DNA from: Octopus vulgaris | Taxonomy: Eukaryota | NCBI GenBank assembly: GCA_951406725.2 | Contig: OX597840.1 | Location: 15,252,001 to 15,316,000 of the forward strand | DNA length: 64,000 nucleotides | Direction of reading: 5' to 3' | Part shown: one piece after another, positions 1-64,000 of the stretch | Layout of the letters: each line of letters opens with the position of its first letter | Position numbering within the stretch: position 1 is the first letter of the stretch | Notes under the pieces: model-generated | The model's database searches: none | What the model saw: only the letters and a program-made list of their open reading frames with translations | Told to the model about the DNA's origin: nothing | Position numbers and translations under genes: made by a program

Positions 1-1125
1 AAGCTCGTTGTTGTGCAAATATTATTATTTGTTGTTTAACCCCAGGTCAGCCCTGATTGTGAAGACCTGTAATGAAAGACATTCCAAGCATGACCAACCT
101 GGCTGTTTTTCTTTCAGAGTGTATCTAGAACTTTTAATGTGTCTGTTCTTTTGTTAAGTTCATAGAGTGTGGGTTGTGGGAGATTAACCTGCCATTTCCA
201 GCAGGTCGAGCCACATTTTTATCATGTGTGTGTTGTACCTTCATATGTTGGTGAAACTCTGAAAGCACATTTGAGTTTTAAAGTTCTTAAAACCACAACA
301 ACAACAACAACAACAATAATAACAACAACCAGAAGTGTTTTAAGGTTGTTTTCCCTTCTGAAGCAAGGATTACTCTTGAGGGCTCTGTGATAGCCTTTTC
401 TATTCTCCCCTGTCCTCTACATTGCCCCCACCCCATCACTAATCCCTGTTGCCTTTATTTCCTCCTCTTTTGTCCTTAGCCATGAATTTTTTTCACTTTT
501 TCTATTTCCTTCCACATTCCTTTACACTATTCTCATCACCTGCTCACTTTTGTCCATCCTTTGCACATGACACAACCATTTCATCCCATTTCTCAGAAGT
601 AGTTTTGAAAAGAACTTTGATAATGATGCTAAAAATTTGGCTAGATTATGTAAAATGATTACCTTAGTCATAATTAACCCTTTTATGCCCATATTTCTAA
701 TTAGATACACTATCTGTTTCAATTAATTTTGAAAATTATTGGGAATTTGGAGATCTTTAGTAAAGTAATTTTGTCATTATGACACTGGCATTTTATTATT
801 TAAATAAAGAAATAACAATTTAATTCAGATATAAATGAACTTCTTGAAGATGAACAGTTTAAAACTGTTTAAAAACGGTGTTTTGTATTGGAGAAAAAGA
901 GGAAGAGGCAAGAAGAGATTTTAAAGATAAAGTTCTGGAAATGACAGGTTTATTAACAAGCAGAATCCTAGGAAATTCTTTGTTATTAATTTTTTATTAT
1001 TTCTATTTTGTTGCATATATTTGTTAATCTCCATAACATCAATTCATTATATTTAAAGCGTTTGCCTATATCTTAAGTTTTTTTCAGTAACAGAGGTTGT
1101 TTAAAGCATAACACTCAACACTTGT

Positions 1126-1491
1126 TTACTCTTTTACTTCTTTCAGTCATTTGACTGTGGCCATGCCGGAGCACCGTCTTTAGTCGAGCAAATTGACCCC
1201 AGGGCTTATTCTTTGTAAGCCTAGTATTTATTTTATCGGTCTCTTTTGCCAAACCACTTAGTTACAGTTGTCAAGCGATGTTGGGAGAACAAACCTATAC
1301 ACACACATACATATATATAGATATATACGACAGGCTTCTTTCAGTTTCCGTCTACCAAATCCACTCACAAAGCTTTGGTCAGCCTGAGGCTATAGTAGAA
1401 GACACTTGCCCAAGGTTCCACACAGTGGAACTGAACCCAGGACCATGTGGTTGGTAAGCAAGCTACTTACCACACAGCCACTCCGATGCCT
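1126..1491 (-). mobile_element. SINE family A copy (tRNA-like head, internal (TA/CA)n, tail ...CCAGCATGGCCGCAGTCAAATGACTGAAACAAGTAAAAG)
   Basis: Reverse complement of the ~400-bp unit seen near-intact at 44671-45080 and 60584-60980. Confidence 0.85.
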
Positions 1492-1771
1492 ATTTCTTTA
1501 CTTGAAATATTTTGATTTTTATCTTCGAGTTTGTTTGATAGTTAAGGTTGTTTACTGTGTAACGCTTTGAAGTCATTACAACTTAAGTTATGTTACTTGA
1601 TGCTTTGTGTTCACATCCAGCACCTGGATGAACTTTTCTTCTTTTGTCCTTTTGGGGATTTGATTAGATAAAATAGCAGTCAAATGCCTGTGTTTGAAGA
1701 AAACTGTTGACTGGAGAAGAAAGAAAAGAAGATTGGATAAAAAGTAGAATATATAAGGAGGAGGAAGGAGG

Positions 1772-1897
1772 AGAGGAAGTGGTGGAGGAGGATCGAGGGG
1801 AGGAGGTGGTGGAGGAGGATCGAGGGGAGGAGGTGGTGGAGGAGGATCGAGGGGAGGAGGTGGTGGAGGAGGATCGAGGGGAGGAGGTGGTGGAGGA
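1772..1897. repeat. 27-bp purine-rich minisatellite (GAGGAGGTGGTGGAGGAGGATCGAGGG, ~4.6 copies)
   Basis: Direct tandem copies visible; gives spurious EEVVEEDRG / poly-Pro ORFs. Confidence 0.9.
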
Positions 1898-2121
1898 GAC
1901 AGCAAGAAAAGAAATAAGAAATATATGCAGCAGAAGAGAAAAGAAGAATGTTAATTTGTGTGTGGATAACAGTGAAGACATGGTAGATATGGGGTATATG
2001 GGTGGGGCTGAGAGATTTAATGTATTCTTAATAGAGTTGTTTAAGGATAACGAACTAAGAAGGTGGTGGTTGGAGTGGGAGTAGCAGGAAGAGAGAGGGG
2101 GAGAAAGAGTGAGTCTGTAAT

Positions 2122-2420
2122 ATATAGACAGATAGATAAGATAGATAGATAGATAAGTGGATTGATGGATAGATAGATAGATAGACAGACAGATAGATAG
2201 GTGGATACATAGACAGATAGATAGATAGATAGATAGATAAGTAGATTGATGGATAGATAGATAGATAGGTGGATACATAGACAGATAGATAGGGAATGAG
2301 TCCAAAGATAGAGAGAGAGAAAGAGAAAGAAAGACAAAGAGACAGAATGAGTGAGAAAGTGAGTGAGAGGGAGAATGAGTGTGAAGATAGAGAGAGAGAA
2401 AGAAAGAGTGAGGGAATGAG
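2122..2420. repeat. (ATAG)n/(GA)n compound microsatellite
   Basis: Direct inspection. Confidence 0.9.
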
Positions 2421-2821
2421 AGAGAGACTGAGGGATATATGCAGTTGGTGAACAAGAAAAAGAGACAAGATAAGAGCGTGTGTATGTGTGCAAGAGAGAA
2501 AGAGAGAGTGGGGGGGGATATGCTTTATGAGGTGTCATCAATACCAATGAAGTTAAACTAACAGACTTTACTGATTGGTTTAAATATGTAAAACTGATAG
2601 ATCTAACACTTTTGTAGTTTCTCCTCTTTACAATATTTCTCTGTCTCTCTCTCTCTCCCTCCCCCCCCTCTCTCTCTTTCTCATCTATCTCCTTTGTTTG
2701 CCTTCTTCCCTCTCTCTCCCACCAACACCACTTCTGTCTCATCTTCCATCACCTATCTGTCTCTTATCCATCCATCCATCTTTCTCACTCTCTCTCCCTA
2801 CCAATATTACTGCTGTTTATC

Positions 2822-3128
2822 TGGTGTGTGGCCTAGTGGTTAGGGCATTCATCTCACAATTGTAAGGTCATGAGTTCAATTCCCAGCGACGCATTGTGTC
2901 CTTGAGCAAAACACTTTATTTCACATTCCTCCTGTCCACTCAGCTGGCAAAAATGAGGAGTACCTGTAATTCAAAGGACCAGCCTTGTCACACTCTGTAT
3001 CACACTGAGTCTCCTCAAGAACTACATTAAGGGTAGGCGTGTTTGTGGAGTACTCAGCCACTTGTGCATTAATTTCACAAGCAGGCTGCTCCTTTGACTG
3101 AATCCTTGTCATCGAAACCAACGGAGTG
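2822..3128 (+). mobile_element. SINE family C copy (tRNA-derived head followed by a CORE-like TCCTTGAGCAAGACACTTT segment)
   Basis: A box TGGCCTAGTGG and B box GAGTTCAATTCC; related copies near 21990-22310(+), 36310-36422(-), 39130-39513(-), 47183-47415(+), 53010-53160(+), 60315-60530(+). Confidence 0.75.
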
Positions 3129-3149
3129 CCAGGTTTTATTTTTAATACA

Positions 3150-3371
3150 TACAAGAGGCTGTTGTAAAGTTACTGGCTTTGGGTAAAAGAAAACACAGGA
3201 GTATCAGTTAATTATGATTTTATTCAACATATTCCCCTCTCGGATTCACACACTTATTGCAGAGGTCATTCAGTTTTACTAAGCCCTGTGAAAGAACTTG
3301 GAAGGTTGTGCCTCTAACCAGGCCTTTTGTGAAAACCTTAAAGCCAGAAACTTTTCAGCATCCCCCTTATC
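3150..3371. mobile_element. mariner-type MITE, degenerate
   Basis: Imperfect ~30-bp TIRs ACAAGAGGCTGTTGTAAAGTTACTGGCTTT ... AAAGCCAGAAACTTTTCAGCATCCCCCTTA around ~160 bp non-coding interior. Confidence 0.6.
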
Positions 3372-3843
3372 AATATGTCTGTGTGTGTGGTGTGTGCACA
3401 TGTGTGTGTGTGTGTGTGTGTATACATACATACATACATACATATATACATATACTCTTTTACCCTTTCACTTGTTTCAGTCATTTGGCTGTGGCCATGC
3501 TGGAGCACTGCCTTTAGTCAAACAAATCAACCCCAGAACTTATTCTTTGTAAGCCTAGTACTTGTTCTATCAGTCTCTTTTGCTGAACCACTAGGTTATG
3601 AAGAGGTAAACACACCAACATTGGTTGTCATGCAACTGTGAGGGGACAAACACAGACACACAGATACATACATACATATATGTGCAGGTATTACTGTGTG
3701 GTAAGAAGCTCACTCCCCAACCTCATGGTTCTGAGTTCAGTCCCACTGCATGGCACCTTGGGCAAGTGTCTTCTCCTATAGCCTCAGGTTGACCAAAGCC
3801 TTGCAAGTGGATTTAGTAGACAGAAACTGAAAGAAGCCCATTG

Positions 3844-3874
<31 letters not shown>

Positions 3875-3994
3875 ACACACACACACATGTATATATATGC
3901 ATATACATACACACACACACACACACACACACCGAGGTTGTCAGGTGCAGCCCATATGTACACATATGCCTGAGTGTGCTTCTCTACTCCTCAC

Positions 3995-4280
3995 TGTGTT
4001 GTCCAGGTGAGAAAAGAATGGATGACAAGCAATTTCTGTAGCATCATTTTCTCCAGGAGATTGGATGAAGAGATGAAGAAATAATTGTTCAATTGGTGGA
4101 ACAGCTTAAAACCTGGAAAAAATATTTCCAAGGCTGCAGTAAAAGATGTTGATATTAATTCTAAGTCGTGGAAGATCCTTGCATTTGAGACATCTGTCCT
4201 ATAGAGTCGTGTAAAGAATTGTGCTACAGTGTCTGAGCAGCCGAGACACAGACAAGTTGAGTAGAAGAGGATGTTGGAAC
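3995..4280 (+). pseudogene. highly degenerate RTE-clade LINE 3' fragment
   Basis: Broken frames give RMDDKQ..., LKTWKK..., INSKSWKILAFE, resembling the RTE C-terminal HVxRM...W..LA..R pattern; stops and frameshifts. Confidence 0.45.
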
Positions 4281-4457
4281 ATTCTGGAGTCAGTGAACTG
4301 GGGAAAAAGAAAAAAGAATGTTCAGTCATTTTTGGACTCTTCAATCAATGATGTCATAGTCTTCAACTATGAGGATGGATGAACGAGGATATGTGCAGTG
4401 TGTATGTACACATGTCAATGTGTGTGTGTGTGTATGTATACATACATACACACACAC

Positions 4458-4496
<39 letters not shown>

Positions 4497-4509
4497 TATA
4501 TATATACAC

Positions 4510-4546
<37 letters not shown>

Positions 4547-4982
4547 CGTGTGTTTCTCAGAGGAATTGAGTTGATGGATTATGTTTTACAATTCTGTGGA
4601 CAAGTACTTCCAATATGCTTTTGTGTATGTGTGTGTGTGTGTTCATATGTATGAGTGTGCCTTTTATGTACGGATTTGTGTATCTGTCTGTGTGTGCGAA
4701 TATGTATATGTGTTTAAGTATTAAGTGTGTATGTATGATGCATGAATGCATATGATTATGTAGATAGCGATTAGTATACGGCTTTATTATTTATTTGTGG
4801 GTATGCATGTAACTATGCCTGTGTCTGTATAGATGCGCAGATACATATACATCTGTCTGTTTATGTGTGCATGGCAATGTGTGTGTGTGTGTGTATATAT
4901 ATATATAAAAATATATGTAAATATGAAACTATTAGTAGCTCTTTCAGTTGTATACTAAATTGATATATAAATATATATATAT

Positions 4983-5063
<81 letters not shown>

Positions 5064-5069
5064 AGTATG

Positions 5070-5106
<37 letters not shown>

Positions 5107-5305
5107 GTTATATATGTGACTACAGTTTCTTTACCTGTTCTGTGTGTATGTACCTGTCAATGTGTGTATATATTACACACAATATACACATATATATATA
5201 TATAATAGTATATATATATATATATATATATATACATAGTTATATATGTGACTACAGTTTCTTTACCTGTTCTGTGTGTATGTACCTGTCAATGTGTGTA
5301 TATGT

Positions 5306-5340
<35 letters not shown>

Positions 5341-5726
5341 CATACACATATACATATGTGTGTGTGTGTAACTACAATGTCATTATTGTACCAATGTTGT
5401 TCATGTCCACTTTTGTTCCAGCTGTGTTGACAGTCGACCTCCCAGTGGGACTGGATGTTCTCCAATAATATTGATTTATTATGGGAAATGATATTACAGT
5501 GGACTCCCTCATTGTCTCCCTCTCTCTCGCCGCATATTGAAACACGCACACACAAATGTATATACAAATATGCATATATATATATTATATCTATATATTT
5601 CTTAAGTCTAGCTGCACTCATCAGAGCAAAACAGTTGCTATGCTAATGGTGCTTACTGAGGCAGGAATGTGTTCACTGATATCTTCCCCCAGAAAAGTAA
5701 AACAAAGAAACACAAACTATCTTTTC

Positions 5727-5839
5727 CGTGTGGTAAGTAGCTTGCATGGCACCTTGGGCAAGTGTCTTCTACTATAGCCTCGGGCCGACCAAAGCCTTGT
5801 GAGTGGATTTGGTAGACGGAAACTGAAAGAAGCTTGTTG

Positions 5840-5886
<47 letters not shown>

Positions 5887-6093
5887 ATATATTTGTGTGT
5901 CTGTGTTTGCCCTCCAACATCGCTTGACAACTGATGCTGGTGTGTTTACGTCCCCATAACTTAGCAGTTCGGCAAAAGAGACCGATAGAATAAGTACTGG
6001 GCTTACAAAGATTAAGTCCTGGGGTCGATTTGCATGACTAAAAGCGGTGCTCCAGCATGGCCGCAGTCAAATGACTGAAGCAGGTAAAAGAGT
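5727..6093 (+). mobile_element. SINE family A copy
   Basis: Matches the family A unit apart from a deletion in the head. Confidence 0.85.
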
Positions 6094-6364
6094 AACACTA
6101 TGTTAAATTCTGGAGACTTGTTGAATCTCTGAGATTGTCTTACCTTCTCGCTTTTAACAAGTACCAGTTGTCATATCAGTCTTTGTTTACTTTCTCTCAA
6201 AGCACAGAGAGTTTTAATAAATCAAGGAATTATCTTTTGTGGTGTTTACTCCACCATTCTTCACGTTTGTTGCCCAAATTCATGCCACTGCCCATTCTCT
6301 GCTCTTTCTCTCAACCCATTTTTCATTTTACATTCACAGAATAGCAGAATGGTTAGCACATCAC

Positions 6365-6732
6365 TTTTACTCTTTTACTTGTTTGTCATTTGACTATGGC
6401 CATGCTGGAGCACCGCCTTTAGTCGAGCAAATTGAACCCAAGACTTATTCTTTCTAAGCCTAGTACTTATTCTATTGGTCTCTTTTGCTGAACTGCTAAG
6501 TTACGGGGTATGTAAACACACCAGTATCGGTTGGGGGTACAAACATACACACACACACACACACATATATATGCATATATACGATAGGCTTCTTTCAGTT
6601 TCCATCTACAAATCCAGTCACAAGGGTTTGGTCGGTCCGAGGCAATAGTAGAAGACACTTGCCCAAGGTGTCACACAGTGGGACTGAACCCAGAACCATG
6701 TGGTTCGTGAGCAAGCTACTTACCACACAGCC
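6365..6732 (-). mobile_element. SINE family A copy
   Basis: Reverse complement of the family A unit. Confidence 0.85.
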
Positions 6733-7010
6733 AACTTTCTCCAACTTTCTTTAATTGCAAAGTCTTTGAACAGATCTTCCAAATTAGTCTTACATAATGC
6801 ATCTGCTTCTCTTCTTAGTAAAAATAAAGCAGCCATCCTGCCTTGTTGCACAGTTGTTTTAATGAGATTTTTAATAGACTTCAACAGAGAAAATGAACGC
6901 TTAGCTGAGCAATTTATCACCATTAATGTTAAAAATATACAAATGGTAATGTCTACATTTGGAAAGGCACACTCAATAATATTTATTTTAGCAAGTTTAA
7001 AATGATTTTC
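6733..7010 (-). pseudogene. hAT transposase C-terminal dimerization-domain remnant
   Basis: MVINCSAKRSFSLLKSIKNLIKTTVQQGRMAALFLL...LEDLFKDFAIK matches the hAT motif TNCSxERSFSxLKxIKNxLRSTMxQxRLxxL. Confidence 0.75.
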
Positions 7011-7289
7011 TAATGTACCGTAAACTATTTACAATTTTTGTGGTGCCCACCCTTTCCTCAATGCCCTAAGCACATACTTTGCTTAAGGGTTAACCCAGTG
7101 TTGCATCCAGCTGTAGAAAGCAAGCCAAATGGACTGGAGCTGGCTTATGAGTTCCAGTCAAACTGTCCAGCACATGCCAGCATGGAAAAGAGCCACTAAA
7201 AGATGATGATGGCACAAGCACGTGCACGTATGAGTTTGTGGAATATAAGTAAATTGGGAGTATACAAAAATAAAGCATTGAACAAGTAG

Positions 7290-7560
7290 TTTATATATAA
7301 TGAAATTATTGTATACAGCACCACAACTTGTCAGAAAGTGCATATAAAGTACATGCAGTAATGAAAGTGAACATACTTGTGTGTGTATGGAGGGGAGAAA
7401 ATCAAGTGTAGTGTTGGCGAATCTCAGGAAGCATGGAAGTCTTGAAGGATGCAGTGCTCCGACAACTAACAACCGATGCCGGCAGTTTGTTCCACGCTTC
7501 AGCAACTCTCAGCGTGAAAAAATGTTTCCTGAAGTCATGGGAGCTGTGCTGTTTTCTTAC
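7290..7560 (-). pseudogene. CR1-clade LINE 3' end
   Basis: HDFRKHFFTLRVAEAWNKLPASVVSCRSTASFK is the CR1 ORF2 terminal FFxxRVxxxWNxLP motif; second copy at ~54085-54345. Confidence 0.85.
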
Positions 7561-7900
7561 TTTGACGGTTGTTATACAAGGATGCTTAGAATGGCACTCA
7601 ATGTCTCCTGGAAGAGTCATACAACAAACGCTGACTTACACCAGGGACTACCAAAAGTAACATTGAATATACAGCATAGAAGGATGAGGCCAGCTGGACA
7701 CTGCATCAGTCACACCGATGAAATTGTCAGCAAGTTAGTGCTCTGGCAACCAATGAAAGGAAGAACCAGGACAGGAAGGAGGAAGATGACTTGTATCGAC
7801 AACTTTCTGAAGGATTCTGTTATGGAAGGGGTACAGGAGCTGAGGACCATTATGGAAGATCGAGATGAATAGGAAAGGATGTGTGGAAACAGTCTTGGGG
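7561..7900 (+). pseudogene. RTE/RTE-X LINE 3' fragment
   Basis: DGCYTRMLRMALNVSWKSH.TN..L...LPKV...IQHRRMR.AGHC....E.VSKLVLWQP..G....GRRKMT.ID, the typical post-RT RTE region. Confidence 0.85.
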
Positions 7901-8481
7901 TGTTCTGAGGGACAACATAGATGGATAGATAGGTAGTGTTGGGCATTTTGCAGCACCCAAGATCATTGAAAGATATACAAACTCTGGCCAGTTTGTGTGC
8001 TTCTATCTTCAGAGGATAGGAAAAATTTTAATGTTTTGGACAGTGATAAGCAATTAATTTTAAAGATGGTGGACGGAGGGAGGGAAGGGTGGAGTAAGGG
8101 AGAGAAGAGTGTGGAGTAGGGGAGATCAGTGTTTGGAGCGAGGAGGATGAAGTAGAAGTGGGTGAAAGCAGGAAATAGTAATGGGTTATGTAAAGACTAG
8201 GAAGAAAGTAATTTTCTAGACAGGGAGACGCTCAGATATCACAACAGATTAAGGAGCGAATTAAGAACATACACGCATACAATTATATATATGTGTGTGT
8301 GTGTGCGTGCATGCATCCATGCATGTGTGTGTGTGTATACATACACACTGATAGATTTATATATATAAATATATATCTACACACAAACATGTACATTTAT
8401 ATCTTTCTATCTATCTATTTATCTCTATCTCTCTCTCTACATATATGTATGTGTGTGTATGTATCTGTATGTATATATATC

Positions 8482-8597
8482 ACCGTCACCGTGACCGACC
8501 AGGCTATCAGATGTTGCTATACATCGCTGGTCACAATGTGCTTCACATCGTTTTAGCCTTCAAATGACGCCACCCCACTGACTAAGCGAGCAGGCCA
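8482..8597 (-). mobile_element. SINE/LINE-type 3' tail fragment (family E)
   Basis: Reverse complement matches ~49327-49445 (TAGCCTGCTCGCTTAG...GGTCGGTCACG). Confidence 0.7.
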
Positions 8598-9096
8598 TGT
8601 ATATATATATATATATATATATACAAACACACACACATATATATGCATATATATGTACGCATACACACACACACATATATACACGTAGATACATACATGA
8701 ATATATGCAAATGTAAAAGTACATATGTAAAAGTATATACACACAGATTATATATTTTTATATACAGATAAGTACACATATTTATATATATACATGTACG
8801 TGTGTGTGTGTGTGTGTGTGTATATACACAAGCAGACTTGACTATATGTATATTTATATCTTTCTATTTATTTATATAACTATATCTATCTCTCTGTATA
8901 TATATACATATATATGTGTGTGTTTGTGTGTGTGTGCGTATATGTATATATATATATATATTTATATATATATACACACACACACGTACATACATACATA
9001 TGCATAAATATATACAAATACACATATACATATATGCATACACATGCACATATATATATATGTGCATGTGTATACAAAATATACTTTTATATTTAC

Positions 9097-9141
<45 letters not shown>

Positions 9142-9184
9142 AATATAAAAGTATATTTTGTATACATACACACAGATTATATAT

Positions 9185-9227
<43 letters not shown>

Positions 9228-9275
9228 GTGTAAATATAAAAGTATATTTTGTATACATACACACAGATTATATAT

Positions 9276-9318
<43 letters not shown>

Positions 9319-10169
9319 AATATAAAAGTATATTTTGTATACATACACACAGATTATATATTTTCATATATATAAATGCACATATTTATACACATGTACC
9401 TGTGTGTGTGTGTGTCTGTTTTCTGCAAAGTGACATTCTCCTCTAATATATCACTTCATCGTTAATGCACAGACAGAATGGAAATTAAATTCTTGAGAAT
9501 GGTTGCTGTGGGTGGCCGGAAGTGGTGGGGGAAGTAGAGGGTTAAAGACCAATACATAAATATAAATGTAGAGATGCCAAGCAAAGAAGGATAGAAAAGA
9601 AAGGAAGAAAGAGCAGAGAGAAATAAAGGAAAGAAGAACGGCAGAGGGAGAGAGAAGAAGGTGGGGAGGGTGATTCCTTTTTATCTATTTACTGTAAAAA
9701 CAATCTGTAAACAGAATGGTAATTCCAAATGTTTTATGAAAGTCCTGCAAGTGTATATTTAACCAAACTGTCACTAATTCCATCATTGTTTCTTGTTTAC
9801 CACAACAAAACATACAATCAATATTGAATAGTGATGTAGAGGCAGTCATTTTTATCATTTTCCCTTCAGAACTTTACAAACTAAGTCATTCTCTCAGATG
9901 CTGCCAAAGTTTCACCTTTCATCAGTCATTTGTGACCTTCGAGTATATTTTATTTAGTCTGTTAATATTTTACTTGTTTCAGTCATTAGATTGTACCCAG
10001 GCTGGGGCACTATTTAAAAAATTTTTTGTGGAATGCATCAACCTCGGTACTTATTTTTTTGTTAAGCCTGGTACTTATTTTATTGGTCTCTTTTGCTGAA
10101 CTGCTAAGTTACAGGGGCGTAAACACACCAACGTAGGTTGTCAAGCAGTGATGAGGGGGATGAACACAA

Positions 10170-10232
<63 letters not shown>

Positions 10233-11065
10233 CAGACATGCAGGAAGTAAATAGACACCTTTAATTTTCAAAATCTTTTATTTAATATGCAAAGCAAACA
10301 ATTGAAATGTAATCGATAGGTAGGACTACATACTTTGGTATTTAGTTGACATTCCCTTTGCAGTTTTTAATTCAGAAACTCTTTTTGCCATTGAACTAAT
10401 GAGCTTTGTGATTGTCTCTTGTGGAATTTCTGCCCTCTTTTCATGCAACAATCAAAACAATTCATCTTTAGATTTATGTTACTGTCGAGTTTTTCATATA
10501 GCTCTATCTAGCATGCTCCAAGGATTTTCAATTGGGTTCATGTCAGGAGATTGACTCGGCCAAGGAAGCTTTTTGATCCCATTTTTAGTCAGCCATTGTT
10601 GATTCCTTTTCGCTGTGTGGCATGGAGCCCCATCTTCCATGAATAAAAACTCATTTTTCATTATGTTATCTTGTGAATACATCGGAAGTAGTCCTTGCTT
10701 AAGTATTTCGATGCATTTTTCAGAACGACCATTGCTGTTGACAGCTCCCCAATACCATTACAGAGATACCACCATGTTTCACAGCTGGTTGGAGTTGTTT
10801 CAAATCAAATTCTGGATTGGGAAGCCTCCAGACCCAAACACATCCACTGTCTGAAAATAATGCAAATCTGGATTCATCTGAGAAAATCACTCTATCCCAA
10901 TATGAACTGGATTTTTCTGATATCTCCTTAGCCTATTTCTTACTTTTCATAATATTAATTGGTTGAAGGAGAGGTTTTCTTCTAGCTGCTTGTCCATAAT
11001 ATGAGTATTTATGCAGATATGTAACACATGTTCTTGGACTAACTTCTAATTGTTTTGCAATGTCA
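10233..11065 (-). mobile_element. Tc1-family transposon remnant (3' part of transposase)
   Basis: FMEDGAPCHTAK...WL...IKKLPWPSQSPDMNPIENPW is the Tc1 DD34E catalytic end; TA|CAG terminus at 10233; frameshifted. Confidence 0.85.
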
Positions 11066-11068
11066 GAA

Positions 11069-11482
11069 TAAACAGCACATGACCTTGCAGGTGGCCCCAG
11101 TTACGATTTTTTTCAGGTTAGGTAATCCATCCCACTCAAAAGGTCCCTGAATAAGGTTTGTTTAAGGATGCTGAACACAACACCCATGTTTCCAAAGGTG
11201 AGTTATCCAAACCCCAAAGAATTCCTCTCAAGACATGGCTATGATGCTCCCCCACTACTGCTCGTGATCAGAGATACACATATTGTCAGCCACCAAGGGA
11301 CATGCTCAACTGCTTAAGGTCAAGCAACTGACAAGCAAAACTTTGGTACTGAGCAGAGTATTTGCTGTAATCCATCTTTTATACCAAGACAAAACAATGT
11401 ACATGACAAAACTTCCAATCAGTTAAGATCAGAAGTCTTGACAGCCAGACCTTGGTACTGCATCAGGGCATTTATTATTATT
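11069..11482. repeat. unclassified interspersed repeat abutting (ATT)n
   Basis: Shares AAACAGCACATGACCTTGC(A/G)GGTGG with 40520-40695; both pieces end at (ATT)n tracts. Confidence 0.55.
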
Positions 11483-11797
11483 CATGCTGGATGAAATGCT
11501 TAGTGTTATTTTGCCCATCGCTATGTTCTGAGTTCAGAATCTGCTGAGGTCGACTTTGCCTTTCATCCTTTCAGGGTCAGTAACATACATACCAGTAAAA
11601 CACTAGGGTTGATGTAATCAACTAGTCCCTATCCCCAAAACTTCAGGCCTTGTGTTTTTAGTAGTAAGGATTATTATTTTTATTATCATTATTATCATTA
11701 TTATTATTATTATCATTATTATTATTAAGGTGGTGAGAATCGTTAGCAAGCTGGGTGAAATGCTTAGCAGCATTTCTACCATCTTTACGCTCTGAGG

Positions 11798-11830
<33 letters not shown>

Positions 11831-13486
11831 GCCATGAGCTGGCTGAAAAGTTAGCCTGCCAAGCAAAATTATTAGCAGCATTTCGTCCTCTTTATGTTCT
11901 GAGTACAAATTCTATTGACGTTGATTTTGCCTTTCACCCTTTTGGGGTCAATAATATACCAGTTGTTTACTGGAGTTGATGTAATTAACTATCACTCTTC
12001 CCTAAAACTTCAGACCTTGTGCCTATTATAGAAAAGATTATTATTATCGTTACATGTAGATAAGTGTTTGTGTCTTGTCGTCTTAACATCCCATGGTAGT
12101 TGTAAATGAGTGCCAATGTCATACAAGCAGTGTAGTTCATTTCCAATGTTTTGTAGAAACATGTCCAGCCATTGGGAAAATCTGCCTTTTCTCAAAAACC
12201 GGCAAAGGTTGGCTACAGGAAGGGCATCTAGCTGTAGAAAACTTACCTCATCAAATTCTTTCTGACTCACACAAGCATGGAAAAGTGGACAATAAAACAA
12301 TGGTGTGTACATGTATCTCCATGTATGTGTGTGCGTGTATGTGTATCTTTTATATTTTACTTGCTTTAGTCAATAGACTGTGGTCATGCTGGAGCACTGC
12401 CTTAAAGTGTTTCATTCAAAGAAATCGACCCCGGTACTTACTCTAAGCAAGCCTACGGTCTCTTTTGCCAAACCACTAAGTTACAGGGATTTAAACACAC
12501 CAACATTGGCTGTCAAGCAATGGTGGGGTAACAAACACAGACACAAAGACACACACCACACCTAAATATATACTTTTATATATCATCATCATCATCATCA
12601 TATATATATATTTATGTGTGGTGTAAGTATGCATACATACATACATACATATATATATATATGACAATGATGATATATATGTGTGTGTGTGTGTTTATGC
12701 ATATACATGTGTACACATATATATATATATATATATACACACACATATTTGTGTGTCTGTCTATGCTTGTATGTGCCTGTATAGGCTATCTTTTTCTGAG
12801 TGATGTATATATATATATGGTTAAATGCACTGCTGGAGCTCTGATAGCCAGTTAAACATTGAGCAGTGCAGCTCTTCTCTTTCTAACAACTTCTCACCCG
12901 AGTAGCCGAGGGATGATTACATTAACGTTACAACGCTTCTGGCTAAATCTATATTGGTAGAGCTTTCTGCAGTATATGAAGTACTTTTGTGTTGTGTTAA
13001 AAAGAATTAAGGTCCAGAGCGTGAACATTTTTCAGGAATGTTTATATTCCTCATGCATGTTAATGTCACAGTTGCTGGCACTAAGGAGAAAAAAATACAT
13101 TAGCGAATGTCTGTTACAGAACAAAATCTAATCTGGCTACTCCCCCCTCTCTCTCTCTTTCTCACTCTCTCTCCATATATGTGTATAGGTGTTTATATGA
13201 ATTATTGCATTAAACTTACAAACTGGACCATTTAAGAGCTTCTACAAACTCAACATTAAACCAGCCAACGTATTATCCTGTACATACATCTGAGTGTGCT
13301 GCCTTACACACTTTCATGCCTCTCTGTGTGTGTACATCTGTATATATATATATGTATACATCTATATATGTATGCCTATTCATATATATATAGTATATGT
13401 ATATATGTGTACGTACTTATCTGTGCATATGTATACACACATATACATATACAGGTATGTACATGTGTGTGTGTGTTTAATATATA

Positions 13487-14032
13487 CAGGGTATGGACAG
13501 TATTCATTCATATAATGACTATTTCAGGAAAAAATAAAAGTGTTTTTTATTTTTTGAGATATATTCATTAAATTTGGGTCCATTTGTCTTCAGGAGAAGT
13601 TCAATCAATCTCATTTGGTGAACCCACCTTTGGCCTCGGTGAAAGCCTCCAGCTGAGCTTGGAGCCGGTCACAGGCTTTCATCACTATCTCCCATTTTAG
13701 ACCCCTGAAGGCCCTAGTAATCCTTACCCTCAGCTTGTCCTTTTAGTTGCAGCTGGATTTGTTGGCCTCTCATTCTACCACACCCGACACAAAGAAGATG
13801 AGGTGTTGTAGTCACACATGTTGGGCACCAAATATCAGGTGCTGCGTGATCAAAGAAGTTCTCCAACAGCCAGGCCCAGGTCTTCTGGTTGGTATTGCAG
13901 GTTGTAAAGCCTTCTTACAGCTGCTCAGTTAAACCAGGACTTCACCTGCTCACTCAGGCCATAGATGTAGCCATTGGTGTCCAGTTTGAGGCTCTCAGGG
14001 AAGAAGTGGGGTGATGTGACATCACCTTCAAA
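13487..14032 (-). mobile_element. Tc1/mariner-superfamily (maT/DD37D-like) transposase remnant
   Basis: Minus frames: EGDVTSPHFFPESLKLDTNGYI...VKSWF and FFVSGVVE.EANK...KACDRLQAQLEAFTEAKGGF; TA|CAGGG terminus at 13487. Confidence 0.7.
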
Positions 14033-14202
14033 CATCTTATATGCTTATGGAAAGAGCTTCATTCAGTTACTAGCTACCAAATCCACTCACAAGGCTTTGG
14101 TCAGCCTGGGGCTATAATGCAAGAGACTTAGCCACCTTAGACTGAACCAGAAACCATGTGGTTGGAAAGCAAACTTCTTGAGTGCACAGTCATGCCTGCA
14201 CC

Positions 14203-14248
<46 letters not shown>

Positions 14249-14277
14249 TGCGTGATCAAGTAAAATTTATTTTCAGT

Positions 14278-14486
14278 TCTATAATGAAATTATATTGGAC
14301 CTACATCATCCGTCATCTTTTTCTATTCACTGATAACACAATGTCCTCTTACTCATAGACATTTGTGTGGACTAGTGACCTCTATGTTTAAATAACTAAA
14401 GAAGCTGAGGACTTCTATAATGAAATCATATTGGACCTTGCTACATCATCAGCCATCTTTTTCTATTCGCTGAGAACACAATGTCT
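14278..14486. repeat. local direct duplication (~70-bp block, ~135-bp period)
   Basis: TCTATAATGAAAT.ATATTGGACCT...CATCTTTTTCTATTC.CTGA.AACACAATGTC occurs twice. Confidence 0.75.
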
Positions 14487-14851
14487 GACTCATATTTTAA
14501 TCCTGATAAAGATATTTTTTTTAAATGTGCCTAAAATATAAATATCTTACATGACTTAAATATTTTAGTTTTAAGTAAGGTTGGGAATCCTCTAGACACT
14601 CATCTCTTCTCTACAGTGGCCCCTTGACAGTGGCCCTAAGCACAAAGCTTTCAGAGTAAGTGCAAGTACTCTATATGGTTCCTCGGTGTGTTAGAAATAG
14701 CAGCCAAATCTTAATTATATCCTCCAAAATGAAGCAATACACTGGCTGGTTTACTCTTAGATACATTTAGTCAGAGAAGTAGAAGAAAGGATACTGGAAT
14801 CTTTTTTCGCATTCATAGGTCTTATGTGTACCAGGGAAGACATTAAGTTAA

Positions 14852-15285
14852 ATATTCTTTTCTACTCTAGGTACAAGGTCCGAAATTTTGAGGGAGGGAG
14901 CCAGTTGATTAGAACGACCTCAGTATGCAACTGGTACTTAATTTATCGACTCCGAGAGGATGAAAGGCAAACTTGACCTTGGCAGAATTTGAACTCAGAA
15001 CATAAAGACAGACAACATACCGCTAAGCATTTCGTCTGGCGTGCTAATGTTTCTTGTTTCTTTACTGCCCACAAGGGGCTAAACAGAGGGGACAAACAAG
15101 GACAGACAAACGGATTAAGTTGATTATATCGACCCCAGTGCATAACTGGTACTTATTTAATCGACCCCGAAAGGATGAAAGGCAAAGCTGACCTCGATGG
15201 AATTTGAACTCAGAACATAGCGGCAGACGAAATACCACAAAGTATTTCGCCTGGCATGCTAACGTTTCTGCTAGCTTGCCACCTT
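14852..15285 (-). mobile_element. two nested SINE family B copies
   Basis: Reverse complement of GGCGAGCTGGCAGAA.CGTTAGC...TTCTGAGTTCAAATTC...GCCTTTCATCCTTTCGGGGTCGAT...AAGTACCAG; further copies near 11490-12030, 17050-17270, 30190-30450, 35650-35830, 37435-37655, 50545-50762, 63043-63220, 63697-63900. Confidence 0.8.
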
Positions 15286-16287
15286 CATTAAGTTAAATAT
15301 TGTCATCAACACCACTACCACCACGAACCCATCAATCACCATTACCACCACCACCACCACCGACAGTGACTGCCACCCCTCCACCCCTCACTTCCACCTT
15401 CACCGTTGATTATATTCACCACAAACAGTCACCAGTCTACCACCACCAACACCATCATGACCACCATCATCATCATTACCACTACCACTAACATCACCAC
15501 CATCACCCTTATCAAGAGTACTGCTATGTGTGATGATGGGGTGGGGAATACCCCAGGGAGAAAGAAATGGTAAGAAAACCGTAATATTTGAGAGAAAAAT
15601 AAACAATTAAAAAAAGATAACATGTAATGAGTGGAACTGAAGAGAGAGGAGTGTTTGTCATTTTTGGAATGTCAAACAAATGTCATGGCAACGAAACCAT
15701 GTGTTGGTTGGTGAAGGGGAGTGGCACAGTGGGGTGGTAGAGGGAGGAGCACAATAGAGAGGTAGAGGAGGGCACATTTGGGACTTAAAAGTGGAACAGT
15801 GGTCAGGGTGGAGTGAGTGGGATGAATAGAAAGATATGTGTGTGTGGCATAATTGGAGTGGAGAAACCAGGATGTTTAAGGTTCTGTGTTGTGTGTGTGT
15901 CCAGATGGTTGGGTGAGATGGTTGGGTGAGTGGATATGGTATTGAATAGCCTAAAGCAGATGTCTTATGTATTTGGGCCACTAAACTTACTACCCATTGC
16001 AAGGAAAATACAGCCGGAGAAGTTAATATAAAGTAGATTGTTACTTTATCCCAGTGAAGATATTATCTTGAGTCACAGCATCTCTAGGTCAGTGTATTTA
16101 TTTTTGCATCAGCTTAGTTGCTCTCATTATCAGTAAGTAGTTTAATGATGCATCAAGAGAGTTTAGTCTTAGGTTGACTTGCATTCCATCCCAGGAGAGA
16201 TACTTTCCTCCTCTTCTCACCCTAACATAGTACAGTTCATTCTAATACCCTCAGTTCACCACCCAACTGTCAAGCAGAATAGATACC

Positions 16288-16663
16288 CTCTTTTACTTGT
16301 TTCAGTAATTTGACTATGACCATGCTGGAGCACCTCCTTTAGTCAAGCAAATTGACCCCAGGACATATTCTTTGTAAGCCTAGTACTTATTCTATTGGTC
16401 TTTTTGCCGAACTGCTAAGTTACAGGGATGTAAACACACCAGCATTGGTTGTCAAGTGATGCTGGGGAGCACAAACACACACACACATATACATATATAT
16501 ATGACAGGTTTCTTTCAGTTTCCATCTACCAAATCCACTCACAAGGCTTTGGTTAGCCCGAGGCTATAGTAGAAAACATTTGCCCTAGATGCCACACAGT
16601 GGGACTGAACCCAGAACCATTGGGTGGTAAGCAAGCTACTTAGCACACAGTCACTCCTACGCC
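16288..16663 (-). mobile_element. SINE family A copy
   Basis: Reverse complement of the family A unit, full length. Confidence 0.85.
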
Positions 16664-18105
16664 TGATGCATTTTTGAAATTAATTCAAAGATGGGCTAGC
16701 TAGCTATCCCTGTGAATATATATCTCACCTGCCAATACACTTCATTCTACATTCCCTCATTTCACTAAACTGTCAGGAAAGAGACAGACACTTGGTATGT
16801 TGGTGGAATTTTCCTGAACCAGTTGACCCCTTGCTAAACGTGTTCAAAACATGTTACGTGTAAGGAAACCAAGAATACATTATTCACCAAGTTCTGTTTT
16901 CTAAGATGGTAGTTGGAGGGGAGGGGTAGTAATTTGAAGAGCATTTAGCTGCTATTTCTTGCAAGGTGAGCAACATTGTAAAGATTGCCAGAAACAGCAG
17001 CCAAACCACTCTTAAATCCCACTCAACCACCTTAAAAGATAAAACTGAATATTCTTTTCTACTCTAAGGTACAAGGCCCGAAATATTTGGGTAAGTGGGG
17101 GTCAGTCAATTAGATCAACCCCAGTATGCAACTGGTACTTAAGTTACTGACACCAAAAGGATAAAAAGCAAAGTCGACCTTGGCAGAATTTGAACTCAGA
17201 ATGTAAAGACAGATGAAATACCACAAAGCATTTCACCTGGCGTCCTAATGTTTCTGCCAGCTTGCTACCTTGATAAAACTGAATATTGTAACATATTAGA
17301 TGGTTCTAGATGTGATCTGTGAAGAAAGAAAATAGGAAGCAAGGTAAGGTAGGATGGCCATGGCTGGGATGCTTTTGATTGTTGGTCTGCTAGATTAGGA
17401 CTGATTGATGTTTAACAACTTGAACTTTGACAGGTCTCTTAACCCCTTGGAGTGTATCTAGGGTGAGAAAGCCTGGCAGAGCCCATTCCTCTCCAGGCTA
17501 AACTACTTTCTACAGCTGAGTGAAAGAAGTGTTTTGCTTAAGAACACAATGCATCACCCAGTCTAGAGATTGAAACCACAATCTTACAGTCAGGAATCCA
17601 ACACTCTAACCACTAAGCCACGTGCCTTCACTATTACCAGCTTGAACTACCATTACAATAACAGCTGCCAGGTTAAGCTGTTGAAATATCCAATGTCATC
17701 ACATGTGAGGTGGGGCAGGTGGGTGGGTTGTTATTAGGTATTGCTAAAGGATGTGTGTTTGTGTGAGTGTGTGTATATGTGCATGTGTGTATGCATGTGC
17801 ATATATACATGTATATATATATATATGTAAATGCATCTATATATGTATGTATATATATATTTATATATATATTATGTATATATATATTTATATATATATA
17901 TTATGTATATTTATATATATTATGTATATATATATATATATATAAACATATATGCGTGTGTATGTGTTTGAATATATATATACACACACACATATATCAT
18001 CGTCATCATGGAAAGCAGCTACTGAATGTTGATGATGATAATGATATATGTATGTATGAGCATGTCTTTGAATATTATATATTTGTACATGTGTATATGT
18101 GTATG

Positions 18106-18139
<34 letters not shown>

Positions 18140-18169
18140 TGTATGTATGTATGTATGTGTGTGTGTATG

Positions 18170-18204
<35 letters not shown>

Positions 18205-20154
18205 AACCATATGACACACACATGTATTCAAATTATATTGCATTGATATCAATCTTGATGTCAATGAAATAAAAAGTCTAGATGTATTGTAACATTTTTT
18301 TCTCAATTTGTACTCTGCATATGTGATATAGCATGCTTAGATCACATTTATATCGCAACTAGCATATCGAGCCTGCGATGGTGGCAGTGGTAGTGATGAC
18401 AGTGACAATCCTGGTAGTGACGGGAGTGGCAGTGGCGATGGATATATCTTACAGCATCACCGCAAATTGATACAGTCACACGGGAATATGTTGAGCTGTA
18501 TCATATACTTCAGGTTTTTCTCCATCAGATGAGCAGGAAGAAGAAGAAGAAGTGTGATATTTTTTTTATTTCATGTCAATACCCAGACGCATTAACAACC
18601 AACGAAATACATCAACGAAAGTCACGTGATACTTATAAAATGAAATTTCTAACATACATATTTTTGTTTTAAAATGCCATAATTTTTCATCATAATTATG
18701 GCCATCGTCATCATCATTATTATTATTATTATTATTGTCATCATCATCTTTATTATTATTTGCTACTATTATTATTATTTTTAGTTTCCTTTTAAATTAT
18801 ATATTTGTCTTTAATGTTTACTTATTTTCCTTGAATATCATTTAGTGCTGCAAGCCAATCATAAAATAAAAAGATATCAAAAACTAATATTAGATATAAT
18901 GTTAGTGATATCAAATATTTAATCAATATCACAATTTTCTTCACTTCTTCCCTGCAAATGAAAAGCGAATAAATAACAAAACAAAAAGAAATATAGAAAA
19001 TACAAAATTCAAATTTTCATTCGTCTTCATTAATTTTCGTTATCATGGTTCGCTTTTTTATTTGTTTCACATTTGTTTTTGTTGTAGTTTTTTTCTTCAA
19101 TTTCTCATTTATTTGTCTTTTGCTCTGAGGAATCGTTCGCAATTGTATATAACAGTTACTTTGCACTTATCTGGCAGTTAATATTACACATACATAATAA
19201 GCTACAATTTGAGGCAAGACAAAAAGGAAGAAAATAAAAAATAAAACATATTCTGTGCAGTGGTAGAAGAGGGGGAATAAACAGATGTTGTGTAACATAG
19301 CTGGTAACAATGCTGCCTGGCAAACGATACATTCATAGTTCAAGTCCAGTCAGTGGAGCCTGCTGTTGTTTTCTTTTTATTTTTCTATTTCTCAAGTCAG
19401 TGTTGAGACACCCTTTAGATTTAAAATACATTTCTCGCTGCATTGCATGTTCATTTGTCCTTTTGCATCTGTGATTTTATTCTTCATCTTCTATATAAAT
19501 GAAGAGATTTCCTTCGTTTTGTTGATTTTCTTTCTACGAAATGAAAAGATACATTGCGGAACTGTTATTGTAATGAGTTGTAGCTATTTACCACCAGATG
19601 GTCCTGAACCAGTTGCTAAGTGTCCCACCCGTGAGGGATCAATGTTAGATGTGTCGAAACAATTGTTGTGATTAATAATAAATTCTCATATATTCCATCT
19701 TCTGTCATATATATATATATATATCTCTTATTATAAAAGGCAGATTTTATCTGCCTCCCTTTGTCAGTTATAGAAATCTACAATATAGGATTTCTTCAAT
19801 TACAATTTACCTAGCATTTTTAAGAGTAGAATGCATTGGGTCGTGCCAGGTCCACTTTTTAAAATTTCAACCCCAATTAAGCAAAATTTAGAGAAAACTC
19901 ACATTGTGGTGTATGAGTCAAATGCTTCTCTTAGTGTGGGATACAGCACACGCAAACGCACACACACAGTGTGCAACGAATAAAGCGAAAGTAATTCACT
20001 TTCTGTAGTGAGTGACTCTTTCACTCTGCCTCCCACTTCCTCTTTACACACATAGACACGCAAATATATAAATAAAATTGTAAGCCTACGTGCGTGTGTG
20101 TGTGTGTGTGTGAGGGTGTGTGTGTGTGTGCGTGTGCATGAGTGTGTGACAGGA

Positions 20155-20662
20155 AAGTTTTTTAGGACGAATATAAGACCTATATCCAAGTGGCAGAAAG
20201 ATCGCCCAAAAGTGTATATAGATATTTAAATGTATTTATATATTCATCTATACACAGATGTATGTATAATGTGTGTGTATATATTTCCATAGAGGTAACC
20301 TTTCACTCCATACAAAGTTTTTTAGGACGAATATAACATCTAAAGTATATACAAGTAGCAGAAAGATCGCCCAAAAGTGTATATAGATATTTAAATGTAT
20401 TTATATATTCATCTATACACAGATGTATGTATAACGTGTGTGTATATATTTCTATAGACGTAACCATTCACTCCGCACAAAGTTTTTAGGACGAAAATAA
20501 GATCTAAAGTTATCTCTAAGAAACAGAAAGATCGCCCAAAAGTGTATATAGATATTTAAATGTATTTATATATTCATCTATACACACATGTATGTATAAT
20601 ATGCGTGTATATATTTCCATAGAGGTAACCATTCAATCCATACAAAGTTTTTTAGGACGAAA
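20155..20662. repeat. ~163-bp minisatellite, 3 units plus a partial, inside the Helitron
   Basis: AAAGTTTTTTAGGACGAA...GCAGAAAGATCGCCCAAAAGTGTATATAG recurs at ~20155, 20314, 20478, with the unit start again at ~20644. Confidence 0.9.
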
Positions 20663-20912
20663 ATATTTATATATAAAAGAAAGGTTTTGTGTCTGTCTAC
20701 TCCGATTTAGATTCCTAACTACTCCCACATTTTGCGATGCAGTTTAACCAAAACCGGGTATCTTATAGGCGTCATTCATATCGAGCCCTTCTGGGTATTA
20801 GCGCGCGTCTACGATGAGTCTATGATTTTACAAATAATTTACCATCATTTTTTTCCATTTTAATGCATATTTTTTTAAATAAAGGGAAGTAACTCTCAAA
20901 CTTCACACCAAT

Positions 20913-21434
20913 ATGCGTGCTCATATGCGACGTAATATCACATCAGCAGCATTTCCTCACACCCTCCTTGCACTTGGCGAAGGCAAAATACCAGGGGATG
21001 AAAATGGTAATATTGCCATCGATTCCATTTGTACCATTGTTAAGACGCCTTCTGATCTCAGAGATGCAGTGTTCCCAGATCTACAAGCTAATTATCAGAA
21101 TATGGATTGGATTGGCAAAAAGGCTATACTGGCCCCGAGGAATAAAACTGTTCACCATATTAATGATGAAATGCTAAAACTCATTCCTGGGGAAGTCTAT
21201 GTATATCAGTCTATCGATACAACTCCTGACCCAGAGGACGTCATCAACTATCCAATAGAGGTACTCAATTCCTTTGAGCACCCCGGACTACCACCACACT
21301 TTCTCAAACTTAAAGTTGGTGCCCCTATAATGCTCATCAGAAATTTGGTTCCCCCAAAACAATGCAATGGCACACGCTTGATCGTTAAGTCCTTATCTCC
21401 CACCGTAAACATATATCAATATTTGCCTGAATAA
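20913..21434 (+). pseudogene. Helitron RepHel PIF1-like helicase fragment
   Basis: AILAPRN..V..IN, SID, YP.E.LNS....GLPPH.LKLKVGAPIMLIRNL.....CNGTRLIVK are conserved Helitron helicase motifs; truncated at both ends. Confidence 0.9.
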
Positions 21435-21636
21435 TCATCATAATTCAGTGCAATCATTAACAGTACTTTCAAGCAATTCAGCCCCGAGCAACGCCGGGCA
21501 ATTCTGCTAGTATACAATAAAAGCAATTACGATTCAAGTCAATTCTAATGAATTCACTTGAATGCGGTACTTAACTTAGATGCACCAGAAAACTATATGG
21601 TGTTAACCATACAGTAATGTGGGGTGATTATAAACA

Positions 21637-21804
21637 AGAAAGAAGCAACAAGAATGGATTAGTTTTTAGTACAATTGTTTCATACAAAGACAGGCTTTAT
21701 TAAAAGTTGCAAATATCTGCTGCAATATTTGCAACTTTTAATAAAGCCTGTCTTTGTATGAAACAATTGCACTAAAAACTAATCCATTCTTGTTGCTTCT
21801 TTCT
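21637..21804. repeat. near-perfect 80-bp inverted repeat with 8-nt loop
   Basis: Arms 21637-21716 and 21725-21804 with one mismatch; loop CTGCTGCA. Confidence 0.95.
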
Positions 21805-21805
21805 C

Positions 21806-21847
<42 letters not shown>

Positions 21848-21953
21848 GTCTTGCGAGGGTCATTGTGCCTTGCAAACCAGATACAAAGACAAAATATATA
21901 TATATATTATATATATTTACACACACACACACACACATATATACATCTAAACG

Positions 21954-21989
<36 letters not shown>

Positions 21990-22311
21990 AAGGCACTTGG
22001 CTCAGTGGTTAGAGCATAGAGCTTGCAATCGTGAGGTTGTGAGTTCGATTCCCGGGCTGCATGTTGTGTTCTTGAGCAAGACACTTTATTTTACGTTGCT
22101 CCAGTTAACTCAGCTGTAGAAATGAGTTGCAATATCGCAGGTGCCAAGCTTTATCAGCCCCTTAGCCTTTCCCTTGGATAGCATCAGTGGTGTGGAGAGA
22201 GGAGGCTGGTATGCTGGTCTTCCACAAACAATCTTGCCCTGACTTGTGCCTCGAAGGGTAACTTTCTAGGTGCAATCCCATGGTCATTCATGACCGAAGG
22301 GGGTCTCCTCC

Positions 22312-22461
<150 letters not shown>

Positions 22462-22511
22462 GCATACATACATACATACATATACATATATATGAAGAAG
22501 TGCTGAATTCT

Positions 22512-22655
22512 TAAGGTGGATGGAACTCATGGAAGAGAGAGACCCAGAAAGACATGGGACAGAGTGCTGAATGCTGATCTCAAGATGCTGAGCTTTACAA
22601 AGGTGATGACAAAGGATCGAGATATCTGGCATGTTGCTGTAATCAAAAAGATCCA
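22512..22655 (+). pseudogene. RTE LINE extreme 3' fragment
   Basis: [23 protein letters not shown]...TKDRDIW; related piece at ~39525-39650 (LDGTHRRGRPRKTWDKVLKD). Confidence 0.7.
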
Positions 22656-22744
22656 TTCACTATGGCAGAATTGATATCCTAAACCACTTTTGGTTAGTAC
22701 TCCTCTCCCAGCTGAAAGAATCTTTGTCTTGAAAGTTATTCAGT

Positions 22745-23060
22745 GACTCTGCTGGTGCTGGTCCCACATAAAGAAACACTGATAATGGTGCCATGTAAAA
22801 AGCTCTGGTGCTTGTGCCACATAAAAAGCACTGGTACCTGGTGCCATGTAAAAAGCACTGGTGCTGGTGTCACATGAAAAGAGCTGGTGCTGGTTCCACG
22901 TAAAAAGCATGCAGCATACTCTGTAAAGTGGTTGGCACTAGAAAGGGCATCAAGCTGTAGAAACGAACCCAAAACAGACAATAAAGCCCCATGCAGCCCC
23001 TGGTCTTACCAGCTCCTGTCCAACTGAGAAACTCATTTTAGCATGGAAAATAACGATTAA
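22745..23060 (+). mobile_element. SINE family D copy with internal ~25-bp tandem array (GTGCCA(C/T)GTAAAAAGCACTG)
   Basis: Ends in the GTGGTTGGC.TTAG.AAGGGCATC.AGCTGTAGAAAC...GCATGGAAAA tail shared with 33218-33362, 33640-33930(-), 39770-39950, 46838-47000(-), 48520-48676, 50790-51000, 56235-56420. Confidence 0.7.
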
Positions 23061-23721
23061 ATAATAATAAATGATGGTGCCAGCTGCAGTGGTGGCGGCA
23101 ACGAAGTAGTAGTAGTAGTATTTTTGTGTGTTGATGTTTCACCATATTTGCCTGAGGCAATGTGAGGCAGAAAAGCAATGACGTCATCATGTTAGCATTC
23201 TCTAGAATAAGACATCCTGAAGCTCTGCACTTTCAGAGTCCTATGGTGACAGAAGGGCATCTGGCCATAGGATGAATAGGCATCTTCCTATCACATGCCA
23301 GCAGGGATAAAAAAAAGTTTAAAGAAAGCTGATTGACATCTTTTATCTTTTACTTGTTTCAGTCTGTGGCCATGCTGGGGCAATGCCTTCAAGAATTTTT
23401 AGTTGAATGTATCAACCTCAGTACTTAATTTTTTAAGTTTCGTACTTATTCTATTAGTCTCTTTTGCCAAACTGCTAAGTTACAGGGATGTAAACATACC
23501 AGCACTGGTTGTGAAGCAGTGGGGAGGAACAAACAAAGACACACACAGACACGTGCTATTGGTGATTTCTTTTCCTTTTTTTCCTTCTTTAGACTTTTCT
23601 CTTCTTTCCCGACAAAGAGCTAGGCTTGAAACATCAAACTCTCTCTTTTCACCAAGCATCAATCTAATATATTCCTTGTACATACCTTCTTGTTCACTAA
23701 TGTTATTTATTTGAATTGACT

Positions 23722-23752
<31 letters not shown>

Positions 23753-23759
23753 ATATATA

Positions 23760-23798
<39 letters not shown>

Positions 23799-23815
23799 CA
23801 TACATATACACACAT

Positions 23816-23867
<52 letters not shown>

Positions 23868-24314
23868 GATGGGCTTCTTCCAGCTTCCATCTACCAAATC
23901 TGCTCACAAGGCTTTGGTTGGTCCAAGGCTGTCATAGAAGACACTAGCCTGCCCAAGGTGCCATGCAGTTGGACTGAACCCAGAACCATGTGGTTGAGAA
24001 GCAAGCTTCTTACCACACAGCCACAGCTATGCCTATAAAGAGAATGAACAAATAACTATGAACTGGCTGAGTTGTTTGAGCATCCAGCATCAATGCTTTG
24101 TTGTTCAGGCTCTCAACAGTGTGAGTTCAAATCCTGCCACCAACGTCAATTTTGTCATTCATCCTTTCTCAAACCCTCAATAAAGGACCATTTCAGGATT
24201 AAGGATTGGCTGAATTGTTAGAGAATCTCAAAATGTCTCAACCACTTCCCCTTTCCAGTTTATGTTCATTAAAATCTTGTAGAATATTATTTGCTAAGAT
24301 CTATAGATCTAGAC

Positions 24315-24870
24315 CAGTGGTTCCCAAACTCTTTTCGTCTGGGCCGTATTTTTGAATAAAATTTGCTTGTACCTCTACAAATTTTATGTGATAAAATATA
24401 CATTCAAAGATAAAAAAAAACAATTAATAGTTCGTTAAACATAATATATAACACAAAAAAACTTATGATATGATTAAAGTACACAAATTTAATGCAAGAT
24501 ATAAACTTGTTTTTGTTGAGTAATCTCCTTTATATTAGGCCTAATTTGAGATAAACAAACTCTCACCTCCTCATCAACACAAAGCCTTTCCCTCAGTTTT
24601 GCCAGAACTGAAGATCCTTGTTCACTGCAATATGTCGTGGAGAACTGTAGAAGAATAAATAGTACTTTTGAAGAGACAGATGGATGTTGTTTCTGGTGGT
24701 ATATCTAAAAAGAGTCCAATCGTATTTTAAATTTTGAAGTCATATTCCTTTTTGGCATATGAATATTTTGAAACTTTCTAAATCTTTGATTGTCTTTCAA
24801 TTATTCCGCTTCACCTGCTATCCTCTTCTGCCACACCTATGAGGCATACTGTACTATTTGGGAACCACTG
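24315..24870. mobile_element. hAT (Charlie-like) non-autonomous DNA transposon
   Basis: TIRs CAGTGGTTCCCAAA / TTTGGGAACCACTG; 8-bp TSD ATCTAGAC (24307-24314) / AGCTAGAC (24871-24878), fitting the NTCTAGAN preference. Confidence 0.9.
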
Positions 24871-25139
24871 AGCTAGACTGTGGAGGAAATATTACCTTAC
24901 TTGGGAAAAATAAGGGGTTGGTGACAGGAAGAGTATCCATCTTTAGAAAATTTGTTTTGATAGATTCCATCCAATCCATGGAAGCATGGATGTTGAAACA
25001 ATGATGATGATGACAATTTTTTTGTATCAAAATATATATTTTTGGTATCACAAAATATGTTTTGACTTCAAAATGTTAATGATGATAATGTTGATGACGA
25101 TAAGATGCTGACGGTGATAATAATGGATGTATGTGTATA

Positions 25140-25184
<45 letters not shown>

Positions 25185-25661
25185 GCACACACACACGTTT
25201 GTATGTGTGCGTGCTTGTATGTATATATGAATATGAGCTTAACAGTGCAGCTAGCAGCCCCAAAATTGACACCAGTCATGTAAATTTCCTATAATTCTGA
25301 CAAAGTTGTGCCAGAGACATTTTGGCAATCTAAGTTTGTAAACTCTAAGATTATTATTTGTTTATTCTGGATGGAATCCAAGAGGTAGAGATGAGCAAGG
25401 TCTGGATCAAACTGTATCCAATGACAGGAGTAAATAAAGAAGAAAAAATTATGACCAAGGTTGCCTCCCAGGTGGCATTACTGTTCTCAAGTTCTACTGA
25501 CAGATCAATACTGTTGCCTTTCCTATATACACACACATACACAACATGTATGTGCCATGTGAGCATGGAACTATTAATAGCTCATAAAAATATATACTGC
25601 ATTCATTAAACTATATATACATACATATATATATGTGTGTGTGTGTATACATTCATATATA

Positions 25662-25726
<65 letters not shown>

Positions 25727-26955
25727 TTTTTACACATTTCAGTCATTTGACTGTGATCATGCTGGAGCACCATGTTTCATTAAAGAAATCGATCCCAGGA
25801 CTTATTCTTTGTAAGCCTAGTACTTATTTTATCAGTCTCTTTTGCCAAACTGCTAAGTTTCGGGAACATAAACACACCACCAGCGGTTGTCAAGCGATGC
25901 TGTAGGATGATAAACACAGACACACAGACATACACACACACACACACACACACAGACCTGGTTCAGAAGTATGTGGTTAAGAGGTTCACAGCACAACCAC
26001 ATGTGTTCATGTTCAGTTCCCCCTCTGGTGCCATCGTCTATATAATGATGGTGTTGACGATGACAACAACAACAACAACAATGATGATGATGATGATGAT
26101 GCGTGCGTGTTAACATTTGCACCAGTTTTTTTTCATCTTTCCCTTGCTTAGCGGTTTCAATTTGTCAAACAATTGAATGCTGCAGATGGATATGATAGAC
26201 TGAGTCCTGTCATGTGTACTCTAACATGAGCTTTGTACTCTAAGAGTTCAAGAAAAAAAATGTGTGTGTGTGTATGATTGTGTTTCAGTGTGTATTTGTG
26301 ATTCTCTGTGTGTTTGTGTTTATGATTGTGTGCGTGTATTCATGATTGTGTAAATTTGTGCTCATGTGTGTATGTCTATTCATGGTTGTGTATATGTGTG
26401 TATATGATTGTGTGTGTATCTACATATATATGTATATGCATCAATATATATGTGCTTGTGTGTGTATCTATATGTGTGTATGTATGTGATTATGTGTGTA
26501 TCTGTGTGTGTATGTATCTACATATATCTGCATGTGTATCTATATGTATATGCATGTGTATGTATCAATATGTGTGTATAAGTGATTGTGTGTATATATA
26601 AGTGTGTAAGTATGTGATTGTGTGTGTATATATGTGTATGCATTTATCTATAGATACGTGTGTATTTCTATCTGTGTATGTGATTACACGTGTATCTATG
26701 TATGTATGTGTGTGTGTGTATCAATAAATATGTGCGTGTATCTATGTGTGTGTGTGATTCTGTATGTATCTATATGTGTGTCTGTGTTTTTCTATAAATA
26801 TGTGTGTGCATCTATATGTGTGTGTATATCTATGTATTTGTGTGTATATATATGTGTGTGTGCATATATACATGCAATTAGTTGCTGTCTCCACAGACAC
26901 TCCATTAAACATCCACAAAATATTTCTTTCTACCAAAATAGTGAGATATGTGGTT

Positions 26956-27095
26956 TTGGTAGTAGTGTCTGCAGCGGCTGTGGTGGTGGTGGTGGTGGTG
27001 GTGGTAGTAGTGTCTGCAGCGGCTGTGGTGGTGGTGGTGGTGGTGGTGGTGGTAGTAGTGTCTGCAGCGGCTGTGGTGGTGGTGGTGGTGGTGGT
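26956..27095. repeat. 3 x (GTAGTAGTGTCTGCAGCGGCT + (GTG)n) minisatellite
   Basis: Direct inspection. Confidence 0.9.
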
Positions 27096-27358
27096 AATGA
27101 ACGTACTGCAAATGGCTGTTGTTGATTTTGATATTTAAAAAACCACCGTTTACTATTTTACTTGTTTCAATAATTTGACTATGGCCATGCTGGAGCACCA
27201 CCTTTAGTTGAGCAAATCGACCCCAGGACTTATTCTTTTTAAGCCTAGTACTTATTCTATCAGTCTCTTTTGCTGAACCGCTACATTACAGGGACGTAAA
27301 CACACCAGCATCAGTTATCAAGCGATGTTGTGGGGGGGGGGACAAATACAGACACATG

Positions 27359-27400
<42 letters not shown>

Positions 27401-28010
27401 GATAAAACGGTAAGATAACAAAAGAAAGAAAGAGACCTCAATATTATGTAAATAGAGGAAATTTATCTATACAATATGTTACATTACTCGGTAGTCAAGA
27501 TAAAACTCTGAGTTTCAGATGCCGAAGTGGAAATCCACAACACCATCTCTTCGGTTATCTGGCTATTTGAAAACGTTATGAAAAAATACCGTTAAAAATG
27601 AAGGGAAATTACTCTGTTATAACTCTGCTTTGCCTGCGTACTTATACATCGCTCGCATTTTTCGTCATAAAAATTATATAAAAATACATAAAAATATATA
27701 AAAATATATAAAATCTTCTTGGGACATAACACAGAAAGCATGTTCTATCCGTTTTCTTTAGGGGACCAAAAACGTAACAGAAATTTAGTCACATGTGGGC
27801 ATGATCCGAAAAGCTCTGTCCTTGTATTTAGACATGTGGTAGGGTCTAAGCTGCTTTTCCAGATAAGCCATCTCTCCATGTCGCATAAACCGCACCTTCC
27901 GCTGCCGTTAGTATAGGGCTTACATCTGGCCAAAATCTTCCATTGTATGTTATAATCGACACCTTTATCTCTTAAAGACCAAATATGATTGGATAATTGT
28001 GTCGCTTTAA

Positions 28011-29390
28011 TTCGATATTGTTGATTTTTATGCCTCTATCTCTAAAGAACTGCTAGATAAAGCCCTAATCTTCGCTAGTGACTTCATAGAAATTAGTACC
28101 AATGATAAGGATATAATCTTCCATGCTAGAAAGACATTACTTTTCAGTGAGAATGCAAAGTGGGTAAAAAACACCGACACGGAGGGCGCTTTCGATGTGA
28201 GCATGGGTTCATATGATGGGGCAGGCATCTGTGATCTAATTGGACTCTTTCTCCTAGATACCTTCGGTAAGACATTCCCTAACGTACATTTCGCCATCTA
28301 CAAAGATGATGCCCTCGCCTTAACAGCTAATACAAATGGACCAGCACAAGATCGTTTTAGGAAGGATATTATCCAGTTAATGAAACACTTCGGTCTTAGT
28401 ATAACTATAGACACTAACCTGACGGTTGTCAATTTCTTAGACGTTTCCTTAGATCTTAATAATAATATTTATAAGCCTTATAGGAAGCCCAATGATAGAC
28501 TAAGTTATATTAATGTAGGTTCATGCCATCCCCCTATAGTATTCAAAAATTTAGTTAAAAATATTAGTAAGAGGATTTCTAGCCTCTCATCTAATGAGGA
28601 CATCTTCAATAGCGTTGCCCCAGTTTATAATAAAGCTTTAAAAGATAGTGGTTTTAGCGAAAAAATAAAATATACACCTATCACCAGCCCAACAATAAGG
28701 AAAAGGAATAATAGAAATAGGAAGGTCATCTGGTTTACGCCCCCTTACTCACCCGAGGTGGCCTTCAATATAGGTAAATATTTCCTAGCACTGATAGATA
28801 GACATTTTCCAGTTAACCATGCTTATAGGAAACTCTTCAATAGACACAATTTAAAAATTAGTTTTAGTTCAACTACCAATTTTAAAAACATAATCAATCA
28901 TAACATACAAAAAACACAAGAAGAAAACAGCTGTTCATGCAGGAATAAAGAATTGTGCCCGCTAAATGGAGCTTGCATGTCCAAGACCATCATATATGAA
29001 GCTACCGTAAACTCTATAACCACTAAAGACACCGTTTCGACGAAGAAATACGTGGGCCTGACAGAGGGTAATTTCAAGGCCAGGTTCAATAACCACACTT
29101 TGAGCTTTAGGCACTGGAACAAAAGAAAAGCGACACAATTATCCAATCATATTTGGTCTTTAAGAGATAAAGGTGTCGATTATAACATACAATGGAAGAT
29201 TTTGGCCAGATGTAAGCCCTATACTAACGGCAGCGGAAGGTGCGGTTTATGCGACATGGAGAGATGGCTTATCTGGAAAAGCAGCTTAGACCCTACCACA
29301 TGTCTAAATACAAGGACAGAGCTTTTCGGATCATGCCCACATGTGACTAAATTTCTGTTACGTTTTTGGTCCCCTAAAGAAAACGGATAG
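28011..29390 (+). CDS. PLE reverse transcriptase (C-terminal half) + Cys linker + GIY-YIG endonuclease; no native start
   Basis: Frame open from FDIVDFYASI through MGSYDGA and YKDD, FLDV, YRKP, WFTPPYS, CSC...CPLNGAC, IIYEA...YVGLTEGNFKARFNNH, CGLC..E...I...LN.R.E...CPH to TAG. Confidence 0.9.
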   Translation, partial: FDIVDFYASISKELLDKALIFASDFIEISTNDKDIIFHARKTLLFSENAKWVKNTDTEGAFDVSMGSYDGAGICDLIGLFLLDTFGKTFPNVHFAIYKDDALALTANTNGPAQDRFRKDIIQLMKHFGLSITIDTNLTVVNFLDVSLDLNNNIYKPYRKPNDRLSYINVGSCHPPIVFKNLVKNISKRISSLSSNEDIFNSVAPVYNKALKDSGFSEKIKYTPITSPTIRKRNNRNRKVIWFTPPYSPEVAFNIGKYFLALIDRHFPVNHAYRKLFNRHNLKISFSSTTNFKNIINHNIQKTQEENSCSCRNKELCPLNGACMSKTIIYEATVNSITTKDTVSTKKYVGLTEGNFKARFNNHTLSFRHWNKRKATQLSNHIWSLRDKGVDYNIQWKILARCKPYTNGSGRCGLCDMERWLIWKSSLDPTTCLNTRTELFGSCPHVTKFLLRFWSPKENG

Positions 29391-29580
29391 AACATGCTTT
29401 CTGTGTTATGTCCCAAGAAGATTTTATATATTTTTATATATTTTTATATATTTTTATGTGTTTTTATATAATTTTTATGACGAAAAATGCGAGCGATGTA
29501 TAAGTACGCAGGCAAAGCAGAGTTATAACAGAGTAATTTCCCTTCATTTTTAACGGTATTTTTTCATAACGTTTTCAAAT

Positions 29581-29652
29581 AGCCAGATAACCGAAGAGAT
29601 GGTGTTGTGGATTTCCACTTCAGCATCTGAAACTCAGAGTTTTATCTTGACT
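29581..29652 (+). ncRNA. type I hammerhead-ribozyme-like motif in the PLE 3' repeat (inverted copy at ~27493-27564)
   Basis: Stem I AGATAA/TTATCT, core CCGAAGA, stem II GATG...CATC with inner GTGGA/TCCAC hairpin, GAAAC-TCAGA-GTT short stem III. Confidence 0.6.
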
Positions 29653-30514
29653 ACCGAGTAATGTAACATATTTTATAGATATATATATATATATATACGT
29701 CAGGCTTCTTTCAGTTTCTGTCTACCAAATCCACTCACAAGATTTTGGTCGGCCTGAGACTATAGTAGAAGACACTTGCCGAAGGTGCCACGCAGTGTGA
29801 CTGAACCTGGAACCATGTGGTTTGTAAGCAAGCTACTCACCACACACCCACTCCTACGCCTATGATAACATTGTAAACAAACTTTGGTGTTTAAACTTTG
29901 TTTACGATTGTCAAAGGTTGTGAGCACCATATATACATATATACATGACGGGCTTCTTTCAGTTTCCATCTACCATATCCACTCACTAGGCTTTGGTCGG
30001 CCCGAGGCTATAGTTGAAGATACTTGCCCAAGGTGCCACACATTGGGACTGACCTGGAACCATGTGGTTGGTATGCAAGCTACTTACCACACAGCCACTC
30101 CTACGCCTATTTGATAAGAATTTTTTTTTACAAAACCCCCAGTTTTTATGAACCAAATTAGGAGAAGATTGGACAAAGTACTTTAAGCATTTCTTTTGGC
30201 TCTGAACATTTTGAGTTCAAATCCTTCAGAGGTCAACTTCGCTTTTCATCCTTCTAGCATTGATAGAATAGGTACCAGTTGAACACTGGGAGTCAAAGTT
30301 ATAAATTAGCCTTCTCCATGCCTCTCAAAATTTCAAGTCTTCTGGTTGTTGTAGAAAAGATTATTATTGTTCTGAGTTCAAATTCCACCAAAGTCAACTT
30401 TAGCCTTTCATCCTTTCAGGGTTGATAAAATAAGTACCAGTTGCATACTGGTTTCTGGTAGGTCTTTCTGGTTGGTCTTGACAGATACGTTTATTATTAT
30501 TATTATTAATATTA

Positions 30515-30882
30515 TTGCCTCCGCCAAGGAAGGAGGTTATGTTTTCATCGGCATTGGTTTGTCCGTCTGTGTGCAAAATAACTCAAAAAAGTTGTGAACG
30601 GTATTTGATGAAACTTGCAGGAAATGTTGGTAAGGAAACAGATGATGAAATTTTGGTAGTGATTCAGGAATTTTTATGGATTTTTGAAGGAATTTTCATT
30701 TGTTATATTTATTTTACATGAAGTATTACATTACGTTCTTTGATTATCTCCCATGAAAACACGTTCATCGTTTCCACATAAGCTATGGTGGCGTTGCTGT
30801 TTCCAAAGTTTATTTCCATTTCTCTATTAATAATTTTACTTGCATATCTATCTTAAAATGAGTTGCTTAGCAGAGGTCTGCG
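30515..30882 (+). mobile_element. Helentron-associated (DINE-1/HINE-like) non-autonomous element
   Basis: Subterminal IR CCTCCGCCAAG ... CTTAGCAGAGG, then GGAGGTTATGTTTTC and GTCTG repeats; shorter relative at 32060-32185 with 3' hairpin GCGCTCTCCGAGTGC. Confidence 0.7.
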
Positions 30883-30904
30883 GAGGATGACAAGCCTTGA
30901 CTAT

Positions 30905-31375
30905 TGGGATCAACTAAAAAAGCTCAGGCTTTGCTCCCTCTACCACCGCTGCGAGCTCTATATCATCTGTAAGATGTGAAAAATATTCCATCAACTTTGC
31001 CCATCTTTAAAATTTGTCTGAGGCTTGTCCCCCCCCCCCCCCCGCCATCCATCCACTACAGAAATGTTTGTGTCGTATCACAAAACTATGACAGAACTAT
31101 TTTACCTCAGTTGGCCCTGCTCTCTTCAACATCATGCCAGATACATATAAAGGAGGAAAGTGACTTCACGGCATTCAAACAATCCCTAGATGATTAACCC
31201 CAACAATTGCCAGATAAACCACCCACACCCAGACATTCTCTATGAACAATACCCCTCTGCTTGAATGGGCTACAGTTCCTCAGAGCTGACTGTGTGTCTC
31301 TTCCAGGTGGTGCTATTAAATTAGACATGGCCTGAGTCAACTTCGGTTGAAACTTATCTAAGTAATGTAATCTAT
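30905..31375 (+). pseudogene. degenerate CR1/L2-group LINE 3' fragment
   Basis: Fragments LKKLRLCSL..., GPALFNIMP, FKQSLDD, LPDKP; many frameshifts. Confidence 0.55.
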
Positions 31376-33092
31376 GCTGTAACCTTTTAATCAAAGCATG
31401 ATAATGTGGATAGAGGCTGATATCTTAACATTTCTGATGGTCCTAAGTATAAAAAAAATTATTAAAGATTTATATAGAACTACATTCAGAGTATGTCTAT
31501 AAGCTATTGTGTTTAGACCTGGTTTCTATCCTCAAACTGTTCTGTTATGTAGATGCAATTTTTTTTTTCTTAATAAAGCTCTCTGAAATTAGGAAAATCA
31601 AAAATCTGCAACAATCTCAGTCCCATGAGTATCGGATAATGGATTTTCAACTGTGTAAAGAAACTGATTGTGATGATTATAGTTTTGACGGTGATTGTGG
31701 TGAAAGCAGAGACAGTGTTGATGATGACGATGGTCAAGATAAGTATGGGAGGAGGATAAAATAGTATTGGTGGTTATAATGGCGTCAGGAGCAACATGAT
31801 GTGTGATGCTGAGGTGATGATGGTGGTAATAGTGGTGTTGATGATAGTGTTAGTTGTGTGATGGTGGTATTGCAGTGGTTATACTGGTTGTAGTGGTGAA
31901 AGTGACTGCCAAGGTAGCCATCATGGTAACATTGATGGTGATGTCTGTGGTTGAAGTGGAAGCAATGACTATGCTGCTGATGATGGTTGTGAACTGCTTC
32001 AGATAATTCCTGTTTTTAAAGGGTTTTTTTTTAAAATCATATGGCTGTGTTATTTTTTTTTACCCCTGCCAAGGAGGTTATGTTTTTGCCGGCGTTGGTT
32101 TGGGAAATTGGGCGATTTTCAGCATGCGTGTATTTGGGTGGAGATGAGCTGCTTGGCAGAGGTCTGCGCTCTCCGAGTGCTTTTATGGTTCTTATTGTTA
32201 TTAGTGTGGAGGTGGTTTGATAGAATTGGTAGAGCACTCACAAAAATGTTGGCACTGTATTATTCTCATTTCTGTTCCATGGGCAAAAAACACAAAATTT
32301 GATTGTTGCCCAACAAACATTGGTCTGTTCTCTTGTTTACCACTGTGTCCAGTTTCTAATAAAGTCTAGTTAACTGCAGGAGGGGGGGGGCTACGATGAA
32401 GAAACTAGAAAAGTACACAGCAAATTACAGTCAGAGAATGTAGAACACTTCATCAGCAACTCTTTATAAAATGTCTGTAACATCTTAAAACATGAATTTA
32501 ATGGTTTCCATCTCCCCCCCCACACACACACCCACTCACAAAACATTGAATGTTCTCTGCTATTTACCATTAAAATGTTTCTGTGTCCATTCCACACTGA
32601 AATCATTCTTCAAATTATGGAATATTTGTGTCTGTTTGATTTTTGGAAATTATAGTCCCCAAATTAGAAATTATCTCTGCCAATAATTATGTAGGAAATT
32701 CTGGTCCACTTAACACATCTGATTCTCTGCAGAGAAATCTTCGCATTTTAACTGACTCTGTCCATCATTTTACCTAAACTAAAAATAATTTGTCCTCTTG
32801 GCATGTACAATGATTGCTTGGTCAGCACACTTTACAGACCTCACTTGCAATGGTTGGTCTTTATAGGCTGGTAAAATGTTATCATTATTATTATTATTAT
32901 TCATAATAATGATGAAAACAATTTTTTGTTGTTTCTTGGTTAATCTTTTGTGACCTTAATTTTGTTAGAGCTTTCTGGATAAAAGTGAAGTGTGTTACAT
33001 GTTAGGAATAAAATAATTCAAAAACCCAATCTTCAGCTACATGTCATGACTAATATTTCTGATTTCACTTTTGATGAAAATCACTGAAGATC

Positions 33093-33145
<53 letters not shown>

Positions 33146-33519
33146 CCTCCCCTCTCTCTCTCCCTCTCTCTATCGTATGTCTTTTAGCATTTTATATCCC
33201 CCACCAAAAAAAATATTAATGTGGTTGACATTAGGAAGGGCATCCAGCTGTAGAAACCATGCCAAAATAGACTGGAGTCTGGTGCAGCCCCTCAGCTTAC
33301 CAGCCTTGGTCAAACTATCCAACCCATGCCAGCATGGACAATGGATGTTAAATGATGATGATAATAATGGTGATATGTTTGGAGTGGGTCTTCTTACATA
33401 CTTTTGTCTACTTCATATATTATTTCTGGTAACATCCAATGCCATAAAATGACAACAAGTAGTCACGCCATGCAGTTTATTCATAATTTGATTCATGGCA
33501 TTCTCTCTTGTCATTGCAG

Positions 33520-33571
33520 ACATCAAGCCAAGCTTTACAGTTTAACACATCTTATCTTTCTAACACACTAA
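33520..33571 (+). other. candidate 52-nt exon
   Basis: Pyrimidine tract TTCTCTCTTGTCATTGCAG| and donor |GTGAGT in non-repeat sequence; frame 0 is stop-free (TSSQALQFNTSYLSNTL). Confidence 0.35.
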
Positions 33572-34160
33572 GTGAGTGATAAGTTATGTTGAAGAAATAA
33601 AATAACAGAAAACCAAACTGTATCATCATCATAATTATCATTTAATGTCTGCTTTCCATACTAGCATGGGTTGGACGATTTGACTGAAGACTGGCGAACT
33701 AGTTGGCTGCCCCAGGCTCCAATCTTGATCTGGCAGACTTTCTACAGCTGGATGCCCTTCCTAATACCAACCACTCCGAGAGTTAGTGGGTGCTTTTATG
33801 TGCCACCAGCATGAGGGTCAGTCAGACGGTACTGGCAACGGTCATGCTCAAATGGTGTTTTTTATGTGCCACCTGCATAGGAGCCAGTCTAGCGGCACTA
33901 GCAACAACCTCACTCAAATATTTTTTCACATGCCAGTAAGGCATAGTTAAAAAATAGCTTAATCATGTGGTCAAGTTTGCTTGGACATTTTAAACCTGCA
34001 TTAATAGTGGGAAGAATTTGGAGAGGCATTCAGTGTCTCTGGTGAGATGATTTACATACATTGTGTTCTAACGACCAGCTTGAGCAGGGCTCTGATTTGG
34101 CTTCCATATCAGTAGGTCACTTGTCAGCTCTTATAAAAGTATATAGGAACATATATTGTA

Positions 34161-35079
34161 TTGAGTCATCCCATAAATAATGCAGTTTTTTCGGATGCAT
34201 GAGCTAAAAGCTGGAGGGGGACGGGATAAACTACCTGCATCAATTTGTTATAGAAGCAGGTAGTAATTTTACCTTGTCCTTATTCTTAGTGCAAGTCTTG
34301 AAGAGTGCAGTTCGATTTTATCAGTTATTTTTTCAAAGCTATAATGGAAGGGACAAAGGAACATATTCGGCATATTTTGATTTAGAGTTCAATAAAGGCA
34401 ACAATGCAATGGAAAGTGTGAGGGATATTAATGCAGTATATGGGGATCAGACAATAAGCATAAACCAGTGTCAACGGTGGTTCAAGAAATTCCAAGCCAA
34501 AAATTACAGCCTAGAAGACAAGCCCTGTCCTGGAAGATCTGTAGAGCTCAACGAGGATGTCCTGCAAACCCTGGTGGAAGAAAATCCTGTTGTAACTGTT
34601 GAGGAACTAGCAGAGAAGCTTGGATTTGGTCATTCAACCAGTTATTCAAATCAGTGCTAGAAGAAAAACGACCATCTTTGGTTTCCAGATGAAAGGTGTT
34701 CTTCCACCAGGATAATGCCCCAGCCACATGCACCAAGGGTGACATTCCAAAGGCTGGAGTAGTTTGAATGGGAAACGATGGTTCACCTACCATATTCACC
34801 AGACATTGCCCCATCTGATTATCATTTACTCCACAGTCTTCAAAATCATTTGGACAGAAAAAATTTGAATTATGTAGATGAGATCAGAACAGGAGGAGTA
34901 TTTTTTGTCACAGACAAGTGAATTTTAGAAGAGGAGACTTGCAAGTCTACCAGATAGATGGAAGGGCATTGTAGAAAATGAAGGAGAGTATATTTTAGAT
35001 TAAAAAAGAGCTTTGTTTATCTTAATTTTGAAAAAAAAAAGAAATATAAAAAAACTGCATTGTTTACGGGATGACCCAA
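34161..35079 (+). mobile_element. mariner transposon with internal deletion
   Basis: TIRs TTGAGTCATCCCATAAATAATGCAGTTTTT / AAAAACTGCATTGTTTACGGGATGACCCAA with TA on both sides; HTH region (QRWFKKF...LEDKP.PGRS) and HQDNA...YSPDIAPSDYHL motifs; frameshifted. Confidence 0.93.
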
Positions 35080-37929
35080 TATGTAAGTACTTATATACTC
35101 GTGTATAAGCATACTCTATGCTAATAGAGTATCTAAGTATACTATAGTGAGAATATTACGATAGTTAATGCTGACTTCTGTAGTTGTTCATATTGGACAT
35201 TTAAGAACCTTAATTGTTTGTTGGAAAAAAAAAAGTTCATGATTTGCTGTGAGGAGGTAAAAAATACAAAGTTTTTGAAAAGTTGGATTTTTCACTACTT
35301 GAAATTTTTTCAGCTAAAATGTTGGCATTATACTCCTCAAGGCACATCAAATTACTTAATTTCTTTTATCTTTCATGGATTAACTTTCCTGATTGCAAGT
35401 CAAAGCACCTGGAGTGTTTTTAATTCTAGATCCAACATTATAAAGAATCAACTTGAGGCAGAAGAAAAGGAAAAAAAAATGTTTATAACAATGGTATATT
35501 TGTGCTGTTAAGTAGATTGCTTTGTAACTACATGGTCTTGGGTTCAATCCTACTTTAAACAAGGGTCTTTGTTCTGAGTGATGATGCTAACAAAAAGAAA
35601 AAAAAAGGTAGAATCTGTGTGTGTGTGTGTGTGATTTTCTTATGGCAGCAAGGTGGCAGAACCATTAGCATGCCAGGCAAAATGCTTAGCAGTATTTTAT
35701 CTGCTACTACCTTCTGTGTTCAAATTTCACCAAGGTCAACTTTGCCTTTCATTCTTTCGGGATCAATAAATCAAGTACCGTTTACTAGCCTCTTTCCCCA
35801 AAAATTTTCAAGGCCTTGTGCCTAGAGTAGAAATAATTACATCATCTCAGACTCTTCCTGATTTTGATGTGGTTTTCATGACATTGTGTACTTGTTTTAT
35901 CAATATCTGTTTATCAAGTTGCTAAGTTATATCTTTAACATAATGGGAAGCAACTTGACGCATTGGCTTGCATTGATAAACATAGGCAGACACAAACTGA
36001 GAAACACACACATATATATCTATTTTTATATACACATACATTAATACACACACACACACACATAAATGTAAGTGCACATATATTACATGCGTGTATAATT
36101 ATGTATGTGTCTGTGTGTATGATGGACTTGCCCATCATTAGACAACATATGGGAGTTCAGCAATTTCTTGCCAAACAACCACACAGTTGATTTGTTTATA
36201 GCAATCAAATGTTTGTGTAGACATAAGCTCACTCACTCCATCAGATTGACATTACCTGCACAGGTGCAAGTGGGTGCCACATGTCAGATGACGAAATGAT
36301 CGCAGAGCAACGTGAAATGAAGTGCTTTGCTCAAGAATACAGCACAATGCTTGGTCTGGGAATCGAACCCACGATATTGCAGTCGTAAGTGCAACACCCT
36401 AACCACTAAGTCGTGTGACTTCACACACACATAACTGTCCAACCTATGTCAGCAGGGAAAATAGGTATTAAATGATGATAAAAATATGTGTATGTATGTA
36501 TTTATGTGTGTGTGTGTATATATATTTATATGTATATATATATATTAGTTATATCAGTGTGTGTGTAGCTATGTGTATTTATATATACATATATGTACGA
36601 GTGTGTATATGTGTTTGTTTGACACACATAGATACACATATATATAAAGAAAAGTGTGTTTATGTTGTGGGAGACCCAAAGATTTCTTTTATATTTTTTG
36701 TCAACACCATCATCATCATCTTCTTTTCTTCTTCTCTTTCCTAGTTGACCTTTTGTATGTTGTTCAGTGGTGTAGGTCACATGTTGTTATTGCAGAGTGG
36801 CCTCAGGCCACGTCTGATGTCAAGTACACAGCCAAAATGATTAACTGCGACAAACAGACAAACATCAACCATGGCTGTCACCACCAATTCCACCAGCTGT
36901 ATACAAACAGCAAACAAGGAAACTTCAGCATTCACTTGACTAGAAACAGCAGCCAAATCTCTTTCTTACGATGTTAGGAGTGGACACATTTGGATCATGT
37001 GCTCTTGGTTCCTCAGATATAGGGGAAAGAAAATGGGGTAGTCATGGCTGGATTGCTTTTGTTTATAGGCCTCCTTGATCAAGACTGACCGGATGTTAGA
37101 CATTAAGAATAGACAATCTATTACCAATATTATACTTGCTGTCGGAAGCCTCTGAAAGGCTGCTTGATTCACTAGAAATAACCGCCATAAAGGTTTTCTT
37201 TTTTCCTCGAAATATTTAAAATTATTTTGATTTTGAAATTTATTTTCAGTTTCCAAAATTTACTTTCATTTCAAAATCTGTGTCTTTTCTTTTGAAATGT
37301 AAATCTGATTTCCCAACCACATGGTTTCGGGTTCAGTTCCACTGCATGGCACTTTGGGCTCGTGTCTTCTTCTATAGCCTTAGGCCAACCAAAGCCTTGT
37401 GAGTGGATTTGGTCAGCAGAAACTGAAAGAAAGGCAGTGAGCTGGCAGAATCGTTAGCATGCTGGGTGAAATGCTTAGCAGTATTTCGTCTGCCATTATG
37501 TTCTGAGTTCAAATTCTGCTGAGATCAACTTTGCCTTTCATCCTTTCAGGGTCGATAAATTAAGTACCAGTTACGCACGGGGGTCAATGTAATCGATTTA
37601 ATCTCTTTGTTTGTCCCCTCTATGTTTAGCCTCTTGTGGGTAGTAAAGAAATAAGAAACTGAAAGAAATCCATTATGTCTATGTACGGAGCCTCCCTTGC
37701 GGTAAATGCCCTACATTCTTCTATGTCACCCTTGGTTTGAACACTCTGGCACCCTCTGCACCCATCAATTTGAAGGGGCCTTAATCACTCGCTATAGATT
37801 AACTACTCAGACACGAGTAATGCTGCCCCTGTCAATGATTATTATATATGTGTGTGTGTTTGTGTCTCTTTGTTTCCATATCACATGATAGTCGTAAATG
37901 AGTGTCACCATCATACAACCATGACAACA

Positions 37930-38305
37930 ACAACACAATGGTAGTGGTGGTGGTGGTGGCGGTGGTGATGTGTTGGTGGTGACGGAAGTAGTGGTGATGA
38001 TGAGATGTTTTGGTTGGGGGGGGTGATGATGGTGGTGATGGTGATGTTTTGCTGGTGGTGGTGATGATGACGATGTCATGGTGGTGGTAGTGGTGATGAT
38101 GATGTTTGCTGGTGGTGGTAGTGGTGGTGGTGGTGGTGGTGGTGATGATGATATGGTGGTGATGGTGGTTGTGATGATGATGATATGGTGGTGATGGTGG
38201 TTGTGGTAGTGGTGATGATGATGCTTTGGTGGTGGTGATGATGATGATATGGTGGTGGTGGTGGTGGTGGTGATGATGATGATATGGTGGTGGTGGTGGT
38301 GGTGA
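37930..38305. repeat. (GGT/GAT)n compound microsatellite
   Basis: Direct inspection. Confidence 0.9.
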
Positions 38306-40164
38306 TTTTTTTTGTTTTGTTATCGAAATTTATTTTTAGCATTAGAATTTAGTTTTGCTTTCAAAATGTAATTTTGCTTCCAAAATTTATTTTTACCTTT
38401 GAAATGTATTTTCATTTTGAAAAAATTTTTTTTCCATTTTGGTAATGCTACTTTTATTTTCACAATTTGGCTTTTATTATGTACTTTTTTCCAAAAATAT
38501 TCTTTTTCACCAAACGCTGCATTCACCATGTAGCAAACAAACCAATGAGAGACATTCTACATGCTAAAAATAGCAGCTAAATGTCCCTCGTTACTTTCTA
38601 CCATTTTAAAAACATAGCATGTTAAATAATTCACACCTTATTACTCCTAAATAGAGCGGATGGTCATAACTGGAGAGGCTTTCATCATGGGGCTGCTCAA
38701 TCAGGGCTAATCACCACCATCTCCACTACTACTGCAACCAACATTTTCACCACCACCAACACTACCACCACAACCATCAACAACACTGTGAACTAGTCAA
38801 GTGCCTCTAAGTGATGTATGGCCTGCTAGAAACAACAGCTAAATCTTTCTCAATTTACTACACCCTCCCACTTTATAAAAGGAAGGACACATTATGCAGA
38901 GTTGTTATGGCATAAACACCTTAGATGAGAACTGACCTAGGGTTAATTAACAACATGTAATGAATGTAAAAGGTCAAGTTGATGACCCTTCAGATGACCA
39001 GTGAAAGGCTTGGGAATCCCCTGCAGGGGTCAAAACTGGTCCCTCTGTCATATTGCTTGACCTGCTAGAATTTCAGCCAAAGCTCCCTCAAGTTACAATC
39101 TGCCATCTAAAGCAAAAAAAGGGTCAGACCTTGTAAAATATATGTGGCACTCTGTCAGTTACGATGACGAGGGTTCCAGTTGATCCAATCAATGGAACAG
39201 CCTGTTCATGAAATTAACAAAAGTAGCTGAGCACTCCACAGACCCTTAATGAAGTTCTTGGGGGAGATTCAGCATGACACAGAGTGTGACAAGGCTGGCC
39301 CTTTGAAATACAGGTATAACAGAAACAGGAAGAAAGCGTGAGAGAAAGTTGTGGTGGATGAGTACAGCAGAGTTCACCACCCCGCCTGCTGGAGCCTTGT
39401 GGAGCTTTAGGTGTTTTCACTCAATGAACACTGACAAAGCCCGGTCAGGGATTCAAAACCGCGATCCTACAACTGCAAGTCCACTACCCTCACCACTTGG
39501 CCATTGTGCCTCCACTGTATAATATAACCCTAGATGGAACACATAGAAGAGGGAGACCTAGAAAGACATGGGACAAAGTACTGAAAGACAAGTTCCACAT
39601 ACTGAACCTCTCAGACAAGATGACAAAGGACCGAGATACCCAGTACCTTGTTTACTCAAGAAAGCCCATCGTCCACAGCAGAAGTTTTAAGACCACCACC
39701 CCCTGGTGAAGTGGATTGGCCTGCAAGAGTTGTGTGCCAGTACCACATAATAACCACCCATGCTGGTGTCACATTAAAAGCACCCAGCACACACTGTAAA
39801 GTGGTTGGCATTAGGAAGGGCATCCAGCTGCAGGAACTGTGCCAAATCAGATTTGAACCTGGTACAGCTCTCCTGCTTGCAAGCTCTGATCAAACTGTCT
39901 AATCCATGCCAGCATGGAAAATGGACATTAAAGGATGATGATAATGATGATGATGATGACACCAGAAGATAGAGTGGTCATGATGGGGTTGTCTTCAACC
40001 ATGTGTCTCCTAGATCTAGGGCTAGCCTACAGCTAAAGAACAACATTAAATTATCACATCTCAAATTGTTTCTATATTCTGACTTAATTCAATAAATTTT
40101 CAGGAATTTTACCAAATTCTTTCATTTTTAATTGTTTTTACATCTATTTCTGACATTTATTAAT

Positions 40165-40251
40165 TTTTCTCTTTTTCTTCTTCTTTCTTCTTCCAGGTAA
40201 GATTCTCTTCTTATTTTTACAATCAGTGACCTTTCAACCTTGTAGGTAAGA
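40165..40251 (+). promoter_or_regulatory. two tandem 3'ss/5'ss (YAG|GTAAGA) recursive-splice-type sites
   Basis: ~30-nt pyrimidine tract then CAG|GTAAGA (40196/40197); 49 nt later CTTTCAACCTTGTAG|GTAAGA (40245/40246). Confidence 0.5.
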
Positions 40252-40472
40252 TTTATTTTTACATTCTCTTTTGTGTCTCAATGGTTTCAATCATTAGACT
40301 GTAGCCATGCTGGGGCATCGCTTTGAAGAACATTTAGTTGAATGAATTAACGTTGCTTTCGTTCATACTTTAAATTAAAATTACTATAATTTTGAATTTT
40401 TATCACTTCTTCTTCTTCTTCTCCTCCTCCTCCTCCTTCTTCTTGCTGTTCTTGTTGTTGTTGCTGCTGCTA

Positions 40473-40519
<47 letters not shown>

Positions 40520-40696
40520 GAGGGAGAGATCAGTGCATGCTATCAAAGTGACACTGGGGTAAAATATACCAAGCCTAATATACCCATCATGACTACCCGT
40601 CTGATAAGAGTACACCAGGCACATGAATCACAACAATATGTGCATGACATGGTGATCTCATATCAAGATAAACAGCACATGACCTTGCGGGTGGGG

Positions 40697-41094
40697 CAGA
40701 ATCATTAGCACACTGGATGAAATGCTTAGCAATATTTTGTCTGTCTTTTTGTTCTGAGTTCAAATTCCACTGAAGTCAACTTTGCCTTTCATCCATTCAG
40801 AGTTGATGAATTAAGTACCAGTGAAACACTGGGGGTCAATGAAATCATCTAGTCCCCTAATTTCAGGTCTTGTGTCTTTAGTAGAAAGGTTTATTACTAT
40901 AAAAGCAGTTAGCGTACTGGACGAAATGCTTAGTGGTATTTTGCCCGTTGCTATGTTCTGAGTTCAAATTCTGCTGAGGTCAACTTTGCCTTTCATCCTT
41001 TAGATAAAATAAGTACCAGTTGTGCACTGGAGTTGATGTAATTGACCTACTGCCCCACCCCTGAAATTGCTGGCCTTGTGCCAAAATTTGAAAC

Positions 41095-41148
<54 letters not shown>

Positions 41149-41882
41149 CATTATTATTATTATTATTATTATTATCACCTCAATGCCGTTAGGTTGTTGA
41201 TTGAAGATATTGTGTCTACTGGGGTTTGTATTGTTTGTCAAGTCACAACAAGGGCCTCAGGCAAACTACTTTATGCAATATGCATGCAGTTCCAAGTAAT
41301 GCTGACTTTTGCAATACATCTAGATTGTAAGGTATTTCTAAGGTTTTCAGATGTTTTTTTCAGATTGGGTGGTATTGAACCCAATGTTCAGATGACAATA
41401 GAGATAACCTTTATGCTTGACTCTGGTAGCTGCCACATCTTAGCAATCTCAATTCTCAGGTCTCCATATTTATCAATCTTTTCCCTTTCCTTCATGATAT
41501 GTTGATCTCTTGGAACTGCTTCATCGATTATTAGGCACATTATTATTATTATTATTATTATTCAGTACCCGTTGAGCGTAGGGGGTTGATGTAATTCACT
41601 AACCCCACCCCTTCCCTGAAACTGTTGGCTCTGTGGCAAAATTTGAAACCATTATTGATATTAGTTTCAAATTTTGACACAAGGCCAGCAATTTCAGGGG
41701 TGGTCCTAAGTTTATTACATTGACCCCAGTGATCAACTGGTACTTATTTCACTGACCCCCAGAAGGATGAAAAATAAATTCAACTTCAGTGGAATTTGAA
41801 CTCAGAACATAAAGCTGCATGAAACACCACAATGCATTTTGCCCAGCATGCTAAAAGTTCAGCCGACTCGTCTCTTTAAAAC

Positions 41883-41921
<39 letters not shown>

Positions 41922-42907
41922 GGTGGCAAGCCAGAATTGTTAGCATGCCAGGCAAAATGCTTAGCGATATTTTGAATGGCACTATGATTTGGGTTCAAAT
42001 ACTGCTGGGGTTGACTGCTTTTCATCCTTTCAGGGTCGAGGAAATAAGTACCAACTGAGCACTGGGGTTGATGAAATCGACTTAGCCCCCCCCCCGAAAT
42101 ACCAGGCCTTGGGCCTATAATAGGAAGGATTATTATTAAGGTGGCAAGCTGGGATTCTTTTCTTTCTTTTCTTTTATTCTTTTATTTGTTTCAGTCATTT
42201 GACTGTGGCCATGCTGGAGCACCACCTTTAGTTGAGCAAATCCACCCCAGGACTTATTCTTTTTAAGCCTAGTACTTATTCTTAGCTGAACCGCTAAGTG
42301 ACGGGGATGTAAACACACCAGCATCAGTTGTCAAGCAATGTTGGGGGAACAAACACAGACACACAAACATATACATACATATATATATACATATATACGA
42401 CGGGCTTTTTTCAGTTTCCGTCTACTAAACCCACTCACAAGGCTTTGGTCGGCCCAAGGATATAGTAGAAAACTCTTGCCCAAGGTGCCATGCAGTAGGA
42501 CTGAACCCAGAACCATGTGGTTGGTAAGCAAGCTACTTACCACACAAAATGCTTAGAAGCACTTTTTCCTTCTCTTTACATTCTGAGATAAAATTCCATC
42601 AAGGCCAACTTTGACTTTCATCCTTTTGTGATCAATAAAATAAGTACCAGTCACGTACTGGGGTTGATGTTATCAACTTGTCCCCTCACCTCAAATTTGC
42701 TGGCCTTGTGCCAAAATTTGAAAGAACTGTTGTTGTTCTTCTTATTAGAGAGGGCAGCTACCTGGCAGAATTGTTAGCATGCTGGATGAAGTGCTTAGCT
42801 GTATTTTGCCCATCATTACATTCTGAGTTCAAATTCCATTAAACAGTTAAGCATTTTGCACAACCTGCTAACATTTCTGCAAGCTCACCACTTTAAAACC
42901 ATTATTA

Positions 42908-42953
<46 letters not shown>

Positions 42954-43100
42954 GGTGGTGATAATATGTCGGGCAAAATGCTTAGCGGTATTTCACCCGT
43001 CACGACATTCTAAGTTCAAATACCACCAAGGTCAACTTTGCCTTTCATCCTTTTGGAGTCAGTAAATTAAATACCAGTGAAACACTGGGGATCGATGAAA
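40697..43100. mobile_element. nest of SINE family B copies (plus one family A) among (ATT)n tracts
   Basis: Family B segments at ~40697, 40905, 41665-41870(-), 41920-42135, 42550-42720, 42755, 42970; family A at 42175-42546(-). Confidence 0.75.
41175..41538 (-). pseudogene. R4/Dong-like non-LTR retrotransposon 3' end (restriction-like endonuclease region + 3' UTR)
   Basis: CLIIDEAVPRDQHIMKEREKIDKYGDLRIEIAKMW...KVISIVI*TLGSIP matches the RLE pattern ID.AVP.D....KE.EK..KY..L..EI..W; (ATT)n on both sides. Confidence 0.8.
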
Positions 43101-44629
43101 TCCAGTTTGAGGAACTTTAGTCGAACTAAGTGACCCCAGTACTTGTTTTCCATTTTCTAAGCGTGGTTTGTATTCTGTCGGGCTCTGTTGCTGAACTGTT
43201 AAGCTGCAGGGATGTAAATGTACCGACACCATTTGCCAAGGGGCGGTGAAAGACAAATACAAAAGCAAACAAACACACGCATGCACAAACACACACACAA
43301 ACACACACACATGCATGCACAAACAGACACACATACACATATGCACACACACACACTCTCTCACACATACATACATAATGGTCTTCTTTCAGTTTCCATC
43401 TACCAATCTATTCACAAGGTTTTGGTCTGCTCGAGGCCATTGTAGAAGACAGACAGGTGTCACATGGTGGGACTGAACCCAGAACCATGTAGTTGGGAAG
43501 CAAGCTTCTTGCCACAGAGCCATGCCTGCAGTAAAAAAAATTAATAAAGCTCAAAGGCAGACAAACATACAAACACACACACAAAAATACTCATGCATAC
43601 ACACACAAACACACACATTAAAACCTGAAGACTCTCAAAGGGAAATTCCAAGTTTCACATTTCCGATCGTTCTAACTTTGGTTAAACAACCAGAGTGTTG
43701 CGATATAAGAAGTTCCAGCTGCAAACAAAATATACACACCCTACTTATGGTATTGATCGCTATTTCTTCCTGCTAGTAACTACAAACGTTCACCAATCTA
43801 CTCATCTGTACATACATACATACATACAGACATGCATCTATACAAACATGCAAACATCATTACACACATTATACATGTAGATACATACATACATACATAC
43901 ATATATATGTATATGTATATATGTATGCATATATATAAGTGGATGTCTGAGTGTGTGTGTGTGTGTCCAATGAACATGTATTTTAATTTGTGTATATTTA
44001 TATATATGCATGTTTATACATATATATGTGCATATATATGTATATAAACACATATAAATACATACATATATAAATATTTATATGTATATATATATACACA
44101 CACATACACACATACATACATGCATACAAACACACTCACACATGCATGCAGACCACATTTGTGTGATTGTAGGAAACTAGCAGTTGGTTCCAAGCCAATT
44201 ATTTTTAGGAAACAGGTATCAGAAAGGGAAAGACAGACAGACAGGCAAACATTTCATGGGTGTGTGTGTGAGAGAGAGAGGGGGGGAGAAAGAGAGATCG
44301 AGAGAGAGAGAAAGACACTAAAAAAAACCTAAGGCAGTGATTTCATTTTTCCTTTCATTATTTATTTTAACCTATTTTTTTTCCCGTTTGTTATGAAGTT
44401 TAAAGATGAGATCTGCCAAGTATATATTAGTAATGGTGCAGTTGGAAAAGGTAATCTGCACACACACACACACATAATATATATATACACACACACAAAT
44501 ATACATACATATATATATATATATATATACATCCATACATTAACATATATATATTTGCACACACACACACATAATATATATATTCATACATACAAGCATT
44601 AACATATATATATTTGCACACGCATACGC

Positions 44630-44670
<41 letters not shown>

Positions 44671-44673
<3 letters not shown>

Positions 44674-45080
44674 CGCAGGAGTGGCTGTGTGGTAAGTAGC
44701 TTGCTAACCAACCACATGATTCCGGGTTCAGTCCCACTGCGTGGCATCTTGGGCAAGTGTCTTCTGCTATAGCCCCGGGCCGACCAATGCCTTGTGAGTG
44801 GATTTGGTAGACGGAAACTGAAAGAAGCCTGTCGTATATATGTATATATATGTATGTGTGTGTGTGTTTGTGTGTCTATGTTTGTCCCCCTAGCATTGCT
44901 TGACAACCGATGCTGGTGTGTTTACATCCCCGTCACTTAGCGGTTCGGCAAAAGAGACCGATAGAATAAGTACTGGGCTTACAAAGAATAAGTCCCGGGG
45001 TTGATTTGCTCGACTAAAGGCGGTGCTCCAGCATGGCCGCAGTCAAATGACTGAAACAAGTAAAAGAGTGAAAAAGAGAG
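44671..45080 (+). mobile_element. SINE family A, near-intact copy
   Basis: GGCGCAGGAGTGGCTGTGTGGTAAG head, GGGTTCAGTCCC B-box-like element, internal (TA/TG)n, tail ...ACTGAAACAAGTAAAAGAG; other copies at 3456-3845, 23345-24035, 29945-30110, 43130-43528, 56562-57012, 58848-59000. Confidence 0.9.
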
Positions 45081-45530
45081 TAAACACATACATACATACA
45101 AACAAACATTAACATATATATATATATATTTGCACTCACACACACACACATACACATATATATGTATATTAAGGTGTATACACTCATACACATACCCATA
45201 GTGAAAGACAAGTTCATAGGATCACACACTTACATGAGCATCCCTATATAAACACATACACATAAACACACTGAAATCCATGTTCATATGACACACACAC
45301 ACATACATAAATACACTCACACACACACTCACACACACTCACGCACATAAAGACACTTACACATACAGACACACACAGTCACATACATAAACACACTCAC
45401 ACACACGGACACGCACACTCATGCACATAAACATACTCACACATACAAACACACTCACTCACAAACGCAGTCACACATGTGCGCATGCATGCACACACTC
45501 ACATACATAATCACACTCACACACACACAA

Positions 45531-45570
<40 letters not shown>

Positions 45571-45958
45571 TCACAAACACACTCACACTTGCGCGCATGC
45601 ATGTGAGCACACATTCACACACACAGACACACATGCTGTTATCACAAACACAGATATGACACACTCTCGCACACACACACACACACACACATACATATCA
45701 TACCATATAAACGCACAGATACCAGCGGCATACCATGCGACCCCCTCACCTCACACAATGGATCTCTCAATGGTCGTGATGATGTGTTTTCCTGTTGTTC
45801 AATCAACTGAATTGCTTCTTATTGATTGCATATCAACACATAAGTGGCTGAGGGTTCCACAGACACATGTACTGTTAATGTATGTAATCATGAACATGAA
45901 CCGATGTGACATGGTAAATGCGACATAATTTGTCCATTTGAATTATAAGTGCAGCCTC

Positions 45959-45990
<32 letters not shown>

Positions 45991-46032
45991 CACACACACA
46001 CACACAAAATATATATGTTATATATGTATGTA

Positions 46033-46102
<70 letters not shown>

Positions 46103-46583
46103 ATACGAGGGGCTTAGTTCACTGGTGATCTGAACGAATTTGTTCACTAAGTGCTATAATTGGTCATCCAATAGGTTCCGAGTTCACAGCTGAGACTGGA
46201 GCTACAGATACGTTTAAGGCTTCCTCTAACATATATATATATATATATATATATATACAAATAAGAAAATGGAGAAACAAATTTAGTTAGTTCATCAACT
46301 TTCGGATAATATAATGTTGAATTATTTATTCATTCAACAAAATAGGAACTGCAATATCATACATATATATCTTATAATTCAATATATATAAGATAAGAAT
46401 ACAAATTATAAAAATCATAATATAAATTATTGAAATCATTAAATTACTTCTTACAGCTGTTTCAGCCTATGGCTAAAAGTAGTTATTTTTACTTTTATTG
46501 CCTATCTGGGTACTTTACCAACAGTATATTGAATAAATACTATCCCATAGTGGGTTACACCCATAACCCCTATCTTACTTTGT

Positions 46584-46628
<45 letters not shown>

Positions 46629-47124
46629 CAAAAATGGTAGAACTTAATAAGTGACAAAACATCCAGAGAGTTAGACGTTACAAAAAAAAAAGGACTGTGT
46701 GGATGTTTTGTTGTCACCTGTTACGTTCTTCCATTTTGTTTTCTTTTTTATATATACATATAACAACGTATGTTTGGTCTCGTATGTAAGTATATGTGTG
46801 TGTATATATATATATCTACATATATCATCAGCACCATCATCGTTTAACGTCCGTTTTCTGTGCTAGCATGGGTTGGACGGTTCGACCGGGGTCTGGGAAG
46901 CCAGGGTCTGCTCCAGGCTCGAGTCTGATCAGGCAGAGTTTCGACGGCTGGATGCCCTTCCTAACGCCAACCACTCCGCGAGTGTAGTGGGTGCTTTTAC
47001 TCTTTAACTTGTTTCAGCTTTAAAGCTGCGGTCATGCTGGGGCACCACCGTTGGCTGTGCTACATCTTCATTATTTGAAATCTCCTCTGATATATGGAAT
47101 TTGGTGAATAAGGGAACTTGATGT

Positions 47125-47175
<51 letters not shown>

Positions 47176-47534
47176 TTTAGTGAAGATGCATGGTTCAGTG
47201 GTTAGAATATCGAGCTTACAACCATGAGGTTGTGAGTTCAAATCCTGGACCAGGCTGCGTGTTGTGTTCTTGAGCAAGACTCTTTATTTCATGTTGCTCC
47301 AGTTCACTCAGCTGTAGAAATGAGTTGTGATGTCACTGGTGCCAAGCTGTATCAGCCTTTGCCTTTCCCTTGGATAACATCGGTGGCATGGAAAGGGGAG
47401 GCTGGTATACATGGCATTGGAATTTTTTTCTTTTGCCCTTGTTTATAAGTTGTTTATAAATTTAACCTTTAAAGGTATTTTTTAATATGCTGGCCATTGA
47501 TAAAATTCTTTAGAAAATTTAAGCCTATATTAGA

Positions 47535-47599
<65 letters not shown>

Positions 47600-47664
47600 T
47601 TGTATGTATTTACGTGTGTGTGAGTCTTGTGTCTGGTCTCAGTATGGTATCATGGGGGAACAAA

Positions 47665-48341
47665 AATTGTTGTGTACTGTGCATGTGTACTGGCATCACA
47701 CCTTTACTTATGTGAGACATGGACCCTTTACAAATGTCATGTAAATATCTTTGAACACTTGCATCAGAGATGTATGAGACACATTCTGAATGTTGTTTGG
47801 ACCCTGAAAGATTCCAGATGCGCAGGTCCTGAGGAAAGCTGATATTCTGAGTATTGAGGCAATGGTGCACAAAAACCAGTTACGTTGGACTGGACACCTT
47901 ATTAAAATGAATGATAGCAGGATCACTAAACAGATGCTGTATGGAGAACACGTTAGTGGAAAGTGACCCTGGCAGGAGCCAAGGCTGCGATTTAAGGACT
48001 GTGTCAAGTCCTCATTAAAGGCCTGTGAAATGTGGGAAGCTGACTGGGAGAGCAATGCTTGTCATTGCCACAGATGGAGGAAACAGGTAAAGGAGGGAGT
48101 TGATACCTTTCAAAAAGCACGTATTCTTCATGAAGAATTTTAAAATGCTACTCAAAAACGCACTGCTAGTGTAATGAGTGGAGGAAGCTTGGTCTGCAAT
48201 GTTTGCAGCCATGTATGTTTGGCAGGAGCAGGGCTCATTAGTCACCAACGGAGCTGCAGGTGTGAAGTATAAGATAGTCTTGAGCACAAAATGTTCCTAA
48301 AGGATCAGTAATGCTTTTCCTCAGTCACGAGTGGACCGCCA
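47665..48341 (+). pseudogene. RTE-clade LINE 3' fragment with C-terminal C2H2-like finger
   Basis: CETWTLY..H...EHLHQRCMRHILNV.W, QLRWTGHLIKMNDSRITKQMLYGE, RLRFKDCVK, CNVCSHVC....GLISHQRSC; stops and frameshifts. Confidence 0.9.
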
Positions 48342-48342
48342 T

Positions 48343-49193
<851 letters not shown>

Positions 49194-51022
49194 ATCCCGG
49201 TTTTGATTCTCAGACCGGGCGTTGTGAGTGTTTATTGGGGGAAAACACCTAAAGCTCCACGAGGCTCTGGCAGGGGGTGGTGGTAATCCCTGCTGTACTC
49301 TTTCGCCACAATTTTCTCTCTTCTGTTAGCCTGCTCGCTTAGCCAGCTGGGTGGCGTCATTCGAAGTCTAAAACAATGCGAACGCATTGTGACCAGCGAT
49401 GTGTAACTACATCTGATGGACTGGTCGGTCACGTGATCACGTGATATATAATATATATATGTATACAACACATATGTATGTATATATATTTATATGTATG
49501 TGTGTGTGCATGTATATATATATATATGTATGTATGTAGTTGGACTCATGATTGCAATGTTAAGGGTTCAGTTCTCAGACCAGGCACAGAATGAACTGTG
49601 TTCTTGGGCAAGCAACTTCATTTCACATGACAACAGGGGTCACTCATCTGAATCTGTGTCATGTCTACTACTGAGCGGCATCTCACAGACTATTGCTGCC
49701 AAATGTTGCAGCCGCAGGAAATTGATGAGCCTTGATGGTTACAGCACACTGCGTGTCAGTGGTGGTCAAGCTGGTGGCAGTGATGGTTATGGTGGTGTTG
49801 ATGATGATGAGGAGGAGGGGGAGGAAAAGGTCAGCAGCAGTAGTTACAATATTGGTTGTGGTTGTTGTTGGTGGTGGTGGTAGTGCTGATGAGAATAAGG
49901 TGGTTGCTGCTCTGATAATGGTGTTGATGGGGGTTGATGGACCTTGATGATGATGATGATGATGATACTGGCAAATTTGTACTTGTGTTTTGCATCCAGT
50001 CATGTGTAACCATATGGAAGGTCCTTCACCAGTCGGTCATGCTCTAAGTGTTGACCAGCAGGGAGTATATTTCATTACCCGCCCATTGAAGAACACTAAA
50101 TTTTCAACTACCCCATAAACATATAAACCCACACACATTATCATTATCATTTAATATCCGGTTTTTTTTTTATACTGGTTCAACAAGACCTGGCATGCCA
50201 GGAGACTGTGCCAAGTTCCACCATCTCCTTTGGAATGGTTTCTTCAGCTGGATGTCCTTCCTACTATCATCCACTTTACAGAGTGAATTGGGTGCTTTTC
50301 ATTCCAACTGGTAAAAACGAGTAATCCTGTGAAGGACCAGCATCCCACCCAAGGAGATACTGGGAAACCAGCCCTGTGCTCCTTATGGAATAATATGTAC
50401 TAAACATATGACTAAATAATTGCTGACATTTTAATGAACATGTCACAAGCTTGGTCAAAAGGTGAATTAGTGAAAGAACCGTGAAAAGTTTATCAAAGGT
50501 AATACCAGTGATTGCATTCTTCAATATTTATTATTATTATCTAAGGTAGCAAGCTGGCAGAATTGTTAGCACACTGGATGAAATGCTCAGCACTATTACA
50601 CCCATCGCTCAGTTCTGAGTTCAAATTCTCCCAAGGTCGACTTTGCCTTTCATCCTTTCAGGGTCGATAAATTAAGTACCAGTTGCATACTGGGGTCGAT
50701 CTAATCCATTGTCCCCATCCCCTCCCACCAAATTTCAGACCTTGTGCCTATAATAGAAAGGATTATTATTATTATTGTTGCCGATGCCAGTGCTGCTTTG
50801 ACTGGCTCCTTTGGCCCCTGTGCTGGTGGCACGTAAAAGAGCAACTACTACACTCACGGAGTGGTTGGCGTTAGTAAGGGCATCCAGCTGTAGAAACACT
50901 CCCAGATCAGATTGGGGCCTGGTGCAGCCTCCTGGCTTGCTAGACCCCAGTCAAACCGTCCAACCCATGCCAGCATGGAAAACGGATGGTAAACGATGAT
51001 GATGATAATGTGTATATGTATA

Positions 51023-51067
<45 letters not shown>

Positions 51068-51256
51068 GCACTCCACCTTGCTGCCCTTTCTCCGACAAGC
51101 TATAAAATGGGTTAGTCATAACCTATGAGTATATTTCAAGTTTACACACGATTGCAGCAAAGTTCTTGAAATTTTCTGTCGCTACAAGGAATTTTATAGG
51201 AAGAGAAGAGTTTTTTCGTTTCTAAGCATTTCTCATGTACAACTGTTATAATAGCT

Positions 51257-51295
<39 letters not shown>

Positions 51296-51528
51296 GTGAT
51301 GATGATGATGATGATGACGATGTGAAGATGGTAATAATAACAATAATTAGTGATTTTGTTGTTGTTGGTCTTGACATATTGGCAAATGTGATGAGATAAG
51401 GGAAGTCGTATATGTTTGTATGTGTGTGTTTGTATATGTTTGCGTATGTTTGTGTATATGCATATTATGCCTTCATGTAATAGTTATATGCGTGAGCATG
51501 TGGCTGCATGTATATGTGTATTTATTTG

Positions 51529-51582
<54 letters not shown>

Positions 51583-52343
51583 GTTTGCCAGAGTGTGTAA
51601 TATGTCTACTATTTATTGGTGTGTGTGTGTATGAACATTGTTTTCTCTCTCTTTCTCTCTCTCACACTCTGTCTATATCTCATCAGCAGGAGCAACTACC
51701 TGTGTACGAAGCAGAGATTGAATTAGGGAAGGGGAGTAGAAAATAATACAGAAAAAAAACCCACATAAAATAATTCAAAATATTATAAAACAGACCCTCA
51801 CTTATCTGTCTTACAAATAAACTCGTCATGTATTGAGTGCTCAATCTGCCAGCACTTTACACTTAAATGCACATCTGTATGTATATATGTATCCATATAT
51901 ACGTCTATGTGTATCTGTGGCATTTCCTGCCTATGTGTAAGTCATGCAATCTCCACCTGAGATATATAGAGAGAGAAACGAGTGGAAGTAACAAATAAGA
52001 TTTTTATATAAATCTTTCATTTTTATGAGCAACAGCTGGGAAACAAGTATATACAAGTTATATATGCCCTACTTTAACAATATAGGTTTGATATTTAGCA
52101 TCACATGCGCTAGCTTCTTTGCCAGGAGTCACCCCTGACATATATATGTATATACATGTATAATACAAACGTACATATACACATACAAACACACATATAG
52201 GTACATAGATACATTCATAGACACATAGATACACGTATAATCATATATACATTCGTACATATATACATTCATATATACATATACACATACACATATTACA
52301 TATATACTTTCATACATATATATACATACGTACACATATACCT

Positions 52344-52385
<42 letters not shown>

Positions 52386-53160
52386 TCATATATATACACA
52401 GACACACACACACATATATATATACACACACACATATATATACATATATATATACATACATGCACATACATATTTGGTTTACTTCTATTCAATTCTGTCC
52501 TCTGGATTATACCAATGCTACCAACAACTAACAAATCCTTCCTGTTTTTTGGGGGACCATTCCCTTCCACTTTGGACATTTTAATACTCAAACCATGATC
52601 AGGCGTTTATTCTGGGAGGTAGGTACCATTACTGCTGCTCCATTCTGGCCATTTTTTCACTCACTTCTCTCATCTACTTTATATCTTATTTCATATATGA
52701 ACCAGTATGTAAAATATATTGTAACATGTTTAGTGTTGTTGTTGTTATTGTAATTGTTGCCGTTGGTGGTGGTGGTATTGTTAATGTTGTTGTGGCCCTT
52801 GTTGTTGTTGCTGCTGTTTAACCCTCTGTCAGTTCTGGTTACATAGATTTATGATCCTTTGACTATCCTGTCATTTTTTCTCTATATCCTCGATTCTGTC
52901 ATCCAGTGTATCCTTCTTTACCTTTAAAACTTTATCATGTAATTTCAGAAGTTTGACTGCTATTTTTAGCAAGTGGAGACTATGTTTCTTCACATATTTT
53001 GTTGTAGTGAAGGTGCATGGCTTAGAGGCTAAGGTATTTGGCTCATGACTATAAGGTTGTGTGTTCAATTCCTAGCAGTGCAACATGTCCTTAAGCAAGA
53101 CACTTTACTTTACATTGCTCTACACCAATCAGCTCGCAAAACTGAATAGTACCGGTAATT

Positions 53161-53220
<60 letters not shown>

Positions 53221-53853
53221 TATTGGTGAATTGAAGAAATGGAGCTGAACGCAGATTGAACAGAAATCGTTTTATTTCATTCTACACGTGTTTCGAAAGG
53301 CACAAATTACCAAAATCCGATGGAATATATATATATATTTCTTTATTGGCCACTCGGGTCTAAACATAGAGGGGACAAACAAGGACAGACCAAGGGATTA
53401 AGTAAATTACATCAACCTCAGTGCATAACTGGTGCTCTCCTGTCTGCCACACAATATGTTATTGAGTCAGTGTGTCTTTTAGGTGCTGTTGCTATAAGGC
53501 CATCAACTATTTCCTATCTCTCCTCCAGCCCCAATAAAGCTTTCAAAAATACATTTGCCCCAGGCACCCATTAGTCATACAAAACGTAGGTCACTAAAAA
53601 GGGATTTGCAGGATCTGAGGAGCTATATTACAAATATACAGATCTTAAAGATAAGGAAGTTACACTTCCTTGCTTTAGCATATATTCAAATGTAAATATA
53701 GAGATAAGTTTTAAAATCATTCATCTTTATTACGTTCCATGGTCTTCAAGAGTTGGCAATAATGGATGTCCTCTCCATCCTGTCCCACCCATACACAATT
53801 TAGTAAATCATTGTGTTTGTCTTTCTATAACAAACTTGTATCGGGCCATCAAA

Positions 53854-53920
<67 letters not shown>

Positions 53921-53983
53921 TCTTTCTCTATTTCTCTCTTTGTGTCTGCCTGTCTATCCATCCATCCATCCATCCATCCATCC

Positions 53984-54061
<78 letters not shown>

Positions 54062-54084
54062 ATAATAATAATAATAATAATTAT

Positions 54085-54342
54085 AATGACATTATTGTAT
54101 ACCGTGCTCAGGTGCACCACAACATGTCAGAAGTGCGTAAAAAGTATATGCAGTACTGTGCAAATGTCTGGGAAGTGAACACTATATGAGTCAGATACAT
54201 GCTTTAGTGTGTATGGAGGGGAGAAAATCAGTTGTAGTGTTGGCAAATCTCAGGAAGCATGGAAGTTTTGAAGGATACAGTGCTCCGACAACTAACAACT
54301 GATGCCAGCAGTTTGTTCCATGCTTCAGCAACTCTTAGCATG

Positions 54343-54345
<3 letters not shown>
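54085..54345 (-). pseudogene. CR1 3' end, second copy
   Basis: Homologous to 7290-7525. Confidence 0.8.
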
Positions 54346-54388
<43 letters not shown>

Positions 54389-54389
<1 letters not shown>

Positions 54390-55391
54390 TAGCATTAAAG
54401 ACCCGTCGTTGCCGGGTCATAGTGCTAGTGCATGTATATATGTGTATATATATGTGTACATATTACATGTACATCTATATATATACATCTACACATAAAA
54501 TACAGAATACAAAGTTATATCTTGATATCGCTAGTGATAACAATACTCAAAATATATAACAGACTGGAATTGTTAGCCCGTCTCTTGTAATTTCGATGAA
54601 TTGTATCTTGTCCTCCCTCTTGTATAGAAGTGTGGCTACAATCCAGCCTACCTCTACTTCGGGGGGGGGGGGGCATTTTAAATTTTTTTCCGGGACGTCC
54701 TACATCTCAGATATAAAGGTAAAAATAAAATATTTCCACTTTGAAGTTCGAGTCAAGTACTCCCTTGCACGCTCCGTTGACTCAAACCCTGCTTCTATTG
54801 TGGTGAATTTACCACCTCTGATTAGATACCTTTCATAGTCGCACCAAGAGACTTTTCGAAGGTGCTTTCCTCCATGTGTTCAAATCTTCTTTTTTCTCTA
54901 CATTGTATACTATATAGACAATAGTCTTTTCTTTAATTTAATTTTTTATTATCCATCTGGACTACTCCATTTCTGCACGCTAATTTTATTTTTAATTTAT
55001 TCCCATTCATGTGAAACCACTTATTCAAGTTCAAATCATTGATGCAATTTTATACCAATTGCTATTTTTACTTTTGTCATGTTATTTTAGTTTGATTTTA
55101 ATTATTTTAATTGTTATTATTATTTTTGTTGTTAAAGTGAAAGTATCTGACATAAAATAGAGAAACATTTTTGTTTCACTTTTAACACGTAAAACTGAAA
55201 TAGTGGTGAAGATATGATATTGCTATTTGCTCGCTCTAGGCAAGAAGTTGAACATTTCTTTTGCCCATGAAACTACATCGACCCTAAGTAAGGCATGTGT
55301 AAAATTTGAATGGAATTGGTTGTGTAGTTCTCAAGTTTTAGGAAACACATAGACAGACAGGCACACATTCTCAGTTTTATATATATAAAGA
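54389..55391 (-). mobile_element. non-autonomous Helitron
   Basis: Minus-strand 5' end TCTTTATATATATAAAACTGAGAATGTG...GTCTGTCT; 3' hairpin GACCCGGCAACGACGGGTC then CTAG|T; sits in (TA)n. Confidence 0.85.
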
Positions 55392-55395
55392 TATA

Positions 55396-55582
55396 TAGGG
55401 AGAGTTTGTGAAAAAAAAACAAAAGACGAAGACAGGTGGTGTACAAAACAAACAGATGTATTAGTAAAACACTCAGGAATAGAAAAAAGTCTTCTTACGT
55501 TTCGAGCCTACACTCTTCTACAGAAAGGGACACAGAAAAAACAAGGAGAGAAAAAAATGTGTGTAGTGGCTAATGATCTATC
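55396..55582 (-). mobile_element. short (TA)n-inserted element with hammerhead-like motif (55491-55527)
   Basis: Minus strand CTTT CTGTAGA A GAGT GTAG GCTC GAAAC GTA AGAAG. Confidence 0.5.
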
Positions 55583-55623
55583 ATATATATATATATATGT
55601 GTGTATATGTATATATGTGTATG

Positions 55624-55680
<57 letters not shown>

Positions 55681-55682
55681 TT

Positions 55683-55878
55683 GTAAAAACGGTAAGATAA
55701 CAAAAGAAAGAAAGAGACCTCGATATTATGTAAATAGAAGAAATTTATCTGTAAATTAATATGTGACAATTATACAATAGCCAAGATAAAGCTCTGAGTT
55801 TCGGATGCCGAAGTGGAACGGCACTGAAACTCAGAGTTATATCTTGGCTATTGTATAATTGTCACATATTAATTTACA

Positions 55879-55880
<2 letters not shown>
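55683..55880. mobile_element. mini fold-back relic of the same PLE family as 27399-29681
   Basis: 55683-55817 is homologous to 27399-27532; arms 55748-55810 / 55819-55880. Confidence 0.88.
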
Positions 55881-55919
<39 letters not shown>

Positions 55920-56723
55920 ATATATATATATACACACACACACACACATACATATCTTTCCTATCTATCTGTCCCTTTGTCTGTGTATCTATTTGTCTGT
56001 CTTCCCTGACTTCTCCTTCTTCCACTCAGTTTCCCAGTTGTCACTAAAATATTCTGATGTTCAAAGAATTTAACCTTCTTGCCTCCTTCTCCTCCTTGTG
56101 TTCTTTAGGAGATTTTCTAATGTTTTATCACTTAAAGACTTCAACGTTTGCAAATCTCTTTCTCTTTCTCTCCCCCTCTCTCTCTCTCTCTCTTTCTCTC
56201 TCTCTATGTCAAGCTTTGTCAAATCCTAGTCATGGCCAGTGCCAGTGTCACATGAAAGGCACCCAATACACTTTACTGAGTGTTTGATGTTAGGAAGGGC
56301 ATTCAACAGTAGGAACCAAGCCAAAACAAACTCTGGAACCTAATTTGGCCCCTGGCCTTGCCAGTTCCTCTCAAGCCATCCGAACCATGCCAGCATGGAA
56401 AACGGATGCTAAATGATGATGGTGATATAATATATATATATATATATATATCTGTGTATGTATACACACACACACACAACACCATCATATTTGGAAAATG
56501 GTGTATATACATGTCGAAATGACACCTGGCAGTTTATGTGGTACTGTTTAGATAAAAGTTTGAGTGGCTGTGTGGTAAGTAGCTTGCTTACCAACCACAT
56601 GGTTCTGGGTTCAGTCCCACTGCGTGGCACCTTGGGCAAGTGTCTACTACTCTAGCCTTGGGCCGACCAAAGCCTTGTGAGTGGATTTGGTAGACAGAAA
56701 CTGAAGCCCGTCATATATATGTG

Positions 56724-56776
<53 letters not shown>

Positions 56777-57143
56777 ATATGTTGTATATCTGTGTTTGCC
56801 CCCCCACACACACACACACTCCAACATTGCTTGACAACTGATGCTGGTGTGTTTAGGTCTCCGTAACTTAGCAGCTCGGCAAAAGAGACCGATAGAATAA
56901 GTAATAATTCTTACAAATAATAAGTCCTGAGGTTGATTTGATTCAACTAAAGGTGGTGCTCCAGCATGGCCACAGTCAAATGACTAAAACAAGTAAAAGA
57001 GAGAGTAAAAGAGTGTCCAATCCACTAAACTACAGTACCAGTTTCTCTGATGTTTAGCAGAACTGACATTTAAAGACAATGAATAATGACAGAGAAATGG
57101 TTAGTGTTATGGGACCTGATGTTGGTTTTACTATTAAAATGTT

Positions 57144-57554
57144 TTAACCCTTTAGCATTCAGATTACCCTTATTTACATTATTTACATTCGATGGATATT
57201 TACCATCATCTTTGTTGTTAATACAACGTTTTGGCTGATATATCCTCCAGCCTTCTTCAGGTGTCTTGGGAAATTTTTGAACCTGGGTTCTCATTCCTAA
57301 AGTATTTTTCACTGCTGCTGCTGTTGCTGTTGTTGTTGGTGTTGTTGGTGTTGCTGGTGTTGCTGCTGCTGCTGTTGTTGTTGTTCGGGTCACTGCTTAG
57401 AATTGAACTTGGAATCTTGGGGTTAGTAGTGACTATGCCATATGCCCTAACCACTATGCCATATGCTAGTGAGCTTATGGCATCGTGGTTAAGAGTGCAG
57501 GCTACTAACCCCAAGATTCCGAGTTCGATTCTAAGCAGTGATCTGAACACTAAC

Positions 57555-57591
<37 letters not shown>

Positions 57592-57958
57592 TCAAAAAAT
57601 GCCTTAGGAATGAGAACCCAGGTTCGAAATTTCCCCAAGACACTGGAGGGTATATCAGCCGAAATATTGTGTTAACAACAAAAAAGATAAAGACAAATAT
57701 CCATCGAATGTAAATAATGTACATAATTCCTCATCTCATAAATATAGATCAGATTACCCTGCTGAATGTGATGCTTATGTATTCACATTGTTTTGAATTA
57801 ATCATAGATTATCTTATAGCTTTGAGATTTCAGTATGAATGTTTATTTTTAGAATGACATTGTGAAATAGGTGTGAGAGGCTGGATCTAGTCAGTTTGAA
57901 TTTAAAGCAAGTAAACTATGTTAGCTGGATATGGCCAGTTTAAGTGCTGAGAGGTTAA
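57144..57958. mobile_element. TTAA-flanked MITE (piggyBac/Kolobok-like termini) interrupted by the fold-back SINE
   Basis: TTAACCCTTTAGCATT ... AGTGCTGAGAGGTTAA imperfect TIRs. Confidence 0.6.
57171..57748. mobile_element. head-to-head dimer of a tRNA-headed, hammerhead-tailed SINE with 12-bp TSD
   Basis: Left arm (-) ~57171-57465, right arm (+) ~57472-57748; TCAGATTACCCT at 57159-57170 and 57749-57760. Confidence 0.85.
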
Positions 57959-58456
57959 AGTTTTGCCTAGTTAAAAATAAACCTTTCCCTGTGTACAACC
58001 ATGTTGATCCACCATTGTTTAATGAAAATTTCCTATTGTTTGATGTGAAATTAGTCCTGTGGTCCTTAATTGGAATAAAAGTGTTACATTTAACTTTTAC
58101 TCTCTTCCTATCAATGTGCATCCATAAAGTGGCTATCTGATGAGTGTGAGGGTGATGAATTTAACAGGAAACTCTGGGTCATGACTATCATATGATTGTC
58201 ATTAAACTATAAATGTATATATATATACATATGTACATATATATTCACCCCTATTCCCATCTTAAACCATTTGTTGCTCTCTTCTCATGCTCCTTTGAGT
58301 ATACCCTTTCTAATCCATCTGCTCACACATCCTTTCCAACTCCTTTAGACTAAATTCCCTATATCTTAAAAGTACCCTCTCACACATTGTCACCAACATC
58401 TTTATCTTCTTTCTAGTTACTCCCACTCTTTTCTATTCAGGGCAGCTATATATATA

Positions 58457-58701
58457 CAGGGTGGCCCAAAAGTAGGTATACAACTATCTCAATCGCATTC
58501 ATATATTAACAAAGTGTTCTGAAGAGAATCGAAGAATGTTGCAATGTTGAAGGGGGACATTTTGAGCATCTGAGGGATTGTCTGTTTAAGATATGCATAA
58601 GCAATATGATTGTAAGATAGAAATTTTAATGTAATGAAATGTTTTAAAAGAAATTTAAAGTGACTACGTGATAGCTGTAAACCTACTTCTGGGCCACCCT
58701 G
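58457..58701. mobile_element. Tc1/mariner MITE
   Basis: TA|CAGGGTGGCCCAAAAGTAGGT ... ACCTACTTCTGGGCCACCCTG|TA. Confidence 0.9.
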
Positions 58702-59022
58702 TATATCTCCTTCACAGCAAGACACTTGCACCAATCCCTCTGTCACACTTCACCCTCTCAACACCTGGCATAAAGTCACTTACCCCTCTCCTACAGCACC
58801 ACTCAGATAAGGACTCTTTTTTTTTATTTTCATTTTTTTTTCTCTTGGGTGCAGGTGTGTCTGTGTAGTAAGAAGCTTGCTTCCCAACCACATGGTTCCG
58901 GGTTCAGTCCCACTGCATAGCACCTTGGGCAAGTGTCTTCTACTATTACCTCAGACCAACCAAAGCCTTGAGAATGGATTTGGTAGACAGAAACTGAAAC
59001 AAGTACATCATATAGCGAGGTT

Positions 59023-59146
59023 AACAAACATTAAGACAAGGTAAACATCTCAAGTCATATACATTATTATTATTATTATTATTATTATTGGTCCAATAAT
59101 AATAATGTATATGAGTTGAGATGTTTACCTTGTCTTAATGTTTGTT
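59023..59146. repeat. inverted repeat (~50-bp arms) closing on an (ATT)n/(AAT)n centre
   Basis: AACAAACATTAAGACAAGGTAAACATCTCAA.TCATATACATTATT and its reverse complement, one mismatch. Confidence 0.9.
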
Positions 59147-59302
59147 GTCCTCTTTAACAATTATATATCCACTGCACCAGAAATCTGCAATGGCTCCATA
59201 ACTACCATCTTGGCTTTAACCTAGGAGCCCTAATAATCTGTTACAGCACTTACCTAGCATACCTAATCATTTAGATCACCTGTGAACTAAACCCCCATAC
59301 TT

Positions 59303-59338
<36 letters not shown>

Positions 59339-59606
59339 AGAGCATTATTATTCCTAAAAATAATAACATTAGTGGCCGCAATCGTAAAAACGGTATAGGC
59401 AAAATTAATAATTATATATAAGATATTTAAATATGTTTATATATACTAGGGTACTACATAAGCACCTGCTTTGCTGAAAATAGAAGTCAAAATACTTCTA
59501 AGCCACAAAAGAATCACTAAACACAGGCATGATAGGGAGAAAAATTTAGTTAAATAGGAATAGCATCTTACCTCTGCAAAGGATGCAGAAGAAATGTCAG
59601 TTAATC

Positions 59607-59892
59607 GATATTTAAGAGATGAGGAATTATGTACATTATTTATATTCTTTTACATTCGACGGATATTTGTCCTCACCTTGTTTGTTGTTAACACAACATT
59701 TCAGCTGATATACCCTCCAGCCTTCATTGGGTGTCTTGGGGAAATTTCAAACCTGGGCTCACATTCTTAAGGTATTTTTTGATGTTGTTGTTGTTGTTAT
59801 TATTATTATTATTATTCAGGTCACTGCCTGGAATTGAACTCGGAATCTTGGGGTTAATAGCCTGCACTCTTAACCACTATGCCATATGCCCA
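59607..59892 (-). mobile_element. monomeric third copy of the tRNA-headed, hammerhead-tailed SINE
   Basis: Collinear with 57472-57748 from the head (GGGCATATGGCATAGTGGTTAAG) to the tail (CCTCATCTCTTAAATAT). Confidence 0.85.
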
Positions 59893-60583
59893 TGGAGGGC
59901 TTATAAATCTAATGGGATAGGAGAATATTAGATTTACTTGCCCCCATTACTGCTTGACAATCGGTATTGATGTGGTTACATCCTTGTAACTTAGCAGTTC
60001 CACAAAAGAGACTGATATAATATGTTCTAGGCTTAAAAAATAAGTGCTGGAATTTATTTGTTCGACTAAAATATCTCAAGGTGGTGCTCCAGCATGGCCA
60101 CAGTCAAATTACTGAAACAAGTGAAAGAATAAAACAGAATATATATGTATATGTAGGCACAGGCATGGCTGTGTGGTAAGAAGCTTGCTTACCAACCATA
60201 TAGTTCCTGGTTCAGTCTCACTGCACAGCACAACACCTTGGACAAGTGTCTTCTACTATAGCCTCAGGCTGACCAAAGCTTTGTGAATAGATTTGAAAAT
60301 TTGAAAGACAGGTGTTGAACTCATGATCGTAAGGTTATGCGTTCAATTCCTGGACCGGGTGACACATCGTGTCCTTGAGCAAAACACTTCATTTCACGTT
60401 GCTCCAGTCCACTCATCTGGCAAAAATGAGTAAGCCTGCGACGGACCGGCATCCCGTCCAGGTGGTGAATTTCTACACCACTGAAACCAGGAACCAGCCC
60501 TTATGAGCCTGGCATGGCTCAAGAAGGAACATTTTTATATTATATATATATATATATATATACATACATATATATATATATAT

Positions 60584-60980
60584 AGGTGCAGGAGTGGCTG
60601 TGTGGTAAGCTGCTTGCTTACCAACCACATGGTTCCGGGTTCAGTCCCACTGCGTGGCATCTTGGGCAAGTGTCTTCTGCTATAGCCTCGGGCCAACCAA
60701 AGCCTTGTGAGTGGATTTGGTAGACGGAAACTGAAAGAAGCCTGTCGTATATATGTATATATATATATATGCATGTGTGTGTTTGTATGTCTGTCCCCCT
60801 AGCATTGCTTGTCAACCGATGCTGGTGTGTTTATGTCCCCGTTACTTAGCGGTTCGGCAAAAGAGACCAATAGAATAAGTACTGGGCTTATAAAAGAATA
60901 AGTCCCGGGGTCGAGTTGCTCGATTAAAAGCCGGTGCTCCAGCATGGCCGCAGTCAAATGACTGAAACAAGTAAAAGAAA
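60584..60980 (+). mobile_element. SINE family A, near-intact copy
   Basis: Highly similar to 44671-45080. Confidence 0.9.
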
Positions 60981-61604
60981 AAAAAAATATATGTATGTAT
61001 GTATATATTTGTGTGTTTGTGTCTGTGTTTGTTGCTTCACCATCACTTGACAAACGGTGGTGTGTAACTTGGTGGTTCAGCAAAAGAGGCCAATAAAACA
61101 AGTACTAGGCTTACAAAGATTAAGTCTTGGGTTCGAATTATTACACTAAAACCCCTTGAGGTGGTGCTCCAGCATGGCTGCAGTCAGATGGCTGAAACAA
61201 AGGAATAAAAGAATATAAACATGCATGCAACCGGTCTCTGTCCATTGTCTGTTTTACCGATTCCATCCTTAAAGTATTGGCCAAGCTGATTCTATAAAAG
61301 AAATCATTTGCACAAGACAGAGGGTAGCAGGATTGAACCTGCAAACCACATGGTTGCTGACCCAATACCTCAACCACTCATCCACATACACTCTCCACTT
61401 GACAATGTGCAATGAATATTAGATGCACCACAGCAAACCATCCTGTCTCAATGCCATTGATCTTGTCTGTCTGTCTGTCTTTATATTTATTTATTTATTT
61501 ATTAACCATGCTTCCTGCACATGCAGAATGAAATAGAATGCACGTGTGATGCACAATAGTTGTTCATATTCTCAGCAGGTCATTCCGAAAGCACAGTGAA
61601 AAGG

Positions 61605-61707
61605 ATGAGGAGATGGCAAGCTTGTTTTCTTGTTCTTGTTACAAGCATTTTTGATGTTGTTTTTCTTGTTATCCAGTTGAGTAATTTCGCATGCATGAAC
61701 GGACACG
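61605..61707 (+). CDS. candidate first coding exon (exon 61579-61707) encoding a signal-peptide/anchor-like N-terminus of an unidentified secreted or membrane protein
   Basis: Acceptor TTCTCAGCAG|, AGGATGA start context, MRRWQACFLVLVTSIFDVVFLVIQLSNFACMNGH (basic n-region + hydrophobic stretch), phase-1 donor G|GTAAAT, in repeat-free sequence. Confidence 0.55.
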
Positions 61708-63220
61708 GTAAATTCAAGTTATGTCCAAGTCCTTTGAATCACAGAGAAACTCTAAACAAAAACAATAATCATCCCCCCCCCCATCATTTCCCCTTCCTCT
61801 ACTCTCGTTTGTTTTTAATATTTAATTCCTGAAAAGAGCATTGGAGTGGCTGAAACGGTGGAGCACCACACTAAACAAGATGTGTTATTTGACTCCGTAT
61901 AGGGTTGGAAAGTCTGCTAGAAACAGCAGCTAAAAAATCTCCCTTGGATCATGTCCTATTTTGAGGGGGAAACTGTTAAGCCATATATAGACAGTGAAGT
62001 TTCTGTTATACAACCATTAGACTGGATGGTCATTGTTGGAAGGACTTGACATAAGGTGTTGGAAAAGGCTAAACAAAAATAGCAGTGATGAGGGAAAACC
62101 CCTGGAATAGCAAGACATGGAAACTTTTACATTTGGCAGGGAAAGGATCACTCAAATGGCTAGGAATAGCTGCTAGAATTCCTCAAATTGCATATTTAAG
62201 GTGTCTTACAAAAGAAGATCACTTTGGATAAAAATGATGACGAATGCACTACTTCATTTTTAATACAGGCACACCTCACCCTACATTGTTAATTAAGTCG
62301 AAAAATGACTAAAGTTGAATTAACTTGTCTCTAGACTAGACTAGGCTGAATTTACTTGCCTCTAGGCTAAACTGATAATAAGCATCCTCAGTTCTCTACT
62401 TTATTTATGAATGCATTTTCAATAATACATGTTTAGTAAAAACCATGTGTGCTAAAATCTTGTCCTTATGTACAATTGTCAATACATTTGTCCAACCATT
62501 CCCCAAAAATCATGCAACTGCAACCACTTCTTCACCTTTTGCATGGCGTTTTATCATATCCAGTCCAGTGTTATAGCATGATTCTTAGCAGCTTCACTAT
62601 GAATTTTCTTAGGATCCATGGGGACAAAAAAAAAATTTACAAATGAATGAGAATAAGAAAGTAGCCGATAAACAGACGTACACAAATCTGAATTCAAAAT
62701 AATCGCAGGAATCATGAGTGACAATGACAGTGCAATATGAGCTCCAAAAAGACTGATAAGACAACTCAGCTGATTTCAGGATTTCGTTCACTAAGCTACA
62801 CTGCTTTATGGTGTGTATCTTAACATTTACTGTACATGTTTTAATATGATTTTATATGCTTTTATTCTTATTTATTGTACAGTAATAGGATTTTATGCGC
62901 TTTTAACGGTTTTCTAGTGATTTTATGATTCCAATATTTGTGGCAGACAGATGTAATGTCAAGAAAAATTACTTAACTTGATTTTATTTTTCCATATATT
63001 ATTTTTGAAAACCAACGACTTAAACGTCTTAAGCCAAGGGATGCCGGATAAAATGCTTAGCAACATTTTGCCCATCGCTATGTTCTGAGTTCAAATTCCA
63101 CCAAGGTCAACTTTACCTTTCATCCTTTCAGGGACAATAAAATAAGCACCAGTTGAAGACTGGGGTCCCCTGCACCACCACCCCACCAAATTTCTACCCT
63201 TGTGGAAAAATTTGAAACCC

Positions 63221-63255
<35 letters not shown>

Positions 63256-64000
63256 TGAAAGGGCTAAAGACAGACACTTTCCTCTTTGGCCAAGCCCTCA
63301 TCAACTTTTTCACATTTCACTTGAAAAGGAAAGTGAGGGTGGAGAGGGAAGTGTTGCCTTGTAGCAAGTTTGTTGAAAGGTGGGTGAATGTTGGAAGAAT
63401 GGCCAGTGTGAAAGGATTAATTCTGAGCATGCACCTGTACAAAAAAGAAGGTATCTTGCCCTGTTGTTCAGGCACCCATGGGTTTTAAGGGTCTTTCCAT
63501 AAGAACCTTAAAGCACCTCCTCTATTGGGATTTTAATTTGTTCAATTTTTAACTGTTATTTATATTGTGTACACATGAAAACCCATTGTATCATCCTGTT
63601 TTTGTCTTTAATGTTGTTATATGTCTTTTAATGTTATTTTTTGTGAGCCCTTGTGGCCAATAAAAGAATAAATTATTATTATTATTATTATTATTAAGGT
63701 GGTGAGCTGACAGAACCATTACCATGCTGGACAAAATGTTTAATGGTATTTTGTCTGTCTTTATGTTTTGAGTTCAAATGCCACCATGGTAGACTTCGCC
63801 TTTCGTCCTTTTGGGCTCATTAAAAAAGTACCAGTTGAGCAGAGGGGTCGATATAATTGATTAACCCCATCCCCCAAATTGCTGGCCTTGAGCTCAAATT
63901 TAAAATCAATATTGTTGTTGTTATTGTTGTTCACTGAATTATTGAAATGATGGGCAGATAATTGAGTGGTATTTGCTTCAGCTCTATTCATTCTGAGTTC

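Follow-up and report, generated by a model that had tools for sequence, protein, structure and literature searches.

Introduction

Several described systems share parts of their organization with the octopus repeat analyzed here, and what is said of each refers to the passages of the papers cited. Poseidon_Ac of Anolis, a Penelope-like element (PLE), has a single ORF for a reverse transcriptase (RT) with a C-terminal GIY-YIG-like domain and a partial-tandem pLTR (PMC11167929, PMC8557442), a hammerhead overlapping the start of the ORF (PMC11167929) and two 3' ends, which give a one-sided tail of 30–40 nt and an inverted 5' partner (PMC11167929, PMC8557442); the octopus element resembles it in all these respects. 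Inverted partners and one-sided tails are known for PLEs (PMC8557442), and the tail of the anole element has been described as the interval between two internal RT start sites (PMC11167929). Unlike Penelope and Poseidon, the octopus PLE has a tRNA-derived head with A and B boxes in its pLTR, and most copies begin there. The minimal hammerheads of PLEs have a helix I of 5 bp, an extra base between positions 9 and 10.1, a G10.1–C11.1 pair, a palindromic C15.2–G16.2 and no helix III loop, as does the octopus unit, whereas their helix II has 7–8 bp against 5–6 bp in the octopus (PMC4209133).

Terminal repeats with a Pol III promoter derived from a small RNA are also found in the TRIMp3 elements (Cassandra, Helenus, Ajax), which are non-autonomous LTR elements of up to ~1.3 kb, whereas the octopus element is a protein-coding PLE of 2.7 kb; the same account describes Pol III promoters in non-autonomous TRIMs only and takes Pol II to be required both by autonomous non-LTR elements and by the partners on which TRIMp3 elements depend (PMC10886601). 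The SM-alpha repeats of schistosomes likewise combine a Pol III-type promoter with a hammerhead downstream of it, and a link to PLEs has been proposed for them and for metazoan retrozymes; both are, however, non-coding, often tandem and equipped with canonical hammerheads (PMC6765202, PMC7761336, PMC7229834), whereas the octopus unit is part of an autonomous element and inserts as inverted pairs. Finally, tRNA-derived SINEs, among them OK, OR1 and OR2 of octopus (OR2 being described as a CORE SINE; PMC4758252), share with the octopus unit the A/B-box tRNA head, a length of ~300 nt and a very high copy number, but the unit has neither a LINE tail nor an A-tail. The passages of two papers that give cephalopod PLE or SINE counts (PMC13282606, PMC8967140) contain no such structure, and in the open literature we found neither a PLE with a tRNA-derived promoter nor an autonomous element driven by Pol III; subscription papers, Repbase or Dfam may catalogue the family.

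A head-to-head insertion nested in a MITE

The window analyzed is a 64,000-nt stretch of an Octopus vulgaris contig (OX597840.1), in which three ~280-nt copies with A and B boxes had been noted; their coordinates and features were verified (Table 1). Positions within the unit are given as q and counted from the first G of the tRNA-like head, q1, to the unit end, q293. Two copies lie head to head in a MITE which we take to be piggyBac-like from its TTAA ends (57144–57147 and 57955–57958). The 12-mer TCAGATTACCCT has exact matches at 57159–57170 and 57749–57760 and no others. All 11 listed MITE paralogs are continuous across the site and lack the insertion, most of them with one variant of the 12-mer, and because these copies are uninterrupted there the 12-bp target-site duplication (TSD) is real; the claim that both arms arrived in a single event holds.

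Table 1. Features of the nested insertion and of the third copy (positions in the window).
Feature	Position	Strand	Basis
Host MITE, TTAA ends and short terminal inverted repeats	57144–57958		Sequence; 3,821 candidates genome-wide; 11 listed paralogs without insertion
Target-site duplication, left	57159–57170	+	Exact repeat; listed MITE paralogs uninterrupted there
Short arm, PLE pLTR copy from head to ~q260, tail absent	57171–57468	-	Sequence comparison
Minimal type I hammerhead of left arm, G12A	57220–57265	-	Sequence
Centre of head-to-head junction, decayed quasi-palindrome at head start	57469–57470		Sequence; 351 perfect junctions (exact matches) in the genome
Long arm, pLTR copy from q1 to ~q289 with ~28-nt tail	57471–57748	+	Sequence comparison
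Pol III A box, tRNA-Arg-like head of right arm	57478–57488	+	Sequence; tRNA comparison
Pol III B box, right arm	57523–57531	+	Sequence; tRNA comparison
Target-site duplication, right	57749–57760	+	Exact repeat
Third pLTR copy	59604–59891	-	Sequence comparison
Remnant of PLE ORF end and spacer adjoining third-copy head, two 10-nt gaps	59892–59913	-	Sequence alignment
Inverted 22-nt piece of PLE ORF end, exact match	59915–59936	+	Sequence alignment

The short arm has a duplication within its head and a degenerate microsatellite, and the tail of the right arm is ~28 nt longer, in agreement with the ~25 nt of extra tail first reported. Each hammerhead is individually damaged, as had been noted: the left one by G12A, the right one by an 11-nt deletion that spans the core, and that of the third copy (59690–59735) in a core that reads CCAATGA. 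The original prediction saw in the undamaged consensus a minimal type I hammerhead of PLE type with AACGTT as stem III. The hammerhead itself holds and fits the minimal PLE features, whereas the stem has to be redrawn, since by our reading of hammerhead numbering A14 and U17 are part of the core, which leaves ACGU as the palindrome that could form stem III of an active dimer. Stems I and II are present in the MFE fold of one intact copy, cofolding yielded a strand-swapped dimer and not the active one, and a GUU cleavage site is predicted here, of a kind seen in other PLEs too. Self-cleavage of the anole element, the relative studied best, was not required for insertion in vitro (PMC11167929), and by analogy hammerhead cleavage is probably dispensable for insertion of the octopus element.

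The head had been likened to tRNA-Arg(ACG). Its likeness to tRNA-Arg was borne out, and the best match among 35 distinct genomic tRNAs, a sample from which Arg(ACG) is absent, was tRNA-Arg(TCG) (score 62, next 57). The acceptor stem is unpaired (2/7 by eye) while the A and B boxes are kept; ARAGORN did not call the head as a tRNA in the window, and Rfam called neither head nor hammerhead. The scan with structural models that had been proposed was thus negative with Rfam, and the genome-wide pattern count was positive, with 1,690 exact 34-mers of intact core against 0 for the reversed pattern, so that the family is not a product of chance.

A first look gave 4,766 candidates in the genome, and the 18-mer directly after the hammerhead has 12,696 exact matches (pattern control, 0). 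Divergence from the majority sequence amounts to 25% at CpG sites and 3.9% elsewhere, and the family is therefore old; the core boxes are intact in 17 of 90 arms. Near-identical sequence words are present in sequencing runs of six organisms.

Relation of the unit to a Penelope-type element

Comparison of the copies leaves us nearly certain that the unit, whose ~290 nt comprise a tRNA-Arg-like head, an (AAT)n stretch, a minimal hammerhead and a tail, is the pLTR of an autonomous Penelope/Poseidon-type element, a class assignment that rests on domain order and motifs. The 2.7-kb repeat runs from head, (AAT)n, hammerhead and tail through an ORF for RT and a GIY-YIG-like domain to a spacer of ~30 nt and the next head. 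Several loci have in common, upstream of the head, sequence for an RT thumb and a GIY-YIG-like endonuclease (EN) with a stop ~30 nt before q1, and longer copies contain an RT with Pfam RVT_1 matches. The RT and EN-type motifs follow in the expected order in one ORF; a Pfam scan of the EN-containing segment returned no family, GIY-YIG included. There are 371 homologs, and nearly all of the 120 listed have PF00078 and PF26215.

At the other end of the ORF, three loci (L169, L175, L179) and most of 30 further ones have a partial pLTR continuous with its 5' part. An ATG at q131 begins a frame that stays open across the hammerhead, which places the ORF start upstream of the latter. An 847-aa homolog (P0009) aligns over aa 18–846 at 50–59% in three segments, hammerhead included, to a majority sequence with two frame changes at variable A-runs; this alignment begins at aa 18, with 50% across the stretch from q131 to the hammerhead. 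ORF-end sequence is also retained beside the third copy of the window (59892–59936). A search of the genome with a distant PLE protein led to this same family at 30 of 30 fetched loci, and therefore supplied no same-genome PLE control.

The element may accordingly be described as a Penelope-type element with a putatively captured tRNA promoter. PLE machinery had been predicted behind the inserts, and this is borne out. The independent SINE that this machinery was thought to mobilize has to be given up, as the whole unit, head included, belongs to the pLTR, and sequence variants are equally shared by ORF-linked and short copies (9/22 vs 23/65, p=0.8; 87 heads only), so that no separate SINE lineage was found. 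Nor do the copies behave as a retrozyme, being dispersed with ends away from the cleavage site. The original observation is thus confirmed and its interpretation partly supported.

Insertion pattern

Insertions were sampled from the first 96 of 100 listed matches of the post-hammerhead 18-mer, which gave 87 loci and, with 7 duplicates dropped, 80 insertions. Inverted arrangements and TSDs were tabulated in this sample. A head-to-head partner is present in 47/80, and in 42 of these 47 a long arm ending at q282–293 is paired with a short arm ending at q235–272, the inverted one-sided insertion that had been named as a PLE hallmark. Direct repeats of at least 11 nt with at most one mismatch flank 28/47 inverted insertions, compared to 5/528 mismatched flank pairs. 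The back-to-back dimer is the normal PLE insertion of this element.

Both arms of a dimer come from one source. The q64 variant is discordant in 0/14 arm pairs (5.7 expected), q159 in 0/19 (1.9 expected) and q169 in 2/26 (3.7 expected), with no shared-source signal at q181 (3/25, 2.8 expected), and variants common to both arms of a pair stand at 0.54% vs 0.16%. Such a common source is compatible both with snap-back and with two primings or two templates. Junctions are also drawn by a second palindrome at ~q203–210; in vivo cleavage was considered for the 7/127 arms that start at q198–206 and set aside, as this palindrome explains them equally well. No tandem arrays ending at the cleavage site were seen among inserts that are dispersed and inverted, with ends at the head and at q250–293.

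A 9-nt repeat of the tail (q250–270) varies by whole units, which keeps the ORF frame, and the ends of short arms cluster there. Six junction copies (L375, L384, L386, L394, L397, L401) stop just before an A-run of the ORF at ~q520–527, most of them continuing into a second pLTR copy; this suggests a preferred template-jump site or an RNA end, although the query ends near q520 and selection may contribute.

The 5' end of the copies

Copy number drops sharply at the head. CpG-free 18-mers have 12,696 matches after the hammerhead, 6,097 in the head, 1,182 at 20–35 nt upstream and 979 at ~150 nt upstream, and nested exact patterns fall from 4,752 (from q2) to 3,194 (q-1), 1,789 (q-4) and 401 (q-9). 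By our estimate, which allows ~5% divergence per added base, ~14% of heads extend upstream. About 85% of head-bearing arms begin at -8 to +2 relative to the tRNA-like G1, and 38 of 47 head-reaching arms end at -7 to +20. Short copies are ~5 times more numerous than ORF-linked ones.

A quasi-palindrome coincides with this step and could by itself act as an RT stop or a fold-back site. However, many of 35 head-anchored arms end at -3 to +2 with junctions that are unrelated or non-palindromic, or with the partner missing, which indicates the template's own 5' end. Among four junction copies that pass the head two stop there and two extend upstream, and longer templates must therefore also exist. 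RNase P processing at G1 is unlikely because the acceptor stem is unpaired and many ends lie at -1 or -2. It is likely that the step reflects the 5' end of a template made by Pol III.

T-runs along the sense strand

A depletion of T-runs was predicted from the A and B boxes ahead of counting. Along the sense strand of the majority sequence (2,676 nt) there are 31 A4 runs and not one T4; 4.8 T4 are expected by shuffling (P 0.009), 2.9 when synonymous codons are permuted (P 0.029) and 4.6 with base-frequency codons (P 0.005), in a test that concerns one ancestral sequence whose copies are not independent. Windows of the ORF with at least four T in 5 nt, which include TCTTT, TATTT and TGTTT, number 3 vs 15.7 expected, with 0 of 3,000 permutations as low. 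These three motifs have been measured as weak Pol III terminators in mammalian cells, TCTTT at ~50% (PMC8466645). The five-fold depletion is beyond the range of all 34 control ORFs, the ratio being 0.60–1.36 in 30 control PLE ORFs (open over ≥1,500 nt, some of them related to one another) and 0.84–1.25 in representatives of four LINE families of the same genome. A-rich windows are also somewhat low (151 vs 177).

Among real copies, 20 of 30 long ones have 19 T4 combined vs 79 expected, and among four single copies with long open frames three are depleted (P ≤0.025) and one, L264, is not (11 vs 15.6). In contrast, 79 of 80 homologous ORFs of other organisms (L310, whose match spans 3.6 kb, was omitted) have 490 T4 vs 349 expected, and 3/79 are without any. 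No A/B box was found downstream of these 79 ORFs, many of which have little flank. In one of the homologous PLE ORFs (L296:3501-5406) T4 is absent from the matched part, and its pLTR is T-rich with no tRNA-like head; the control PLE pLTRs that were viewed are often T-rich as well, unlike the octopus sense strand with its lack of T-runs. For 33 of 40 genomic tRNA calls a T4 or longer run lies within 40 nt downstream.

The sole motif of the TCTTT/TATTT/TGTTT type in the unit, a TCTTT at q370 (e.g. at ~1578 of L374), follows the second RT start by ~80 nt and might act as a leaky terminator that generates a short template. Two raw RNA runs (X23 and X24, whose species may differ from that of the genome) have equal depth in both mate directions and so look unstranded; their depth profile tracks copy number, start or end clusters are absent at the head and the cut site, and a depth step at q370 was not resolved at the low depth available.

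Discussion

Pol III is commonly regarded as a producer of short non-coding RNAs only, and autonomous retrotransposons are generally taken to depend on Pol II, with the exception of R2, which is co-transcribed from rDNA. A tRNA-type promoter together with a coding strand free of T4 makes it likely that Pol III reads the octopus element. We somewhat favor the reading that the internal Pol III promoter gives rise to the short, SINE-like copies and likely also to the protein-coding element as a whole. For its fullest form we see about even chances: an autonomous protein-coding retrotransposon would be wholly transcribed by Pol III from a captured tRNA promoter, with a 2.5-kb ORF purged of terminators, and would be its own SINE through tens of thousands of run-off arms of the first pLTR.

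Transcription would start near the A at -1 in an upstream pLTR and, for want of a terminator, could continue along the ORF as far as the next pLTR. The PLE protein would, by analogy with the anole element, nick both target strands ~12 bp apart and, as that element does in vitro, initiate cDNA synthesis at two places within the unit, ~q260 and q293. Copying of the first pLTR would reach the 5' terminus of the RNA at the head and run off; the two cDNAs would be joined at this point, often via the quasi-palindrome, to give SINE-like dimers such as 57171–57748, while copying from the second pLTR would produce the ORF-bearing copies. The model explains neither how an uncapped Pol III transcript is translated nor what the hammerhead does, and the TCTTT at q370 weighs against it.

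An ordinary Pol II-driven PLE, in which the pLTR carries a tRNA relic, the 5' step marks a hot spot for RT stops or fold-back at the quasi-palindrome, and T-runs are missing by chance or for another reason, is an unlikely account. The palindrome at the step and the 351 perfect fold-back junctions speak for it, the palindrome at q203–210 draws junctions likewise, and the known promoter of Penelope, in D. virilis, is an internal LINE-like one (PMC2377424), which also speaks against the Pol III model, as does the Pol II dependence assumed for autonomous partners (PMC10886601). It does not account well for the many arms that end at -3 to +2 with non-palindromic junctions or no partner, for A and B boxes kept beside an unpaired acceptor stem, or for T-rich windows rarer than in every control ORF.

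A division of labor, in which Pol III makes a short RNA from the head to ~q370, ending in TCTTT, that yields the SINE-like copies while Pol II makes the ORF mRNA and the long template, seems slightly less probable again. It would place the only weak terminator where a short RNA should end, fit the excess of short over ORF-linked copies and avoid the problem of translating a Pol III RNA, but T-run avoidance covers the whole ORF, which a promoter of short RNAs alone would not need, and the low-depth RNA runs resolved no step at q370. Least probable, and very much so, is an independent lineage of Pol III SINEs or retrozymes that has source genes of its own and uses PLE proteins in trans. Most copies do look like SINEs, with a start at the head, A and B boxes and no ORF, and non-autonomous PLE families occur elsewhere (PMC8557442); against this, the same head lies within ORF-bearing copies, variants fail to separate the two sorts, and no tandem arrays bounded by cleavage sites were observed. 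Moreover, the short copies do not reach beyond the second RT start and therefore lack the stretch of ORF further downstream that was required by the anole protein (PMC11167929).

If the preferred reading of transcription by Pol III is true, a PLE driven by this polymerase represents a new expression strategy, and it opens to test the translation of uncapped Pol III RNA and the role of a hammerhead that overlaps the ORF. A sharp RNA 5' end would also turn the dimers into thousands of natural records of how PLEs form their inverted junctions, a step still undefined. Such copies are likely annotated as SINEs despite being termini of a PLE.

Nesting of the kind seen in the window is frequent: dimers at five further loci (L041, L042, L054, L110, L134) lie in other abundant short repeats, whose empty-site sequence makes the TSD of the nested dimers directly visible. 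Elsewhere in the window, a near-perfect long hairpin about an (ATT)n tract at 59017–59152, with weak Rfam miRNA matches, is probably another fold-back repeat, and a small element with terminal inverted repeats and TA flanks, presumably Tc1/mariner-like, occupies 58457–58703.
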